A DNA stretch of 64,000 nt from positions 53,451-117,450 of IMG/VR virus record IMGVR_UViG_3300012971_000001. One strand, 5' to 3'. The notes beneath the pieces are model-generated. The model was given only the letters and a program-made list of their open reading frames with translations, was not told the origin of the DNA and searched no databases. Of the stretch, positions 1-64,000 are shown in pieces. Position numbers and translations under genes: made by a program. How positions within the stretch are numbered: position 1 is the stretch's first letter; each line of letters opens with the position of its first letter. Origin of the DNA: a virus.

Positions 1-1
1 A

Positions 2-3000
2 ATGGTGCAGGGACCTCCCGGCCCGCAGGGCATTCAGGGGCCTGCCGGCGCCACCGGAGCAGTTGGCCCTCAGGGTCCGCAGGGAGTGCAAGGAACTCAG
101 GGTCCGAAGGGTGATCCGGGTTTGACGGGAACGACGGGGCCTGCAGGCCCTACGGGGCCACAGGGTGTGCCTGGTCCCGAGGGGCAGGCGGGCCAGACAG
201 GGCCTCAGGGGCCGACTGGGTTAACGGGAGCAGAAGGGCCTGTCGGACCGCAGGGACCACAGGGTGCCACCGGCCCTACGGGGCAGCAGGGCGCGACGGG
301 CGATCCTGGCCCTACCGGACCGACTGGAAATACCGGCCCTGCCGGTGCAGCTGGTCCGCAGGGTGCAGCTGGTCCGCAGGGAGATCCTGGCATTCAGGGA
401 CCAAAAGGAGATCCTGGCCCTACGGGTCCGCAGGGGCCACAAGGCGTGCCTGGACCGCAGGGAATAAAAGGCGACACTGGCGCGCAGGGCGCGACCGGGC
501 AGCAGGGGCCGCCTGGAACGACCGGAGCCACTGGCCCTGCCGGTCCGCAAGGCACACAGGGCTTGCCAGGGCCACAGGGCGATCCTGGTGCAACTGGTGC
601 GCAGGGACCAGCTGGAGCGACTGGCGCGACTGGAGCACAAGGCCCGAAGGGCGATACGGGTGCAGATGGAGCGACTGGGCCTCCCGGCGCAACTGGCAAT
701 ACCGGACCAGCAGGGCCGCAGGGATCTCAGGGCGTGAAGGGCGATCCTGGCACGCCTGGTGCGACTGGCCCGGCAGGTGCACAGGGGCCAGCAGGTCCGA
801 CTGGCGCTCAAGGTCCGCAAGGCCCGCAGGGATTGCAGGGTGCCCAAGGTCAGCAGGGACCCGTGGGCGATACTGGTGTCGCGGGGCCGCCGGGACCGAT
901 AGGCCCTGCAGGCCCGGTGGGGCCGGAAGGTCCGCAAGGCGTGCAGGGTCCGGTCGGACCAACCGGAGCGACTGGCCCGCAAGGCCCAAAAGGCGACCCT
1001 GGACCGCAGGGCGTAGCCGGACCTACCGGCCCAATCGGAAATACCGGCCCTGCTGGCCCTCAGGGAGTAAAAGGCGACACAGGGCTGACCGGCCCGCAAG
1101 GCCCGATTGGAAATACTGGCCCTCAGGGCGCGAAAGGCGACCCCGGCGCGACGGGAGCTACCGGGGCAACGGGACCGCAGGGACCAATTGGAAATACAGG
1201 CCCGGCTGGCCCGCAAGGACCTACGGGTGCAGATAGCACGGTGCCCGGACCGCCCGGAGCGACAGGGCCAGCAGGTCCGCAGGGACCAAAAGGTGATGCC
1301 GGACCACAGGGCTTGACCGGCTCGCAAGGCCCTCCCGGCGCAGCCGGATCGACCGGACCGATTGGGCCAGTAGGGCCGCAGGGAGCGCAGGGAAATCCCG
1401 GCATTCAAGGGCCGAAAGGTGACACGGGAGCTACTGGCCCGCAGGGATTGACAGGACCACAGGGATTAACAGGACCACAGGGAGTCGCTGGTCCGACCGG
1501 ACCTACGGGAGCCACGGGTCCGCAGGGACCGATTGGAAATACGGGTGCCACAGGCCCGCAGGGTCCGCAAGGTATACCAGGAGTCATCCAAGGCGTGCAG
1601 GACGAGGGCACGAACCTGCCCGGGCGTCAATATATTAATTTCATCGGCGGTGCAGTTACCGCAGTAGATGACTTGGCCAACAATCGAACAAATATCACGA
1701 TCCCAAGCGTGACGCCAGCCGGAAGCACGGGCTACGTACAGTTCAACAACGCCGGAGCGTTCGGCGCATCGTCCGCATTGTTCTGGGACATCACCAATAC
1801 GCGGCTCGGCATAGGCACGACGACGCCGAATGTAAAGCTTGACGTGAGAGGCAACGTCCAGATCGGCAGCACGGGCGTGACCGGCAGCACGGGATGGCCA
1901 TTGGTCATCGCAGATAGCAGCGGCCTGGGCACGAAAGAAATGGACGGCAGCGGCGTCAGCAAGATAGAGACGTATGTCGGCTCCGGCGGTGCCAACGAGC
2001 TGAGGCTGCTCAACAGCATGAAGCTGATCGGGCAGGCGCAAGACTTGGTGCTCGGCACAAGCAGCTTCGGGCAGGCAATCAGAATATTAAATTCCGACGG
2101 CAGCACGCGGCTGAGCGGGAACCTTACCTTCGCCACAGATAATTCGTACGATATAGGCGCCAGCGGTGCCGTGCGGCCGCGGAATATTTTCGTAGCCACG
2201 AGCATATACACGCCGTCAGCAACGATCTCCGGCTTAGCAGGCGTGGGCACGCGGATGGTGGTGACAGATGCCAACGGGTTGCTGGGCGCGCAGGCAATTC
2301 CCAGCGGCGGCGGAGGCGTTACCTCTGTCTTTACCCGGACGGGTGCGGTGACTGCACAGGCAGGAGATTACACCGCAGCACAGGTGACCAATGCAGTGTC
2401 TACTGCTGGCAGCTATGCAGATCCTGCATGGATCACATCGCTGAGTTACAGCAAGCTTTCGGGTGTGCCAGCTGGAGCAGTAGCCAGCGTTTTCGGAAGA
2501 ACAGGCGCAGTAGTTGCAGCAAGTGGCGATTATACAGCAGCACAGGTGACCAATGCGGTGAGCACGCTGGGAAGCTATGCAGACCCTGCGTGGATCACGT
2601 CGTTGAATTATAGCAAGATTGCCGGTTCGCCATCGACTGCACAGATTGCCGCGATGCAGACGCCGTGGTTGCAGAATATAGATGCGGCAGGGTATAGCCT
2701 GAATCATCTTTCATCGATCCAAGGCCCGACGGGCGCCGGGGATCATACCGTCTACATTCTTGGCGGCGGTGGGTTGCAAATTGGCCCGTTGACTGGTCAG
2801 CACTGTATCTGGATCGGAGGCGATGACACAACGCTGGACATGTGGTGGGGCGGTGCGGGTCAAGACCGTTGGGTTACTGGTTTGATCAACACTACTGCGG
2901 TCGATGCAATTTCCCCTACTGGAAACGACTTTGCGTTCCGGGCGTGGAACAATGGGGCCTATCAATCTACACCGCTGACACTGTTCAGAGGTACGGGCTA

Positions 3001-4735
3001 CGTCGGAATCAATAAGCCTACCGCTGCTGCCTACCAGCTGGATGTTGCAGGCGATGTTGCTGTTACCGGCTATATCTACTTCAACAGCGTCGGCGGTGCA
3101 GGCAATCAGGCTTACATCTACAACAGCGTCGGCACGTTCTCGATGATCGCGCCCAACGGCGTGAATCTCAACCTGGAATCAGACGGCACGGGCCGGGTGT
3201 TGATGTCGACCAACGGCACGCGGCGGCTGGTGGTCCATTCCGGCGGCAACGTGGGCATCGGCCCCAGCATGAATCCGTCTTACACGCTGGATGTGCAGGG
3301 CGATTGCAACATCAGCGGTACTTACTGTGTGAACGGTGTTCCACTTTCGACTGGGCAGAACCAGACGCCGTGGCTATCCGACATTGACGGCGGTACGCAC
3401 CTCCTCAGCAACATCGGCGTGGGCGGATCTCTCGTCGCCGGGATCACATTGAACAACTACGTCTCATACGCCCTCAAGGATTCTAGTGGTAGTGGTCGGA
3501 GCGTGACGTTTCTTGACAATGCGAACCCGGATAACCTACATATCCGTAACAACCAACGTGGTGTTGGCGGCGCGATCACCTTTGACACCCAGGCTGGTGG
3601 CGTAGAGAGTATGCGAGTCACTGCCACTGGATACCTCGGTATCGGCACGACGACGCCGGCCTTCCCGTTGTCTTTCGGCACCGGACTCGGAAACAAGATC
3701 GCTCTCTATGACAATGTTAGCGCCTTCTTCGGCTTTGGTATTCAGCCTGGTCTGTTCCAGGTATTTGCCAATAGTTCCGGCGACCGCATTGGTTTTGGCT
3801 ACGGCAATAGCGCATCGTTCACGGAAGGAGTAAGTATAACGAATGGTCGTCTTGGTGTAGGAACTACCGGCCCGTTTTATTCTTTGCACGTCGCTTCGTC
3901 AGCAACAAGTGGATCTACGCCCGTTTATCATTCGGCTAATACTCCGTTCTCGATTGATAATCCAGGCAGTGCAGAGCTAGTAATAGCCATGTTGGGCGCT
4001 AGCCCATACACTTACTGGATTCAGAATCGCGGGCCAGCCGGTGCTTTCCCGATCGCGCTGAATCCTGCTGGTGGATTTGTCGGGATAGGAACTTCATCTC
4101 CTCAGTACCTGCTTGAAGTCAATTATAATGCCAGTCAGCTAGGCACTGCAACTGGTAATTCTTTGAATATAGCTCGGTTTGATTTTATTGCTTCGAATAA
4201 TGTCTTTCTACAGATAACTGGCAGTCGTACATTGAGCGGCAGTGACTGGACTACGGCTGCTTTTAAGTTACAGCACGTTGTCGATTCGACTCAGATGGGA
4301 TATATCTCGTTCAATCCATCGAATGCGAATACTCAGAGTATTGGGTTTGGATATGGATCTAACGAATTATTCCGGATTGGTGGGGATGGTATTGTTTATG
4401 TTGCTAGTTCCTGGGCACGATTTGCTATACAGACTGCTGGGGTGTCTGTTGCTGCGATGCTTTCAATGGATGGCAGCGGCAATACGATTTTCGACGTTCC
4501 GAACACTGGCACTGCTAACGGTTCGATGATTCTTAGTACCAAGGGCACTGGTCGAGTAATCGCCAGGCAGTCCGGTTACACGAACATTTTCGTCCCGACT
4601 TCAGCAATTCCAGATGGAGAAGTGATTGGAACTTGTATGGCATTTTGGCTAGATCAGGGAAGCAACCGGATTGTGTTTCGAGTCAGGTATAACGATGGAA
4701 CAACAATGAAGACCGGATACGTTACTTTAGCATGA
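2..4735 (+). CDS. Collagen-like tail/head fibre protein (5' end probably lies outside the window)
   Basis: About 525 aa of Gly-X-Y triplets (GPQ/GPT/GAT), then fibre modules ([10 protein letters not shown], repeated GIGTTTP, duplicated [26 protein letters not shown]). Confidence 0.9.
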
Positions 4736-4805
4736 GAAGGAGAAGTTAGATCATGAGCGTTGGGTTGATACAGATGCCACAAAGAAAAAGAAAAAGGAGA
4801 TAGCA

Positions 4806-5099
4806 ATGGCATTGACTTACACAGACTCCAACGCGCTCATGAACGACTTCGACTTTCGCGGGCGCATCAAGGTAGCTGCACTTCACTATGCGGACTACAT
4901 CATGAACGAAGCAACCAACACGCCTGGCCACACGTCCCGGCTGCGCTGGGCCAGTGCTACGTTCCAGAGCCCGGATCAGGCGGCCCAATCGTTGCATTCG
5001 CCGGTGGTAATGGACCCGGCGGTGCAGGCAGATGGTGCTGCCATCATCGACACCAACCTGCAGAGCGCGGTGGAGAACACGATCAACAAATTGATCTGA
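4806..5099 (+). CDS. Small virion-associated hypothetical protein
   Basis: AGGAG SD upstream; directly follows the fibre gene. Confidence 0.75.
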   Translation: MALTYTDSNALMNDFDFRGRIKVAALHYADYIMNEATNTPGHTSRLRWASATFQSPDQAAQSLHSPVVMDPAVQADGAAIIDTNLQSAVENTINKLI

Positions 5100-5128
5100 G
5101 GATAGAATGACGAGGAGGATAGAAAAAG

Positions 5129-5515
5129 ATGCAAACAGTATTCCTGACGTTCTATAAGCGGATCACTCTGTGGAATATGGTGGGCAACCATAGCGTGAGC
5201 GGACTCAAGCAGGCAGAGGTATATCTGCGGTTGATCGGCAAGCTACGCCCGACGGACGAAGAAACGGAATCGGTTAATCTTCAGAACAACGGGATGGGTG
5301 TGAGCTGGCAGCTGCCGGTGCCGACGTTCGGCGACAAGGACATAGAGCTGGAGCGATCGGAAGCAGATGCACTTATCGCAGCCATAGAAGTAGCGCAGTT
5401 CCGGGTGGTAGATGCAGCGTGGCTGCAGGAGATAGCAGACCAGCTAAAGAAGAAACCACCAAAAAAAGAAACAGACGAGGCCAGGGCAGAGGTTGAAGAA
5501 CCGGTGCTCAACTAA
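5129..5515 (+). CDS. Putative fibre assembly chaperone (paralog of 27066..27452)
   Basis: GAGGAGG SD; shares DIELE..E and D..WL motifs with the ORF after the second fibre. Confidence 0.6.
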   Translation: MQTVFLTFYKRITLWNMVGNHSVSGLKQAEVYLRLIGKLRPTDEETESVNLQNNGMGVSWQLPVPTFGDKDIELERSEADALIAAIEVAQFRVVDAAWLQEIADQLKKKPPKKETDEARAEVEEPVLN

Positions 5516-6024
5516 TGAAAGTGACCATGGAATTCGAGGGCCTGGAAAAGCTGGACAGACTGTTCAGCAACGTGGGCGGACCGCTGTGGGGCGGCGTGAA
5601 GGTGGTCGGCAAAGCAGCCGCCTATGCACTGGTCTGGGAATGGGGATCAGCGCGGATCACGAAGCCAGGCCCAAAGACGACATGGGGCACCAATCCCGCC
5701 GGCGATACGGTGGTGCTTACGCTTACCGCGCCGTACGGCTACATTCGCGTGAATAAGGACCAGTACCTCAGCATACTGCGGGAGGAGGTTAAGAACGCAC
5801 GCCTGACAAGGGTAAAGCCGGAGAACTTCGAGAATGCTCTAAAGGACGCCCTCAGCAGGGCTGAGATTCGCTGTTCGTTATTAATCTCTGAAACTGCCCC
5901 TATCGACAGTGGTGACTTGAGGATGAGTATTCAGCCAACGGGAGTTAACGCACCGATTCTGTTCACCGGGACGCCGAACCTGTTCGGGCCCACCGAATTT
6001 GACCTCGGGACTGGCTGGATTTAA
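5515..6024 (+). CDS. HK97 gp10-like neck/tail component
   Basis: MKVTMEFEGLEKL N-terminus, YALVWEWGS and APIDSGDLRMSI motifs typical of the gp10 family. Confidence 0.65.
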   Translation: MKVTMEFEGLEKLDRLFSNVGGPLWGGVKVVGKAAAYALVWEWGSARITKPGPKTTWGTNPAGDTVVLTLTAPYGYIRVNKDQYLSILREEVKNARLTRVKPENFENALKDALSRAEIRCSLLISETAPIDSGDLRMSIQPTGVNAPILFTGTPNLFGPTEFDLGTGWI

Positions 6025-6029
6025 GAACT

Positions 6030-6554
6030 ATGTGGTATCGTGTCTCATCTATGGGTAGACCAAGTATGGGGCGGGATACTGCATCGCTACAGCAGCGCTT
6101 TTTACGCTACGTCGACAAGACATCTTCGCCTAAGGGCTGCTGGCTTTGGACGGGCGCAAAAGATCGGGACGGTTATGGCAGCTTTAAGATACGAGTTGAT
6201 GGTAAGTTAGAACAGCGCGCGCATCGCATTGCGTATATCTGGTGGAAGGCACCTATTCCAGATGGCTCGTGGATGCTGCATAAAGTGGAGTGCAGTGATT
6301 CATCGTGTTGTAACCCGGATCATGTGTATGCCGGGAACGCAAGGCAGAATTCAAACGACGCTATAACTACGGGTGCTATGCGTCGGGGAGAGGCATCTTC
6401 GCATTCTAAACTAACTGCTTTGCAGGTGCGTGTGATAAGGGCATTGTATCGGCGAGGGCAAGGGACACAAGCTAGTTTGGCTCTTGAATTTGGCGTAGTT
6501 CCCTTTGCTATATTTCAGATTATTAAACGTCGGACTTGGAAGCACGTCAAATGA
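6030..6554 (+). CDS. HNH endonuclease with C-terminal HTH (copy 1)
   Basis: DKTSSPKGCWLW, AHR, H-x3-C..CCNPDH..N, KLTALQVRVIRAL..RRTWKHV; start may be 6051. Confidence 0.9.
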   Translation: MWYRVSSMGRPSMGRDTASLQQRFLRYVDKTSSPKGCWLWTGAKDRDGYGSFKIRVDGKLEQRAHRIAYIWWKAPIPDGSWMLHKVECSDSSCCNPDHVYAGNARQNSNDAITTGAMRRGEASSHSKLTALQVRVIRALYRRGQGTQASLALEFGVVPFAIFQIIKRRTWKHVK

Positions 6555-7171
6555 AGCTGGACGACTTACTCGCGCTGCATATATGGTCCCGACAGGGAAG
6601 GATCATCACTGCCAAAAAGCGGCAGCCGATCGTCTACAATCCCGACGCAGCAATCAAGGCTCATGTAGACGCCACAGCGGGGAAGCTGCATGATTACTTC
6701 GCCAGTGAAAATACCGCGGGCAAACCTATGCGCGCCATGCTGGGCGAGCTGGTCAAAAACGCACGCATGCTGGGCTTCGAAGATGGCGCGCATTACTCCG
6801 GCAAGAAGCTCACCGATGCCTACGTCCAGAAGGTCGACAAGCATGCAAAGAAATACAGCCGCGAATTGGCGTCGCAGATATCGCAGACGACCAGGAAGGG
6901 CCTGAAGAACGAAACGCCTTACGTCACCACGAGTGACCGCGCCACAGCCATAGCCGCCCATGAGGGAAGAAAGGCCTACAACAAAGGGCTTTTGGAAGCG
7001 ATGGGAGGAAATGGCTTTGGAAAATCCTGGATGACGGGAGATAGCCCGTGCCCGGACTGCCAGGACAACGAAGATGATGACATCATAGATATGAATGATG
7101 TGTTTTCCAGCGGGGACGATACGCCGCCAGCACATCCTAATTGCGGTTGCACCTTAGGAGTCCACGTATAA
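6551..7171 (+). CDS. Head morphogenesis protein (Mu gpF/SPP1 gp7-like)
   Basis: RATAIAAHE, KSW..CPDC..N, PPAHPNCGC motifs; ATGA overlap with the HNH stop. Confidence 0.85.
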   Translation: MKLDDLLALHIWSRQGRIITAKKRQPIVYNPDAAIKAHVDATAGKLHDYFASENTAGKPMRAMLGELVKNARMLGFEDGAHYSGKKLTDAYVQKVDKHAKKYSRELASQISQTTRKGLKNETPYVTTSDRATAIAAHEGRKAYNKGLLEAMGGNGFGKSWMTGDSPCPDCQDNEDDDIIDMNDVFSSGDDTPPAHPNCGCTLGVHV

Positions 7172-7260
7172 TGGTGCATTGTTGTCATAATACGTCGATG
7201 ACTAAAGCGCAACGCATATTCAATCTGATAGTCAGACGCAAGATTTGGAAAAACATATGA
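7171..7260 (+). pseudogene. 29-aa remnant of the HNH family (MVHCCHNTSMTKAQRIFNLIVRRKIWKNI)
   Basis: Ends in the RRKxWKxI-stop tail of the HNH copies; overlaps both neighbours (TAATG and ATGA). Confidence 0.6.
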
Positions 7261-7730
7261 GTGCTACAAGCGCGATAGTGATGGAAGTCGGCGAGATGTC
7301 CCGGAAGAAATTCTACAATCAGGATTTCTCCGGCAAGGATCTTTCGCACAAGAAGATGAGATCGAGCTTCTTTTACCGCTGTAACTTCGACGACGCAGAC
7401 ATGTCGCATGCGGATGCCGAAGGAACGGAATTTGTCGGCTGTACCTTCAATAATTCGATTTGCTATTACTCCAATTTCAAGGATGCAAAGTTAGCCGGGA
7501 ACGTGTTCAAGCCAAAGGATGCTTACGGCATTACGCTTACGATGAGCTGCAAGACCTTCGATCAGATGGAGACGAGACAGCTGTGGTGGTACGGAATGTT
7601 GCTTTTTGCCACGATGATGGTGCCTGAACGCGAACCCGTCGACGAGGACCTCAATGCAGGGCTGATTAACCTCATCGGCGCTGAACGGTACGCCAAGCTT
7701 AAGACCTTGTTCAGCAAGCGGGAAGTGTAA
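7257..7730 (+). CDS. Pentapeptide repeat protein
   Basis: QDFSG-KDLSH..CNFDD-ADMSH-ADAEG-TEFVG-CTFNN..SNFKD-AKLAG repeats. Confidence 0.8.
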   Translation: MSATSAIVMEVGEMSRKKFYNQDFSGKDLSHKKMRSSFFYRCNFDDADMSHADAEGTEFVGCTFNNSICYYSNFKDAKLAGNVFKPKDAYGITLTMSCKTFDQMETRQLWWYGMLLFATMMVPEREPVDEDLNAGLINLIGAERYAKLKTLFSKREV

Positions 7731-8281
7731 TGTACTATTGGTTGATGCCGAAGCTAGATGTAAACGAACAGCGTGATCGTTTTTTCTCGCATGTTGATAG
7801 AACCTCTTCGCCTAAGGGATGCTGGATTTGGACAGGTACTCTAAACGCTTCTGGCTACGGCAGAATCAAAATTACTTTCACCGATGGAACATTTGAACGG
7901 TTAGCTCATCGTGTGTCGTACAGGTGGTGGAAAGGGCCAATACCGATGGGTCTGTTGGTTTGTCATATCCGAGCCTGCAGTGATTCAACTTGCGTCAATC
8001 CTGCCCACCTGTACACGGGTACAGATCAAGACAACACAGATGATAGGGTCGCTGTAGGTAATCAGCCAAAGGGCAGAACCCACCACATGCACTTACATCC
8101 AGAATACGCCGCGCGTGGTGCTGCTGCCGGACGTAGCAAGCTGACTGATGTGCAAGTGCGCGTTGCACGTGCTTTGCATAGACGTGACCACATGATAAAG
8201 AGCATTGCTAGACGTTTCGGTGTAACCGCAACGGCTATCTCCGCTATTGTGCATAGCAAGACATGGAGGCATCTGTGGTAG
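7730..8281 (+). CDS. HNH endonuclease with HTH (copy 2)
   Basis: DRTSSPKGCWIW, CVNPAHLYTGT..DN, KLTDVQVRV, KTWRHLW. Confidence 0.9.
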   Translation: MYYWLMPKLDVNEQRDRFFSHVDRTSSPKGCWIWTGTLNASGYGRIKITFTDGTFERLAHRVSYRWWKGPIPMGLLVCHIRACSDSTCVNPAHLYTGTDQDNTDDRVAVGNQPKGRTHHMHLHPEYAARGAAAGRSKLTDVQVRVARALHRRDHMIKSIARRFGVTATAISAIVHSKTWRHLW

Positions 8282-8877
8282 AGGCGATCGATACCTATTT
8301 TCTGTTCGTCAAGAGCCAGATGGCAAAGCTGGATCCAACGCAACGCTTTGGACCTATTGTGGCCAGTCGAGATTGGCCGCAGACGCCGCCGAAAGACAGC
8401 ACGCTGTATCTGCTGTACCTTAGCTCGACGCCGATCTCGCCCGGCACAGCATCGGTGACCTTCTATCAGCATATGCTGCAGTGGGTCTGGCTGGTGATGG
8501 GCGACGACATAGAGCCGACGGAAAGAAAACAGAACCGCGGTGACAGATACCGCGTCCACCTGAACATGCAGAACAACCTGCAGGACGCGAATTACCCGGG
8601 CTTCTGCCAGAAGATGGCTTACACAGCAGACAGGGACGGCAACCTGTCCAGCAACGGTTTTACCCTGCCGGAATACGGCGGGGCAGAAACGATCTTCTGG
8701 ACTACACCAAGATTCATTCCGAGATTCGATGCAGAGAGATCGGGCTTACTCTACGGAGTAGCAGCCGTGGAAGTGGATGCGTGGGAAGATATTACGCTGA
8801 AGTTGCAGCAGCCGTATCCGCAGCCGGTTTTGACGAAGGATGTGCGTGCTAGAATAGACGCGTTTAACAGATCGTAG
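8275..8877 (+). CDS. Putative tail terminator/completion protein
   Basis: Sits immediately before the tail tube gene; GTG 8275 has a GGAGG SD inside the HNH end (alternative start 8263). Confidence 0.55.
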   Translation: MVEAIDTYFLFVKSQMAKLDPTQRFGPIVASRDWPQTPPKDSTLYLLYLSSTPISPGTASVTFYQHMLQWVWLVMGDDIEPTERKQNRGDRYRVHLNMQNNLQDANYPGFCQKMAYTADRDGNLSSNGFTLPEYGGAETIFWTTPRFIPRFDAERSGLLYGVAAVEVDAWEDITLKLQQPYPQPVLTKDVRARIDAFNRS

Positions 8878-8961
8878 ATGTGCTCCGCCGTAGGCTGTAG
8901 CTGATAATGACGTCTATTATTGTAGGGCAGACCAGGCTTAGTGAATAGAGGAGAAGGACGA

Positions 8962-10071
8962 ATGGCAGGAGCAAATCTTCCAAAGTCATTAACGCAGCCA
9001 TTCCGACAGGGCCAGCTTAATGTTGGTTCCGGATGGCGCGGTTATTTTGCCCCATTCAATCAAGCAACAGCAGTGAATCAGACGTCGACGTCGATCGGGC
9101 CCACAATGTACGACTTGGAAGTTTTGGGCCGGTTCGTCGACGCGACTCCACCTGCTGGCTGGTTTGACATCGGGTTGATTCGAAACTTCAAATTTACGCC
9201 AGGCTCGAAAATCGGAAATATCGTTTCCGGTTACCGCGGAGCAGTGCGGGCCAAGTACCGCGGAGAGGTGGCGGAAAAGTTCAATTTCGCATTCGCGGAA
9301 ATGTCGCGGACGGCGATGCGGCTGGCGACCGGCTCGCAGGTGTTCAACCTGCTCAAAACGGCCGGGAATGCCACGCCGAACACGCAAGGGCCTTTGAATT
9401 CGCCTGGCGTAGCCGGCGTTCCGATGATAGCCTACTCGCCGAGTGGGATGACGGGCGGGCCGTCGGGCATACCGACGCTTTCGGTCGCCACCGGGACGGG
9501 CTCGCAATTCCCTGTCGGCTCGATGATTGTGTGCGACATCGACTACGACCCGGCGACCTACGGCTTTGTGGGAGACGCAGGTGCCAACGTGTTTCCGGGT
9601 GCCGTGACGGACGTCGACTTCATTCGCAAGACTTCCGATTACGTAGCCGGTGTTCAGCAAATCGTTACAGCCGGCGGTGCCGACTTACTCGTGCTGACCG
9701 GCCCGTTTGTCGGCGGCGGCAACAAGGTCGGCATACAAGGGATGGGGCCGACAGCTCCGGCGCCGCCTGCGAAGGTGCAGGCCATAACCGGCTACGCATC
9801 GCGAGAAGGCGGCACTTACATCGCAGAGTGGTCGGCGGTGTTCAAGCTCGACACGGCAGACTTCTCGCAGCTTCTGCTCTACTACCCACGCGTAGCTCCA
9901 GACGCATTCGCCGGCCTGGGCGAAGTGGCCATTCAGAATATCTCGTCCATGCAGGAATACGACATGGATGCATCGTTCGAAGCAATGGCCTTTGACGATC
10001 CGTTGGATGGCGAGACTGTGGTCCGGTATTCGGCCTATTATCCGCATCCCGGAACAAATCCGGCGCAATAG
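8962..10071 (+). CDS. Major tail (tube) protein
   Basis: Strong SD, terminator downstream, followed by chaperone pair and tape measure; WFDIGLI and FEAMAFDD beta-rich pattern. Confidence 0.75.
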   Translation: MAGANLPKSLTQPFRQGQLNVGSGWRGYFAPFNQATAVNQTSTSIGPTMYDLEVLGRFVDATPPAGWFDIGLIRNFKFTPGSKIGNIVSGYRGAVRAKYRGEVAEKFNFAFAEMSRTAMRLATGSQVFNLLKTAGNATPNTQGPLNSPGVAGVPMIAYSPSGMTGGPSGIPTLSVATGTGSQFPVGSMIVCDIDYDPATYGFVGDAGANVFPGAVTDVDFIRKTSDYVAGVQQIVTAGGADLLVLTGPFVGGGNKVGIQGMGPTAPAPPAKVQAITGYASREGGTYIAEWSAVFKLDTADFSQLLLYYPRVAPDAFAGLGEVAIQNISSMQEYDMDASFEAMAFDDPLDGETVVRYSAYYPHPGTNPAQ

Positions 10072-10087
10072 CTTCCTTGCAGGGGGA

Positions 10088-10146
10088 GGCCCGGCTCAGC
10101 TCAGAGCCTTACCACGCGCCAGCCATAAGCTGGGCCGGGTCTTTTT
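10088..10146 (+). terminator. Intrinsic terminator after the tail tube gene
   Basis: ggcccggctcagct...agctgggccgggtc followed by TTTTT. Confidence 0.75.
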
Positions 10147-10202
10147 GATAAAGAAAGTAGGTGAATAAAGATGTGGCGGCTAAAGTTAGAAAAGGATAGC
10201 TT

Positions 10203-10928
10203 ATGGCAGACCACAATTTCCCTTCGCCGAAAGAAGTTGCTGAAATTCTCTCTACCGAACCTGAATACGATCTCTCCACACTAACCGCAGAAGAAAAACC
10301 CATAGCCTTAAAGTTGATCCCGCTCGTCGTGGGCCGAGTGCGCGAGACGGTGCGGGTGGATCTAGAGGCAAAGAAGGCCCGCGAACTCGAACAACACATC
10401 CAATCGCTCAGCGCTCAGAACGCCGAGATGATGGAAAAAGAAATAACCAAGCTCAAAGAGTCGAACAAGCCGCCGTCGCCGGAAGACCTGAGCAAGCTAC
10501 TCAGCCAGGAATACGCCGAGATGACCGTGCGCCTGGTGGTGCGTGACGGCAGCGGAAGAAAAGAGCGCACGTTCGTCATCCGCGAGCTACCGCAGTCGAT
10601 CGAGATGCGGCTCTTCAAATCCATATTCGACTTACTGCTGCCCAACGTCAAAAAGCTGAGCGCTGCAAACTTCGCTCCCGGTTCGAGCACAGAACAAAAG
10701 GTGCAGCAGGTAGTTGACATGCTGCCCGAAGCCATGACCCTGATGTCCGATCTATGTGCCACGTGCCTGGATCCATACGGCGATGAGAAAATAAATGGAG
10801 ATTGGGTGCGGATGAACATGAGTTCCGCACGGATCAGAGACGTACTGGAAGCACAGGTTGCCGTAGGGCGGATCCGGGATTTTTTCTCTCAAGCTGTCCG
10901 CATAGTCCCAGAATACCTGACTCAGTGA
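10203..10928 (+). CDS. Tail assembly chaperone (gpG-like)
   Basis: Lies between tube and tape measure; slippery T TTT TTC near its end. Confidence 0.7.
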   Translation: MADHNFPSPKEVAEILSTEPEYDLSTLTAEEKPIALKLIPLVVGRVRETVRVDLEAKKARELEQHIQSLSAQNAEMMEKEITKLKESNKPPSPEDLSKLLSQEYAEMTVRLVVRDGSGRKERTFVIRELPQSIEMRLFKSIFDLLLPNVKKLSAANFAPGSSTEQKVQQVVDMLPEAMTLMSDLCATCLDPYGDEKINGDWVRMNMSSARIRDVLEAQVAVGRIRDFFSQAVRIVPEYLTQ

Positions 10929-11323
10929 CTAATAGTGCATTACCGGCGGTGGCAGCTGCGGCCAGTTGGATGGAATCGTTTCATATGCCAATGCGTGAGA
11001 TTTATAAGCGATTTACTAAGTCGGAACTGGCGATCATGGGCTGGCGTAGCGCCGAGCTAGCTTACAACATGCATGTATCCCACGGGAGAGGGGCCAACGA
11101 TGGTGCCAGACGGCCCCTGATCGACGAAGATATGGATCTACGGGGCCGGTCCGAGCCGGATGTGGAGCATCAGTTACGGGTTATGGGCGAGGCGCTTGCC
11201 CCCATTGCCAAGAAGATGGTCAACGAGCGTGGAGAGATAGATCTGCGTCGCCTTACCGGGCCTGAGGCACTGCGTTACTTTGCAGTTTTGGGGATCCCCA
11301 TTGGAGGTCGCGTACTAAGATGA
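10880..11323 (+). CDS. Tail assembly chaperone extension (gpT-like, -1 frame; or GTG start at 10925)
   Basis: Open -1 frame 10802..11323 entered at T TTT TTC (10880-10886). Confidence 0.65.
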   Translation, partial: FFLSSCPHSPRIPDSVTNSALPAVAAAASWMESFHMPMREIYKRFTKSELAIMGWRSAELAYNMHVSHGRGANDGARRPLIDEDMDLRGRSEPDVEHQLRVMGEALAPIAKKMVNERGEIDLRRLTGPEALRYFAVLGIPIGGRVLR

Positions 11324-14300
11324 GCCCCAGCGGAGCGTCAGCAACAGAGCAACTGCTTCTGAAATTCGGTCTTGACTTATCGCCGCTGAAAGAAGCGTCG
11401 GCAGCAGTCAAAGCCACTATTCAGGAATTGAACAAGTTCGCAGCCGATATAGCATCAGGGCCGAGCGATGAAGATTTGTCACGAGTCAAGGAGATGACTG
11501 ATGCGTTGCTTCAGATGCAGAAGCTGAAGCAGGAACAAGCTAATGCAGAAGCAGCTGTGAATGCAAAGGCCATGCAGGAGAAGCTGGCGGCCCAGCAGAT
11601 AGCAACAGAAGCAGCAAGAACAGAAACAGAAGAGGCACGCAAAGAAACAGCCGAGATAGAAAAACAGTTAGCCCTGCTGAGAGAAAAGAACGCCGAGAAG
11701 AATAAAGAAAAGCATCATGAAGAGGGCGGCCTGGGAGAGATGCTTCAAAAGTTTGCCACTGGTGGTGTCGGCATTATGGGAGGCGGGCTGGCGCAGGCAG
11801 GGCTGCTTGGGTTGCTGGGCGGTGGTACATTTGCCCTGGCTGAGAAGGCAGTTGATCATCTCCTTGAAAGCATTGAGCATTTAAAAGAAGCACTAGAAGA
11901 GGCTTTTGTCACAGCTGAGAAAATGGCAAAGCCTTTGGCCGCTCTTGAAAATATAGCTCAGAAGTCGGGCACGAGTGCCGAGAAGGTGATGGAAGAACTG
12001 GATGCAGCGACGGGTCATGTGGTGAATAACATGACGCTGCTTCAGTACGGCATGACGGCCATGAATAACCTGACTGACATCTCCACTGAAAAGATGGCCG
12101 AGTGGGCTAAGAGTGCTAGCGATGCTGCTACTGCCATGGGGCATACGCGCGAAGAAGGTATAAACGCCTTGTCACGCGCTATACAGACCGGGCAAACGCG
12201 TATGCTGGCGCACATAACGGGTATTCGGGCGCTGAAAGATCACTACAAGCAGGCTGCACCGGCGTTTAGTGAGGCTGCTGATCGCCTTCGCAAGATAGAT
12301 GATGTAATGGGTCAGATAAATACGAAATTGGAGGGCATGGAAAAGGTCAGCACTATCAAAGGTGCGTGGGCAGAGTTGAGCAAGCAACAGGAAGAATTCT
12401 TTGTCGGCTTCTTTATAGGTGCACAGAAGTCGGTTCTTTACAAAGATCTCGTTGCAATTATCAAAGATCTGGCTACAGCCCTTGAGCTGGTGAATCCATT
12501 GATGGAGAAGCTAGGCTCATTAATAGGCGATATTGCCGGATGGGTGGTGAGGCTACAGCCACTTTACTGGGCTTTCAGAGGAATATTGGTCGAGATCAAA
12601 GGTGCCGCTAAGGCTGTTTCTGATTTATACAATGAGATCAGAAAGTTGATGGGCCTGGAAGACGAGCGCGAAAAGAAGAAGCAAAAGCCAGAAGAAGAAG
12701 AGAGCGCGCAGCACATGCAGTATGCAGCCAAGATGGCAACGATGGATGACGCCATCCTTCAGGCTCAGAAAAAGGCTGCATCCGAACATACAATTGCATT
12801 ACTAACAGAAACCAAGAAGCGCGTTGAAGAGCAGCTAAAGCTAGAACGCGAGGCCATGTCGCGCGGTGAGGGCCTTGCCAAAGATCATCAGGACAGAATA
12901 GCAGCGTTAGAAAAAGATCGCTTGAAGAGCACCAAAGATCTTATCAGGGCCCGATATGTCTCTGAGCAGGACGCTCTGCACGACAAGCAAATGCTTCTGT
13001 TCCAGACTACCGGCAGGACGGGGACGACGCCGGAGCTGATTAAAGAGCAGGAAAAAGTCAATGCCGAGATAGCCGCAAGCAGCCAGAAATTCAAAGATGA
13101 TATGTTGGCGGCAAACGCAGATGCCAGCCGCGAAGATAAAGAGCGTACTCTGAAGGATGCCCAAGAGCTGATAAAGCTTCACGAGGAGCAGAACAAGCGC
13201 ATCTCCGAATTAGATAAGGCCGCGCTGGAAGATCGTAGGTCAGCTAATGAAGCCGCATATCATCGAGACCGCAAGGGCCTGGAAGACTACTTCGCGGATC
13301 GTAGGAGTATGGAACAGGCAGAGCACGAGGCTACGGAGCAGGACTTAATAGCGCAGAGGCAATTACACGCTGACGAGCCGGAGAAAGTAGCGGAAATAGA
13401 CAAGCAGATTCAGCTAGCGCATAATACCGCCAGGCAAAAAGCAAGGGAAACAGACGATGCTGAAGAAGATGCCAAGCTCAAGCGTTTAGATGAGCATCTG
13501 AAGCAGGAGTTAGAAATAACTCAATCAGCCCTCAAGGAACAGAAGACAGCTAACGAGGAGTATCTAAAAAGTGGCCTTGCTAACTGGGATGACTATTATC
13601 AGGAGAAGCTGAGGTTAATCGATGCGAACAGGAAGGCTGAGTTAGATCACATTGATGCCCTAAAAATAGCTCATGCCGGAGAAGTTCATTACATCGAACA
13701 GCTGAATTATCAGCGGGGCCAGATCGAGCGTAAATACGCAGCTGAACGCCTAGCTGCAGAGGAAGCTGAAGGCAAGGAGCACTTAGCGTTCATCAACGAG
13801 CGCTACGGCATGCGCCAGCAGATAGCGCAGGCGAAGCTGGCACAGTTTCAGGCTCAGCCGGGCATGCAAGGCGCTGGGGCCGGAATTATAGAAAATGAGA
13901 TAGAAGTACTCAAGCAAAAGCTGGCAGCCTTACCAGATGTTTTAGCCAAGAGCCCGCAGCTGTTGAACGAGGTTAGACTGGCAACGATCCAGCTTAACAC
14001 CGAGCTGAAGAAGCTCGAGCTGCAGCTTATACAGATGAAAAGCGTTGCATACGCTGCAAGCACTGCCTTTCAAGGCATTGGCAATCAGATCGGAAAGATA
14101 TTTACCTCACCGTTTGCACAGAATCTCGCGAAGATACTCAATATCGGAGCCGGAGCAATGCGCTCATCCGTTGAGCGCCGGGATATCATGGCAACGCCTT
14201 GGAAGAGAGACGAGACAGGCGCATTTGTAAAAGGCTCCGAAAATATGACTTTGTTCGTCAACAAGCTGGGCGCTGCAGTCGGAGCCGTGGGCGATTTTGT

Positions 14301-15492
14301 TACAGCAATTACGCAGGCACAAAGCGCCATAGCCGGTGGTCTTGGCGGCGCCATGTCCGGTGGCGGCCTGGGCGGCATGATTGGCCAGACTATGGGCAGT
14401 TTGTTCAAGAGCATTGGCAAGATGGGCGGCCCAATCGGCGAGGCAGTTGGGATGGTGGTTGGCGGTGTGATGGGCGCCATTACCGGATCAAAGAACGCGG
14501 CGATAAAGAGGAACATAGACCAGCTCAAGAACCAGATGCAAGCCATTCAGCTAGCCCTGAAAGAAAACGCCAACAACATCGCACAGACCATCACGCAAAT
14601 ACAGGGGCTGATCAATCAGGCAAGGATGGAGCAGGCGCAGTCAAAGAAGGGTGGCGAGCAGTATCAGAAAGTCATCGACGACTACTCACAGCAGCTGCAA
14701 GACCTGCAGGTGCAGCAGCAGGGAGTCATCCGGGATATGAACCAACAGCTGGCAATCCTGCAGGCGCCGCTGGGCGGGCAAGACTTTTTGAAGTCGCTGC
14801 AGGACATCTATACCAGCTACAACAAATTCGTGGGCGCTGCACAGAATGCCAACGACTTAGCATCAGCAAATCAGTGGCTGGATCTGAGCTTGAAAAATCT
14901 CGCCAGGACTACGGAAGAATACAACGAGCAGCAGCTGTCGGAATTCAATCAAGATCAACAGAATGCCGTCAACGATGCCATCAAGTTAAACGACTTACTG
15001 CTCGAGCGGCAGCAGCTCATGAACCAGATGGCAGATCAAATCCGGGGCGTGCTCAGCCAGGGTTCGCTACAGCGTCAGGCAACGAGAGCACAGACGGCAG
15101 GCGAGCAGATAGCTCAGATCAAGCTGGACACGGACAAGCAGCTGCAGCAGCTGAACGCCGAGATAGCAACGACTCAGTACAAGGTGGCCAGTGAGCAGCA
15201 GATCTTTAACTTAGCTACGACACGCATCGGTCTGGAAATGCAGCTGGTCGGCCTACAGAATGACCAGACAGACCGTGACATGGTCCGCATCGAGCAATTG
15301 CAGCAACTGGTAGCCGGGCTGAAAGACGTAGCCGGGTTCGCTCCTGGCGTACTTGCCAACGTACAAAAGGGATATAGCAGCGCAGCTGGCACACCAATGA
15401 GCATGCAGGACATCCTGGATGAGTACTTTGCAGCCGCCTACGCCTCCCGCTCAGCGTACGGATATGGCGCCTTCCGGGGCCAGAATCTATGA
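11320..15492 (+). CDS. Tape measure protein
   Basis: 1390 aa, helical and A/E/K/Q-rich with Gly-rich hydrophobic stretches; canonical position. Confidence 0.9.
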   Translation: MSPSGASATEQLLLKFGLDLSPLKEASAAVKATIQELNKFAADIASGPSDEDLSRVKEMTDALLQMQKLKQEQANAEAAVNAKAMQEKLAAQQIATEAARTETEEARKETAEIEKQLALLREKNAEKNKEKHHEEGGLGEMLQKFATGGVGIMGGGLAQAGLLGLLGGGTFALAEKAVDHLLESIEHLKEALEEAFVTAEKMAKPLAALENIAQKSGTSAEKVMEELDAATGHVVNNMTLLQYGMTAMNNLTDISTEKMAEWAKSASDAATAMGHTREEGINALSRAIQTGQTRMLAHITGIRALKDHYKQAAPAFSEAADRLRKIDDVMGQINTKLEGMEKVSTIKGAWAELSKQQEEFFVGFFIGAQKSVLYKDLVAIIKDLATALELVNPLMEKLGSLIGDIAGWVVRLQPLYWAFRGILVEIKGAAKAVSDLYNEIRKLMGLEDEREKKKQKPEEEESAQHMQYAAKMATMDDAILQAQKKAASEHTIALLTETKKRVEEQLKLEREAMSRGEGLAKDHQDRIAALEKDRLKSTKDLIRARYVSEQDALHDKQMLLFQTTGRTGTTPELIKEQEKVNAEIAASSQKFKDDMLAANADASREDKERTLKDAQELIKLHEEQNKRISELDKAALEDRRSANEAAYHRDRKGLEDYFADRRSMEQAEHEATEQDLIAQRQLHADEPEKVAEIDKQIQLAHNTARQKARETDDAEEDAKLKRLDEHLKQELEITQSALKEQKTANEEYLKSGLANWDDYYQEKLRLIDANRKAELDHIDALKIAHAGEVHYIEQLNYQRGQIERKYAAERLAAEEAEGKEHLAFINERYGMRQQIAQAKLAQFQAQPGMQGAGAGIIENEIEVLKQKLAALPDVLAKSPQLLNEVRLATIQLNTELKKLELQLIQMKSVAYAASTAFQGIGNQIGKIFTSPFAQNLAKILNIGAGAMRSSVERRDIMATPWKRDETGAFVKGSENMTLFVNKLGAAVGAVGDFVTAITQAQSAIAGGLGGAMSGGGLGGMIGQTMGSLFKSIGKMGGPIGEAVGMVVGGVMGAITGSKNAAIKRNIDQLKNQMQAIQLALKENANNIAQTITQIQGLINQARMEQAQSKKGGEQYQKVIDDYSQQLQDLQVQQQGVIRDMNQQLAILQAPLGGQDFLKSLQDIYTSYNKFVGAAQNANDLASANQWLDLSLKNLARTTEEYNEQQLSEFNQDQQNAVNDAIKLNDLLLERQQLMNQMADQIRGVLSQGSLQRQATRAQTAGEQIAQIKLDTDKQLQQLNAEIATTQYKVASEQQIFNLATTRIGLEMQLVGLQNDQTDRDMVRIEQLQQLVAGLKDVAGFAPGVLANVQKGYSSAAGTPMSMQDILDEYFAAAYASRSAYGYGAFRGQNL

Positions 15493-15570
15493 TAGGTGGT
15501 CCTAAGTATCGGGTACAGGGCCAGCGACGCTGCCTGACGGGCCCTACAGCGACGGAAACAGGGGTTTGCC

Positions 15571-18500
15571 ATGGCCTTTAAACTCATGATCAGCTGGAGT
15601 GGCGCCGAACGCGACTACACCCGGTATCTCATTCATCAGTCGCTGTCGATCAGTGAATCGCTCAACGTTCCTACCACCTGCACGTTTTCGCTTTCGCCGA
15701 TAGACTCGATGTTCGTGATCCCGCCCGAACACGCCTACATCGACCTGTACGGCACGCTGAAGAATAAAAGCCTGTTCACCGGCTTTATCACCGTACAGCC
15801 GAAAATGGTCTACATGGCCCTTTCGCCGACGCCGATCATGGGCGGCCAGTTATTCGAGTACCAAATCAACTGCTCGAGCGATGAGCACTTACTAAATATC
15901 AAATCGGTGCCGTTCATACCGGCATATCTGAATCAGTATCAGGGAGATATTCTAGCGTCGATAGCAGAAGTGCTGTGCCCCGGCTTCTTTGATACAACGA
16001 TGCTGCAGAAAGGCGATATAGTCCCGTACTTCGAGTACAAGCCAACGCAGTCGTGGTCCGAGTTAGCCAAAGAGTGGGGAGATGCAACGCGCTTCCGTAA
16101 CCGGGGCAGAAATAAAAAGCTGGTATACGCACCGTACGATGACGCACCGCTCGGCATAGGCTACGACGAAAGAAAAGCTCAGCGGACCTTCGATCCAAAG
16201 GGCCTGAATACGGATGTAATGACAGTGCCGCTGGTGAACGATGTTACGATCATCGGCAGAGCAGAGGCCGGAAACAATCGCGAGGACTATTTTATCGGCG
16301 ACGGCTTTACTGGCACCTTTCCGCTGCACCACAAGACGTTCGAAGGCGCATCGGCATTGCTGTTGAACGAGCCGTGGACTAACACCGATCTGAACAAGCA
16401 GAACTGGTATCTGCTAGACCCGTACATGGAATTCGATTTTACCGCAGGTGCATTGAATATCGTCACGCCTGCGCCACCGCACAAGCTGGGCGACTCCTAT
16501 CTCCAGATGAACAACGGCTTGGAAGTAGCGGGCAGCATAGACTTAGAGCACGGCGAGATTACGTTCAACGGGCACTGCGAGGGAATAATCGGCGGCCTGT
16601 ACGGCAGCTTTGATGAGAACACGCAGGATAAATTAATAGCCGGGTTTGTCATCTCTACGACCGACAAGCTAACGCCGCCAGCAATTATTCCGTTGCCGGG
16701 CGGCGGAGGCATGCAGGGCATAGGCTATGGCGGAATACAGATAGCAGCATTTGCCGTGCAGCAACCGACAGCCAAAGATGCGGAACAAATCGGCGACGTG
16801 ATCATTACGAAGCCGAACCATAACTACGTGCTGCAGACGCTGATTACAGCTCCGATGTATACCCGGTACAATCAGGTGTACCGCACGCAGGATGGCACAG
16901 AGTTCGGTGGGACTGTAGATAGCGTGCCGTGCTCGATCACGTTTGCCGTGCAGGATTGGGATATCCTGGCAGTGAAGGTCGGCACAGATTTCTTTTACGA
17001 GCCGACGATCACGAAGATAGCATCGCTAGATATCGAGTTACCGGCTTTCCTTGCCTACGCACTGATCAATAATCAGCAGCTGAATCTAACGCTTGGCAAT
17101 ACGGTGGTCGCAGCGATGCCGCAAGGCTCTCTGTTCGCACTATGTGGGCCGTCTGGATTAGCAAGACCAACCGGGTGGCTGCCGATGCTGCCGTGGACGT
17201 CGGGCTGGGTCAAGAAAGGCGACATGTGGGCAACGGGTTTCATCGGCCCGGTGCTGCCGTGGCCTAGCCCGGCATCGGGTAACATCGTACCCGGGCCGTT
17301 GATGCTGTCAGACACAGCAGTGCAGGAAGTGCTGGGCAACGGCCTGGAATTACAGGTAGCTCAAATTACGCCTGGCAATGAGTCGGATACGCTCGGATTC
17401 TACAACCAGAATCCGCTTACCATCCCGGCAGCAGGAACGCCGTTGCGGTTTCAGTCCTGGGAATCGCAGGCAGCAATAGCCAGAATACAGAACAAAGATT
17501 CGATTGACAGTGAAGCAGATATCGTGGGAGATGACGGCATACGATCAGCAGTAGTAAGTGACCTGACTCCACTGCCACGCACAAGCGAAGACTGCGACAA
17601 CGCGGCATTGGCCTATCTGCACGACCGCGGCATGGTGCTCTACAAGGGCACTTACACATGCACGAGCTTTTTCTTCACCGGAGACGACAAGGACTGGCAA
17701 TATTTCCCTACGTGCGGCAGGGAGTTATTCATCCACGCCCCGAAAAGAAAAATCGACCAACAGAATTATCTGGTCACCACGCTGAAGATCAGCATTCTCG
17801 ACTTACAGACGGAATTGCTCTCGTATGAGATCGGATTCGGCGCCGACTTATACCTGGAAAAGATGCTTAAGAATTTCATAATGCCAGATCCGGCCACGGT
17901 GCTCACGTTCAAAGACAAAGCAGATCCGCCAGATCCACGCTACACTACGCAGGTTGGAAATTCGTATCTGCCGGATCTCAACAATGTGCAGATCTCACTG
18001 TTCCAGATCGTAGATGATCGGTGCCGCGTGGAAGTATTCGATACATGGCTTACAGATCCAGACAACCCGTGGGACGGTGCAATAGAAATCAGGCGCCAGG
18101 ATCATAATTGGGGCAACAAAGATCTGCCGGATTACGTCGATCTGGTCAGCCCGCCTATTACCGAGTCGGATGGCATTTACTCGCTGGAATTCGACTTACT
18201 TCGCAGGCAGTACGACCAGACGTGGTATCTGCGGCCAGTGAAAGATGGCATCTATTCGCGTAGATCAAAAGTGCTTCGCCTGATGTGGCCCATGAAGCCA
18301 GATCAGCCCCTATACATCGGCGCCACGGCCATACGGGAGCAGCCGAGCCAAGAAATGGGGATGATAGATTCGTACAACGTGCAGTATGGCTTTAACGGCG
18401 ATGTGCGGAATATCTGGGGAGTAGAAATAAGAGGTGCGGATAATAGAACGATCCTGGTGCAGAAGCAGTGCACGGCAGCAGCATCTGACTTACTGATAGA

Positions 18501-20139
18501 CTTAGCACAGACGCCGATGCCGTTCATGCCCGCGCCATACAATACCGACTTTGAAATTTACGCTTACTTTTTCAACCAAGCATGGATTTACTCCGATGGC
18601 CTACCGATAGATGTAAGGCGGATGGCAACGCTGGACATGCCGCTTATCTGGTCGCCCGGATACGCCAACATCGGGCCGGGCGATACGTTTGATATGTGGG
18701 GCAACTTCGGAATAAAGCCCTTCTATAAGATGACCGAAGACGGGACACCGATCGTGTCGTTCACCATGATCGGCAACCCGGCGCCAAACCAAGTCAGCAA
18801 GATCGTGGGCGAGCCCGTCCTGCTTATCGCTACAGCAACAGACGCCGGAGCTTCTATTCCACCCGGCAAATACGCGGTAGCCGTATGTGCCTGGGATGGC
18901 GTGGTGCCGAGCGATCCTTCCGTTCATCCCAGCTTCAAAGAGTCGCCGATGTCGAATGTGATATACGTTGACGTAGCGCAAGGGCAGGCCATAGATATTA
19001 CGATAGACCCACCTGACTTAGCAACAGCACAGGAAGTATTTATCAGCGCCACGAATAATAATCAGATCTGGTTTTGGGTCGCCAAGATCGGCGCTACAGA
19101 TACGTCGTATAGAATCACGTCAGTGCCGCATTGGAACGTGGGCGCACCCGATGATGAATTCGATCATTTCCGGGTGCAGAATAAAATCGAATGGCATGCA
19201 GGCATCCTGGGCGCGCAGGTGCATGGAGTTATCTGGAATAAGTTGCAGATCGGCATGACGAATGTGAATGGCGAAGACTACCATTTTATCCCGGGCTCGC
19301 TGGTGGGCCGCTCAATTAGCATGTTAGCCAAGTACGATCCTGATGTGGAAATACCAATCGTCAATTACAAGATCATAGATAACGATGAAGAGTGGATTCA
19401 AGTCGGCCCAAATACGTACAACCAGATACCGCCTGACCTGACTACTATCTTTGCAGAGAATGATGTAATCACGATTCGGTGCAGGCCAGAGCAGATCACA
19501 TCTAACAGCTACGTGGACCCGCTGTGGATCAACCCGTTCAGTGCCAACAAGGATGCTAACGGCAACTATGTGCTGGATGACAACGGGAATAAAATCTACG
19601 GCCTGAGACCGCACGAAGAAACCGGCCGCCTGTGCTGGATCATAGATGGCCCTGGAAGAGGGCAGGTGCGCGCCATAGCTGATAATACGGATACAAAAAT
19701 CACGCTGTCGAGCGACTGGGATCCGGCTAACATGCCGACAGCAGATAGCGTGATAGTCGTGGTAGACGCACAGTGGAGGCCCACTTATGATACGCAGCAG
19801 TACGAAGTAGCTGACAGATTTTCCTACGGCCCAATCGTAGATCAGAACTTCGGCACGTTCGGGCCTGTGGCACAGCCTGATGTGCAGAACCTCGGCGGCA
19901 TCACCTGGATACTGCGGCTGCTGACGATCAGTGCAGACGGTAGGTACAACGATACGGATGATAGAATTCCCATGAGAGAAGCTTATGCCTTCCCGGCCTT
20001 CGGGACATCGCAGAATGACATGGGCACGATCAGCTGGGATACTGGCGGTGCAGACTTAACGCCGCAGGGACGCAGAGTGTTCCGGCGCGGAACGCGGATG
20101 AGAGTGATCAATGGAGTGTTTGTGAAGTCAACGATGTGA
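15571..20139 (+). CDS. Tail tip/hub (central fibre-like) protein
   Basis: 1522 aa, beta-rich and acidic, directly after the tape measure. Confidence 0.7.
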   Translation: MAFKLMISWSGAERDYTRYLIHQSLSISESLNVPTTCTFSLSPIDSMFVIPPEHAYIDLYGTLKNKSLFTGFITVQPKMVYMALSPTPIMGGQLFEYQINCSSDEHLLNIKSVPFIPAYLNQYQGDILASIAEVLCPGFFDTTMLQKGDIVPYFEYKPTQSWSELAKEWGDATRFRNRGRNKKLVYAPYDDAPLGIGYDERKAQRTFDPKGLNTDVMTVPLVNDVTIIGRAEAGNNREDYFIGDGFTGTFPLHHKTFEGASALLLNEPWTNTDLNKQNWYLLDPYMEFDFTAGALNIVTPAPPHKLGDSYLQMNNGLEVAGSIDLEHGEITFNGHCEGIIGGLYGSFDENTQDKLIAGFVISTTDKLTPPAIIPLPGGGGMQGIGYGGIQIAAFAVQQPTAKDAEQIGDVIITKPNHNYVLQTLITAPMYTRYNQVYRTQDGTEFGGTVDSVPCSITFAVQDWDILAVKVGTDFFYEPTITKIASLDIELPAFLAYALINNQQLNLTLGNTVVAAMPQGSLFALCGPSGLARPTGWLPMLPWTSGWVKKGDMWATGFIGPVLPWPSPASGNIVPGPLMLSDTAVQEVLGNGLELQVAQITPGNESDTLGFYNQNPLTIPAAGTPLRFQSWESQAAIARIQNKDSIDSEADIVGDDGIRSAVVSDLTPLPRTSEDCDNAALAYLHDRGMVLYKGTYTCTSFFFTGDDKDWQYFPTCGRELFIHAPKRKIDQQNYLVTTLKISILDLQTELLSYEIGFGADLYLEKMLKNFIMPDPATVLTFKDKADPPDPRYTTQVGNSYLPDLNNVQISLFQIVDDRCRVEVFDTWLTDPDNPWDGAIEIRRQDHNWGNKDLPDYVDLVSPPITESDGIYSLEFDLLRRQYDQTWYLRPVKDGIYSRRSKVLRLMWPMKPDQPLYIGATAIREQPSQEMGMIDSYNVQYGFNGDVRNIWGVEIRGADNRTILVQKQCTAAASDLLIDLAQTPMPFMPAPYNTDFEIYAYFFNQAWIYSDGLPIDVRRMATLDMPLIWSPGYANIGPGDTFDMWGNFGIKPFYKMTEDGTPIVSFTMIGNPAPNQVSKIVGEPVLLIATATDAGASIPPGKYAVAVCAWDGVVPSDPSVHPSFKESPMSNVIYVDVAQGQAIDITIDPPDLATAQEVFISATNNNQIWFWVAKIGATDTSYRITSVPHWNVGAPDDEFDHFRVQNKIEWHAGILGAQVHGVIWNKLQIGMTNVNGEDYHFIPGSLVGRSISMLAKYDPDVEIPIVNYKIIDNDEEWIQVGPNTYNQIPPDLTTIFAENDVITIRCRPEQITSNSYVDPLWINPFSANKDANGNYVLDDNGNKIYGLRPHEETGRLCWIIDGPGRGQVRAIADNTDTKITLSSDWDPANMPTADSVIVVVDAQWRPTYDTQQYEVADRFSYGPIVDQNFGTFGPVAQPDVQNLGGITWILRLLTISADGRYNDTDDRIPMREAYAFPAFGTSQNDMGTISWDTGGADLTPQGRRVFRRGTRMRVINGVFVKSTM

Positions 20140-20146
20140 GGAAAAG

Positions 20147-23100
20147 ATGCCGACTTATCCAAATGCAATACCTCGAAACACATGGGACAAGCATGGTGAG
20201 CGTGTCTCGATTCTCGATTATCTCGCTGACAAGGGCAACCCTACGGCAGCGTTCAACGCGGCAATCCAGCATGCATCAAAAGTGCGCGGCGGGTGCTCGA
20301 TTCAAATCCCGGTGGGCGAGTATGTGATCACGCAGCCGATCGTGGTGGATGTACCGAATATCGTGTTCCACGGCGAGGGTGAGAATTCGGTGGTGCAGAG
20401 GGATCTACACTTCCAGGGCGGCGATGCCATGTTTGTTATTAAGGCATCGAATATCACGTTCCGCGATTTTCTGGTTGACGGCAACATCACGAATCCGGAT
20501 CATGTGGTAATTCAGGGTGGCAACTTTATCATCGATGGCTCATCTTATCCTTTAGACCCGATGATAGATCCGTTTACTTACAACAGCTCGTTTTGGGTCA
20601 AGTCAGATGCAGGGCCGGTGGATCAGGTTCGTTTCGAGCGGATTACGATTCAGCATACAGCGGGCTATGCCATCATCTTCGATGCCCGGCACGAGTACCT
20701 TACGCACATGCGGGTCACGGATTGTCGATTCCTGAACAACCGGCCCCATCTATTCGGTGTGACCGCCAGCGACGTTGCCTACGGGGCGTGGACGGGCGGA
20801 ATACTCATGGAGGGCGACGGTTCGTCCAATGCCTGCCATGACGTGCTGGTGCATGGCTGCTCGTTCATGCGCATAGACGGCAACTGCGTGTGGTCGCACC
20901 TGTACGGCTTCAACCGCCTGCACAGCAACATCCGGATCAAGAACAACGATTTCCTCGACATAGGGCGAGACGGTGTGCTGATGGGCGGCATAGACGGCGG
21001 CGTGGTTGAAGGCAACACCATGCGGCGGATCGGCTACATCACGATAGATGATGATAATATGTCTGCCCCGAAATGGTTGAGAGATCAGTGGGCCGTCGGC
21101 ATAGATACCAGCGGGCTTACGGTCGGCGTGAACTATGTCAACAATGTGCTGACATCGTGTAACGGCGGGTATATCGACTGCGACGGATATTCAAGCGGTA
21201 CGATCGTCGGAAATAAGTGCCGGACGCCAGCACCAACCGATCCGGATTACGCAGCAGATCAAATCGGCGCGCCGGGATGGGGCGGCAGAGCAGCTGACGG
21301 GCAGTCGGACTGGGCTTACGGCATAAACTTCGGCAACACGAGCCATGCCGCGACCGGAGACAGAGGCGCACGCGGAGCCACGATCGTCGGCAATAATTTT
21401 CAGAATATGGGGCGAAATGCCATCGCCCTGTACGCTGCAAGAGACAGTTACGTATCCGACAATGATATCTATGTGCAGCCAGCGCCTTCGGCCAGCCCGA
21501 TCGTGGTCGGCAATATCCTGTATCCTGATCCACCGGCAGACGATACGCGCGGCTTCAATAATGTAATCATCAATAACCGCATTTACTGGAGCCCGACCAT
21601 CTACGCCCCAGCGGTGCTCGAAGATGCGAACCTGAGCGGCTACGGCCAGAATTACGCTTCGGGCGAGGGGAATCAAATCCGTGCCAACGACCTGATCGGG
21701 ACGACTTACAAGACGTACGAATTCATGAAGGACCCGTCGTCGACGAGCAGCACGGCACACCATTACGCCAGCAACTTCGCATCAGCAACAGGAGACGCAC
21801 GGCTGCAGCAGACCTCGACCCATTCCATCCGGCGGGAGGGCAGAGGAGATGATGGCACGAGCGTACTGCGCGTCTACAACGTAGATACGGGCACTGCCCA
21901 GCTGCACATGCAGCTGCAGGCTTACGCCCGGGTCGATATGACAGATCCGAGTCATCCTGTGCCTGTGAGGATGCCGTTGTTAAATGTCTCGCTGGGCGCG
22001 ACAGCAGGGACCGGAAATATTTCCACGGGTAATAGAACGCAGGCCGGATTCGATGACTGCGTGCTGACGGGCAAAGTGTACGGCGATGCTTTGTTGTGCC
22101 TTGGATCAGCTACTTATCACGATGCAGATGCTGATTTACTCACAGCAGACGTGGGATTAATCCGGTACAAGACGGGGACGCCGAATAAGTTTCAGATGTC
22201 GGTGTCGGTAGATGGCAGTGGAAAACGCGTGTGGCAAGACTTCGGCGGCGGAGGAGGCGGAGGCAGCGTCGGCGGCACCGATAAATCCATCGTGTACAAC
22301 ATGAATGGTAATTCATGGGGCGATCAGAATTTACAGTGGGATTACGATCAGCAGGTAATGACGGTATACGGCAAGTCAGGGCAGCCCGGTATTCAGGCAA
22401 TTAACTCCTATATCCGCGCCGACCAGGGCTTTATCGTCACGCAGCCAGCGTGGAATGCCTTCAATGGTGCATCTTCCGGTGCCGGAGCTTTTTTGGGTGC
22501 CGTGAGTGTGGCGCCGTATACTCCGCCAGCTACAACGCCGCCAGCACCGCCAGCGCCAGCACCGAATGGAGGTTATATCGACTTAGCACAGCTCGGATAT
22601 GCGAGTTACCCGCGGCCACTGGCCGGTGCTACGTTCGATAATACGCAAGTACTCATGTGGAACGCTGGCCAGAATGACACGCCTACAGATGCCATAAATC
22701 ACACTACCGGCCTGATGCTGAATACGTTCGTCAATGCAGCAGCAGGATTTGCCACGATGGCGACTACCTGGAACGCGATCCAGGCTCCAGCAGGCGGCGT
22801 GTATGGCGAGTCGCTCGGCGCGAGCAAGTATACGCATATCGGAGTGCATGCGACAGATTTGGTACAGGGCGACCTGACGACGAGCGATTCGCTGACGCCA
22901 GGGACTATGTTCTGGAATTCGACGTTGAATCAGCTTAGAGTATATGATGGTAATAGCTGGTCTACTGTTGGAACAGGCACGACGGGTGGAGGCGTACCGG
23001 GTGGCATAGATAAAAGCATTCAGTACAAGGTCGGAAGTAATTTCGGCGGTGATGCGAACTTACTCTGGGATTCGACGCTTAGAGTGCAGACGATTTTGGG

Positions 23101-26100
23101 CGTAGCCGGGCAGCAGGGGCTGATCGTGGACAAGGGATACACGATGTCGAATGGCTACGTATCGACGCTTGATTCATGGTCAGCAATTAATACGATTGGG
23201 ACGGGTTATGGCGGCGGTGCAGTAACTGCCGGATATGCAGTGGCACCGCATGGAAGCCGCGGTGGGTACATCGACGCAGCTCCGCTTGCATCGCAGAACT
23301 TTCCGGTAGCGCTGCCGGGACTAAGTGCATTCGGTAGCAATGACGTGCTGATGTGGGTGTCTGGAGTAAATGGTACGACGTCGGCTACGGCTCCACAGGG
23401 TGCATACGGCCTGATGTTGAACAGCTTTGTCAACGCTTACGGCGGGTTTGCCACAGCCAATACACAGTACAACAGCGTGCAGACAGCGGGCGGACTAAAT
23501 GCCCGGTCGATGGCAGTTACGAGTTACGTGCAGGTCGGCCACGGAGCAACCACACCTACGCTGACAGCAGGCGATACCTTCCAGGCAGGGGCACTGTACT
23601 GGAGTGATACGAATAAAATGTTGATGGCCTACGATGGCACTAAGTGGATATCGCTGGGCCTCGGCGGTACGGGCGGTGCTTTCGGCAGCATTCAGTACAA
23701 CAAAGGTGGCGTGCTGACGGGTGATAATAATCTGGTCTGGAATGACACGGCACAGTCGATGGCCGTGGCAGGCAAGGCAGGGCAGGCTGCCATATCTGTG
23801 ACTACAGGTTACGTGACGTCAGTGGGCGGCTTTGTCAGCACAGCAGATAGCTATAACGCCTTTCAGGGAGCAGCAACGGGTGGCGGTGCGTGGATGGCTG
23901 CTTACAGCACATCTGCTTTCAACAGCAAGGGAGCTTACTACAGCGTTTCAGCGCTGGGATATGGCAGCTTTCCGGTTGCCGTGACCAGCGCCTCGTTCGC
24001 CGCCACAGACGCGCTGCTGTGGGTATCAACTACGAACGGGACTACGACTCCGGTCACGACGGTAGCATTGAATACGAATATAGCTGTTAACTCAGCTGTG
24101 GGCTTTGTTACCGGCAATGCCAGCTACAACAGCATTCAGGCGCCTGGCGGTGGCGTGTTAGCAAGATCACTGCATGCAGACAAGTACATCGACGTCGGAA
24201 ATAGCGCAGGACCGCCGACCAAGACGACGAATGCGAATTTCCGCGATGGCAATTTGTACTGGGATACGACACAGGGCAATTACCAATACTACAAAGCCGG
24301 TGCGTGGCAGGCATTTTCCGGCGCCGCAGCCGGAGTGGATAAGAGCATTCAATATAACAAGGCCGGCGCATTTGCCGGAGATACGTATCTTTATTACGAT
24401 GACGCAGCCCATACATTTTTTGTTAACGCCACAGCAGCCAACAAGCCAGCAATAGCCGTGACCGGGTATATGCAGTCAACCGGCGGCTTTCTCACTACAG
24501 CGGTGGGCTACAATGTAATCCAAGCCAGCATGGCAGGCGGCGTCTACGCGGCAGCAACGACTGTAGCTCCAGATCCAGGCAACACTGTCGGCGGTTACAT
24601 GGCAGTGAAGGCACTGACTTACTCCGGCAACCAGCCAGTCGCATTGGCGGGATTTACCTTCGATGCCAACACGGCGTTGCTGTGGGCGGGAGGTGCCAAC
24701 GGAGCAACAGCAATAGCGCTGGGCTTGAATACGAATGCATGGATAGATGCAGCAAGCGGACTCAGAACCAGTAATGCCAGCTATAATGCCATTCAAGCAT
24801 CATCGGGAGGTGTGTATGCACGTTCGCTGCACTCGCTGTACTATGTTGACATCGGGCAAAGCAGCGGTGCTCCGACGGCAACGACCGGAGCCGCGTTCCG
24901 CGCAGGCAATATATATTGGGACACTTCCGGTACGCCTGGAATAAGAGTGCATAACGGTTCAGCGTGGGTGCCGCTGGTGCCTGCAACGTCCGTGCCCGGC
25001 GGTGCCAACAGAGCCGTGCAATACAACAGCAACGGCAGCTTTGGCGGAGATACAGCTAACTTCTATTGGGATACTGCAGCGAAAGTGTTGTATCTGGTAG
25101 CTGCCGACGGCGCCAGCCCTGCCTTGGGCGCAACCGGGTATCTGCAAGCGAGTGGCGGCTTTGTCACTGCAGGAACTAGCTATAACGTGATCCAAGCGCC
25201 TAGCGGCGGGTCGCTGGCACGACTGCACAAATCGACTTACTACACGCAGCTTGGAAATAATAACGGCGTGTCCGGCGGGACCGGCGGACCGGGCCTGATC
25301 GGCGGAGATCCGAGCTTCACAGCCGGAGCAATTTACTGGGATGTCGGCTATGCACAGCTTAGAGTCTACGATGGCACGACGTGGGGCCCGATCGTGGCGC
25401 CTTCATCGGGTATCGGAGGCGCACTGACCACTCCCAGAATTCCCTATGCGCTGAGTTCGAACACGCTGACAGATACGCCTAACCTGTTTTGGGAAGTGTC
25501 GACGAACGGGCTGAATACGACAGCACTGGGAGTGAACTCACCTACGCAAGCTTCGTGCGTGCGCATCAGCTACGGCCGTGTGGATAATGGCGGTTATATC
25601 ACGGTGCCCGATGCGGCGAGCTTTTATACGTCTGCTGGATGCAGTTACAACGGCACTTCATGGGTAGCAAAAGCTTCATCTGGGACCATATTGGCAATGG
25701 TTGGCACGCAGATAGCCTGGTATCAGAGTGATAATAACCCGGTGAATGGGGCCTATGCCGTAACCGAGCGAATGATCATGACCAACGCCGGAATAAAATT
25801 CCGGTTTACAGCTGGGAATGCCCTGCAGGTGCTGAATACAGCAGAAAATACGTGGGGCGGTGCAGTGTTCGGCTATCTTGGGATTAATTGTCCTAGCCCG
25901 GTGTCAGCAGTTAGAATTTCCTACGGTGCCAGCAATAATGGGATGTTTCTGACTTCGACATCGCCATCGCAGGCGTTTGTGTCCGGTGGAGCCTACTATA
26001 ACGGCTCTCAGTGGATTGCTACGGATACTTCATCGTCGGCTATACAATGGAACGCCGGGCAGATAGCCTTTTATGCTCAGACTGGGCTTTCGGTCGGCGG

Positions 26101-27031
26101 TGCCTTCAATATATTTCAGCGCGGACTAATAGATACAGCTGGGAATTTTGTCTGGTATTCCAGTGTATATTGCGGATTGAAGTTGATCATACAGTCACCT
26201 GCGTATGTAGGCGGTGGCGTGATGCTTACCAATTATCAGAACAATGGCAATTATATGGTTCTGAGCATGGGGTACGATGGCAGCAATAATCTTTACCTTG
26301 ATAACCGCAGTTGGAACGACATTTACATCCGTCCTGGGGATAACCGATATGTCTTTATGGGTTCGGGCGCTGGTAACGACTTTGTGTGTCCGAATGGAGA
26401 TAATAACGCGTCGCTTGGGCACCCGTCGTACCGCTGGAAGAATATCTACTGTGTAACTGGGCTTGTTGCCTCGCTTAATGGGGTAGCAGGCGCAGTGACT
26501 CTCGTTGCCGGAGCAAACATTACGATTACTCCTTCCGGCCAAAACATTACGATTGCAGCTACTGGTGGCGGTGGCGGTAGCTATACCGGAGGCACCGGCG
26601 TTACGGTATCCAATAATGTGATTTCGATTGGGCAGGCTGTAGGCGCTACTAACAGTGTGAATTTTGCTAACGTCATAACGTCTAGCTATATACAGATTAA
26701 CTACAATCCTGGCGGCACGAACTGGGGCCTCTATCTGCCATATACGTATGTGTATTCGAAGGGTGTAAACTCGACAGATACCTCATGGAATGGCATACAG
26801 TCTGCTGGTGGTATTTCGGCGAGTTCAGGATTTTACGTGCCTTCGCAAGTTCAGGTGATTGACAGTGGCGGTGTTTTCGTAGGTAAGGGAGTAAGCTGTC
26901 AGAGCTACGGTGTAGGCTGCTCTGGTGTGAATGTTTATAGCAATGGCTGGTATTACGGATGGACTGGGTACTTCACCGATGCTAATAACATCCTGCGGCA
27001 TGTGGTCGGCGGCATCATTGTTACTGCTTGA
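20147..27031 (+). CDS. Large tail fibre/tailspike with N-terminal right-handed beta-helix (possible depolymerase) and internal repeats
   Basis: AAFNAAI..IPVGEY..NIVFHGEG pectate-lyase-like start; parallel beta-helix turns; five GGxDKSIQYN..FGGD..L.WD modules. Confidence 0.85.
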   Translation: MPTYPNAIPRNTWDKHGERVSILDYLADKGNPTAAFNAAIQHASKVRGGCSIQIPVGEYVITQPIVVDVPNIVFHGEGENSVVQRDLHFQGGDAMFVIKASNITFRDFLVDGNITNPDHVVIQGGNFIIDGSSYPLDPMIDPFTYNSSFWVKSDAGPVDQVRFERITIQHTAGYAIIFDARHEYLTHMRVTDCRFLNNRPHLFGVTASDVAYGAWTGGILMEGDGSSNACHDVLVHGCSFMRIDGNCVWSHLYGFNRLHSNIRIKNNDFLDIGRDGVLMGGIDGGVVEGNTMRRIGYITIDDDNMSAPKWLRDQWAVGIDTSGLTVGVNYVNNVLTSCNGGYIDCDGYSSGTIVGNKCRTPAPTDPDYAADQIGAPGWGGRAADGQSDWAYGINFGNTSHAATGDRGARGATIVGNNFQNMGRNAIALYAARDSYVSDNDIYVQPAPSASPIVVGNILYPDPPADDTRGFNNVIINNRIYWSPTIYAPAVLEDANLSGYGQNYASGEGNQIRANDLIGTTYKTYEFMKDPSSTSSTAHHYASNFASATGDARLQQTSTHSIRREGRGDDGTSVLRVYNVDTGTAQLHMQLQAYARVDMTDPSHPVPVRMPLLNVSLGATAGTGNISTGNRTQAGFDDCVLTGKVYGDALLCLGSATYHDADADLLTADVGLIRYKTGTPNKFQMSVSVDGSGKRVWQDFGGGGGGGSVGGTDKSIVYNMNGNSWGDQNLQWDYDQQVMTVYGKSGQPGIQAINSYIRADQGFIVTQPAWNAFNGASSGAGAFLGAVSVAPYTPPATTPPAPPAPAPNGGYIDLAQLGYASYPRPLAGATFDNTQVLMWNAGQNDTPTDAINHTTGLMLNTFVNAAAGFATMATTWNAIQAPAGGVYGESLGASKYTHIGVHATDLVQGDLTTSDSLTPGTMFWNSTLNQLRVYDGNSWSTVGTGTTGGGVPGGIDKSIQYKVGSNFGGDANLLWDSTLRVQTILGVAGQQGLIVDKGYTMSNGYVSTLDSWSAINTIGTGYGGGAVTAGYAVAPHGSRGGYIDAAPLASQNFPVALPGLSAFGSNDVLMWVSGVNGTTSATAPQGAYGLMLNSFVNAYGGFATANTQYNSVQTAGGLNARSMAVTSYVQVGHGATTPTLTAGDTFQAGALYWSDTNKMLMAYDGTKWISLGLGGTGGAFGSIQYNKGGVLTGDNNLVWNDTAQSMAVAGKAGQAAISVTTGYVTSVGGFVSTADSYNAFQGAATGGGAWMAAYSTSAFNSKGAYYSVSALGYGSFPVAVTSASFAATDALLWVSTTNGTTTPVTTVALNTNIAVNSAVGFVTGNASYNSIQAPGGGVLARSLHADKYIDVGNSAGPPTKTTNANFRDGNLYWDTTQGNYQYYKAGAWQAFSGAAAGVDKSIQYNKAGAFAGDTYLYYDDAAHTFFVNATAANKPAIAVTGYMQSTGGFLTTAVGYNVIQASMAGGVYAAATTVAPDPGNTVGGYMAVKALTYSGNQPVALAGFTFDANTALLWAGGANGATAIALGLNTNAWIDAASGLRTSNASYNAIQASSGGVYARSLHSLYYVDIGQSSGAPTATTGAAFRAGNIYWDTSGTPGIRVHNGSAWVPLVPATSVPGGANRAVQYNSNGSFGGDTANFYWDTAAKVLYLVAADGASPALGATGYLQASGGFVTAGTSYNVIQAPSGGSLARLHKSTYYTQLGNNNGVSGGTGGPGLIGGDPSFTAGAIYWDVGYAQLRVYDGTTWGPIVAPSSGIGGALTTPRIPYALSSNTLTDTPNLFWEVSTNGLNTTALGVNSPTQASCVRISYGRVDNGGYITVPDAASFYTSAGCSYNGTSWVAKASSGTILAMVGTQIAWYQSDNNPVNGAYAVTERMIMTNAGIKFRFTAGNALQVLNTAENTWGGAVFGYLGINCPSPVSAVRISYGASNNGMFLTSTSPSQAFVSGGAYYNGSQWIATDTSSSAIQWNAGQIAFYAQTGLSVGGAFNIFQRGLIDTAGNFVWYSSVYCGLKLIIQSPAYVGGGVMLTNYQNNGNYMVLSMGYDGSNNLYLDNRSWNDIYIRPGDNRYVFMGSGAGNDFVCPNGDNNASLGHPSYRWKNIYCVTGLVASLNGVAGAVTLVAGANITITPSGQNITIAATGGGGGSYTGGTGVTVSNNVISIGQAVGATNSVNFANVITSSYIQINYNPGGTNWGLYLPYTYVYSKGVNSTDTSWNGIQSAGGISASSGFYVPSQVQVIDSGGVFVGKGVSCQSYGVGCSGVNVYSNGWYYGWTGYFTDANNILRHVVGGIIVTA

Positions 27032-27065
27032 TTCGTTATCATTAGGAAGGTGAGGAGGCTAGAAT

Positions 27066-27452
27066 ATGGCAGCGATATTGAGAATGACCGTACAGCAGCG
27101 GTTGAACTTGGAAGGCATGCTTCGCCAGCAGAAGTCAGAGGACGGCGAGGCACTGATGACCAGTTACGAGCTGCTAAAGAAAATCCGTATCCCGACTGAA
27201 GACCGTGTGCTGTACATGCGTGAGATACAGACACCGCAAGGACCAGCGACAGAGTTCTTTAACAGAACAATCAATGCCGCGCCTTCGACCGATATCGAGT
27301 TAGAATCTGCAGAGATTCGAAGACTAGAGGGCACGCTCAAAGATTGGAAAAATTATTCGCCAGAAGATGTCGAATGGTTGATCGACTTAAAGAAGCAGCT
27401 ATCCGCCGTCAACAATGGCACTGCCGCGGCAAAGAAAAAGTCAGCCAACTAG
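27066..27452 (+). CDS. Putative fibre assembly chaperone (paralog of 5129..5515)
   Basis: Both are 128 aa and share DIELE and WL..L..QL; GAGGAGG SD. Confidence 0.6.
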   Translation: MAAILRMTVQQRLNLEGMLRQQKSEDGEALMTSYELLKKIRIPTEDRVLYMREIQTPQGPATEFFNRTINAAPSTDIELESAEIRRLEGTLKDWKNYSPEDVEWLIDLKKQLSAVNNGTAAAKKKSAN

Positions 27453-27453
27453 T

Positions 27454-28965
27454 ATGCCGATAGAAGTGGTGCTGACCAATCGGTACGCCTATGTCACGGA
27501 AGCCACCGACGCCGACTACGAAGCTATCTCCAAGTTTTGGAGCTTCTATCCGCCGGGTTACAGATTCTCACCGAAGTATCTGTACGGCAAATGGGACGGG
27601 CGCATCACCATGCTTAAGGAAGGCAAGGTGCCTGCGGGCCTGTTTCGCGCCACAAGAAAAGACGCTGTGAAAGACTTGGGCGTTACGTTCAAGGTCCGCA
27701 TCGACTTACCGAAGGTGAATGGCTACCACGCGCCAGAGGCATCACTCGACGAGAAGTACAGATACCAGGAAGAAGCAGTGCTGAACATGCTTGACAACGT
27801 GCCGAGGGGCGGCGGGATAATCCTGTCGGCTACCGGCACCGGAAAGACAGCCGTAGCCGGGAAGTTTTTCAAGTGCCTGAAAGAGCACTGCCTCTTTGTG
27901 GTCGACGAGCTTGGGCTGCTATACCAGTCGCAGAAAGAAATCGAGCAGTGGGCAGGCGAGCCGGTGGGCTTGGTGGGCAACAGCAAATACGAGCCACAGC
28001 GGCTGACGGTGGCCACTATCCAGACGCTGCACAAGCACCGCGATGACTTAGAATTCAGAAGATGGTTCCGGAAGGTGAAGATCGTGATCGTCGACGAGCT
28101 GCACGAGCAGCTGTCGCGTCGCAACTTCAAGATCCTAGAAACGATCAAGCCGATAGCGTGCTACGGTCTAACTGCCACGCTGCAGCTTAGAAGAAAAGAA
28201 ATCAGAACGAAGGCTTACAGCTTTGCCGGGCCAGTAATTTATGAGTTCCCGCTGCAGAAGGGCATAGAGCAAGGAGTGCTTACCAACGGACGAATGCTGC
28301 AGCTGATTTTCGAATACGAGCCTATCCCGGAAGAGGACTATCAGCAGTCCTACGAAGTGCAGGTGTGGGACAACGAAACGAAGCTAGCAGCAGCGCAGAA
28401 AGTAATCCGCTACCTCATCAAGCAGGGCCACTACGTGATTGCGTTGGTACACAGGCCCGTACACGTCAAAGCCCTGCACGCGATGCTGCTAGACGTGCCC
28501 CATCGTCTTGCATACGGTGCCATAGATCCGCATAGCCGGGTCCGGTCACGCAGGAAATTCGACAAGGGTGACCTGCAACTGATCATAGCCAACAAAGTGT
28601 TCAAGAAGGGTATTAACGTTAGACGTGTCGATGTGATGATAGACATGGCCGAACTCAAGTCCAAGAACGATGCCTGTCAAAAATTTGGGCGGGGAGTACG
28701 GCTGCATCCCAGCAAGACGGAGCTGCTATACTTGGACTTCGGCACAGACGGTGAAAACCGATACAGCAAAGCAGCCAAATCGAGAGCCAGAGCCATCAAG
28801 GCGATGGGGATCAAAGTCAGAAAAGTACGCGTAGATGATCCGGCCTCAGCACTAGCAGCAGTGAAGGCCGAGTTGGAGATGATGGAGCGGAAGCAATGCC
28901 CCAAAGCGACCGTGCAGCTAAGCATGTTCAAGAAGGCGGGGAAGCGTTCGAGTCGGGCGAGCTGA
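27454..28965 (+). CDS. SF2 DEAD/H helicase (UvsW-like)
   Basis: SATGTGKT, VDELH, GLTAT and QKFGRGVR motifs. Confidence 0.92.
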   Translation: MPIEVVLTNRYAYVTEATDADYEAISKFWSFYPPGYRFSPKYLYGKWDGRITMLKEGKVPAGLFRATRKDAVKDLGVTFKVRIDLPKVNGYHAPEASLDEKYRYQEEAVLNMLDNVPRGGGIILSATGTGKTAVAGKFFKCLKEHCLFVVDELGLLYQSQKEIEQWAGEPVGLVGNSKYEPQRLTVATIQTLHKHRDDLEFRRWFRKVKIVIVDELHEQLSRRNFKILETIKPIACYGLTATLQLRRKEIRTKAYSFAGPVIYEFPLQKGIEQGVLTNGRMLQLIFEYEPIPEEDYQQSYEVQVWDNETKLAAAQKVIRYLIKQGHYVIALVHRPVHVKALHAMLLDVPHRLAYGAIDPHSRVRSRRKFDKGDLQLIIANKVFKKGINVRRVDVMIDMAELKSKNDACQKFGRGVRLHPSKTELLYLDFGTDGENRYSKAAKSRARAIKAMGIKVRKVRVDDPASALAAVKAELEMMERKQCPKATVQLSMFKKAGKRSSRAS

Positions 28966-29486
28966 TCAAGGCCAAGCTCGATCATGCTATCCGGTACATA
29001 GCCACAAAGAGCACGCACGCCACACTCCACGGTCGCCTATCTTCAGATGAGCAACACGCAGTAAGGCTGTTAAAATCCCGTCAGCGTATGATTGACCGGG
29101 AATGGCATGCCGTATTCGGGAATGGGAAAATGAAGATCAACGCAGTAGCAGAACTAAAGCTTTCCAAGCCAGATGACGGGACTCTGTTCCGGCTTGGCGA
29201 GAAGTGGCATTCGCGCGGCCGACTAGACTGCAAAGCCTGTGCCACGACTATGTTGGAAGACCTACCGATTCCGGTGCCGGTTTCCCGGATCTGCCCCAAG
29301 TGCAAAGACGGCGTAGAACACGCCTACGATGTGCAAGAATTAAAGCCTTTACCCGAGGGTATTGTCCTAGGGGACGGGGACGTCGTAACGACGGTGCCTG
29401 AGGGAGGAAACAAGCCCATGAAAGTGGTTGTAACCCGGTACTTCCACTGCGACGGGTGCAACAGCCGGGATCAGGTGGTGTTATGA
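28896..29486 (+). CDS. Hypothetical Zn-binding protein
   Basis: CKAC, CPKC and CDGC pairs. Confidence 0.6.
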   Translation: MPQSDRAAKHVQEGGEAFESGELIKAKLDHAIRYIATKSTHATLHGRLSSDEQHAVRLLKSRQRMIDREWHAVFGNGKMKINAVAELKLSKPDDGTLFRLGEKWHSRGRLDCKACATTMLEDLPIPVPVSRICPKCKDGVEHAYDVQELKPLPEGIVLGDGDVVTTVPEGGNKPMKVVVTRYFHCDGCNSRDQVVL

Positions 29487-29884
29487 TAGCCGTAATGCTG
29501 TTTTGTACTTTTGCCGTCGTCCTGTTAATTGCTTTCGGGTCGAACGTGACGAGGATACAGAACCTGGAAAAGAATGCCTTGAACATGCAGCAGCAGGCGC
29601 AAGCCAGGATAGCAGCGTTGGAAGCAGAGCTTATGCAAGCCCGGCAAGGCCTGATGCAGTCGCTCGAAGCACGGTTGGACCAGCAAAAGAAATTGACCGC
29701 TGCACTAGAAAAGATCGAGACCATGCAGCACGGCAGACTGTTCGACCAGACATTGGCAAAGAGCGCATTGGAGCGCGGCGACCGCTTCCGGGGCGTGTTG
29801 GAAGCAGTGCTGAAAGCGCAGGGAGTAGACGAAGATAAAATCGCGACTCTGGTCGAAGTAGCCGAAGAGGAACCGGAAAGCTAG
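29483..29884 (+). CDS. Membrane-anchored coiled-coil protein
   Basis: N-terminal hydrophobic helix followed by heptad-rich helix; ATGA overlap. Confidence 0.65.
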   Translation: MIAVMLFCTFAVVLLIAFGSNVTRIQNLEKNALNMQQQAQARIAALEAELMQARQGLMQSLEARLDQQKKLTAALEKIETMQHGRLFDQTLAKSALERGDRFRGVLEAVLKAQGVDEDKIATLVEVAEEEPES

Positions 29885-30086
29885 CTTCCGATTTCATCCT
29901 CTCTGAAAGAGAGTCATAGCTACCGCATAGCCATAATGATAGCCGTGATCATAGCCATAGCAGTAGCAAGCGAAAAGATATTCCTAATATACGTATTACG
30001 AGAAATTCCCGGCGCATGCGGGACCGACATCGAACCTTTCCAAAACGCCTGGGATACAGCTTCCAGCCGCATACGTTACCATACAG

Positions 30087-30666
30087 CATGACCGGATCGG
30101 GCAGTAGCAGAATGTCGGAAATGTGGGGCGCGGCCAATGCCATAATGACAGAAGTGGAAAATTGGCTGCTCTCCAGAGAGCGCAAGCAACTGAGGCTGAA
30201 TTTCCGGGTGCTCGACCAGGCACGGCTGCTCAAGTTACGCGTATGGGAGCAGAGATACTGCGTCGGAATACCGGAAATACTCGATCTGATCATGCCGATC
30301 CTCCGCGCCCAGGTAAAGAGGATCAGAAAAAGCGGCGGCCTGGGCATCACGGTCGCAGCCATGACGGGTGACGGGGCGGAAAAGATCCTCGTGCAGGAAC
30401 TGAAAAAGAAATACCCCGACGGCGAGAACGTGACAGTGCTCAGAGAGCGCATGAGAGAGCAGCAGCTGCAGGCCGAAGAAGAAGCGGACAACGACGGAAT
30501 GAGGACGAGGGACCGCAGCGTGCGATCCGTGCTAGATTCGATCAGCATCGGGGACTTTGCCAAAGCCTACTCCAGCAGCATCATACGAAAGCGCATGCGC
30601 GTGCAGTCGGAACTGAACAACCCGGTGCGTAGAAGAAAAGCCTATCGAGGCAATTGTTGGAGATGA
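30087..30666 (+). CDS. Hypothetical basic protein (start uncertain: 30016 or 30087)
   Basis: Long ORF; TACCAT -10-like box about 5 nt before ATG 30087. Confidence 0.6.
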
Positions 30667-30670
30667 TTCA

Positions 30671-31273
30671 ATGGAAACGCCTTTACCTTTCTACATTCCA
30701 AGCGCAGCTGACAACCCGGAATCATTGAAAGCGCCGGGAGTCAGAATTACCCTGCCGCCAACGATGATAGATATGTCGGCTCATCTATCCACGCTTGACT
30801 ACACCGACGACTCGATGATGCAGTCGCTCTGCGTAGCCATCGCCACAACCAGAAAAATCCGGCGCACCTCCGTGCCCAATCTCACCGCGTTTGCCCAGTC
30901 GAGGCCGGACACGCTGCTGGACGCCATGAACATGGCAAAGAATGAAGGATTCATAGACCGGATCATGACGCTGACGCTTATGCAAGATTTGGTCAAGGCC
31001 ATCTCGAACGGGTTTGTCATCCTGTTTGAGACGAAGCTGACGCCGACCGTGTTCGATGACGCAATCCTCGATGATAACATCTCACCGTATCAGCAGCTAA
31101 CGCCGTGGAAAGAGCCTAACGGCAAGCCGTGGCTAGCAGCTCATGGCGTAGGCATCGGCTACCACTTACCGAGGCAGATGGTGGTGAGCCTCATTTACAA
31201 GCACCTGTACGAAGTACCAATGTCGTACATACTCACCGGGACGAAGACACCGCAATTATGGACACTAGACTGA
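30671..31273 (+). CDS. Hypothetical protein
   Basis: GGAG SD; 200-aa ORF in operon. Confidence 0.65.
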   Translation: METPLPFYIPSAADNPESLKAPGVRITLPPTMIDMSAHLSTLDYTDDSMMQSLCVAIATTRKIRRTSVPNLTAFAQSRPDTLLDAMNMAKNEGFIDRIMTLTLMQDLVKAISNGFVILFETKLTPTVFDDAILDDNISPYQQLTPWKEPNGKPWLAAHGVGIGYHLPRQMVVSLIYKHLYEVPMSYILTGTKTPQLWTLD

Positions 31274-31506
31274 GAGCACTGAACTCGCTACCGCGGGCCT
31301 CACAGAAGCAGATAGACCTTATTCAGCGGCTACTAAATGACTGCGGCTACGGCGATCTAGCCAAGAGAAATGCCTACCTGTCAGCCAAGACAGAGCGGGA
31401 CATCAAGTACGTAGATGACCTTAGAAAAGTAGAAGCAATCTGGATCATAGATGAGCTGATGAGATACAGAGAGCAACTGTGGATAGAACGTTCGAAGAAG
31501 AGCTGA
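31258..31506 (+). CDS. Small hypothetical protein
   Basis: ASQKQIDLI..EAIWIIDEL pattern common in small phage helical proteins. Confidence 0.55.
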   Translation: MDTRLRALNSLPRASQKQIDLIQRLLNDCGYGDLAKRNAYLSAKTERDIKYVDDLRKVEAIWIIDELMRYREQLWIERSKKS

Positions 31507-32402
31507 AGAGAATTGCTAAGCGGCGAAGATGGGCTTTTATTGAACTTACGTATGCTGAGAAAATGGTCGAGCACAATCGACTTTGCAGTTCTGGTAGACG
31601 TGCTCTGCTGAAGTACTTAATGACAGTATTTCACGGTGCAAAAGAAACGACATTTACTTTTCAGCGTAGGTATGGCATAAATGAAAAAGTAGAAGTAGAA
31701 GATTTATACGATGTGAAGTACGAATGGGCACTACATGACTTATCGCTTTGGAGTAAGGAGTGCGAAGCTCTAGCTTTAGCTACTTCTAATAATGCTATGT
31801 ACGCATATCTCAGACAGCAATATGGTTCTGGGATAAAGGTGGTAAAGACTTTGCGCTGGTTATTACTGTCTCAGCACGTACCTCGCAAGAGTGTGCTGTT
31901 TGTAGAGACGTGGCTGAAGCCTGCAATGCAGAATGACTTTCTCCAAAAAGTTGATACACTATCGTCGCCTGACGGATGCTGGTTGTGGAAGGGTGCAACA
32001 AAGGATGAAGGCTACGGCAAAGTGTTTCTGCGTATGCCAAATGGAAGTATTGAACGCACTGCTCATCGCGCTGCCTTCATTTGGTGGGTTGCTGCTTTGA
32101 CGAAAGCAAGACCCTGTGTTTTGCATAGAAGTTTTTGCAATAACCGAAACTGTCTGAATCCAAGCCACTTGTATGCCGGGACAAAAGAAGATAATACAAA
32201 TGATAGAATTGCTTGGGGCAGCAATAACTACTCTAGTGGCATGAATAACCCCAATAGTAAGTTGACAGAACTACAAGTTAGAGTGATTCGCTCTTTGTAC
32301 TCTAGGACGCGCATGTCCCAGCAAAAGCTAGCCGATATTTTTGGTACAACTGATACAGCGATATGGTCTGTCGTCAATCGAAAGACATGGCCTAACTTGT
32401 AA
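31479..32402 (+). CDS. HNH endonuclease (copy 3) fused to an unknown ~150-aa N-terminal domain
   Basis: SSPDGCWLW, CNNRNCLNPSHL..N, KLTELQVRVIR and RKTW in the C-terminal half. Confidence 0.8.
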   Translation: MDRTFEEELKRIAKRRRWAFIELTYAEKMVEHNRLCSSGRRALLKYLMTVFHGAKETTFTFQRRYGINEKVEVEDLYDVKYEWALHDLSLWSKECEALALATSNNAMYAYLRQQYGSGIKVVKTLRWLLLSQHVPRKSVLFVETWLKPAMQNDFLQKVDTLSSPDGCWLWKGATKDEGYGKVFLRMPNGSIERTAHRAAFIWWVAALTKARPCVLHRSFCNNRNCLNPSHLYAGTKEDNTNDRIAWGSNNYSSGMNNPNSKLTELQVRVIRSLYSRTRMSQQKLADIFGTTDTAIWSVVNRKTWPNL

Positions 32403-32403
32403 C

Positions 32404-33726
32404 ATGGATAGTGAGCTCAGACTACAGCTGCTGCGCGCGCTGGTCCGGGACCGTCAGTTTCTCAAGTCATCCTGGCGGGACGTAGATCCGACCACGTTTG
32501 CGGAGAAGGAAGAGCGCACGATTGCTAAGGCGGCCTTAGGCTTTTGGGAGAAGTACGAGTCGCCGATTGGACCTATGTTGCGATCGGCTATAGATGAAGA
32601 AATCTCCAAGAATGGGATGGCGGTTAAGACCAAGCAGAAGCTGAAGGACTTGGTCAATCTAATACAGGCGCAGAAGCTAGAGCCAGTTTCTCTATTAGCG
32701 CTGCAGGACAGAATAAAGTCACTAAAGCATAACTCGTTCTACGAAACAGCATTAGACGAAATCATTACCGCACACGAAGCCCACGAGTTCAACGTGGAGA
32801 TGCTTCGCGAAATAATCGAGAAGGCTGCGATCGAGTTACAGACTGGGAAAGTCGAAGCCAGAGACTATCTAGACCAGCTCGAGAACCGCATAACTCGACG
32901 CAACCATTGGGACGAATTGAAAAAGTACCCGATGCTGCTAATAGATCCATTGGATGAGAAGGTCCGATCTATTGGTCGCGGGCATATCGGCTTGTTACTC
33001 GCCCCGTACTCCAGTGGCAAGGGCTTAGCACTAGCATACATAGCTACAGCCTATGCAATGCAAGGCTTGAAGGTTCTCTTCATCACGCTAGAGGATCCTT
33101 TGGATCAAGTCGAGGATCGGCTTGATGCATCATTAACAGGGCTGCCGTTATCGCGGTTGCAACAGCTACCTAATCGACTTAGGAAAAGGTTCCGACGCAT
33201 CAAGAAGCAGATGCGTGGGCGTATCCATATTGTTGATGGCACAGAGGGTGGGTGGACACTTTCACAGATAGAAAAGTTATGGGAGCAAGAAAGGCAAGCA
33301 GGCTTCGTAGCCGACGTCATTATCATAGACTATGACGATGAAATAGAATGCGAGAAGCAGTTCAAAGGTGAAAGTGCAAGGAGGATGGAGTTTGCTTGGG
33401 TGTACCGCCGGATGAGAAGGATGGCAGCCAAGCTTGACGTAATACTCTGGACAGCCGCACAAGCTTCGAGAGGTGCTGAAGGTAAGCGTATTGTAACCGG
33501 CAAGGATACTGCAGAGGACATTTCCAAGGTGCGTAAGGTGACCTTTGCGATAGGTATTGGTGGAGATCCGAGGGAGGAGAACACGAAGACTCTGTATGTA
33601 ATCCGCCATCGCTTAGACCGTAGTAGATTCGCAGTAGATATAAAAACGAATTTCAGATGTGGATTGTTTTATGATAGAGAAGCCACCCTTGCCGCGAAAC
33701 GGCGCCCTCGCAGACCTGCAAGCTAG
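32404..33726 (+). CDS. dnaB: Replicative DnaB-like (SF4) helicase
   Basis: APYSSGKG Walker A, FITLE, IIIDYDD, WTAAQ. Confidence 0.88.
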   Translation: MDSELRLQLLRALVRDRQFLKSSWRDVDPTTFAEKEERTIAKAALGFWEKYESPIGPMLRSAIDEEISKNGMAVKTKQKLKDLVNLIQAQKLEPVSLLALQDRIKSLKHNSFYETALDEIITAHEAHEFNVEMLREIIEKAAIELQTGKVEARDYLDQLENRITRRNHWDELKKYPMLLIDPLDEKVRSIGRGHIGLLLAPYSSGKGLALAYIATAYAMQGLKVLFITLEDPLDQVEDRLDASLTGLPLSRLQQLPNRLRKRFRRIKKQMRGRIHIVDGTEGGWTLSQIEKLWEQERQAGFVADVIIIDYDDEIECEKQFKGESARRMEFAWVYRRMRRMAAKLDVILWTAAQASRGAEGKRIVTGKDTAEDISKVRKVTFAIGIGGDPREENTKTLYVIRHRLDRSRFAVDIKTNFRCGLFYDREATLAAKRRPRRPAS

Positions 33727-34198
33727 ATTCCTGAAGCACGTAGATAAGACGTCATCGCCAAAGGGATGTTGGCTGTGGGTTAGCTCTACGCGTGGTGGTG
33801 GTTATGGCAACATATCAATTCGCATGCCAGATGGACACATGGAGTGTCTTGCGCATCGAATAGCTTATATCTGGTGGATCGGCCCCATTCCAGCGGGAAA
33901 GGAAGTCTGTCATAGAGGATTTTGTAATAATCCACATTGCGTAAATCCTGATCACTTATACGCTGATACACATCAGCAGAATATGGCTGTTTCGATAGCT
34001 TTAGGCACGTTTAACTTTTTTCTGGTCAGAAGAGGTGAGCAGGTTCATGGCTCTAAGTTGACTGACTTGCAGGTTAGAGTAATTCGTGCTCTTGTTCGCA
34101 GAGGGATGATGCAGAAGAACGTTGCTAAGTGCTTTGGCTTAACACACGGCGCCGTGTGGAAAATAATTAGCCGAAAGACGTGGAAGCATGTTACTTAA
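33671..34198 (+). CDS. HNH endonuclease with HTH (copy 4)
   Basis: DKTSSPKGCWLW, CNNPHCVNPDHL, KLTDLQVRVIR, RKTWKHV. Confidence 0.9.
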   Translation: MIEKPPLPRNGALADLQARFLKHVDKTSSPKGCWLWVSSTRGGGYGNISIRMPDGHMECLAHRIAYIWWIGPIPAGKEVCHRGFCNNPHCVNPDHLYADTHQQNMAVSIALGTFNFFLVRRGEQVHGSKLTDLQVRVIRALVRRGMMQKNVAKCFGLTHGAVWKIISRKTWKHVT

Positions 34199-35150
34199 AG
34201 AGGTCTTAGAAGCAGCGGGCGTCGAGTACCACGAGTCAAGGTCCAAGAAATACGAAGTTACGATGAACTGCCCGTTCTGCGAGGAACGCGATGAGAGCCC
34301 GGACCACAGATACAGACTGGGACTCAACCTTGACCAGGGCCGGGGCCACTGTTTCAATTGCGACTGGAAATCCAACAGCTTCAGCTTCACGCTGCGAGAG
34401 TTCTGTCGCGTATTCGGCATCAAACGCAGAGTAGCACTGCGGGCAGCAGAGCCGGAAGTGAAAGAAGAAAAAGCACCGCAGATCACGGGCTGGCCGGTGG
34501 GATACGAGCCGTTTCTATTCGGGCAGAAGATGGAGCCGTTCGAGCACAAGGCGTACAGATATCTCCAGCTGCGGGGAGTGACCAAGCTACAGGTAGAACG
34601 CCATGAAATCGGCTATGCAGAAGTAGGGCCGTTTGCCGGTAGAATCGTGTTCCCGGTGATCGGGAAAAAGCATCGGATCTATGGTTGCGTGTCGAGGGCA
34701 GTCAGCCGCAGCCTGGAGCCGAAGTACCTGAACACGCCTGGTATCAAGCTGCTGTGGAATGCCTATCGCAAGGGCAAGCGTGCGGTGGTGGTCGAAGGGA
34801 TCATGGACGCACTGGCAGTCGAGCGCGCCGTACCCTGGACAGCAGAAACGGTAGCCGTAGCGCGGCTGGGCAGTGCTATCACCCGGCTGCAGCTCCACGC
34901 ATTGGCCAAGTATGAGGAAGTGGTCATTCTACCCGATTGGGATGTTCCGGGTGTCCAAGGGGCGGCGAAGCTTGCAACGATGCTGCTTGAGGGCGGAAAA
35001 CCGTCCAAAATATGCGTTCCCATCGTGATGGATGACCGGGACCCGGCTTCCATGGACCCGCTGGATATCGTGCTGGCAATAGACTCAGCAATCCCGTGGT
35101 CCCGTAATACTGAACGTAGACTGAGACTTGCAGCATCCCGCGCTGCATAG
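34188..35150 (+). CDS. dnaG: DNA primase (Zn finger + TOPRIM)
   Basis: CPFC..HCFNC, PKYLN, VVEGIMD and PDWD motifs. Confidence 0.9.
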   Translation: MLLKEVLEAAGVEYHESRSKKYEVTMNCPFCEERDESPDHRYRLGLNLDQGRGHCFNCDWKSNSFSFTLREFCRVFGIKRRVALRAAEPEVKEEKAPQITGWPVGYEPFLFGQKMEPFEHKAYRYLQLRGVTKLQVERHEIGYAEVGPFAGRIVFPVIGKKHRIYGCVSRAVSRSLEPKYLNTPGIKLLWNAYRKGKRAVVVEGIMDALAVERAVPWTAETVAVARLGSAITRLQLHALAKYEEVVILPDWDVPGVQGAAKLATMLLEGGKPSKICVPIVMDDRDPASMDPLDIVLAIDSAIPWSRNTERRLRLAASRAA

Positions 35151-35158
35151 GAGGACAG

Positions 35159-35722
35159 ATGAGCCATCTGGTCGAAGACGACAACAACATAGCAGTTCTG
35201 GAATTTATCCACTATATGTGCACGGCACGAGAGCCGGATGTGCTGGAAATGGGCGCGAAGCGTAGCAGGGCAGAAATCAGCACACTGCATAAATGGTGGA
35301 TACCGCATGCGAAGTCATTCACCGGCACAGACTTCGAGTACGGCTTTGATGTTGACGTGCTGGCAGATGCCCACAGCATGTCCAAGACGTGGAAAGAGCC
35401 TACGTTCGACGCCATCATTAGCTGTGCAGTGTTCGAGCACCTGGAAAAGCCGTGGATCGTAGCGGAAGAAATGGCCAAGATCCTCAAGCCCCGCGGTGCA
35501 GTGCTGGTGCAGACGCACCAGAGCTTCCCGTTGCATAGTTACCCGAACGACTACTGGCGCTTCTCAGCAGACGCAATGCGGGTGCTGTTCCATCGGGGCA
35601 TCGGCTTCGAAGTGAGAGAATCCGCTTATCAGTTTCCCTGTCGCATCGAAAGCGAGCGAGACCCCGGCGGGCGCAATCATCCTGCATATCTGAACATCAA
35701 CTGTTTCGCGGTGAAGCTCTAG
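35159..35722 (+). CDS. Class I SAM-dependent methyltransferase
   Basis: VLEMGA, DVLADAH, FDAII..VFEHL, LKPRG, PLHSYPNDYWRF. Confidence 0.85.
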   Translation: MSHLVEDDNNIAVLEFIHYMCTAREPDVLEMGAKRSRAEISTLHKWWIPHAKSFTGTDFEYGFDVDVLADAHSMSKTWKEPTFDAIISCAVFEHLEKPWIVAEEMAKILKPRGAVLVQTHQSFPLHSYPNDYWRFSADAMRVLFHRGIGFEVRESAYQFPCRIESERDPGGRNHPAYLNINCFAVKL

Positions 35723-35757
35723 CGTTGTACCTGCCCGGATTCTGTTATATTCTGTCA

Positions 35758-35907
35758 ATGGCTCCAAGCGCTGAATGCTGGCCCTGGAATAAAGCGCAGC
35801 AAGTCGTAGGGTGGAGCGGGGCACAGGCGATGGTGGTAGCCCAAAAGAGAGGCGGATCGGCCATCCGATTAGCATTCACCTGGATGGAGTACTAACGCCT
35901 CCCACCA
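35758..35907 (+). ncRNA. Candidate structured RNA/5' leader with kissing-loop potential
   Basis: Extended -10 (TGtTATATT) upstream; several nested helices; loop GAATGCTGG complementary to loop TTAGCATTC. Confidence 0.45.
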
Positions 35908-35918
35908 AAGGAAGAAAT

Positions 35919-36116
35919 ATGGATGCAGATGATCGTAATTATAAGCCGCAGAAAACGCTGGACGAGAGACTGGACGCTTTAACGCAGTCGGTTGAGCTGC
36001 TGGCAGAGATGCACAAAGCAAATGAGGTACGGATGGAGCGAATGGAGCGCTCAATTACCGCAGCGGCTGTGGCGTTTTTGCAGGAGTGGGCCAAGAAGAA
36101 CGGCAACGAGTCATGA
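35919..36116 (+). CDS. Small coiled-coil protein
   Basis: AAGGA SD; TLDERLDALTQSVELLAEMH. Confidence 0.65.
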   Translation: MDADDRNYKPQKTLDERLDALTQSVELLAEMHKANEVRMERMERSITAAAVAFLQEWAKKNGNES

Positions 36117-36319
36117 GCCGCCTGACGCAAGAAGAGATTGATGCCCTCAAGGGCACCGAAGAGTACGCCAGCGCATTTGCCACGGCATTGGAAATTCACA
36201 AGAAGGTGCACGACCCAAACGCCACGCATTTTCGTGACTGCATAGAATGCAAGAGCGGCTTTGCCCTGCTGCTGGGCGCCGGCCTACAGAAGCTAAAGAA
36301 TGAAGATAATCCTCATTGA
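36113..36319 (+). CDS. Small hypothetical protein
   Basis: ATGA coupling; H..H..CIEC possible Zn site. Confidence 0.6.
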   Translation: MSRLTQEEIDALKGTEEYASAFATALEIHKKVHDPNATHFRDCIECKSGFALLLGAGLQKLKNEDNPH

Positions 36320-37244
36320 CGCAAAGAACGCCCTGTTCCGATACGGCTGGGCGTTCAAAACGCTGCAGACGTCGGACGGCACTTACACCGGAGCCGTTTA
36401 CGGCATCCTGGGGCTGCTGCAGCGACTCAAGCGTCACCACAGCAACGCTCGCTTTGCGATGGTGTGGGATGGCGAGGGAAAGTCGTGGCGGCATGATTAC
36501 TGGGCGGGCTACAAGTCGAACAGAGTCAAGAACGGCCCCATAGCCGACGGAGTAAAGAGGATCCTTGCCCAGATATCGACCGTGACAGAAGCCACGACTA
36601 TGCTGGGCATACCGCAATTCCGGGTGCCTAGGCTGGAAGGCGACGATGCCATAGCGTTGGTAGCAAAGCGGCTGATCGGCGAAGACCACGAAGTAATCAT
36701 CTACAGCAGTGACAAAGACTTTCTGCAATTAATGCCGCTGGGCGTGAAAGTCATCCACAACGCTGAAGAGCCGGTGAACGTGGGATGGGTGAATTTAAAA
36801 TTCCGGTGCGCGCCGGACAAGGTGCTGCTGGTCCGGTCCATCGCCGGAGATCCATCGGACGCAATACCGGGCATACTCGAAGGCGTGGGCGTGGTTCGTG
36901 CAGCAGATATCATCAACGCCGGATGTAATCCCAGCTACAGCGATTTCGAGATGCATGACCTGCGGCTGCAGCGTGCATGGAAGCATCTAATTCCTCGATG
37001 GGATGAGATACACAGAAATTACACGCTGATGAAGCTGGTGGATTTCAACACGCTGCCGAAGCGTTATTCGGTAAGCGAATGCCATTGCATCGGCACTGCC
37101 ATTGAAGACTGTGTGAAGAGCCTGTTGAATTATTCTCCCGGCCACAGATACAGATCCTTTCTGCAGATGATGGGCGCGCTGGAGATGGCCCAATTTATTT
37201 CCGAAAGACACAGTCTGTGGCAGTTACAACGCCTGCCAAAATAG
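36300..37244 (+). CDS. 5'-3' exonuclease / flap endonuclease (T4 RNase H/PolI 5'-exo-like)
   Basis: IDAKN, WDG, YKSNR, EGDD, SSDKD, GDPSDAIPG..GVG. Confidence 0.92.
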   Translation: MKIILIDAKNALFRYGWAFKTLQTSDGTYTGAVYGILGLLQRLKRHHSNARFAMVWDGEGKSWRHDYWAGYKSNRVKNGPIADGVKRILAQISTVTEATTMLGIPQFRVPRLEGDDAIALVAKRLIGEDHEVIIYSSDKDFLQLMPLGVKVIHNAEEPVNVGWVNLKFRCAPDKVLLVRSIAGDPSDAIPGILEGVGVVRAADIINAGCNPSYSDFEMHDLRLQRAWKHLIPRWDEIHRNYTLMKLVDFNTLPKRYSVSECHCIGTAIEDCVKSLLNYSPGHRYRSFLQMMGALEMAQFISERHSLWQLQRLPK

Positions 37245-37642
37245 TGCGAAACATTCCTATAAAGCACGCATCGAAAAAAGCCTAAATCATAACTCGTTCC
37301 AAGCCCTTGATCTTGCAATAACGGAGTGTTACAGTACCGTTGTTCTGGTACGGGTTTCGATGTGTGTACAGTGCAAGTACAAGCCCGGTATATACGCGTT
37401 TTGTTGGTAGCAAGCGCATTCGCAACGCCGTAACCAAGCTGTAACGTTGACGTAGTGAGATCAAGATGAGAAAGGCTCAGAAGAATGTATCCTACATACA
37501 GACCAGCGTCGTCTGCAGTGACGCCTCATAGAAGATGCTCTACACCCGGATCGCGCAAAAAGCCTGGGGCACGGTTCGCGGGGCCTAGAATTTCCTAACC
37601 GATAATTTTGGGCTATACCAGGAAAAAGAAGAGCTTAATACT

Positions 37643-39142
37643 ATGATGTCTGAAAAGAAGATATCCCGTAATATAGCTAGCTGTACGGGGCTGATTATTT
37701 CGCGATCCCGGCAAACGTATGCTATGATTGCACCTGAACACAAGCGGCATATCGACCTTGAAGACGTAGTCCAGGAGGGCTATATAGCCGCGTTGGAGGC
37801 TGAGGCCTGCTTCCGGCCCCAAGGGGCAAAATTTTCCACGTTCCTATTTAATCGGTTGACGTTTCGGTACAACCACGAGTTTACCGGGAAGCTGACGCAG
37901 CAGAAGCGCACTTCGTATCTGGTCGAGCTCGATGCACCGCTGAGCGAGGACAGCGATCGAAAGCTGGAGCTGACGGATGACACGTTTACACCCGATTCGG
38001 ATGTAGATTGCGTCGAAGGCTTCATTAATGTATGTAGGCTTCTATCACCGGGAGCTGTGGTGTGGTTCATCGGAACGCTAGTGTCTAGCACACAGGAATG
38101 GGAGCGCATGGTTCCTACCAGCGGCGCACGCAGTGAGATACTGAGGAAAGAGGTTGCAGACGCGGTTAAGATGCAGGGGTACAGTAGGGATGACTATAGC
38201 GCATTACGCGGGAGCGAGCGGGCACAAAAAATGGCCTTGATTACTCTTGCACGGAATAGTAGCATTGGCTTGGGCACGGAACGAGATGCCCGGATACTGG
38301 AGTGTGTAGAGTGTCGTGGTCGCTTCGCTTTAGCAGCAATCCGCGCCGGTCGATACGTGGTACAGACCATGACCTGCGTGGCCTGCTATCAACAGATGCG
38401 GAAGGCAGACCCTGAGGAATCCTGTTTTGGCAAGTCAAAGACACCCGAACACGAAGGTTATTCGGAAAAAGATGTCGAGTGCACACTGCACTGTAGAGAC
38501 AGAAAGGTCTGCAGTCAGTTTATTTCAGAGGAGAAAGATACAATGAAGGAAAAGAAGAGCAAGAAGGCTGCAGAGGAAGTCGAGACTCCGGTGGCCGAGG
38601 AAGAAACAAAGAAAAACGGCAGCGGCAAGAAGAGCGCAGCCGCAGCTGCTCCGGCTGCCAAGCCGAGCAAGAAAGCAGCCAAGGTCGAGGTCGAGGAAGA
38701 GGACAGCGAAGACGTCGACATCGAGACCGGGGACGACGACGAGGAAGAGGAAGAGAAGCCCGTTGCTGCGAAAAAGGCAGCGAAGCAGCCCGGCAAGGTC
38801 GCCAAGATGGAGACCAAGACCGAAAAGCCCGCAAAGGCAGCGAAGACCGAGGGCAAGGCAGCTTCCAACGGCAACAAGGAATATCCGGCGCCGAGTGAGG
38901 TGGTCCGGTGGCCGCACAAGACCGGCTCGTGGATGCAGTACTGTTTCCAGCGCGCCTACAAGGGTGTCAAGGCTACCGAGCTGGAGAACGAGACCAACGA
39001 GAGCGGTCGCAAGTGGGCCATCTTTTTGAAGGTGCTCCGCGGCGGCAAGTCCGGTATGAAGCGGCCGACGCATACGTGGCGTCTGGATGAGACCGGCGGA
39101 CGACTCAAGATCGGCGACGTGAAGTATTTGGGCGGTGAATAG
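37643..39142 (+). CDS. Sigma-70 region 2-like factor fused to a Cys-rich domain and a K/A/E-rich tail
   Basis: IDLEDVVQEGYIAALEA..F..GAKFSTF; CVEC, CVAC and C..HC..C; probable internal start at 38543. Confidence 0.75.
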   Translation: MMSEKKISRNIASCTGLIISRSRQTYAMIAPEHKRHIDLEDVVQEGYIAALEAEACFRPQGAKFSTFLFNRLTFRYNHEFTGKLTQQKRTSYLVELDAPLSEDSDRKLELTDDTFTPDSDVDCVEGFINVCRLLSPGAVVWFIGTLVSSTQEWERMVPTSGARSEILRKEVADAVKMQGYSRDDYSALRGSERAQKMALITLARNSSIGLGTERDARILECVECRGRFALAAIRAGRYVVQTMTCVACYQQMRKADPEESCFGKSKTPEHEGYSEKDVECTLHCRDRKVCSQFISEEKDTMKEKKSKKAAEEVETPVAEEETKKNGSGKKSAAAAAPAAKPSKKAAKVEVEEEDSEDVDIETGDDDEEEEEKPVAAKKAAKQPGKVAKMETKTEKPAKAAKTEGKAASNGNKEYPAPSEVVRWPHKTGSWMQYCFQRAYKGVKATELENETNESGRKWAIFLKVLRGGKSGMKRPTHTWRLDETGGRLKIGDVKYLGGE

Positions 39143-39176
39143 CTGTAGAACTCCTGGATGCGCACTTGGGCACACT

Positions 39177-39220
39177 CGCCTGTCCTGGATTCAGAAATGG
39201 ATTCAGGGCAGGCGGTTTTT
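39177..39220 (+). terminator. Intrinsic terminator
   Basis: cgcctgtcctggat...attcagggcaggcg followed by gTTTTTT. Confidence 0.8.
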
Positions 39221-39289
39221 TATGACTAGTAGTCAGTTGAATGGTCAAGCTTATGTGTTATTGTTGGGGCCTAGACGTGGAAGCTCATC

Positions 39290-39553
39290 ATGGATAAACG
39301 GGTATATCTGGTTTTGCTCAAATGTGCACATCATCATATCGTCGGCGTAGCGATGACGCTCACTTCAGAGGAAGCTACAACTGCACAGAAAAGACTAACT
39401 GCGTGGAGCAAGAACTGTCGCTGTAATCTGTGCGGTTCTGGTCTGACGACAACCTTAGAGGCCACCGAATTTTACACGGTGGAACAGGCGAGACCGTCGC
39501 TCGCAATGCGAGCTGCAATTGAAAAGATTTCACATAGTGCTGCTGTGAACTGA
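39290..39553 (+). CDS. Small Zn-ribbon-like protein
   Basis: CAHHH and CNLC; 87 aa. Confidence 0.5.
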   Translation: MDKRVYLVLLKCAHHHIVGVAMTLTSEEATTAQKRLTAWSKNCRCNLCGSGLTTTLEATEFYTVEQARPSLAMRAAIEKISHSAAVN

Positions 39554-39564
39554 AAGTCAAAATA

Positions 39565-39845
39565 GAACCGACGCGGTCGCGTGGGCAACGAAGATAGCTT
39601 TGTTCGATTTCGCAACTGGTCGGCTTTAATCGGGTTTTTGTCCTACGAGAGCAAGTTAGTCTACATACGTTGGGCTGAGTTGATTTTGTGAATCAATTTG
39701 TTTCAATCTGGGCGTGCAGCATCGGGGAACGGCAAGGGGAAGCTTTCGGAACTGAGCCTTCGAAGGTTTTCGCTACCAAACCTAGCCCAATGTGCCCCGC
39801 TCTACTAGGCCCCAATGGCTACGATGTGGCCGTTGGGGCTTTTAG
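39565..39845 (+). ncRNA. Candidate structured RNA ending in an intrinsic terminator
   Basis: Hairpin 39565-39625; helix 39666-76/39784-94; terminator gccccaatggc..gccgttggggc TTTT. Confidence 0.45.
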
Positions 39846-39875
39846 TTTAAATGTGGGGACGTGGGAAACTCATAG

Positions 39876-40850
39876 ATGAAGTTATTTTTCAGCGGCTGGC
39901 AAGCCACTAACAAGCAACGTGAATCAGCAGTGATCAAAGCCGGGGCCATCCGGCATAGATGTTTCTCGTTCGCCATGATTCAGAAGCTGCCCGGACTGCC
40001 ATACTACTTACCGAGGCTGCAAGGTGCTTATGACGCATGTCGCAAGCACGGCATCGGAATCATGTTCGATTCCGGCGTGGTCAGCTGGCGCTCGCACAGG
40101 GCTACATTGCGCAAGCAGGGCAAGGATATCTCCAAGCTGCCGGACGAAAAGACGTTTATCAAGCTGTATGTCGACCATGTGAAGCAGCATAGAAAAGAGT
40201 GGGACAAGGTCGACAGCGGGATGGACTCGATGTATTTCACCATCGACTTGGAACGCAATGCAGAAGATATCTTCCGGCGCCATTACGAGATAGTGAAGAT
40301 GGGAATCAATCCGGTGCCAGTGTTCCACGGCGACAGCTCGCTGGACATACTCAGGCGCTACGCAGACAAGGGCTGCACGCTGATCGGGCTGGCATCGTGG
40401 CGCACCATCAGAACGCAGCAGAAGCAGTTTCGAGCCTACTTCGACGGATGCTTTGACTTGGGTGAAAAGCTTGGCATTCGTTTTCATGGCTTAGCTATGA
40501 CGGCGAGTTGGTTGATGCTAACCTACCCCTGGTATTCCACCGATTCCAGCTCCTGGTCACGCGTGGCAGGCTACGGCTCGATCATGTGGTTCGATGAGCA
40601 CAAGCAGCGGATGAGTGCCTTTCACATCTCAGATAGACATAGCGAAGGCAAAAGCACAGCAGCGAAGATGAATCCTATCATCATGGGCCGTGTGAAAGAA
40701 TGGGTTGAGCATGAGGGCTTTGATTTCAAAGAGCTGCAGACAGACTTTGTTCAGCGTCATATCTGGAATGGCAAGCAAATGCTAAAGCTGGTAGATGCAG
40801 CTGACAAAAGACATAGTAACGGTGTGGGACAATGGCAGTCGCTTTTTTAA
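39876..40850 (+). CDS. dpdA: TGT-like DNA-guanine transglycosylase (DpdA-like)
   Basis: MFDSG, TID, PVPVFHG, FHGLA and PWYSTDSSSW motifs of the TGT fold; clustered with folE and queD. Confidence 0.72.
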   Translation: MKLFFSGWQATNKQRESAVIKAGAIRHRCFSFAMIQKLPGLPYYLPRLQGAYDACRKHGIGIMFDSGVVSWRSHRATLRKQGKDISKLPDEKTFIKLYVDHVKQHRKEWDKVDSGMDSMYFTIDLERNAEDIFRRHYEIVKMGINPVPVFHGDSSLDILRRYADKGCTLIGLASWRTIRTQQKQFRAYFDGCFDLGEKLGIRFHGLAMTASWLMLTYPWYSTDSSSWSRVAGYGSIMWFDEHKQRMSAFHISDRHSEGKSTAAKMNPIIMGRVKEWVEHEGFDFKELQTDFVQRHIWNGKQMLKLVDAADKRHSNGVGQWQSLF

Positions 40851-41428
40851 GGTCAGCTTGGCCTTGGGCTGCTGAACATTTGCCATCATTTTTGGCAAAG
40901 TTTTTGTCGCACGTACAGATTGTAGATGATGCTGATAGTTGCTGGCCTTGGCAAGCTAATAGAGATAGCGATGGTTACGGCTATTGCTCTCTGGTATATG
41001 ATGATTTAGCTTTTTTCAAGGCACATAGAATTTCTCTTTTCCTTGCTAGTGGTGCTGTTAAAGATATTCGTAATGTTGTTAGGCATAGCTGCGATAATCC
41101 GCCTTGTGTGCGTCCAAAGCACTTACTTGAAGGGACGCATCAAGATAATGCTAGGGATCGCGATTCGAGAGGCCGTGCTGCTTGGCAAAATGGGAATGCC
41201 GGATGGCAGATAGATCCAAATTGGAATAGCTGGCTAATCGGAGGTAGGCATGCTCCAAAAGGCGAAGCACACTACAAAGCAACGCTGACAGAGCTACGCG
41301 TCAGATGCATACGAGCTATGCACAGACGTGGCTACGGATATAGACGCTTATCTGTAATATTCTCAGTGCCCAGAGGTACCGTTCGATGTGTAGTTACACG
41401 AAAGAATTGGAAACGCGTTCGTTGGTAA
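40832..41428 (+). CDS. HNH endonuclease with HTH (copy 5, more divergent)
   Basis: CWPW, AHR, RHSCDNPPCVRPKHL..DN, TLTELRVR, RKNWKRV. Confidence 0.9.
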   Translation: MAVAFLRSAWPWAAEHLPSFLAKFLSHVQIVDDADSCWPWQANRDSDGYGYCSLVYDDLAFFKAHRISLFLASGAVKDIRNVVRHSCDNPPCVRPKHLLEGTHQDNARDRDSRGRAAWQNGNAGWQIDPNWNSWLIGGRHAPKGEAHYKATLTELRVRCIRAMHRRGYGYRRLSVIFSVPRGTVRCVVTRKNWKRVRW

Positions 41429-41441
41429 GGGAACCCTAATC

Positions 41442-42065
41442 ATGAAACCATCCGAGGTAGCAGTAGCGGTAGAGACCGAACCGTGGCAAGTCCTGCTGAA
41501 GCCGGCCATTGCGGCCTACATGCAGCAGAACAGGCCGAAAAAGAATTCGATTGTCTACGACGAGCATACGCAGGGTACACCGGATCGCGTGGTCAAAGCC
41601 TTCGCCGAATATGTGCGGGGATGCACGGAAGACCCTGCGACTTACTTGGCCAAGACATTCAACGCACACACTTACGATCAAATGGTCAGCGTGCCGAACA
41701 TCCGGTTGATCAGCATGTGCATGCATCACTTAGCCCCTATCATCGGCAAGGTACACTTCGCTTACATTCCGCAGGCCGCGATCGTCGGGCTGAGCAAAAT
41801 TCCGCGCTTCATAGAGGCGCTGGCACGGCGGCCGCAGGTGCAGGAACTGCTGACAGATCAAATCGTCGACACGTTCTACTCCACGGTAGAACCGAAGGGC
41901 TGCGCGGTGCATGTGCGGGCCTTCCATTTCTGCATGTGCGGGCGCGGCGTAGAAGAGCCAGCGGCATATACCGTGACGACGGCATTGCGCGGCTCGTTCA
42001 AGGACCCGCTTACGCGGCAAGAATTTCTGCAATCGTTAGACTTAGACGAGGTGATATTTCCGTGA
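41442..42065 (+). CDS. folE: GTP cyclohydrolase I
   Basis: TPDRV, SMCMHHL, GLSKIPR, RRPQVQE, HFCMCGRGV. Confidence 0.95.
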   Translation: MKPSEVAVAVETEPWQVLLKPAIAAYMQQNRPKKNSIVYDEHTQGTPDRVVKAFAEYVRGCTEDPATYLAKTFNAHTYDQMVSVPNIRLISMCMHHLAPIIGKVHFAYIPQAAIVGLSKIPRFIEALARRPQVQELLTDQIVDTFYSTVEPKGCAVHVRAFHFCMCGRGVEEPAAYTVTTALRGSFKDPLTRQEFLQSLDLDEVIFP

Positions 42066-42496
42066 CAGACATTCCATTGGCCGGGATAGATACTCCCATC
42101 GAAACATCAACGCATACAAATACAAGCTGGACGCCGACTAAGCGGACGACTTTTGTGTTCTGCAACTTCCGGCAAGTCGGCTTTCATCAGTGGGCGGGCG
42201 CACCGGATCAGTATGCCTATCTCCGGTCCAAGCACAGACATGAATTCCACGTGCGGGTGCAGGTGGCAGTCAACCACGACGACAGAGATATGGAATTCTG
42301 CCATCTCAAGCAGATAGCACAGGAAGCGTTCCGAAACATGGGCGTGCCGACTGCAGATGGAAGTCTGATCCTGGGATCACAGTCCTGCGAGATGATGGCA
42401 CGGCGCCTGGGTTCGTCGCTGCAGGCAATGGGCATACAGGCGACGTCGGTTGAAGTGTCGGAAGACGGAGAAAACGGAGCGTTGGTTATCCTATGA
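42062..42496 (+). CDS. queD: QueD/6-pyruvoyl-tetrahydropterin synthase-like T-fold protein
   Basis: GFHQW, HRHEFHV, DRDMEF, SCEMMA, VSEDGENGA; GTGA coupling to folE. Confidence 0.8.
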   Translation: MTDIPLAGIDTPIETSTHTNTSWTPTKRTTFVFCNFRQVGFHQWAGAPDQYAYLRSKHRHEFHVRVQVAVNHDDRDMEFCHLKQIAQEAFRNMGVPTADGSLILGSQSCEMMARRLGSSLQAMGIQATSVEVSEDGENGALVIL

Positions 42497-43566
42497 CGTC
42501 TAGCGTCACCATGACTGGGAAGGAATTTGCAGCCCTGGTGCAGGGTGCAACGAAATTCCCGTCGATTGGATTGTTCGGCGGATCGGAGATGGTGAATTTC
42601 AAGGTCGGCAAGGGATTTGCCGTGTGTACGACGTTGGGTGTCGTACTAGCCAGGGCGGCTGTACCGATCCAAGGTGACCTGCCGTTGATAGCCGTAGATG
42701 AGCGTCTAATCGTACCGTTCGCCAGCCAACACGCCGAGGCAGTCAAGATCGTCATAGAAGCGGACGAGAAAGAAATACGCATCAAAGCTCGCGGGCGGAA
42801 AATCGAAGCCCCATTCAAGGAAGGCACGGAACAGCCGTTCCCCAAGCTGGATACGCAGGGAATAAAAATCACGCCCATGCTTGCAGAGCGCGTGGGCTAT
42901 CTAGCCAACGTAGCGTTCAGCGACTTGTCACGGCCGGATCTGTGTTGTGTCATGGTAGCCCCGGACGGGCGAGCCATGGCTTGCAACTCGCGAGCAATCG
43001 TGGTTCTCAAGTGTCACAGCGGGCATGATAGAAAAATCGCCATGCCGCTACCGCTGGCCAAAGCCCTGGAAAAGGGCTTCACCATTTTCCCCGGCGAGAA
43101 AGAAACGGCCATCAAGAACGGCTACGCGAAATACTGTATGCCGTCACCCGTGCAGGCGCTACAGCAATTCCCCATAGCTGCGATAGACAGCTACTCCCAG
43201 CTTGAATCGAGCACGGTGGCAGTGTTCAAGGGGATGCAGCTGGCGAGAGCAGTTACCGAAGCAGAGGCGTGCATGGGAGCGCTGTCCCGGATGGAGATGG
43301 TGCTAAAGCTGTCGCTGGCAGACGGCAGAGCAGCCATGTCCACGGAAAATGGTGCAGCACGGTATCAGACGAAGATGGGTGCATTAAAGATAACGGCGAA
43401 GGAGTTAGATCTGAATCTTCCGATGGAAGAGATGCTCCGCATAAGTCCGTTTCTCGAAAAAGAAGAAGCAGTTACGGTCCTGATGGCGAAGAGGAACGGC
43501 GAGGCATTTCTCAAGTTCAAGAACGGATGGGCGATGTTTCCCAAATGGGGAGAGAACAAGAAATGA
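42493..43566 (+). CDS. Putative sliding clamp (DnaN-like)
   Basis: 357 aa with three-domain pattern; AFSDLSRPDL..V..MACNSR resembles DnaN A..D..R..L..ATDG; FP motifs; next to the polymerase. Confidence 0.6.
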   Translation: MTSSVTMTGKEFAALVQGATKFPSIGLFGGSEMVNFKVGKGFAVCTTLGVVLARAAVPIQGDLPLIAVDERLIVPFASQHAEAVKIVIEADEKEIRIKARGRKIEAPFKEGTEQPFPKLDTQGIKITPMLAERVGYLANVAFSDLSRPDLCCVMVAPDGRAMACNSRAIVVLKCHSGHDRKIAMPLPLAKALEKGFTIFPGEKETAIKNGYAKYCMPSPVQALQQFPIAAIDSYSQLESSTVAVFKGMQLARAVTEAEACMGALSRMEMVLKLSLADGRAAMSTENGAARYQTKMGALKITAKELDLNLPMEEMLRISPFLEKEEAVTVLMAKRNGEAFLKFKNGWAMFPKWGENKK

Positions 43567-43748
43567 CGCTCGAAGAGGCAAAGACCGATGCGCGGATAGA
43601 TCGACTTACCGCCGACGTGGAATTACTGGTCGAATTAATGAAACATGCCACTACCACGCTGGGCGTGGCTATGCTGTCTTTTCAGAAGGTATGCGACAGG
43701 GCCAACGAGTTACTGCAGAGAGCCAGTGAAGAAAACGGTACAATCTAA
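43563..43748 (+). CDS. Small coiled-coil protein
   Basis: GGAG SD, ATGA overlap; RIDRLTADVELL resembles ORF 35919. Confidence 0.55.
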   Translation: MTLEEAKTDARIDRLTADVELLVELMKHATTTLGVAMLSFQKVCDRANELLQRASEENGTI

Positions 43749-43750
43749 CC

Positions 43751-46678
43751 GTGGGCTTTGACAACCTGTTCCAGATCGAAGGCATACCTGCAGACTGCGA
43801 AGTCCCGCCCCCACAGCGTGAGAAGAAGCCAAAGAAAAAAGACCTGCGCCGCGGCTGCGAGTTCTGCCCACTTAATAAGGTCGAGGGAATAAAGAAGATC
43901 CGGCTGGGGACGATGACCGGGAAGAAAATATGGGTAGTCGCCCAATCACCCGGGCCGGAAGAGAACGAGGAAGAAGAAGAGCTGGTCGGGCCGTCCGGCA
44001 GATGGTGGTGGAAAGAGCTACGGCGTATCGGCATAACGCGGGACATGTGCGACATACAAAATGTCGTGCGGTGCTTTCCGGCTGATCTGGTCGAGGGATC
44101 TTACGATAGCTATCTCAAGATGCGCACACCGAATGCAGAAGAAATCCGGTGCTGCTCACTCTATACAGACGAAGCCATAGCCAAGTCGAAAGCCCCGTTT
44201 GTGCTGGTGCTGGGGCAAATAGCTGCAAAAGCTCTGCTAGCCACGCGGTCGCTACCGAAGCGGAAAATATTCTGGTCTGATAAGCTTAGCGCACGTGTCT
44301 ATCTTTTGGATCACCCTGCATTTTTCATCCGTGGCTATGCGTCGGCCTCCAGGCTGGACGCATTCCGGAAAATACTCGATGAATTCAAGAAGGACTTCGA
44401 AAATGTAGCTGACCGCGATTTATCGGACCAGTTTGCATACATCAAGTCGCAGGACTACCGGCTGGTAGACACAGAAGAAAAAGCGCTGAAGGCCGAGCAG
44501 ATCATCCGCAAGTACGGCATAGTCAAAAACCGTCGCATAGCGGTAGACATAGAAGACCACGACACGACGGAAGGGCACATCGTCAATACCTGCGGCTTTT
44601 CGCCGAAGCCAGGCCTAGCATTCGTGTTCATTTTCTGTCACGCCGAGCAGGAGCGCGGACAGGGTGCCAAGGTCCAGCTTATAGCCAAGCGCTTACTCGA
44701 GAATCCGAAAATAAAGAAGGCCCTGCACTTCGGCTGCAGCGACGACGTGAAGCTGGAAAAATACGCCGGCATCAAAATGCAGGGCTTTGTGCATGACACG
44801 AACAAGTCGGAATATCTCCGGTTCAGCGACGCCAGAGAGTACGGTTTGGACGCCATAGCCGAGCGGCGCTTCCCTGAATTCACGGGCTACAAGTACATAG
44901 TGGTCAACGAGATGCTGGCGATGGTGCCTGACGTCCCAAAACGGGTGCTGAATGGCACTCTTGAGGGCAAATACACCTATCTCGACCGCCATCGCCTGTT
45001 CAACGTCGGCAAACTGTCGATGGAGACACTCCGGCTCTACAACGGAGCCGACTGCGACTTAACCAAGCGCCTGGATATAGACAATTACAAGCATGTCAGC
45101 AAACCGCTGCTTCGCATCTACATGGACCTGAGCTACGTCCTGCAGCGGATGGAGCCGAACGGGCCGTGGTTCGACTATCTGCAGAATAAAAAGCTGGAGC
45201 GGTTGTTCCCCGGCAGAGAGCGAAGGCTGCGCAAGCGCTGCCAGAAATTACTGGGCAACAAAAAATTCAACCCGGGCTCGCCGCAGCAGGTAAATGCAGC
45301 ACTGTTCAACGTGCTGGACTTAGAATATCCGGGGCAGGGAAAGCCCAACACAAAAAAAGGCACGCTGCTGATGATGTCGCGCAGCCATAAATTCCCCGGA
45401 TTAATCCTCGAATGGCGGGGCGCAGACAAAGCCAGCAGCACTTACGTCGAAAGCTACAAAATATGCGCGGACATGAACGACGGCAGGCTGCGGACGTCGT
45501 GGTGGGATACCGGGACTCGCACCGGCCGTCTATCCAGCGGCGGAGGCAAGGCCAAGGGCCGCATCAACTTACAGAATATCCACAATGACCCGCATGTCAG
45601 AAATCAGTGCGTAGCAGATAAGCGCTGGCGGCAGGCTTACAAGGCCATAAAAGAAATATTGACGTGGGCCAAGGATGACGAAGAGGCAGCAGCAGCCATA
45701 GAAAAATGGGTGCAGGAAAATATCCCTGACTTAGAAACGTTTCTCATTCTTGACTACGGGCAGGTCGAAGTACGTGTGGCAGCGCAGTTATCCGGTGACG
45801 AGAATCTGATAGCTGACTGCAAAGAATCCGACATACATACCAAAGTCGGAGCCACGATGACGGGCTGGGACCCGGAAAAGATCAGGAACGATCACCGGAC
45901 CAGGACCAGCACAAAGAATATTCACTTCGCAATTATCTACGGCAGCAACGTCGACGGCGTATATGCGTATGTGGTGTCGCGAACGCCGCCGGACGTAGAA
46001 CCACTCACACGCGAGCAGGTAGAAAAAGCCTTTGTCAGATACTTCGAGCGCTACAGCGGCGTGCGATTGTTCATCGACTCACAGCGGCAGTATGCGATCG
46101 ACCATGGCTACGTCGAAACAATATTCGGGATGAAACAGAATCTGGTGATCAAGGGCCAGGAAAATGGCGAGGATCACAGCAACATAGAAGAAACCGGAGA
46201 AGACGACGGCAGCCGCAGCTCATTCTGGGCAAATCAGGCCGTGAACGGCCCGGTGCAAGGAACAGCGCACCAGCTACTAGAATGCGCTTTGGTTCGCTTA
46301 CATCGCTATCCCGAGAAATATAAGTTGCTCAATGTGCCTGTCATGGACGTGCATGATGCGCTGTATTTTTCGGTGAAAGTGCTCAAGTTACAGCCTGCGG
46401 CCAAGAAAGCAAAATGGTTGATGGAGAAAGGCTCACTAGCTACGGTAAAGTCAGATTTTCCTGACGTCGATTGGAAAGTACCCATTGTGACAGAAGCAGA
46501 AGCAGCATTAACGCTGGGTTGCAAGGTTAAATTGACAGATGATATGACGCCGGGCAAGTATCTCTTGCAGTGGTATCATAAGCGGCGGAAGCAAGATATT
46601 GAGCTTAGAGATGAGTTGGCTAAATTAGATGTCGCGGAGAGTACTCCTACAAACGCGCTTACTGAAACGAATACGTAA
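43751..46678 (+). CDS. polA: Family A DNA polymerase with N-terminal family-4 uracil-DNA glycosylase-like domain and 3'-5' exonuclease
   Basis: CEFC..QSPG..VGPSG..NVVRC..HPA (UDG4); DIE and YNGAD (exo); TRTGRLSS, DYGQVEVR, KNIHFAIIYG, VHDAL (PolA). Confidence 0.93.
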   Translation: MGFDNLFQIEGIPADCEVPPPQREKKPKKKDLRRGCEFCPLNKVEGIKKIRLGTMTGKKIWVVAQSPGPEENEEEEELVGPSGRWWWKELRRIGITRDMCDIQNVVRCFPADLVEGSYDSYLKMRTPNAEEIRCCSLYTDEAIAKSKAPFVLVLGQIAAKALLATRSLPKRKIFWSDKLSARVYLLDHPAFFIRGYASASRLDAFRKILDEFKKDFENVADRDLSDQFAYIKSQDYRLVDTEEKALKAEQIIRKYGIVKNRRIAVDIEDHDTTEGHIVNTCGFSPKPGLAFVFIFCHAEQERGQGAKVQLIAKRLLENPKIKKALHFGCSDDVKLEKYAGIKMQGFVHDTNKSEYLRFSDAREYGLDAIAERRFPEFTGYKYIVVNEMLAMVPDVPKRVLNGTLEGKYTYLDRHRLFNVGKLSMETLRLYNGADCDLTKRLDIDNYKHVSKPLLRIYMDLSYVLQRMEPNGPWFDYLQNKKLERLFPGRERRLRKRCQKLLGNKKFNPGSPQQVNAALFNVLDLEYPGQGKPNTKKGTLLMMSRSHKFPGLILEWRGADKASSTYVESYKICADMNDGRLRTSWWDTGTRTGRLSSGGGKAKGRINLQNIHNDPHVRNQCVADKRWRQAYKAIKEILTWAKDDEEAAAAIEKWVQENIPDLETFLILDYGQVEVRVAAQLSGDENLIADCKESDIHTKVGATMTGWDPEKIRNDHRTRTSTKNIHFAIIYGSNVDGVYAYVVSRTPPDVEPLTREQVEKAFVRYFERYSGVRLFIDSQRQYAIDHGYVETIFGMKQNLVIKGQENGEDHSNIEETGEDDGSRSSFWANQAVNGPVQGTAHQLLECALVRLHRYPEKYKLLNVPVMDVHDALYFSVKVLKLQPAAKKAKWLMEKGSLATVKSDFPDVDWKVPIVTEAEAALTLGCKVKLTDDMTPGKYLLQWYHKRRKQDIELRDELAKLDVAESTPTNALTETNT

Positions 46679-46735
46679 GACGCCAGCAGGCTGCTGGATC
46701 TGGACTGGTCCCAAATATATCAACGTGAGGTAGCT

Positions 46736-47086
46736 ATGGCCAACAAACCCGACACCCAGAAGTCGATAGTCGTCGATGGGATAGTAGCTAGGCGGAACCG
46801 CCAGCCGTACATTCTCCTATTCAAGGGGGATCAGCAAATCGCCCAGTTGACCCTGTCAGAAGCTCGCAACATCGCGAACGACATCCTTATCCAGTGCAGC
46901 CGCATAGAAGCAGATGCCATGATTTTCAAGTTTTTCGAGAAGCATGACCTACCAGAGGGTGCTGCTTCTCAGCTGATGGGCGACTTTCGGATCTTTCGCC
47001 TGGAGTTGGATAAGGATGTAGCTGAGACGTTTGAAAGTGTTCCGTCTGCTGACCAGTTCGACTTTACTAAGAAGAAGCCTCAGTAG
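46736..47086 (+). CDS. Hypothetical protein
   Basis: GAGG SD; 116 aa. Confidence 0.7.
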   Translation: MANKPDTQKSIVVDGIVARRNRQPYILLFKGDQQIAQLTLSEARNIANDILIQCSRIEADAMIFKFFEKHDLPEGAASQLMGDFRIFRLELDKDVAETFESVPSADQFDFTKKKPQ

Positions 47087-47094
47087 GTGTCTCC

Positions 47095-47537
47095 ATGGGA
47101 GCAAAACCGCAGTTCAGTCGCAAGGATCTGGATATCACCACGGCCATGGCAAATTAAAGATGAGGATGCCTGACGGTACGAATGAATGGCAAGCTCATCG
47201 CGCTGCGTACGTTTTGTGGAAAGGGCCTGTACCGCCTGGAAAAATTGTATGCCACGCTAGGGAATGCAGCAATTCGAGCTGCATCTGTCCCGATCATCTG
47301 TATGCTGGCACGCACAAAGAAAATACCGGAGATGCGATGGCGCTAGGCACGATGGTGCTGAATTACAATTTAACGGGCGCACCGCCGCGTGCAAAGCTGA
47401 CTAAATTTCAAGTCCGCGTCATTCGCTGCTTACATAGACGAGGATGGACTTGCTCAGAATTAGCCAGTGAGTTTTGTATGGCGTACGGAACAATTTATTT
47501 ATTGCTTGTCAGACGATCTTGGAAAAATATTCCGTAA
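47095..47537 (+). pseudogene. HNH endonuclease (copy 6), N-terminally deleted/frameshifted
   Basis: SD+ATG 47095 frame stops after 20 aa; the RMPDG..AHR..CICPDHL..RRSWKNI frame lacks the CWLW segment. Confidence 0.7.
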
Positions 47538-47575
47538 TAGCATTGCCCAGATGAATATTCTGTTACCATCAACCC

Positions 47576-48076
47576 GTGACGTCAAAAGATCTGGTCAAAC
47601 GGCTGGCAATCGTAGATCAGAACATCCTGGCAGAAGCTGCAAAGCAGGCGCAGCTTTTCATGGATGCTGCTGAATACCGGGTGGAGACAATGCGGCGCCG
47701 GGCAGAAGCAGTAGCTAGAATAGAGTCGCGCCGTGCTAGCCTGGTCCTGAAAAGGCGGGCAGAAAAAGATGAGCTTGGCAAAAAAGCCACGGAAGGTGAA
47801 ATCAAAGCCTGGGTAGAGTCAAGGAAAATCATCAGCCAGCTGCGTGCAGCAGTAGACCGCGGTTACGAGGAAGAAGAGTTCGGGAAATTAATCCTCGAAG
47901 CCTACCGCATGCGCAGGGAAGCTATCCGGGTTATCGCAGAAGCAGAAAATCTGGGGCTGATGCGCGGTTCCAAAGAAGTAGAAAACATTGAGCAACGCCG
48001 TAAGATGATAGCTAATGCTAGGCAGTTGGAAAACAAGCGTCGTCGGCTGGAACGCGATGCCGATGAATTGGAGTAG
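47576..48076 (+). CDS. Recombination mediator-like helical protein (UvsY-like)
   Basis: KATEGEIKAWV motif; upstream of SSB and RecA. Confidence 0.6.
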   Translation: MTSKDLVKRLAIVDQNILAEAAKQAQLFMDAAEYRVETMRRRAEAVARIESRRASLVLKRRAEKDELGKKATEGEIKAWVESRKIISQLRAAVDRGYEEEEFGKLILEAYRMRREAIRVIAEAENLGLMRGSKEVENIEQRRKMIANARQLENKRRRLERDADELE

Positions 48077-48099
48077 AAAATGACTGAAAGGAGTAATTG

Positions 48100-49440
48100 A
48101 TGGCAGACGATTATAAGACCAGAGCACGAAAGCGGGCGTCAGAGCGCCAGCAGTCGATCTGGATGAAGCTGAAGGAAGGTGACAACACCTTCCGTATCTT
48201 GCCCACGCCGGAGGGAAAGAATTCTCCGAGCATGTTCATCGAGTACAGCGTGCACCGCGACGTAGGTCCGAATAAATCGGTGTTGCGGTGCGGCAAGGAT
48301 CCCACGACCAGGGAAGGCTCGTGCTACGTGTGCGATGTGTACATTCCGCGTATGCAGCGCAAGGGCAAGGAACGCACGGCAGACGCCGTCCGTGCCCGGG
48401 ATGTCCTGGTCATGCAGGTGGCACGGGTTGACGACGAGACAGGAAAGATGACAGGGCCTTTCCTGTGGCAGCCTTCCAAGCGGACGGGCGATCAGGTGCT
48501 TGCTTCCATATTCGGTAGCAAGAAGCGGGATTACACCGATCCGAAAAAGGGCTATAACATCACGATCAACCGTACCGGCACCGGGAAGAACGACACGCGC
48601 TACGGCATGATCGAGCCGGACCACGAGCCGTCCGCAGTAGACAAGGGGCTTATCGCCAAGCTCAAGCCGTTCGACGAGCTGAAAGAAATCCTGGTCTACA
48701 GCGAAGCCAAACAGAAGGCGGCGATCACCGGCACTCCTACTACGGAAGAAGAAGATGAAGAGCCAGTGTCCCGGCCCCGGCGACGCGGCAAAGCCCCCGA
48801 CGAAGAGGAAGAAGAGGACGTGGCAGCAGAGGAGGACGGGGACGAAGACGACGAGGATGACGAAGACGAAGAAGAGGAAGAAGAAAAGCCTCGTAGCGGC
48901 AAAGCCAAGTCCCGCAAGGTAGAAGAGGACGAAGAGGAAGAAGAGGAGGAGGACGAGGAAGAAGAAGAGGAAGAGAAACCGCGTAAGTCGGTCAAGCGCT
49001 CCAGCAAGAAGACCACGACGGTCGAAGAGGAGGAAGAAGAGGAGGAAGAGGAGGAGGAGGAAGAAGAAAAGCCCGTGAAGCGTGGGCGCGGCCGGCCTAA
49101 GAAAGCTGCCAAGGTCGAAGAGGACGAGGAAGAGGAAGAGTCCGAAGACGAGGACGAGGAGGAAGAAGAGGAAGAAGCACCTCCGAAGCGCGGCCGTGGC
49201 AGACCCAAGAAAGCGTCGAAGGAAGAGGACGAGGAAGAAGAGGAAGATACCGACCTCGACGAAGAAGAGGAAGAAGAGGAGGAGGAAGAACCTGCTCCGA
49301 AAAAGACCAAGAAGCCGGTGAAAGCCGCAGCTGCGGAAGAAGACGAAGACGAGGATGAGGAATCGGACGACGACGAGGAGGAAGAAGAAGCGCCTCCCGT
49401 GCCTCCGAAGCCCACTCCGAAACGCCGCGGCCGTCGCTAG
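48100..49440 (+). CDS. gp32-like single-stranded DNA-binding protein with very long acidic tail and AT-hooks
   Basis: GDNTFRILP, CYVC, DPKKGYNITINRTGTG..TRY; poly-E tail with KRGRGRPKK twice. Confidence 0.8.
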   Translation: MADDYKTRARKRASERQQSIWMKLKEGDNTFRILPTPEGKNSPSMFIEYSVHRDVGPNKSVLRCGKDPTTREGSCYVCDVYIPRMQRKGKERTADAVRARDVLVMQVARVDDETGKMTGPFLWQPSKRTGDQVLASIFGSKKRDYTDPKKGYNITINRTGTGKNDTRYGMIEPDHEPSAVDKGLIAKLKPFDELKEILVYSEAKQKAAITGTPTTEEEDEEPVSRPRRRGKAPDEEEEEDVAAEEDGDEDDEDDEDEEEEEEKPRSGKAKSRKVEEDEEEEEEEDEEEEEEEKPRKSVKRSSKKTTTVEEEEEEEEEEEEEEEKPVKRGRGRPKKAAKVEEDEEEEESEDEDEEEEEEEAPPKRGRGRPKKASKEEDEEEEEDTDLDEEEEEEEEEEPAPKKTKKPVKAAAAEEDEDEDEESDDDEEEEEAPPVPPKPTPKRRGRR

Positions 49441-49464
49441 TTTCCACTAACTGAACTTACTCCG

Positions 49465-49491
49465 AGGCAGCTCGCAAGGGCTGCCTTTTTT
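49465..49491 (+). terminator. Intrinsic terminator
   Basis: aggcagct-cgcaag-ggctgcct followed by TTTTT. Confidence 0.85.
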
Positions 49492-49505
49492 GTTATGGTT
49501 ACCCT

Positions 49506-50537
49506 ATGCCAGATGTACTGCCACCGAGGCCACCACGCAAGGGTGAGCCCGTGGTTGCTAAACCGATGAAGAAGGCAACTAACATCCTAGATGTAATCGT
49601 TGATGAAATCAGCAAGAAAAAGGCTCCGCCGTCCAATGGGCATGTCAAAGCTTTTTCGATGGCGGACTTATACGGCGAAATAGAAGACCTGCTGCAGATG
49701 AGCAGCTTCACCTGTCGGCATGACTACTGGCTGGACGTCGCTCCAGAACTAAATGCCGCGTTAGGCTCCCGCACCTCCGGTATTCCGTTCGGCAAGATAG
49801 TCGAACTTAGCGGGTTGGAGCACGGCGGAAAAACCACCATAGCCACCTACATCGGCGGGCTTGCCCAGCAGGCTGATGCAGGCTGCGGTTACATAGACTT
49901 CGAAAATAGTCGTGACAAAGCCTGGGCCGCCAAGCTGGGCATGGATCTAGACAACGTACTGCAGCTATATCCGCGGCTGGAAAAGGCTCAGAAAGCAAGG
50001 CTTGCCCATTTACAAGGTGCAGAAGACATCTTCACGCAGGCTGAGATTGCGATGGACTTACTCCGCCAGAAGGGCTTCAAGAAGCAGTTCTGGATGCTGG
50101 ACTCCATTGCGATGGTAGCTACGCGGTCGCAGATAGAAGCCGGTACGAACGGCAACATGCGCACGAAGGTGGATCGCGCGCATTTCCTGTCCGAGACGCT
50201 TCCGCGGTGGGCTGGGCTAGCTGCCAACTACAATGCCATGATTGTACTTATCAATCAGCTTAGATTGAAAGTGGGGAAGGTATTCGGCGACCCGTTGTAT
50301 TCTCCCGGTGGGAAGGCTCTCGACCATGCCTGCAGTGTCCGTGCCCGTGTCAAAAGGTACAAGGGCGGGTATATCAGGGACCGCGGAAGGATCATCGGGC
50401 TGCAGGGCACAATCACGAACAAGAAAAATAAAACCGGCAACGGGTCGCTGCCGGATGAGAAGTGCGGATTCAAGGTGATCTGGAATAAGCCAGTAGCTAG
50501 ATTCAGCTTTATGAAAGCGGATGACCTGGAGGATTGA
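49506..50537 (+). CDS. recA: RecA/UvsX-like recombinase
   Basis: GIPFGKIVELSGLEHGGKTT, IDFE, LDSIA, INQLR, PGGKAL, KNK. Confidence 0.92.
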   Translation: MPDVLPPRPPRKGEPVVAKPMKKATNILDVIVDEISKKKAPPSNGHVKAFSMADLYGEIEDLLQMSSFTCRHDYWLDVAPELNAALGSRTSGIPFGKIVELSGLEHGGKTTIATYIGGLAQQADAGCGYIDFENSRDKAWAAKLGMDLDNVLQLYPRLEKAQKARLAHLQGAEDIFTQAEIAMDLLRQKGFKKQFWMLDSIAMVATRSQIEAGTNGNMRTKVDRAHFLSETLPRWAGLAANYNAMIVLINQLRLKVGKVFGDPLYSPGGKALDHACSVRARVKRYKGGYIRDRGRIIGLQGTITNKKNKTGNGSLPDEKCGFKVIWNKPVARFSFMKADDLED

Positions 50538-50538
50538 G

Positions 50539-50760
50539 ATGCCTACGCAATTGGAGATGCTGGTCGAAGAGATGATTGCTGTAGCTGGCGGCGGCAGCGT
50601 AGAAAAGCTTCGACAGATGGTCTATGCCTATGCCCCGAAAGGGAAGCAGGATGCAGAGCAGTTCCGTAATTTTCTAAGGCGCCTACGGCTTGCCTGTGAG
50701 GCAGCCGAGGGAGCCGCAGCAGAAACATACGCAATGGCAATGAGAGAGGACAAGACTTAA
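50539..50760 (+). CDS. Small hypothetical protein
   Basis: GGAGG SD; couples recA to the clamp loader gene. Confidence 0.6.
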   Translation: MPTQLEMLVEEMIAVAGGGSVEKLRQMVYAYAPKGKQDAEQFRNFLRRLRLACEAAEGAAAETYAMAMREDKT

Positions 50761-51800
50761 TGGCAACAGCAACAGCAGCTACAGCACCCGTGATGATCCG
50801 ACAGCAACTGAGCCTGTCCACCCGCCCGAAGACGTTCGATGAGATGGTGGGGCAGAAGAAAATCACGTCCGCCATCCGGGGACACGTCAAATCAGGGAGG
50901 ACAATCAAGGCCTGGCTGTTCTCCGGTCCAAAGGGGACGGGCAAGACCACGATATCGCGCATCCTTGCGGTATCTTATCAGTGCCCGCACCAGACGCTCT
51001 TCGGCGCGCCGTGCAAGGAGTGCTACAACGGCAAGGCCCAATACCAGATAGAAGAAATAAATACCGCGGATATCTCCACGGTTGACAAGCTGCGGGATAT
51101 GCTGCAGGGATCGTTCTACGGCATCATGGGCGCCGGCAAGTTCCGCGTGTACATCCTGGATGAGTGCCACAGGCTCAGCGATGCAGCACAGCAGCTGCTG
51201 CTGAAATACCTGGAAGACTCACCGGATACGACGGTGTTCATCCTGTGCTCGACGGCACCACACAAGCTGCTGGAGACAGTGCGCTCCAGATGCGTGCCGT
51301 ACGAGATGAGGGAGTTAGAAGCAGATGACATAGCCATTCTGGTAACCCGGTATCTCAAGCGCGCCAAGAGCAGCCTGCCAGCAGACCGGCTTACGGAAGC
51401 CCTGGTCGATCACTATGTCAAGTCGCCACGGTTGATCGCACAGGCGGTAGAAAAGTATACTGCAGGTTTGGACCCGGAGGAAGCAGCGCAGGTGAACGGG
51501 GCCACGGAAATAGACGTGCATACACTCTGCCGCGCCGTCATCAAGGGCGATTGGCAGGACGTGGCGAAGTTTCTCTACAGCGCACAGGAGGCCAACGTGC
51601 GGGCCATCCGCGTGGGCGTCATCGCTTACCTGCGGGTCATTCTGCTCGAGTCACCGGAGCTGGAAGATCGCACCGATGTGGTCGCCAAAGCCATCAGCAC
51701 CCTGTGCAACGTTCAGTACGCGGAAGATATCGTGCAGTCTGGTGCCTTAGCGGCGGAGTTATACAAGTGCTGCAAAATGTTTTCATCCTACCAGCGATGA
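50760..51800 (+). CDS. dnaX: Clamp loader AAA+ subunit (DnaX gamma/tau-like)
   Basis: RPKTFDEMVGQ, GPKGTGKTT, PCKEC, ILDECHRLS, TVRSRC. Confidence 0.92.
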   Translation: MATATAATAPVMIRQQLSLSTRPKTFDEMVGQKKITSAIRGHVKSGRTIKAWLFSGPKGTGKTTISRILAVSYQCPHQTLFGAPCKECYNGKAQYQIEEINTADISTVDKLRDMLQGSFYGIMGAGKFRVYILDECHRLSDAAQQLLLKYLEDSPDTTVFILCSTAPHKLLETVRSRCVPYEMRELEADDIAILVTRYLKRAKSSLPADRLTEALVDHYVKSPRLIAQAVEKYTAGLDPEEAAQVNGATEIDVHTLCRAVIKGDWQDVAKFLYSAQEANVRAIRVGVIAYLRVILLESPELEDRTDVVAKAISTLCNVQYAEDIVQSGALAAELYKCCKMFSSYQR

Positions 51801-51976
51801 TGCTTACCTATATAGTCGGGTGGGATGAACACGGATGGTGGATTCAGTGCAGCATATGTGGGCTGATATCCTACAACGAGAATGATGTGAGGGAGCGCTA
51901 CTGCGGGCATTGCCATATCTTCCATGACCCAATCGGCGGCGCCCCGCGAAGAGACTCAGAAATAATCAGGGAATAG
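51797..51976 (+). CDS. Small Zn-finger protein
   Basis: CSICG..SYN..DVRERYCGHCH. Confidence 0.7.
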   Translation: MMLTYIVGWDEHGWWIQCSICGLISYNENDVRERYCGHCHIFHDPIGGAPRRDSEIIRE

Positions 51977-51979
51977 CCT

Positions 51980-52297
51980 ATGGACTGGCAAGAGCTACAA
52001 CGTTACGGGACTCCGGAAGAAATAGCATTAATGATTGCGCATCTGACCGAAGGCGTGCAGGACGATTTGTACAAGCCCAAGGAATCGCTTGATAAGATCC
52101 TGATCAAGAAGTTCCGTGACGTGCAGGGTTACACGATCAAGGAGTGCGTCAATATCATCAGCCAGCATCTGGAATCAGCAGACCATGAGGACGGCGCCTG
52201 CATGTGCGACCACGATTGCGTGGAAGAAATCCTCCGCCAGATCAAGTACCATTTTGAAATTGAACCGCTGATGTCCTGTTGTTATAACGGCGTATGA
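51980..52297 (+). CDS. Hypothetical protein
   Basis: ORF with SD; CMCDHDC. Confidence 0.55.
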   Translation: MDWQELQRYGTPEEIALMIAHLTEGVQDDLYKPKESLDKILIKKFRDVQGYTIKECVNIISQHLESADHEDGACMCDHDCVEEILRQIKYHFEIEPLMSCCYNGV

Positions 52298-52386
52298 TGT
52301 GCTTTTACGTGTTAGAATTATGCTGTAATCCGATGATGATGTGGAGGCTGATCAGCATAGATGAGATTGCTTTTTGTATCTGAAAG

Positions 52387-52929
52387 ATGATGGGAGTGAG
52401 ATTAGGGTTGGGCAGGCACCGCGAAACGGATTTAAAGCGACGATTTTTTAGCCACGTAGATAGAGAATCCTCACCTATAGGTTGCTGGCTGTGGATTGGT
52501 TCCCGCCGTGGAACTAATACGTGCCCTTACGGCGACATACGAATACGAATAGGTGGTAAGCTAGAACGCTGTGCCCATCGCATATCGTACATTTGGTTTG
52601 TTGGGCCGGTGCCAGACGACTTGCTGGTCTTGCATAAGCCATTCTGCAATAATCCACTTTGTGTAAATCCTGCTCACCTGTATTTAGGCACCTATAAGCA
52701 AAACATGGCTGATATGATCGGACTAGGCCATCATATATCCAGATTGCATCCAGAAAAGATATGTCGTGGTGAACAGGTAGGTGCTTCCAAAATGACAGCT
52801 TTTAAAGTTAGAATAGCTCGCTCACTATACCGACGAGGTATGGGCAGATCGACGATAGCGAAGTTGATGGGGATTCACTACAATACACTGACGGCGATTG
52901 TTCACTTTAAAACTTGGCAGCATATATGA
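52387..52929 (+). CDS. HNH endonuclease with HTH (copy 7)
   Basis: DRESSPIGCWLW, CNNPLCVNPAHL..N, KTWQHI. Confidence 0.9.
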   Translation: MMGVRLGLGRHRETDLKRRFFSHVDRESSPIGCWLWIGSRRGTNTCPYGDIRIRIGGKLERCAHRISYIWFVGPVPDDLLVLHKPFCNNPLCVNPAHLYLGTYKQNMADMIGLGHHISRLHPEKICRGEQVGASKMTAFKVRIARSLYRRGMGRSTIAKLMGIHYNTLTAIVHFKTWQHI

Positions 52930-55733
52930 AGCTATTATTAACATCCGATAGCCAGACCAGATTTTCGAATCTGCCTGAGTCAGAGACAATGCTAGATGAA
53001 TTGCTGGCTGCTGCTGAGAAATACCGCCCGGATGCAATACTACATGCAGGTGATGCAAAAGATGAGTACGATCCCGTCGCGTTGTTAGTGGTCAAATTTT
53101 GGGTGAGGGCAGTTAGGCGCATAAAGGATGCTGGTTTCCGGTTCATCATGCTGAAAGGGAATCATGATAGGATTTCTCAATCTGCTACATCCAAAGATTG
53201 GCTAGATATCCTGCGGGCAGCAGGCGCAGAAACGGTGTCGCAGCCGCGCACGAAGATGATCAACGGCGAGCTGCTGGGCTTACTCCCGTTCACCGGAGAC
53301 AAGAAGCAAGAAATAGAGTGGGCCGCGCAGTTAGCAGATGAGCGCAGAGCTTACGGCAGCAACACAAGCGTGCTGGTATTCCACACCGAGCTAGCCGGAG
53401 CAGCGTTGAACTCAGCAGGCCTCCCGGCGACGGGCAACACGCTGGAAGACCTTTGCATGGATGAGTGGACAATCTGCCTGGGCGGCCACTTACACCAGCA
53501 CCAGCAGGTAGCGGGCTCGAACGTGTGGTACATCGGCTCACCGTTCACGCAAGACTGGGGAGAAGTAAACGCCAAGAAGGGCCACTTACTCTTAGACGCC
53601 TCACCTGAGTCGATCAAGATGAAGAGGATCGTGACCACGATTCCGCACTGGTATGATACCGAGTTTCTAGAGGCCCGTGGGCTTACTCCAGAAAAAGGTG
53701 CGTACATCCGGTCCCGCGTGCCTGTAGCCAGCAAGAAGATACAGGACCGGCTCAGAGAAGAAGAAATCCGGCTCCGCAAGCTGTGGGGCGATGGTGTCCG
53801 GTTGTATGTGGTGCCCAAGCTGGAGCCGGAGCCAGAAGCGCCTGCGGTGCTCAAGGGCGCTTCCGATAAAGAGAAGATCTACCAGTACGTTGCCGCGGTT
53901 ATCCCCGAGGGTGCCCGGTTCACTGCCAAGAAGGTCGCGAAGTATCTCCTGTCGAGGCTGCTGGCGACGGCGCCTGAGGGACGTGGACCGCAGCTCCGGT
54001 TTCTTAAAATCGAGGCTGACAACGTCTTACTGTTCCCTGAGATCGGTTTTTCGTACGACAAGCAGGGGCTGGTCCTGTTACGCGGGAAAAACCTGGATTG
54101 GCACAACCGCTCAAACGGAGCAGGCAAGACGTCAGCGTTGTCACTGCTTCCGATAGCACTGTTCGGTCAGACGCTGAAAGGGCAGAAGGCAGATGCCTGG
54201 GCTTCGGAGCGGGATGACAAGAAAGCCACTGTCCGGCTTACGCTGCGGGACGAGAAGAACCAAAAGATAGAAGTGGTCCGCACGCGCCGTCCGCATAGCA
54301 TCAGGTTGCATATCAACGGAGCAGATCGGTCGACGGGCATACGGGGCGTGGGCAAGGAAGAGACGCAGGGCAAGATACAGCAGTTAGTCGGCTATGACCT
54401 GCGCATGTTACAGAACGCGGTGTACATCGACCAGACCGTAGCCAACGGATTCGTGTTCGGCGGCGAAGCAGACCGCATGTCTCTCATCAGCCGCTTTCAG
54501 GATTTAGATCGCTTTGATAAAGCACGGGATCTGGTCAATGACGAAATCAAGCGCTCGGACGCGTACGTCGCGCAGCTGCACGAGAGGGAAGAAGGGCTTA
54601 CCGATGAGATAGAACGCCTGGAAGATGAAATCAAGGACTGGAGCGCGCAGATTGTCACCGAATGGACGTCGCAGGCAGCGATGCTGAAGACAGCAATCAA
54701 GGGATACGAAGCTGAGCTCAGCAAGCTAGCCAAGAAGAAAAAGAGTATTGATAGGCTGAGAGCAGAAGCAGATGAGCTGGATGACGCAGTGATCGATCTG
54801 TCCAGCAAGGTCAGCAAGATATCCGGTTTCTATGACATGGCCAAGAAGCAGCTTAGGATCCACGAGCAGCTAGCTGCAGATGAGAAGTGTTATGTCTGCC
54901 AGCAGCCAGCACAGGATATCGGTGTGAAGATGCTGGAAAAAGATAGAGCAGACATGGCCGAGATGGAAGAGATGGGCTCTACTGCTCAACGGGTACTTAT
55001 AGCTAAGAAGACACGTTTGCGATCGATCAGAGAAGACATTACCAGTTACGAGTTAGCTTGTACGGAAGTAGATACAGATTTGCGCATTGCCCGGGGCAAC
55101 CTAGCCAATGCAGAGAAGGGTGCGGCCCAGGAAGCAGAGAGAAATGAAAATGCCATAGCAGCAAAGGCCAAGCTGGAGAAAACGCTGCTAACGCAGAAGC
55201 GTCTGCTGGTAGCCTGTCAGTCGGCAGTAAAGAACCAGGAAGTGGACTACGAGATGCTTCTGTTCTGCAGGAAGGCATTCAGCCGGGACGGGATACCGCT
55301 CTACATAGCAGCATCGCTGTGTCCGTTGCTAAACACAGCTGCAGACGAGTTCTCCGAGTTGTTCTTTGACGGCGTGTTAAAGGTTCGCTTCGCAGTGGAA
55401 GATGGTAACTTCCGCGTGGATGTACTCAATTCAGCGGGCAGTGACACGCTAAAAGGGCAGTCGGTTGGTGAGTCGGCCATGGCTGGAGTTATAGCTGCAT
55501 TTGCCTTGAGAGAAGTAGCTCCCAAGACGAACTTGTTAATTCTTGATGAACCTGCACACGGGCTAGACCCTGAAGGATGTAGAAAATTTGCTCGTGGGTT
55601 GCTGCAGCTCAAATCACGCTACGATACGATTTTCGTAACTACGCATTCTCCTATAATCGAATCTGTTTTAGCAGGTGAAAGGGTTTGGACTATTGAAAAG
55701 GAAAATGGCTACTCCAGACTTATCCAAGATTAA
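52926..55733 (+). CDS. Fused SbcD (Mre11)-SbcC (Rad50) nuclease/ATPase
   Basis: AGD, GNHD and GHLH phosphoesterase motifs; NGAGKT Walker A, CYVC hook, QSVGE signature, LILDEP, VTTH. Confidence 0.88.
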   Translation: MKLLLTSDSQTRFSNLPESETMLDELLAAAEKYRPDAILHAGDAKDEYDPVALLVVKFWVRAVRRIKDAGFRFIMLKGNHDRISQSATSKDWLDILRAAGAETVSQPRTKMINGELLGLLPFTGDKKQEIEWAAQLADERRAYGSNTSVLVFHTELAGAALNSAGLPATGNTLEDLCMDEWTICLGGHLHQHQQVAGSNVWYIGSPFTQDWGEVNAKKGHLLLDASPESIKMKRIVTTIPHWYDTEFLEARGLTPEKGAYIRSRVPVASKKIQDRLREEEIRLRKLWGDGVRLYVVPKLEPEPEAPAVLKGASDKEKIYQYVAAVIPEGARFTAKKVAKYLLSRLLATAPEGRGPQLRFLKIEADNVLLFPEIGFSYDKQGLVLLRGKNLDWHNRSNGAGKTSALSLLPIALFGQTLKGQKADAWASERDDKKATVRLTLRDEKNQKIEVVRTRRPHSIRLHINGADRSTGIRGVGKEETQGKIQQLVGYDLRMLQNAVYIDQTVANGFVFGGEADRMSLISRFQDLDRFDKARDLVNDEIKRSDAYVAQLHEREEGLTDEIERLEDEIKDWSAQIVTEWTSQAAMLKTAIKGYEAELSKLAKKKKSIDRLRAEADELDDAVIDLSSKVSKISGFYDMAKKQLRIHEQLAADEKCYVCQQPAQDIGVKMLEKDRADMAEMEEMGSTAQRVLIAKKTRLRSIREDITSYELACTEVDTDLRIARGNLANAEKGAAQEAERNENAIAAKAKLEKTLLTQKRLLVACQSAVKNQEVDYEMLLFCRKAFSRDGIPLYIAASLCPLLNTAADEFSELFFDGVLKVRFAVEDGNFRVDVLNSAGSDTLKGQSVGESAMAGVIAAFALREVAPKTNLLILDEPAHGLDPEGCRKFARGLLQLKSRYDTIFVTTHSPIIESVLAGERVWTIEKENGYSRLIQD

Positions 55734-56190
55734 GCAAAAGTTTTTTGCGCTTACTGTTGCTGTTGAAGAATGTCTGGTGTGGATAGGACCTGTAGATAAG
55801 GATGGTTATGGGATGTTCCGCTTACGCATGCCAGATGGTAAGCTGGAGCTTCGCTCACATCGGGTTGCTTATATTTTTAAGTATGGGGCTATTCCAAAAG
55901 GTGTGAGTATATGTCATGCTCGCATTTGCTGTAAGAAGGAATCTTGTGTGAATGTAGATCATCTATACGCCGGTGATAATTCTACTAATATGCAAGATCG
56001 TGCGTCTTTTGGCTACGCTGTACGTGGAGAGCAGAATGGTGCAGCTGTATTGAATTCTTTGCAGGTAAGAGTAATCCGCTTTTTATTTTGGCGTAGAAAT
56101 TGGAGCCAGCGACACATAGCAAAGACGCTCAGCATAAGCTCAGCAACTGTGAGCCTTGTGATACTGCGAAAGATATGGAAGCATGTCTAG
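55705..56190 (+). CDS. HNH endonuclease with HTH (copy 8)
   Basis: CLVWIG, RMPDG, SHR, CVNVDHL..N, LQVRVIR, RKIWKHV. Confidence 0.88.
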   Translation: MATPDLSKIKQKFFALTVAVEECLVWIGPVDKDGYGMFRLRMPDGKLELRSHRVAYIFKYGAIPKGVSICHARICCKKESCVNVDHLYAGDNSTNMQDRASFGYAVRGEQNGAAVLNSLQVRVIRFLFWRRNWSQRHIAKTLSISSATVSLVILRKIWKHV

Positions 56191-56252
56191 CCATCTGATC
56201 CAAGACTAGCCTCACGCCGCGCAGATTTCCTGTTACTATTCAACTAATTAAT

Positions 56253-57362
56253 ATGAATTTGTACTACCTTCCGGTGGAGAGATATAAGAATCGCTGGACC
56301 GAGTATGTCAGTGGTTCATGCGGTATGTTTTCCCGTGCAGTGCTTGACTTAAAGAGGAACATAGCCGTAACGGCGTTGGTGCCTGATGAAATGTTACGGG
56401 AGATTCGGCAAGGTGCCGTGCTTGACGTTTACGAGCGCACTAAGTATGCATTCTGGCAAGTGCAGGAGCTACTGCATCTGATCGAGATCGGGCGTATTGA
56501 TAGCCGGGATGTAATCTACATCGAGGACTTTTGGCACCCGGGCTTTGAAATGATCCCGTACGCCTGCCACATAGCAGGTATCAAACCCAGCGTGTACGCC
56601 TTCTGCCATGCCCAATCGGTCGATCCGAACGACTTCACGCATCCGATGTGGCACTGGATGCGGCCGATGGAGATCGGCTGGGCCAACTGGCTGACTGGGA
56701 TATTCGTTGCAGCAAAAGAGCTCAAGCAGATGCTGGTGGAAAACGCAGTAGCCCCGCCAAGGAAAGTGCATGTAACCGGCACGGTCATGCGACGGCAAAC
56801 GCTGATAGACTTCGATTGGATCGACGATGTGAAGGGCGCCAGGCTGCCGATAGTGGTGTTTGCATCGCGGCCAGACCCGGAAAAGTGTCCCGAGTTCTTT
56901 TTCAGCGTAGCCGAGAAGCTGCAAGACTCAGATATCGAGTTTCTCTATCTGTCCGGCAGAGAGTTGCCGGAGAGCATATGCAAGGCTGCTGAAAAGGCGG
57001 GTGTCGGCGTGCTGGACAACATCAGCAAGCGGGAGTACTTTCAACATTTGCAAACCGCATCACTCGCCTTCAATTGTGCCAAGCAAGATTTCGTCGGCTA
57101 CTGCCAGCTAGATGCACTAGCTGCCGGATGTCCGGTGCTGTGCCCTAACTATCTCACCTTTCCCGATTTGATGCGGCATGATGGGCGTTACCTGTACAAG
57201 GCGGGCGATATAAACGATGCCTGTGACCACATTCGGGCCATCGTCAGTACCACAGCCGGGACGCCTGCCGGGAGAAAAGAGGTGCCTGGACTGTATTCGC
57301 GTTTCGGCGATCACTACGAGCACAGCGTAAGACGAATGATGAAAATCATGTACCCGGAGTAG
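56253..57362 (+). CDS. GT-B fold glycosyltransferase
   Basis: EDFWHPG, VFASRPDPEK, QDFVGY..LDALAAGCPVLCP. Confidence 0.85.
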   Translation: MNLYYLPVERYKNRWTEYVSGSCGMFSRAVLDLKRNIAVTALVPDEMLREIRQGAVLDVYERTKYAFWQVQELLHLIEIGRIDSRDVIYIEDFWHPGFEMIPYACHIAGIKPSVYAFCHAQSVDPNDFTHPMWHWMRPMEIGWANWLTGIFVAAKELKQMLVENAVAPPRKVHVTGTVMRRQTLIDFDWIDDVKGARLPIVVFASRPDPEKCPEFFFSVAEKLQDSDIEFLYLSGRELPESICKAAEKAGVGVLDNISKREYFQHLQTASLAFNCAKQDFVGYCQLDALAAGCPVLCPNYLTFPDLMRHDGRYLYKAGDINDACDHIRAIVSTTAGTPAGRKEVPGLYSRFGDHYEHSVRRMMKIMYPE

Positions 57363-57388
57363 GCTTTTTATGATGAGGGGAGTTGAAG

Positions 57389-57811
57389 ATGAAGATAGTA
57401 ATTGTCGGGGCCAAAGACAGAACCTCACCTGCCGACAAGCAAGATGTAGACAGATTGATCGAGCTTGCGGCTTTGCACTATCCCGATTGCGTTATCGTCA
57501 CAGCATTCGCATACGGTGGCATCGGGCAATTCGTAAAAGAAAAGTGTCTCGAAAAGGATGACAGCGGGCAGTTCAAGTACCAGCTGATAGAGTGCTCTTT
57601 GCGCACGTATACTCGCTCGCTTACCCGCATAGAGTACGGCGAGGTCTGTGTCGCCATGAACGCCATGCTGTTCGAGCTGGGTGACGTGTTCTACCACTTT
57701 GCCAGCACGGACAGACGGGGCACCCTGGAAGAGCTGATTACGGAACGAGTATTGCCACAAAGCCGCCCGTTTAAGATATTTCTACCCGGCGAAGATATCG
57801 CTGTTATCTAG
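57389..57811 (+). CDS. SLOG-superfamily-like protein
   Basis: MKIVIVGAKDR N-terminus, GG, N..L, RRGT pattern. Confidence 0.45.
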   Translation: MKIVIVGAKDRTSPADKQDVDRLIELAALHYPDCVIVTAFAYGGIGQFVKEKCLEKDDSGQFKYQLIECSLRTYTRSLTRIEYGEVCVAMNAMLFELGDVFYHFASTDRRGTLEELITERVLPQSRPFKIFLPGEDIAVI

Positions 57812-57860
57812 AAGCCTTCGGACCTTCCGCTTCGAAGCGGATTGTAATAGACTGTGATTT

Positions 57861-58265
57861 ATGGCAATGACATTACTCGAAAGCGATTACGCAAAGTGGG
57901 CGTTAGAAAACGCCAAAGCAATTAGAAACGGCCAGCCGTTCGACTCGATCCGGGTAGCAGAGCAGCTGGAGCTGCTAGCTATCACCGAGGACCTTGAGCT
58001 ATGCTCCCGGTTCGCAGACATCATCGAGCTTAAGCTGGCCATAGACGCAGGGCACAACGAACGGCAGGAAAGGGCAGCCGTTCACCGGAATCAGATGTAC
58101 ATCAAAACGCTTCTGAATCGCAGCCCATCATTAAAGGAGCAACTGACTCCGAAGCTGATGAGGGCAGCATACGAGCAGGGCAAGAATATCTATGCCATCC
58201 GGTACAGCATAATGTCATCGCCTCTGGTCTGCCCGTACAGCTGGGAAGAGCTGATCGGTGAATGA
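57861..58265 (+). CDS. DUF29-like protein
   Basis: ESDYAKWA..A..IR, LLNRSPSLK, CPYSWEELI. Confidence 0.7.
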   Translation: MAMTLLESDYAKWALENAKAIRNGQPFDSIRVAEQLELLAITEDLELCSRFADIIELKLAIDAGHNERQERAAVHRNQMYIKTLLNRSPSLKEQLTPKLMRAAYEQGKNIYAIRYSIMSSPLVCPYSWEELIGE

Positions 58266-58815
58266 GCGCATCCTGCTCCAGCGGATCGGCGAGCATCTGC
58301 CCGACATGCTCTATGAAAGACTCCATCGCAGAGATCTGTGCATATTCGCCACACGCATTGCCGTAGAAGTCGGTGCCTACTTCGGCGTCAAAGTAATCCC
58401 GGTGCCAACGCAGGTGGTGCTCTACAACGCCGCATTCAAGCGGCACCTGGATGCAGGCGATGAACCTGATATCAAGCGGTGGGTTGCTGAAGACGGTTCG
58501 TACAGCCTGGGTGTGGGCCTTTCAGAAAAAGACGACCCCGGCATGTGGAACGGCCATCTGGTAGCCGTAGCCGGTGACTATTTCGGCGACTACACGATCA
58601 ACCAAGCCGAGCGTCTGGAGCACGGGATCGTGATCGGTGGGGCAGTGGTGGGTCCGTTGTCGGCCAATCGACACCACTGGACGGCCGAGAACGATGCGGG
58701 AACGCATATCGAGTGGAGACGCATCAACCGTAACGACTACGTGGGCGCAGCAGACTGGCGCAAGTCGGAGCGTTGGAAGCCGCTAGTTGGCTCGGTAATA
58801 CGCTGCCTCAAGTGA
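58258..58815 (+). CDS. Hypothetical protein
   Basis: Overlapping ORF; C..WNGHLV..D may be a transglutaminase-like triad. Confidence 0.6.
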   Translation: MNERILLQRIGEHLPDMLYERLHRRDLCIFATRIAVEVGAYFGVKVIPVPTQVVLYNAAFKRHLDAGDEPDIKRWVAEDGSYSLGVGLSEKDDPGMWNGHLVAVAGDYFGDYTINQAERLEHGIVIGGAVVGPLSANRHHWTAENDAGTHIEWRRINRNDYVGAADWRKSERWKPLVGSVIRCLK

Positions 58816-58861
58816 CCCAATTCGTTAGTATCCTGGATCGGAAAATATTTTCATTTCGGAC

Positions 58862-58890
58862 TTGTCAACACGGGTTTGAACCCGTACAAT
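58862..58890 (+). promoter_or_regulatory. Sigma70-type promoter with dyad operator (copy A)
   Basis: TTGTCA-17-TACAAT; CACGGGTT-tg-AACCCGTA. Confidence 0.85.
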
Positions 58891-58927
58891 GGAGAAGTAT
58901 CACAACCGATGAGGAGTTCAAACAACG

Positions 58928-59767
58928 ATGGAAGATAATACAATCCAAAAGCTCAAAAAGATGATCGCGCATCAGCAGAGCGCGGCAGCATTGGGCAACA
59001 CGGCTGAAGCAGAGGCGTTCGCCCAACGCATTCAGCAGTGGCTTACAAAGCACAAGCTCTCGATGTCGGACCTCCAGGCCAAGGAAGAAGAAAAAGAGGG
59101 TGTTTCGTCTGGTCTTGCCGTAGACCCGCGTAGGTTCGGTATGAAGGACAAGGACGACATGATCCCGTGGTTGCTCACGCTGGCCCACAACATTGCCAAG
59201 GTCAACGACTGCGAAATCCTGGTCAACACGAAAGTCCGGAACGCGACCAAAGCTGAGCAAAAGAAAACCGGCAAGTTCTACGCGTCGCAGACGACCAATC
59301 AGTTCGTGTTTGTCGGCATCGAAACCGACCGCCTGGTGGCCGAGGAGCTGTATGTCTATATGGCCAAGCTGGCGTGGGAGATGGCAGGTAAAGAGGGCGA
59401 TCGGCTGAAGGAGAGTTTCCGCGCCGAGATCATGCTCAAGCTTGGGAAGTGCGCAGGTGGTCACCTGTCGGCCAAGCTACACGATTTTCGCCACTCGTTC
59501 TGCAAGGGCTTCGCGAAGGCCGTCACGGAACGCCTGGTAGCTGCCCGGGAGAAAGAAAAGGCGGCAGCACAGGCAGCCTCCAACACCGAAACCGGGTTGA
59601 TGGTGATCGATCGGCGGGCGCTGATGGTCCGTACCTACATGGAGAAGAACTCGACCAAGTCAGCCAATGCCAGCTTCTACGGCGCGGGCAAGACCAACAT
59701 CGGCTTCGCGCTGGGATTTGACCGGGGCAGCAAGGTAGTGTTGACCTCGAAGACGGTCAACAAATAA
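58928..59767 (+). CDS. DUF2786-domain protein
   Basis: IQKLKKMIA..GNTAEAEAFAQRIQQWLTKHKLS; GAGGAG SD. Confidence 0.8.
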   Translation: MEDNTIQKLKKMIAHQQSAAALGNTAEAEAFAQRIQQWLTKHKLSMSDLQAKEEEKEGVSSGLAVDPRRFGMKDKDDMIPWLLTLAHNIAKVNDCEILVNTKVRNATKAEQKKTGKFYASQTTNQFVFVGIETDRLVAEELYVYMAKLAWEMAGKEGDRLKESFRAEIMLKLGKCAGGHLSAKLHDFRHSFCKGFAKAVTERLVAAREKEKAAAQAASNTETGLMVIDRRALMVRTYMEKNSTKSANASFYGAGKTNIGFALGFDRGSKVVLTSKTVNK

Positions 59768-59801
59768 AGGGCGGGCGGGCACGACCCGCCCTGAAGGAGA
59801 T

Positions 59802-60011
59802 ATGAGACATTTCAAGCTAGTGCAAGTGCAGCGTGTCCCGCCACATCGGGTGCTGCTGGAGTTCGACCGTGCCACTGAGGTGTCTGCCGTAGGCTACGCC
59901 GAGAAAGAAGCCAGTTTTCGGAACCTGAACGGCGAGCTGGAGCTATGGGAAACCGTTGACCAGAAGGACCACCTGATATCGCGCGTGGTTCCTAAAAGGA
60001 AGAACAGATGA
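59802..60011 (+). CDS. Small hypothetical protein
   Basis: AAGGAG SD. Confidence 0.65.
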   Translation: MRHFKLVQVQRVPPHRVLLEFDRATEVSAVGYAEKEASFRNLNGELELWETVDQKDHLISRVVPKRKNR

Positions 60012-60057
60012 AGAGATTATCAGTAAAGCAGGTGCTGCTGCGGTAGCGTAAGATTTC

Positions 60058-60087
60058 TTGCGCACACGTTCTAACCTGTGTTAGACT
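60058..60087 (+). promoter_or_regulatory. Promoter with dyad operator (copy B)
   Basis: TTGCGC-18-TAGACT; CACACGTT-ct-AACCTGTG. Confidence 0.8.
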
Positions 60088-60104
60088 TCAGTTATGGAGA
60101 TCAA

Positions 60105-60809
60105 ATGAGCAGACGACATATATTCGATCCAATCGCAGAGGCACACAGGTTCCGGTACATTGCCACAGACCCGCTGGAGTTCTCTCTGCAAAACACACCG
60201 ATCAGCCGCGGCTTCCGGTACTATGAGACGTTGGGCGACAAATCGACGGCCCACACACCGGATATGCCGCTGCCAATACAGCTGCTGCCGGACTATCTGT
60301 ACTCGCTGGCTGCGGCAATCCAAACGAACCCGGAGATCATCGATACGATCGGCTACGACCTTCGCTGTCCGGTAGACGAGCAGGACATGGAATTCGCCGA
60401 GGGCATTGGGTACAACAGCGAGAAGGTTCGCTACTTCAACCTGAAGGAGAGGAAGGTATCCTCAACGCCTAGCAAACGCTTTGACAAGCGCTGGGAAGAA
60501 ATCAAGTCCTACATGGACGGGACACCGCTGGGGATGTTCCACGTGCTGGTGAAGGACCACTACAGCGGTATCCAGAAATTCGTGCTGATGTACGAAATCC
60601 TGGATTACCTGCGGCGCAGGCATTCCGCCATGTATGGGCAGTACGCTGCGCAGATGCTGAAGTGGGATGGTGTGTCCTATTCCGAGCTCGACAACGCATA
60701 TGCTACGGTCCGCTATGCTCTAAGGGCCAACGAGGCAGCACACGCAGTGCAGCGGCTGGTCAAGCGTTACCGTGAGTCGCTGGAAGAAAAGACCGAGGTG
60801 ACAGCGTAG
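60105..60809 (+). CDS. Hypothetical early protein
   Basis: GGAG SD after promoter B. Confidence 0.7.
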   Translation: MSRRHIFDPIAEAHRFRYIATDPLEFSLQNTPISRGFRYYETLGDKSTAHTPDMPLPIQLLPDYLYSLAAAIQTNPEIIDTIGYDLRCPVDEQDMEFAEGIGYNSEKVRYFNLKERKVSSTPSKRFDKRWEEIKSYMDGTPLGMFHVLVKDHYSGIQKFVLMYEILDYLRRRHSAMYGQYAAQMLKWDGVSYSELDNAYATVRYALRANEAAHAVQRLVKRYRESLEEKTEVTA

Positions 60810-60857
60810 GGTCTGTGGTTCCGGTAGCCCGCCAGCGATAGTGCCTGAAGGAGGAAA

Positions 60858-61205
60858 ATGAGCAAGAAAATAAATCCTATGCGGCCTGCGAACCTGCAAG
60901 ACATCGTTCCCGGCTGGATATACGAGATCGTGATGGACTGGCGGCAGACAGCCGCGTCGGCACCTGTGGATTATCGCACGGGAAAGCCAAATCCGAAAGG
61001 GGAAGACTGCGTTCATCTGACATACGCCAACACGCTTGGCGATGCGCGCTTCGAGCTAGAAATACAGGCAGAACGCTACTTAAACACTCATCAGCAACTG
61101 CTCCGAAGGATGGGACCGAACAGGTATCATGGCAACGACGGTGACACGATTGTGAACCTCAGTATCATTGCCGTGCAGGATTCCGAGACGAAAGAAAATA
61201 TATGA
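60858..61205 (+). CDS. Hypothetical protein
   Basis: AGGAGG SD. Confidence 0.7.
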   Translation: MSKKINPMRPANLQDIVPGWIYEIVMDWRQTAASAPVDYRTGKPNPKGEDCVHLTYANTLGDARFELEIQAERYLNTHQQLLRRMGPNRYHGNDGDTIVNLSIIAVQDSETKENI

Positions 61206-61447
61206 AAGAGATTACACAGGCCCAGTTCGAGCAGCTGATAAAGCGTGCCTGGGCTGCTTATGACAGATTTGAGAAAAAGGCTGTGTACAAAGATGGCAAC
61301 TCGCACGACTTGGAAAAAGGCCAGGACGAGTGGGACAAGTACGCGAATCTGATGCAGCAGGTAGAAGGCTGGCGGGATAGCCATTTTCCGTGGTGGGAAA
61401 AGCACAATGGGAAAATTGGGTTACCGATGATGCGAGAAAAAAGTTGA
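61202..61447 (+). CDS. Hypothetical protein
   Basis: ATGA coupling. Confidence 0.65.
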   Translation: MKEITQAQFEQLIKRAWAAYDRFEKKAVYKDGNSHDLEKGQDEWDKYANLMQQVEGWRDSHFPWWEKHNGKIGLPMMREKS

Positions 61448-61454
61448 TTCGGAC

Positions 61455-61484
61455 TTGCGCACGATTTCAAACCCGTGTTAGACT
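61455..61484 (+). promoter_or_regulatory. Promoter with dyad operator (copy C), leaderless
   Basis: TTGCGC-18-TAGACT-6-ATG; CACGATTT-ca-AACCCGTG. Confidence 0.85.
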
Positions 61485-61490
61485 TCAGTC

Positions 61491-61697
61491 ATGGCAGCAA
61501 AAAATTTAGCAGAATTAGAAGACAACATGGCGCGGAAGTTCGGCAACGGGACACCGGCGTCGGACGCGGAGATCAAGCGTGGCCTACGCCTAATCAAGCG
61601 CCACATCACGTTCGAGAAGAACGCGCAGAACGAGGACCTGCACAAGGCCATCAGCATCCTGGTCGACGAGTTCCGAAGATTGGGGCGGTTGAAATGA
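61491..61697 (+). CDS. Small hypothetical protein (leaderless)
   Basis: ATG 6 nt after the -10 box. Confidence 0.7.
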   Translation: MAAKNLAELEDNMARKFGNGTPASDAEIKRGLRLIKRHITFEKNAQNEDLHKAISILVDEFRRLGRLK

Positions 61698-61915
61698 TCC
61701 GGGTGTATTTTACCAATCACTTCTACTACGCCGACCGGGAATTCGCCACGCTCGACGAAGCCGTGGCCTATGCGAAGTCGGTTTGCTTCCAGGTGAGCTT
61801 CTGGCAGCCGTTGCCAGGGCCGGGGAACCCGGAAGAGTTTCTGGGCAGCTGGTGCCCCATCGGCGGGCTGAGGCTGCAGGACGCAGCAAAGGAGCTGTTA
61901 TGCATGCACAAGTAA
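61694..61915 (+). CDS. Small hypothetical protein
   Basis: ATGA coupling; FATLDEAVAYAK. Confidence 0.65.
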   Translation: MIRVYFTNHFYYADREFATLDEAVAYAKSVCFQVSFWQPLPGPGNPEEFLGSWCPIGGLRLQDAAKELLCMHK

Positions 61916-62208
61916 TATTGCCGGGCGTGACTCTGGTCTGCAAGGTGGTCATTACGCTAAGCCCGGAAGACTGGGGCCTGTACGAGTACCTGCCGCTGTG
62001 CGGGCGGTTCGTCAACGACCTGAACCAAACGCTCGAGAAGAGCTTCAACAATGGCGCCAGCAAGGTAGAAGCACAACAGCAGGCGCTCCAGCTGATGCAG
62101 GTGAGCAGGGAATATGGCGCCATGGAAGAAGGGCCGCAGCACGTCCTGAAAACGCTGCTGGACAAGCTGTACGCGCTGGACGAGTATAATTACCTGAGCA
62201 GGATGTGA
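61900..62208 (+). CDS. Hypothetical protein
   Basis: AGGAG SD. Confidence 0.65.
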   Translation: MHAQVILPGVTLVCKVVITLSPEDWGLYEYLPLCGRFVNDLNQTLEKSFNNGASKVEAQQQALQLMQVSREYGAMEEGPQHVLKTLLDKLYALDEYNYLSRM

Positions 62209-62210
62209 AA

Positions 62211-62528
62211 ATGACAAAACTGAAATACGAAATCTGGTCGAACGTCGCAGAAGATCCGATGAGGTTTTTCAACGGCTATCGCCAGGGAAATCCGATGAAG
62301 AAATCCTGGGAGGGCGAGCTGGAGGTAGACCAGAAAATAGAGACCGATGACCAGCTGGAGTGCCTGTTCATGAAATTCAACATGGACAACAGACCGAACG
62401 GGAAGGTTGCCCATAGCCTGTCAGTCGGAGATGTGGTGGTGCTAGACGGCAAGGCATACGCGGTTCAGATGATGGGCTTCACGCCGGTGCCTGGTCTGTT
62501 CAAGCCGGTGATTGGCGACTACGCCTAA
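62211..62528 (+). CDS. YodL-like domain protein
   Basis: LECLFMKFN..RP..HSLSVGDVVVL..AY.V..GF. Confidence 0.7.
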   Translation: MTKLKYEIWSNVAEDPMRFFNGYRQGNPMKKSWEGELEVDQKIETDDQLECLFMKFNMDNRPNGKVAHSLSVGDVVVLDGKAYAVQMMGFTPVPGLFKPVIGDYA

Positions 62529-62529
62529 G

Positions 62530-62725
62530 GGCAGTGTGGAAGAAATCTTCCACTACGGTGCAGTAGACATGGTGCCCGGTGAGACGCCGGTGACGCGGTG
62601 TTTTCAGCTATCTGTTTCGGTGCCGGTAGCTGGTTTGGTCCGCTCATGAAACATCTACTGCACCGTAGTAGGAGATTTTCATCAGTGCGTCACCGGGGCA
62701 GCTTTCGGGCTGTCCCGGTTTTTTT
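62530..62725 (+). ncRNA. Candidate structured RNA with 16-bp closing stem, alternative pairing and terminator
   Basis: 62552-67 and 62654-69 form a perfect inverted repeat; 62587-96 and 62687-96 are complementary; terminator 62693-62725. Confidence 0.6.
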
Positions 62726-62746
62726 GTGATTTTCTGAAATTTGGAC

Positions 62747-62775
62747 TTGCGCACAGGTTTCAACCCGTGTAAACT
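62747..62775 (+). promoter_or_regulatory. Promoter with dyad operator (copy D), leaderless
   Basis: TTGCGC-17-TAAACT-6-ATG; CACAGGTT-tc-AACCCGTG. Confidence 0.85.
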
Positions 62776-62781
62776 CAGATC

Positions 62782-63135
62782 ATGGTTGACAAATTCAAAC
62801 CCAAAACGTACAAGACAAAAGAAAAAGCAGCAGCAGCGCTGGGGATCACGGTCGCCCAGCTTGACGTCGTCGGGCGTGGCGCCTGGATGGTGTATCAGGA
62901 GGTCGGCTATGACCTGGCCGAGCTGAACGGCGGCCGCGGCATTCCGCGGAACGAAGTGATCGAAGTGGTCCTGGACGCCGGCCGCCTGGAGCAGCTCCTG
63001 CAGCAGAAAGCGAAGTACTTGCGGGCAGACGAAGCCGACGTAAAGGCAGCAGTCGCGGTGCTCAGCAAGCATGACCACTACGCCGAGCTGTGTGGCGCCA
63101 TGAGGCTCTACTTCACCGCAAAGAGGTACGAATAA
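62782..63135 (+). CDS. Hypothetical early protein (leaderless)
   Basis: ATG 6 nt after the -10 box. Confidence 0.75.
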   Translation: MVDKFKPKTYKTKEKAAAALGITVAQLDVVGRGAWMVYQEVGYDLAELNGGRGIPRNEVIEVVLDAGRLEQLLQQKAKYLRADEADVKAAVAVLSKHDHYAELCGAMRLYFTAKRYE

Positions 63136-63515
63136 TGCAGGCAGGCGACAAGATTTACACGGTAGAGTACGGCAACCACGACCCGAGCTTTAACGTCGTG
63201 ACGGTGACCAAGATCACGCCCAAGGGCACGGTCGAGGTCGAATGGGCGTCGGGCACACGCTCGCGCTTCAACAAGGACGGCAGGGAGATCGGCGAGAAGG
63301 GCTACTTCCGGCGCGAGCTGGATCGCGTGCCGTTCGCAGAGCGGCAGGCACTACTCGCCCAGCTGCAACGCACCAAAGCCGCGTCAGCCGCGGTGAAGCA
63401 GGTGATGGTCGAAAGCAGCCTGAATTTCCGGTGGGGCAAAGAAGGCATGGAAAAAGAGCTGGCCCGGCTGCAGGCGCTGCTCGATGAAGCAAAAGCCGCC
63501 GTTGGCGCCATATAG
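63135..63515 (+). CDS. Hypothetical protein
   Basis: GAGG SD, TAATG coupling; VTKITPKG..RFNKDGRE beta-barrel-like pattern. Confidence 0.7.
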   Translation: MQAGDKIYTVEYGNHDPSFNVVTVTKITPKGTVEVEWASGTRSRFNKDGREIGEKGYFRRELDRVPFAERQALLAQLQRTKAASAAVKQVMVESSLNFRWGKEGMEKELARLQALLDEAKAAVGAI

Positions 63516-63546
63516 AAAATTTTCGAAAAATAATCGGGTTTCGGAC

Positions 63547-63575
63547 TTGCGCACGGTTCGAAACCCGTGTAAATT
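63547..63575 (+). promoter_or_regulatory. Promoter with dyad operator (copy E), leaderless
   Basis: TTGCGC-17-TAAATT-6-ATG; CACGGTTC-ga-AACCCGTG. Confidence 0.85.
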
Positions 63576-63581
63576 TAGACC

Positions 63582-64000
63582 ATGGACAGCAAAATTAATC
63601 AGTTGAAACAAGTGCTACCGCAGCTCGGCGCCAGCGATCAGAAATTCGCCAACGACCTCATCAGCGGCCCATTCGGCTACGAGAAGCGCGGGACGCTCTC
63701 AGCCAAGCAGTGGCCGTGGGTCGATAAGCTCATCGCCCGTGCCACCGCTCCCAAGCCGGAGCAGAAGAAGATCGACGTCGGCAGCATGGCGGGCGTGATC
63801 GCGCTCTTCAAGAAGGCCCAGGAGAAGCTGAAGCATCCGAAGATCGTGCTATCGCTGAACGGCGAGCCGATCACGCACGCAGTCGCCGGTCCCGGCAGCA
63901 AGGCTCCTGGCAGCATTAACGTTATGGGCGAGGGGAAATACCCCACGCGGGAATGGTTCGGCCGCATCTCGCCGGAAGGGCAGTGGGCGCCGTCGGGCAG
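63582..64000 (+). CDS. Hypothetical protein (runs off the window)
   Basis: Open frame MDSKINQLK..FANDL..LSAKQWPWV..WFGRI; absent from the ORF track because there is no stop in the window. Confidence 0.8.
   Translation, partial: MDSKINQLKQVLPQLGASDQKFANDLISGPFGYEKRGTLSAKQWPWVDKLIARATAPKPEQKKIDVGSMAGVIALFKKAQEKLKHPKIVLSLNGEPITHAVAGPGSKAPGSINVMGEGKYPTREWFGRISPEGQWAPSG

Follow-up and report, generated by a model that had tools for sequence, protein, structure and literature searches.

A probable conserved structured RNA behind a YodL-like gene of a soil metagenome phage

What is the long inverted repeat that lies between two small genes close to the end of this phage record? An earlier note, made from the letters of the DNA, had seen in it a novel non-coding RNA of the early region, a decoy or a switchable attenuator. 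To our knowledge, few structured phage RNAs have been described, and almost none of them come from uncultured soil phages. The window, by which we mean the whole stretch of DNA that was analysed, is the last 64 kb (bases 53451–117450) of a complete phage record of 117,450 bp (CheckV) with a 123-bp end repeat typical of a circular assembly; positions are those of the window unless stated otherwise. Near-identical DNA was found only in soil metagenome runs. Among 50,697 phage records, none matches the family A DNA polymerase of the phage at more than 26% identity, and IMG/VR and JGI contigs scanned with single phage proteins yielded no close relative; judged by these comparisons, the phage is remote from anything described. 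All 145 called ORFs are on the + strand, the only strand scanned.

The repeat is part of an element of ~136 nt on the + strand (62543–62678), located 1.3 kb from the record end among a series of small genes. Its closing helix, ~28 bp long and near-perfect, ends in a three-way junction with two hairpins, P2 and P3. P1a (8 bp) pairs 62543–62550 with 62671–62678; P1b, a perfect 16-bp stem, pairs ACTACGGTGCAGTAGA (62552–62567) with TCTACTGCACCGTAGT (62654–62669); P1c adds 4 bp, CATG (62568–62571) with CATG (62645–62648), opposite a 5-nt bulge, AAACA. One C/A mismatch separates P1a from P1b. The earlier note had described the 16-bp stem, which is present and is extended to ~28 bp by P1a and P1c, as well as the enclosed sub-hairpins, which are found in their places: P2 is CCGGTG-AGA-CGCCGG with an AGA triloop (62576–62590), and P3 (CAGCTATC..GGTAGCTG, within 62604–62633) has a 9-bp stem. 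The competing hairpin claimed for the 5′ end could also be recovered (GTGGAAGAAATCTTCCAC, 62536–62553, + strand, −10.1 kcal/mol); it overlaps the 5′ strand of P1a.

The fold is far more stable than expected by chance. The 206-nt segment 62525–62730 has a minimum free energy (MFE) of −100.8 kcal/mol vs −67.2 ± 4.3 kcal/mol for shuffled sequences (z = −7.83), and 0 of 200 shuffles were as low. The whole 117-kb genome contains 20 perfect inverted repeats when arms down to 11 nt and loops up to 400 nt are admitted; arms of at least 16 nt are seen in two of them, one being the element, which is single-copy in the genome.

Immediately upstream lies a gene of 107 aa (62205–62528, + strand; stop codon TAA at 62526–62528) whose product matches the Pfam domain YodL (PF14191, E = 3.9e-06, 28.2 bits vs a cut-off of 24). 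A passage of PMC5512222 links the YodL domain to MreB and cell shape. YodL-like matches in human faecal phage records are domains within larger proteins, and no similar element follows them. On the other side, after a gap of ~9–13 nt, comes an intrinsic terminator, ACCGGGGCAGCT-TTCG-GGCTGTCCCGGT with a T run (62692–62725, + strand), with a 12-bp stem (62692–62719), a UUCG loop and −22.9 kcal/mol. It is the only strong terminator-like site found by a scan of 59800–64000.

The terminator is followed by a promoter cassette (62741–62784, + strand) with −35 TTGCGC, a 17-nt partly palindromic spacer and −10 TAAACT. The ATG of a 117-aa gene is only 6 nt past this −10, so the mRNA of this gene is probably leaderless. 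The cassette (~45 nt) consists of an A/T-rich tract, GGACTTGCGCAC, a spacer CAC.GGTTT..AAACC.GTG and a −10 box TAAACT or TAGACT, and it occurs at seven genome sites (−35 starts at window positions 60058, 61455, 62747 and 63547, and at genome positions 1061, 6104 and 28908). An ATG stands 6–7 nt past the −10, and at five of the seven sites a called ORF begins with it (Ku, 70 aa, 68 aa, 117 aa and 139+ aa, all on the + strand); given this distance, cassette-driven early mRNAs would be leaderless. Since the cassette fits a sigma-70-type consensus, we take the genes behind it to be early ones that the host polymerase transcribes. An operator function is conceivable for the palindromic spacer. At 63523–63579 the Rfam model ‘mir-981’ gave a match, which is the palindrome of one such cassette.

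A single homolog of the element was found. The protein encoded downstream of the element has one relative, with 64% identity, in a collection of 5.8 billion proteins, and alignment of this pair pulled out a 3,360-bp JGI metagenome contig (L031), in which the gene order is rearranged relative to the window. At the 5′ end of the contig a YodL-like gene is represented by its final 20 codons (..IGDYA*), and the element homolog comes next; the promoter cassette is present too (at ~2833), ahead of the homologous gene. A covariance model made from the window sequence alone detected the homolog at L031:74–206 with 71.8 bits and E ~6e-18. Its fold is also unusually stable (z = −5.05; 0 of 200 shuffles as low). 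Over the element the two sequences agree in 82 of 140 columns, and over the adjacent coding tail in 45 of 69.

In the structure-fitted alignment of the two sequences, standard pairs fill 87 of 88 cells, and both partners have changed in 12 of 45 pairs, so the covariation in homologs that the earlier note expected of a genuine RNA is there in the one homolog found. Five measures of covariation were computed, and 0 of 500 shuffles reached any of them; when the 3′ partners were slid by 1–3 columns, pairing fell to 28–51% of cells with 0–2 double changes. The closing helix of L031 has 7 bp, a mismatch, 17 bp and 4 bp. Among the eight pairs of P1a, three show double changes, one is changed on one side and one is unpaired. 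P1b has three double changes (U-A to C-G, A-U to G-C and G-C to A-U), also seen in an unfitted MAFFT alignment with the pair table, and one change of G-C to G-U. P2 of L031 is GCAGCG-AGA-CGCTGC, with two double changes (C-G to G-C and G-C to A-U), one one-sided change and the AGA loop kept; these changes were read from the sequences, as MAFFT misplaces a gap in the 3′ arm. P3 is a 7-bp stem of different sequence with four double changes. The counts for P3 and P1a were made on the structure-fitted, i.e. model-fitted, alignment. The fold is kept by compensatory changes between two sequences only, which is strong evidence for a sample of this size, and thin. In our view the element is very probably a genuine and conserved structured RNA; its architecture is clear, and the covariation is visible from two sequences alone.

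Conservation is unevenly distributed along the element. Alignment columns 16–33 are identical in 18 of 18 positions and columns 103–111 in nine of nine. The invariant parts are the top ten pairs of P1b, P1c, the GUGC junction and the AAACA bulge: the 5′ strand of P1c with the junction GTGC (62568–62575) is identical in eight of eight columns, and the 3′ strand CATG with the bulge (62645–62653) in nine of nine. In P1a, the lower six pairs of P1b and P3, pairing is kept and the sequence differs. Eight of the 14 lower pairs of P1 vary vs one of the 14 upper pairs (Fisher p = 0.013).

The YodL-like gene is upstream in both phages, its stop codon separated from P1a by 14 nt (window) or 12 nt (L031); the link of the element to the YodL-like stop codon is conserved. 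A distance of 12–14 nt past a stop codon is just beyond the cover of a terminating ribosome. Downstream, the window has the terminator and then the promoter; in L031 the next feature, ~30 nt on, is a gene that has a Shine-Dalgarno sequence and codes for a signal peptide. No terminator follows the element in L031, and the terminator is outside the conserved unit. At the place of the 5′ competitor hairpin L031 has a different small hairpin, CCCG-AAGA-CGGG. The fixed position of the element is behind the gene for a putative host-cytoskeleton-targeting (YodL-like) protein.

Further searches were made for additional members. Three remoter relatives (G001–G003), 49–53% identical in a neighbouring protein, have neither the element nor the YodL-like gene, and G001 lacks a promoter cassette of this type as well as any comparable long inverted repeat. 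The flanking proteins, the DNA polymerase and SbcCD, used as single queries against viral and metagenome contigs, found no relatives, and blastn of the element and of 2.5 kb of its surroundings against the 50,697 phage records gave no real match. Weak blastn matches in two contigs (L033 and L034) are within a tail-fibre coding region; matches in plasmids are 30-nt chance matches within dehydrogenase genes only. A 16-mer seed from the stem hit 16 loci in viral contigs, all of them single-arm chance matches, and the promoter pattern hit five, none related by tblastx. Conserved-block patterns gave 0 loci in viral contigs and, in genome contigs, 0 and then five, none of which was accepted by the covariance model built from both sequences (R2). 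This model can be used directly for finding members in larger metagenome assemblies. Contigs of four soil runs covering 62100–63000 show no substitutions (several runs had no coverage of the element), and the sole difference is a TT insertion in the terminator T run (62718) in one contig of soil run X8; because substitutions are absent, these population variants are uninformative on covariation.

We compared the element with known RNA families. Rfam 15, searched on both strands of both phages, gave no family at gathering score over the element; the best matches were chance-level microRNA and sRNA models with 13–18 bits vs gathering scores of 46–80. The element is absent from Rfam 15, which we do not extend to absence from print. 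Together with the fold kept in the homolog, this result agrees with the earlier proposal of a novel non-coding RNA in the early region. ARAGORN found no tRNA and no tmRNA in the window. A loose likeness to retrons had been proposed on the grounds of the enclosing inverted repeat, with the remark that the window contains no reverse transcriptase. The remark extends to the whole genome, as a six-frame search of all 117,450 bp with RVT_1 (PF00078) gave 0 matches (in a control, the same search gave matches in three of 14 genomes), and the likeness itself was given up because the genome has no reverse transcriptase. Inverted repeats around a structured non-coding region are indeed shared with retron msr-msd, and the 16-bp repeat could pass for the flanking a1/a2 repeats, a feature that alone is not specific; in contrast to retrons, the element has no reverse transcriptase in the genome and no adjacent effector, and its downstream neighbours differ between the phages.

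What might such an RNA do? Because the lower helix covaries freely, the upper helix and the junction are invariant and the element is located past a stop codon, we read it as a processing stalk with a conserved core. On this reading an early operon, transcribed from the promoter at 61455 through three small genes, the last of them YodL-like, would end with the element as its 3′ tail. The coaxial helix of P1a and P1b (24–25 bp with one mismatch) would serve as a substrate of host RNase III. A cut in this helix would separate the YodL-like message from downstream RNA and would leave the sequence-conserved upper part as a stable small RNA of ~105 nt, made up of P2, P3 and the GUGC junction together with P1c, the AAACA bulge and the upper 10 bp of P1b. 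The invariant junction would most likely be a protein-binding site. We tentatively prefer this reading, in which a co-transcribed RNA has its stalk cut by host RNase III and its conserved core persists as a small RNA, and regard it as plausible at somewhat below an even chance. If the core turns out to be a stable protein-binding RNA, it would represent a new RNA family in phage early host takeover.

RNase III cleaves dsRNA helices about two turns long; the early mRNAs of phage T7 and lambda sib are processed by this enzyme, and rRNA precursors are cut out of long flanking stems. About two turns of coaxial dsRNA are predicted in the folds of both the window element and L031. With the T7 R sites and lambda sib the element has in common a long, pairing-conserved helix directly past a coding region, between cistrons or in the 3′ UTR, in a phage early transcript, and its modelled coaxial helix of 24–25 bp appears long enough for RNase III. 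The element differs in that its helix closes a three-way junction with an invariant core and not a plain loop or an internal bubble; it is related to them neither in sequence nor through Rfam, and its cleavage by RNase III is putative. A variable, covarying stalk around a conserved core is also seen in rRNA precursor stems and in the P1 c4 and P4 CI RNAs, the latter two of which are matured by RNase P. No RNase III domain was found in the phage genome, and Pfam scans of 121 of the 145 called ORFs showed no obvious RNA-binding partner.

The phage has a second intergenic long-stem element at L029:10112–10204 (genome 30112–30204), flanked by a 54-aa ORF on one side and by the beginning of the structural module on the other. 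Perfect arms of 19 bp enclose a 55-nt interior with small hairpins (z = −4.87). In sequence this element shows no similarity to the first one, and the R2 model does not match it. Two stalked elements in one phage suggest that stalks are used repeatedly, which fits a general role in processing. The preferred model of stalk and core is nevertheless a compromise, because a plain RNase III site needs no invariant junction and a trans-acting RNA needs no proximity to a stop codon.

One rival explanation is that the element is purely a cis-acting 3′ stabiliser or retroregulator of the YodL-like mRNA with no functional RNA product. The helix would stop 3′ exonucleases or, if cut by RNase III, would trigger upstream decay as lambda sib does, and in this way it would set the dose of a YodL-like protein that modifies cell shape and is possibly toxic. 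The link to the YodL-like stop codon, kept in both phages while the downstream neighbour differs, is what such a regulator would show, as are the stop-to-helix spacer of 12–14 nt and the reported connection of the YodL domain with MreB and cell shape. Two observations speak against it: a simple exonuclease barrier does not predict an invariant junction and upper helix next to a variable lower helix, and in the window the 3′ end is already guarded by the strong terminator hairpin. We rate this explanation as possible and less than likely. If the element is a processing or stability hairpin only, it is an ordinary, though elaborate, case of a known strategy.

A further reading is a trans-acting early phage RNA that is cut out via the stalk. 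Such an RNA may act as a decoy that titrates a host defence or RNA-processing factor, or, in the window phage, its pairing with 62687–62696 may time read-through into the early unit that follows. We find this doubtful overall; if true, phage regulatory RNAs would gain a new class. A comparison can be made with Y RNA and YrlA bound to Ro60 (Rsr), in which, as in the element, a long conserved end-to-end stem with a bulge closes a multi-branched module. The element differs from them by the absence of a TROVE protein in the phage, of an Rfam match to Y RNA or YrlA and of a tRNA-like module (ARAGORN). The TROVE domain (PF05731) gave 0 matches in the phage genome, which leaves room for a host-encoded Ro protein.

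The pairing behind the second variant was a claim of the earlier note, which had proposed a terminator/antiterminator or pseudoknot switch. The complementarity itself is present: CCGGTGACGC (62587–62596), inside the element, is the complement of GCGTCACCGG (62687–62696, + strand), which overlaps the 5′ arm of the terminator by 5 nt. A match of 10 nt is uncommon, being reached in only three of 2000 mononucleotide shuffles, and six of the ten nucleotides are in the unpaired junction J2/3. As an attenuator, CCGGUGACGC (62587–62596) would pair with GCGUCACCGG (62687–62696), either as a pseudoknot in cis or in trans after processing, comparable to the co-transcribed antisense RNAs P1 c4 and P4 CI; the terminator would be weakened, and transcription could run on into the early unit behind it. 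With these two RNAs the element shares a core segment complementary to a downstream site in the same transcript; unlike them it does not match their Rfam family, and the complementarity is window-specific. In L031 the best complementarity between the interior and the downstream sequence is 6 nt, a chance-level result reached in 435 of 1000 shuffles, although one of the two 6-nt matches involves the homologous 3′ arm of P2.

Energies also argue against the switch. In the window, a nested alternative fold has −52.0 vs −100.8 kcal/mol, a cost of ~49 kcal/mol, and the pairing of 62587–62596 with 62687–62696 is possible only as a pseudoknot, the state of which (~−92 kcal/mol with nine of ten pairs counted) is ~7–9 kcal/mol above the MFE before any loop penalty. 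The alternative fold expected of an attenuator is therefore not energetically competitive. Moreover, the unit downstream is served by a separate promoter and starts with a probably leaderless gene, for which read-through would bring little, and no Rfam match to C4 or to any riboswitch was seen. Because L031 has neither the terminator nor a significant long-range pairing, the switch is not conserved; we consider it improbable for this element.

Antitermination in cis of the type of HK022 put, in which a folded RNA binds its own RNA polymerase and carries the polymerase through a terminator, seems a little less probable still. An RNA with an invariant core, placed in an early transcript of the host polymerase right before a terminator, would suit such a role, and no phage protein would be required. 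The architecture is, however, unlike put, which consists of two adjacent stem-loops without a long closing helix; the 28-bp helix is superfluous for antitermination, and the next terminator of L031 is ~2.4 kb off, past another promoter.

The remaining question is whether the repeat works as RNA or as DNA. The element acts on the + (sense) strand. G-U pairs occur in both sequences (the top G-C of P1b becomes G-U in L031, and P2 of the window has a U-G pair); since they would be A-C mismatches on the other strand, they favour a + strand RNA and argue against plain DNA-level homogenisation of palindrome arms. The two-sequence model R2 scored 158.5 and 137.7 bits on the + strand vs 40.9 and 33.0 bits on the − strand, a comparison biased by the building of the model from the + strand. 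Minus-strand ORFs of 40 and 41 aa run across the element in both phages; the only six residues that their peptides have in common are encoded by the invariant block, which is entered from different frames relative to the start codons. We treat these ORFs as coincidence. A DNA-level palindrome (a site of replication or recombination, or a miniature inverted-repeat mobile element) or a minus-strand small ORF is highly improbable, the perfect 16-bp repeat in a phage with several HNH homing endonucleases and a fused SbcCD-like nuclease being outweighed by the G-U pairs, by the one genome copy with no target-site duplication seen and by the + strand location of all other called genes (in a scan of the + strand only).

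Three smaller candidates were set aside. Stop-codon read-through with an in-frame extension of the YodL-like protein was rejected, as the peptides share invariant-block residues only and their ends differ. A hammerhead-like CUGAUGA on the minus strand is not kept in L031 and has no Rfam match. Self-pairing of the arms in the manner of Cas12a repeats (CUAC..GUAG) is not kept in L031 either.

Several other genes deserve mention. A 499-aa protein (37643–39142) has a sigma-70 region 2 match (E = 6.4e-07) and may, as a phage sigma factor, direct middle or late transcription. A leaderless early gene outside the window (genome, L028:1096–1881) encodes a Ku70/80-type protein (PF02735, E = 2.6e-41) and has a DUF932 neighbour; it hints at end protection or NHEJ-type handling of phage DNA ends. 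The segment 52914–55733 is one 939-aa ORF with PHROG matches to SbcD-like (residues 28–330) and SbcC-like (residues 360–938) proteins, by which it is classified as a fused palindrome-specific nuclease. Four free-standing HNH_3 homing-endonuclease-like genes (40832–41428, 47031–47537 and 52387–52929 in the window, and L028:16494–17009) are dispersed over the replication module and the early region. By tblastx the window phage has no counterpart of the 167-aa glycine-rich signal-peptide protein of L031 (237–740); its gene may be a moron and would in that case speak for a Gram-negative host. Finally, the portal protein, encoded outside the window (L029:13411–16872), has 1,153 aa with the portal domain at residues 744–892 only and a weak LAGLIDADG match at residues 629–670, which suggests an intein or other large insertion.
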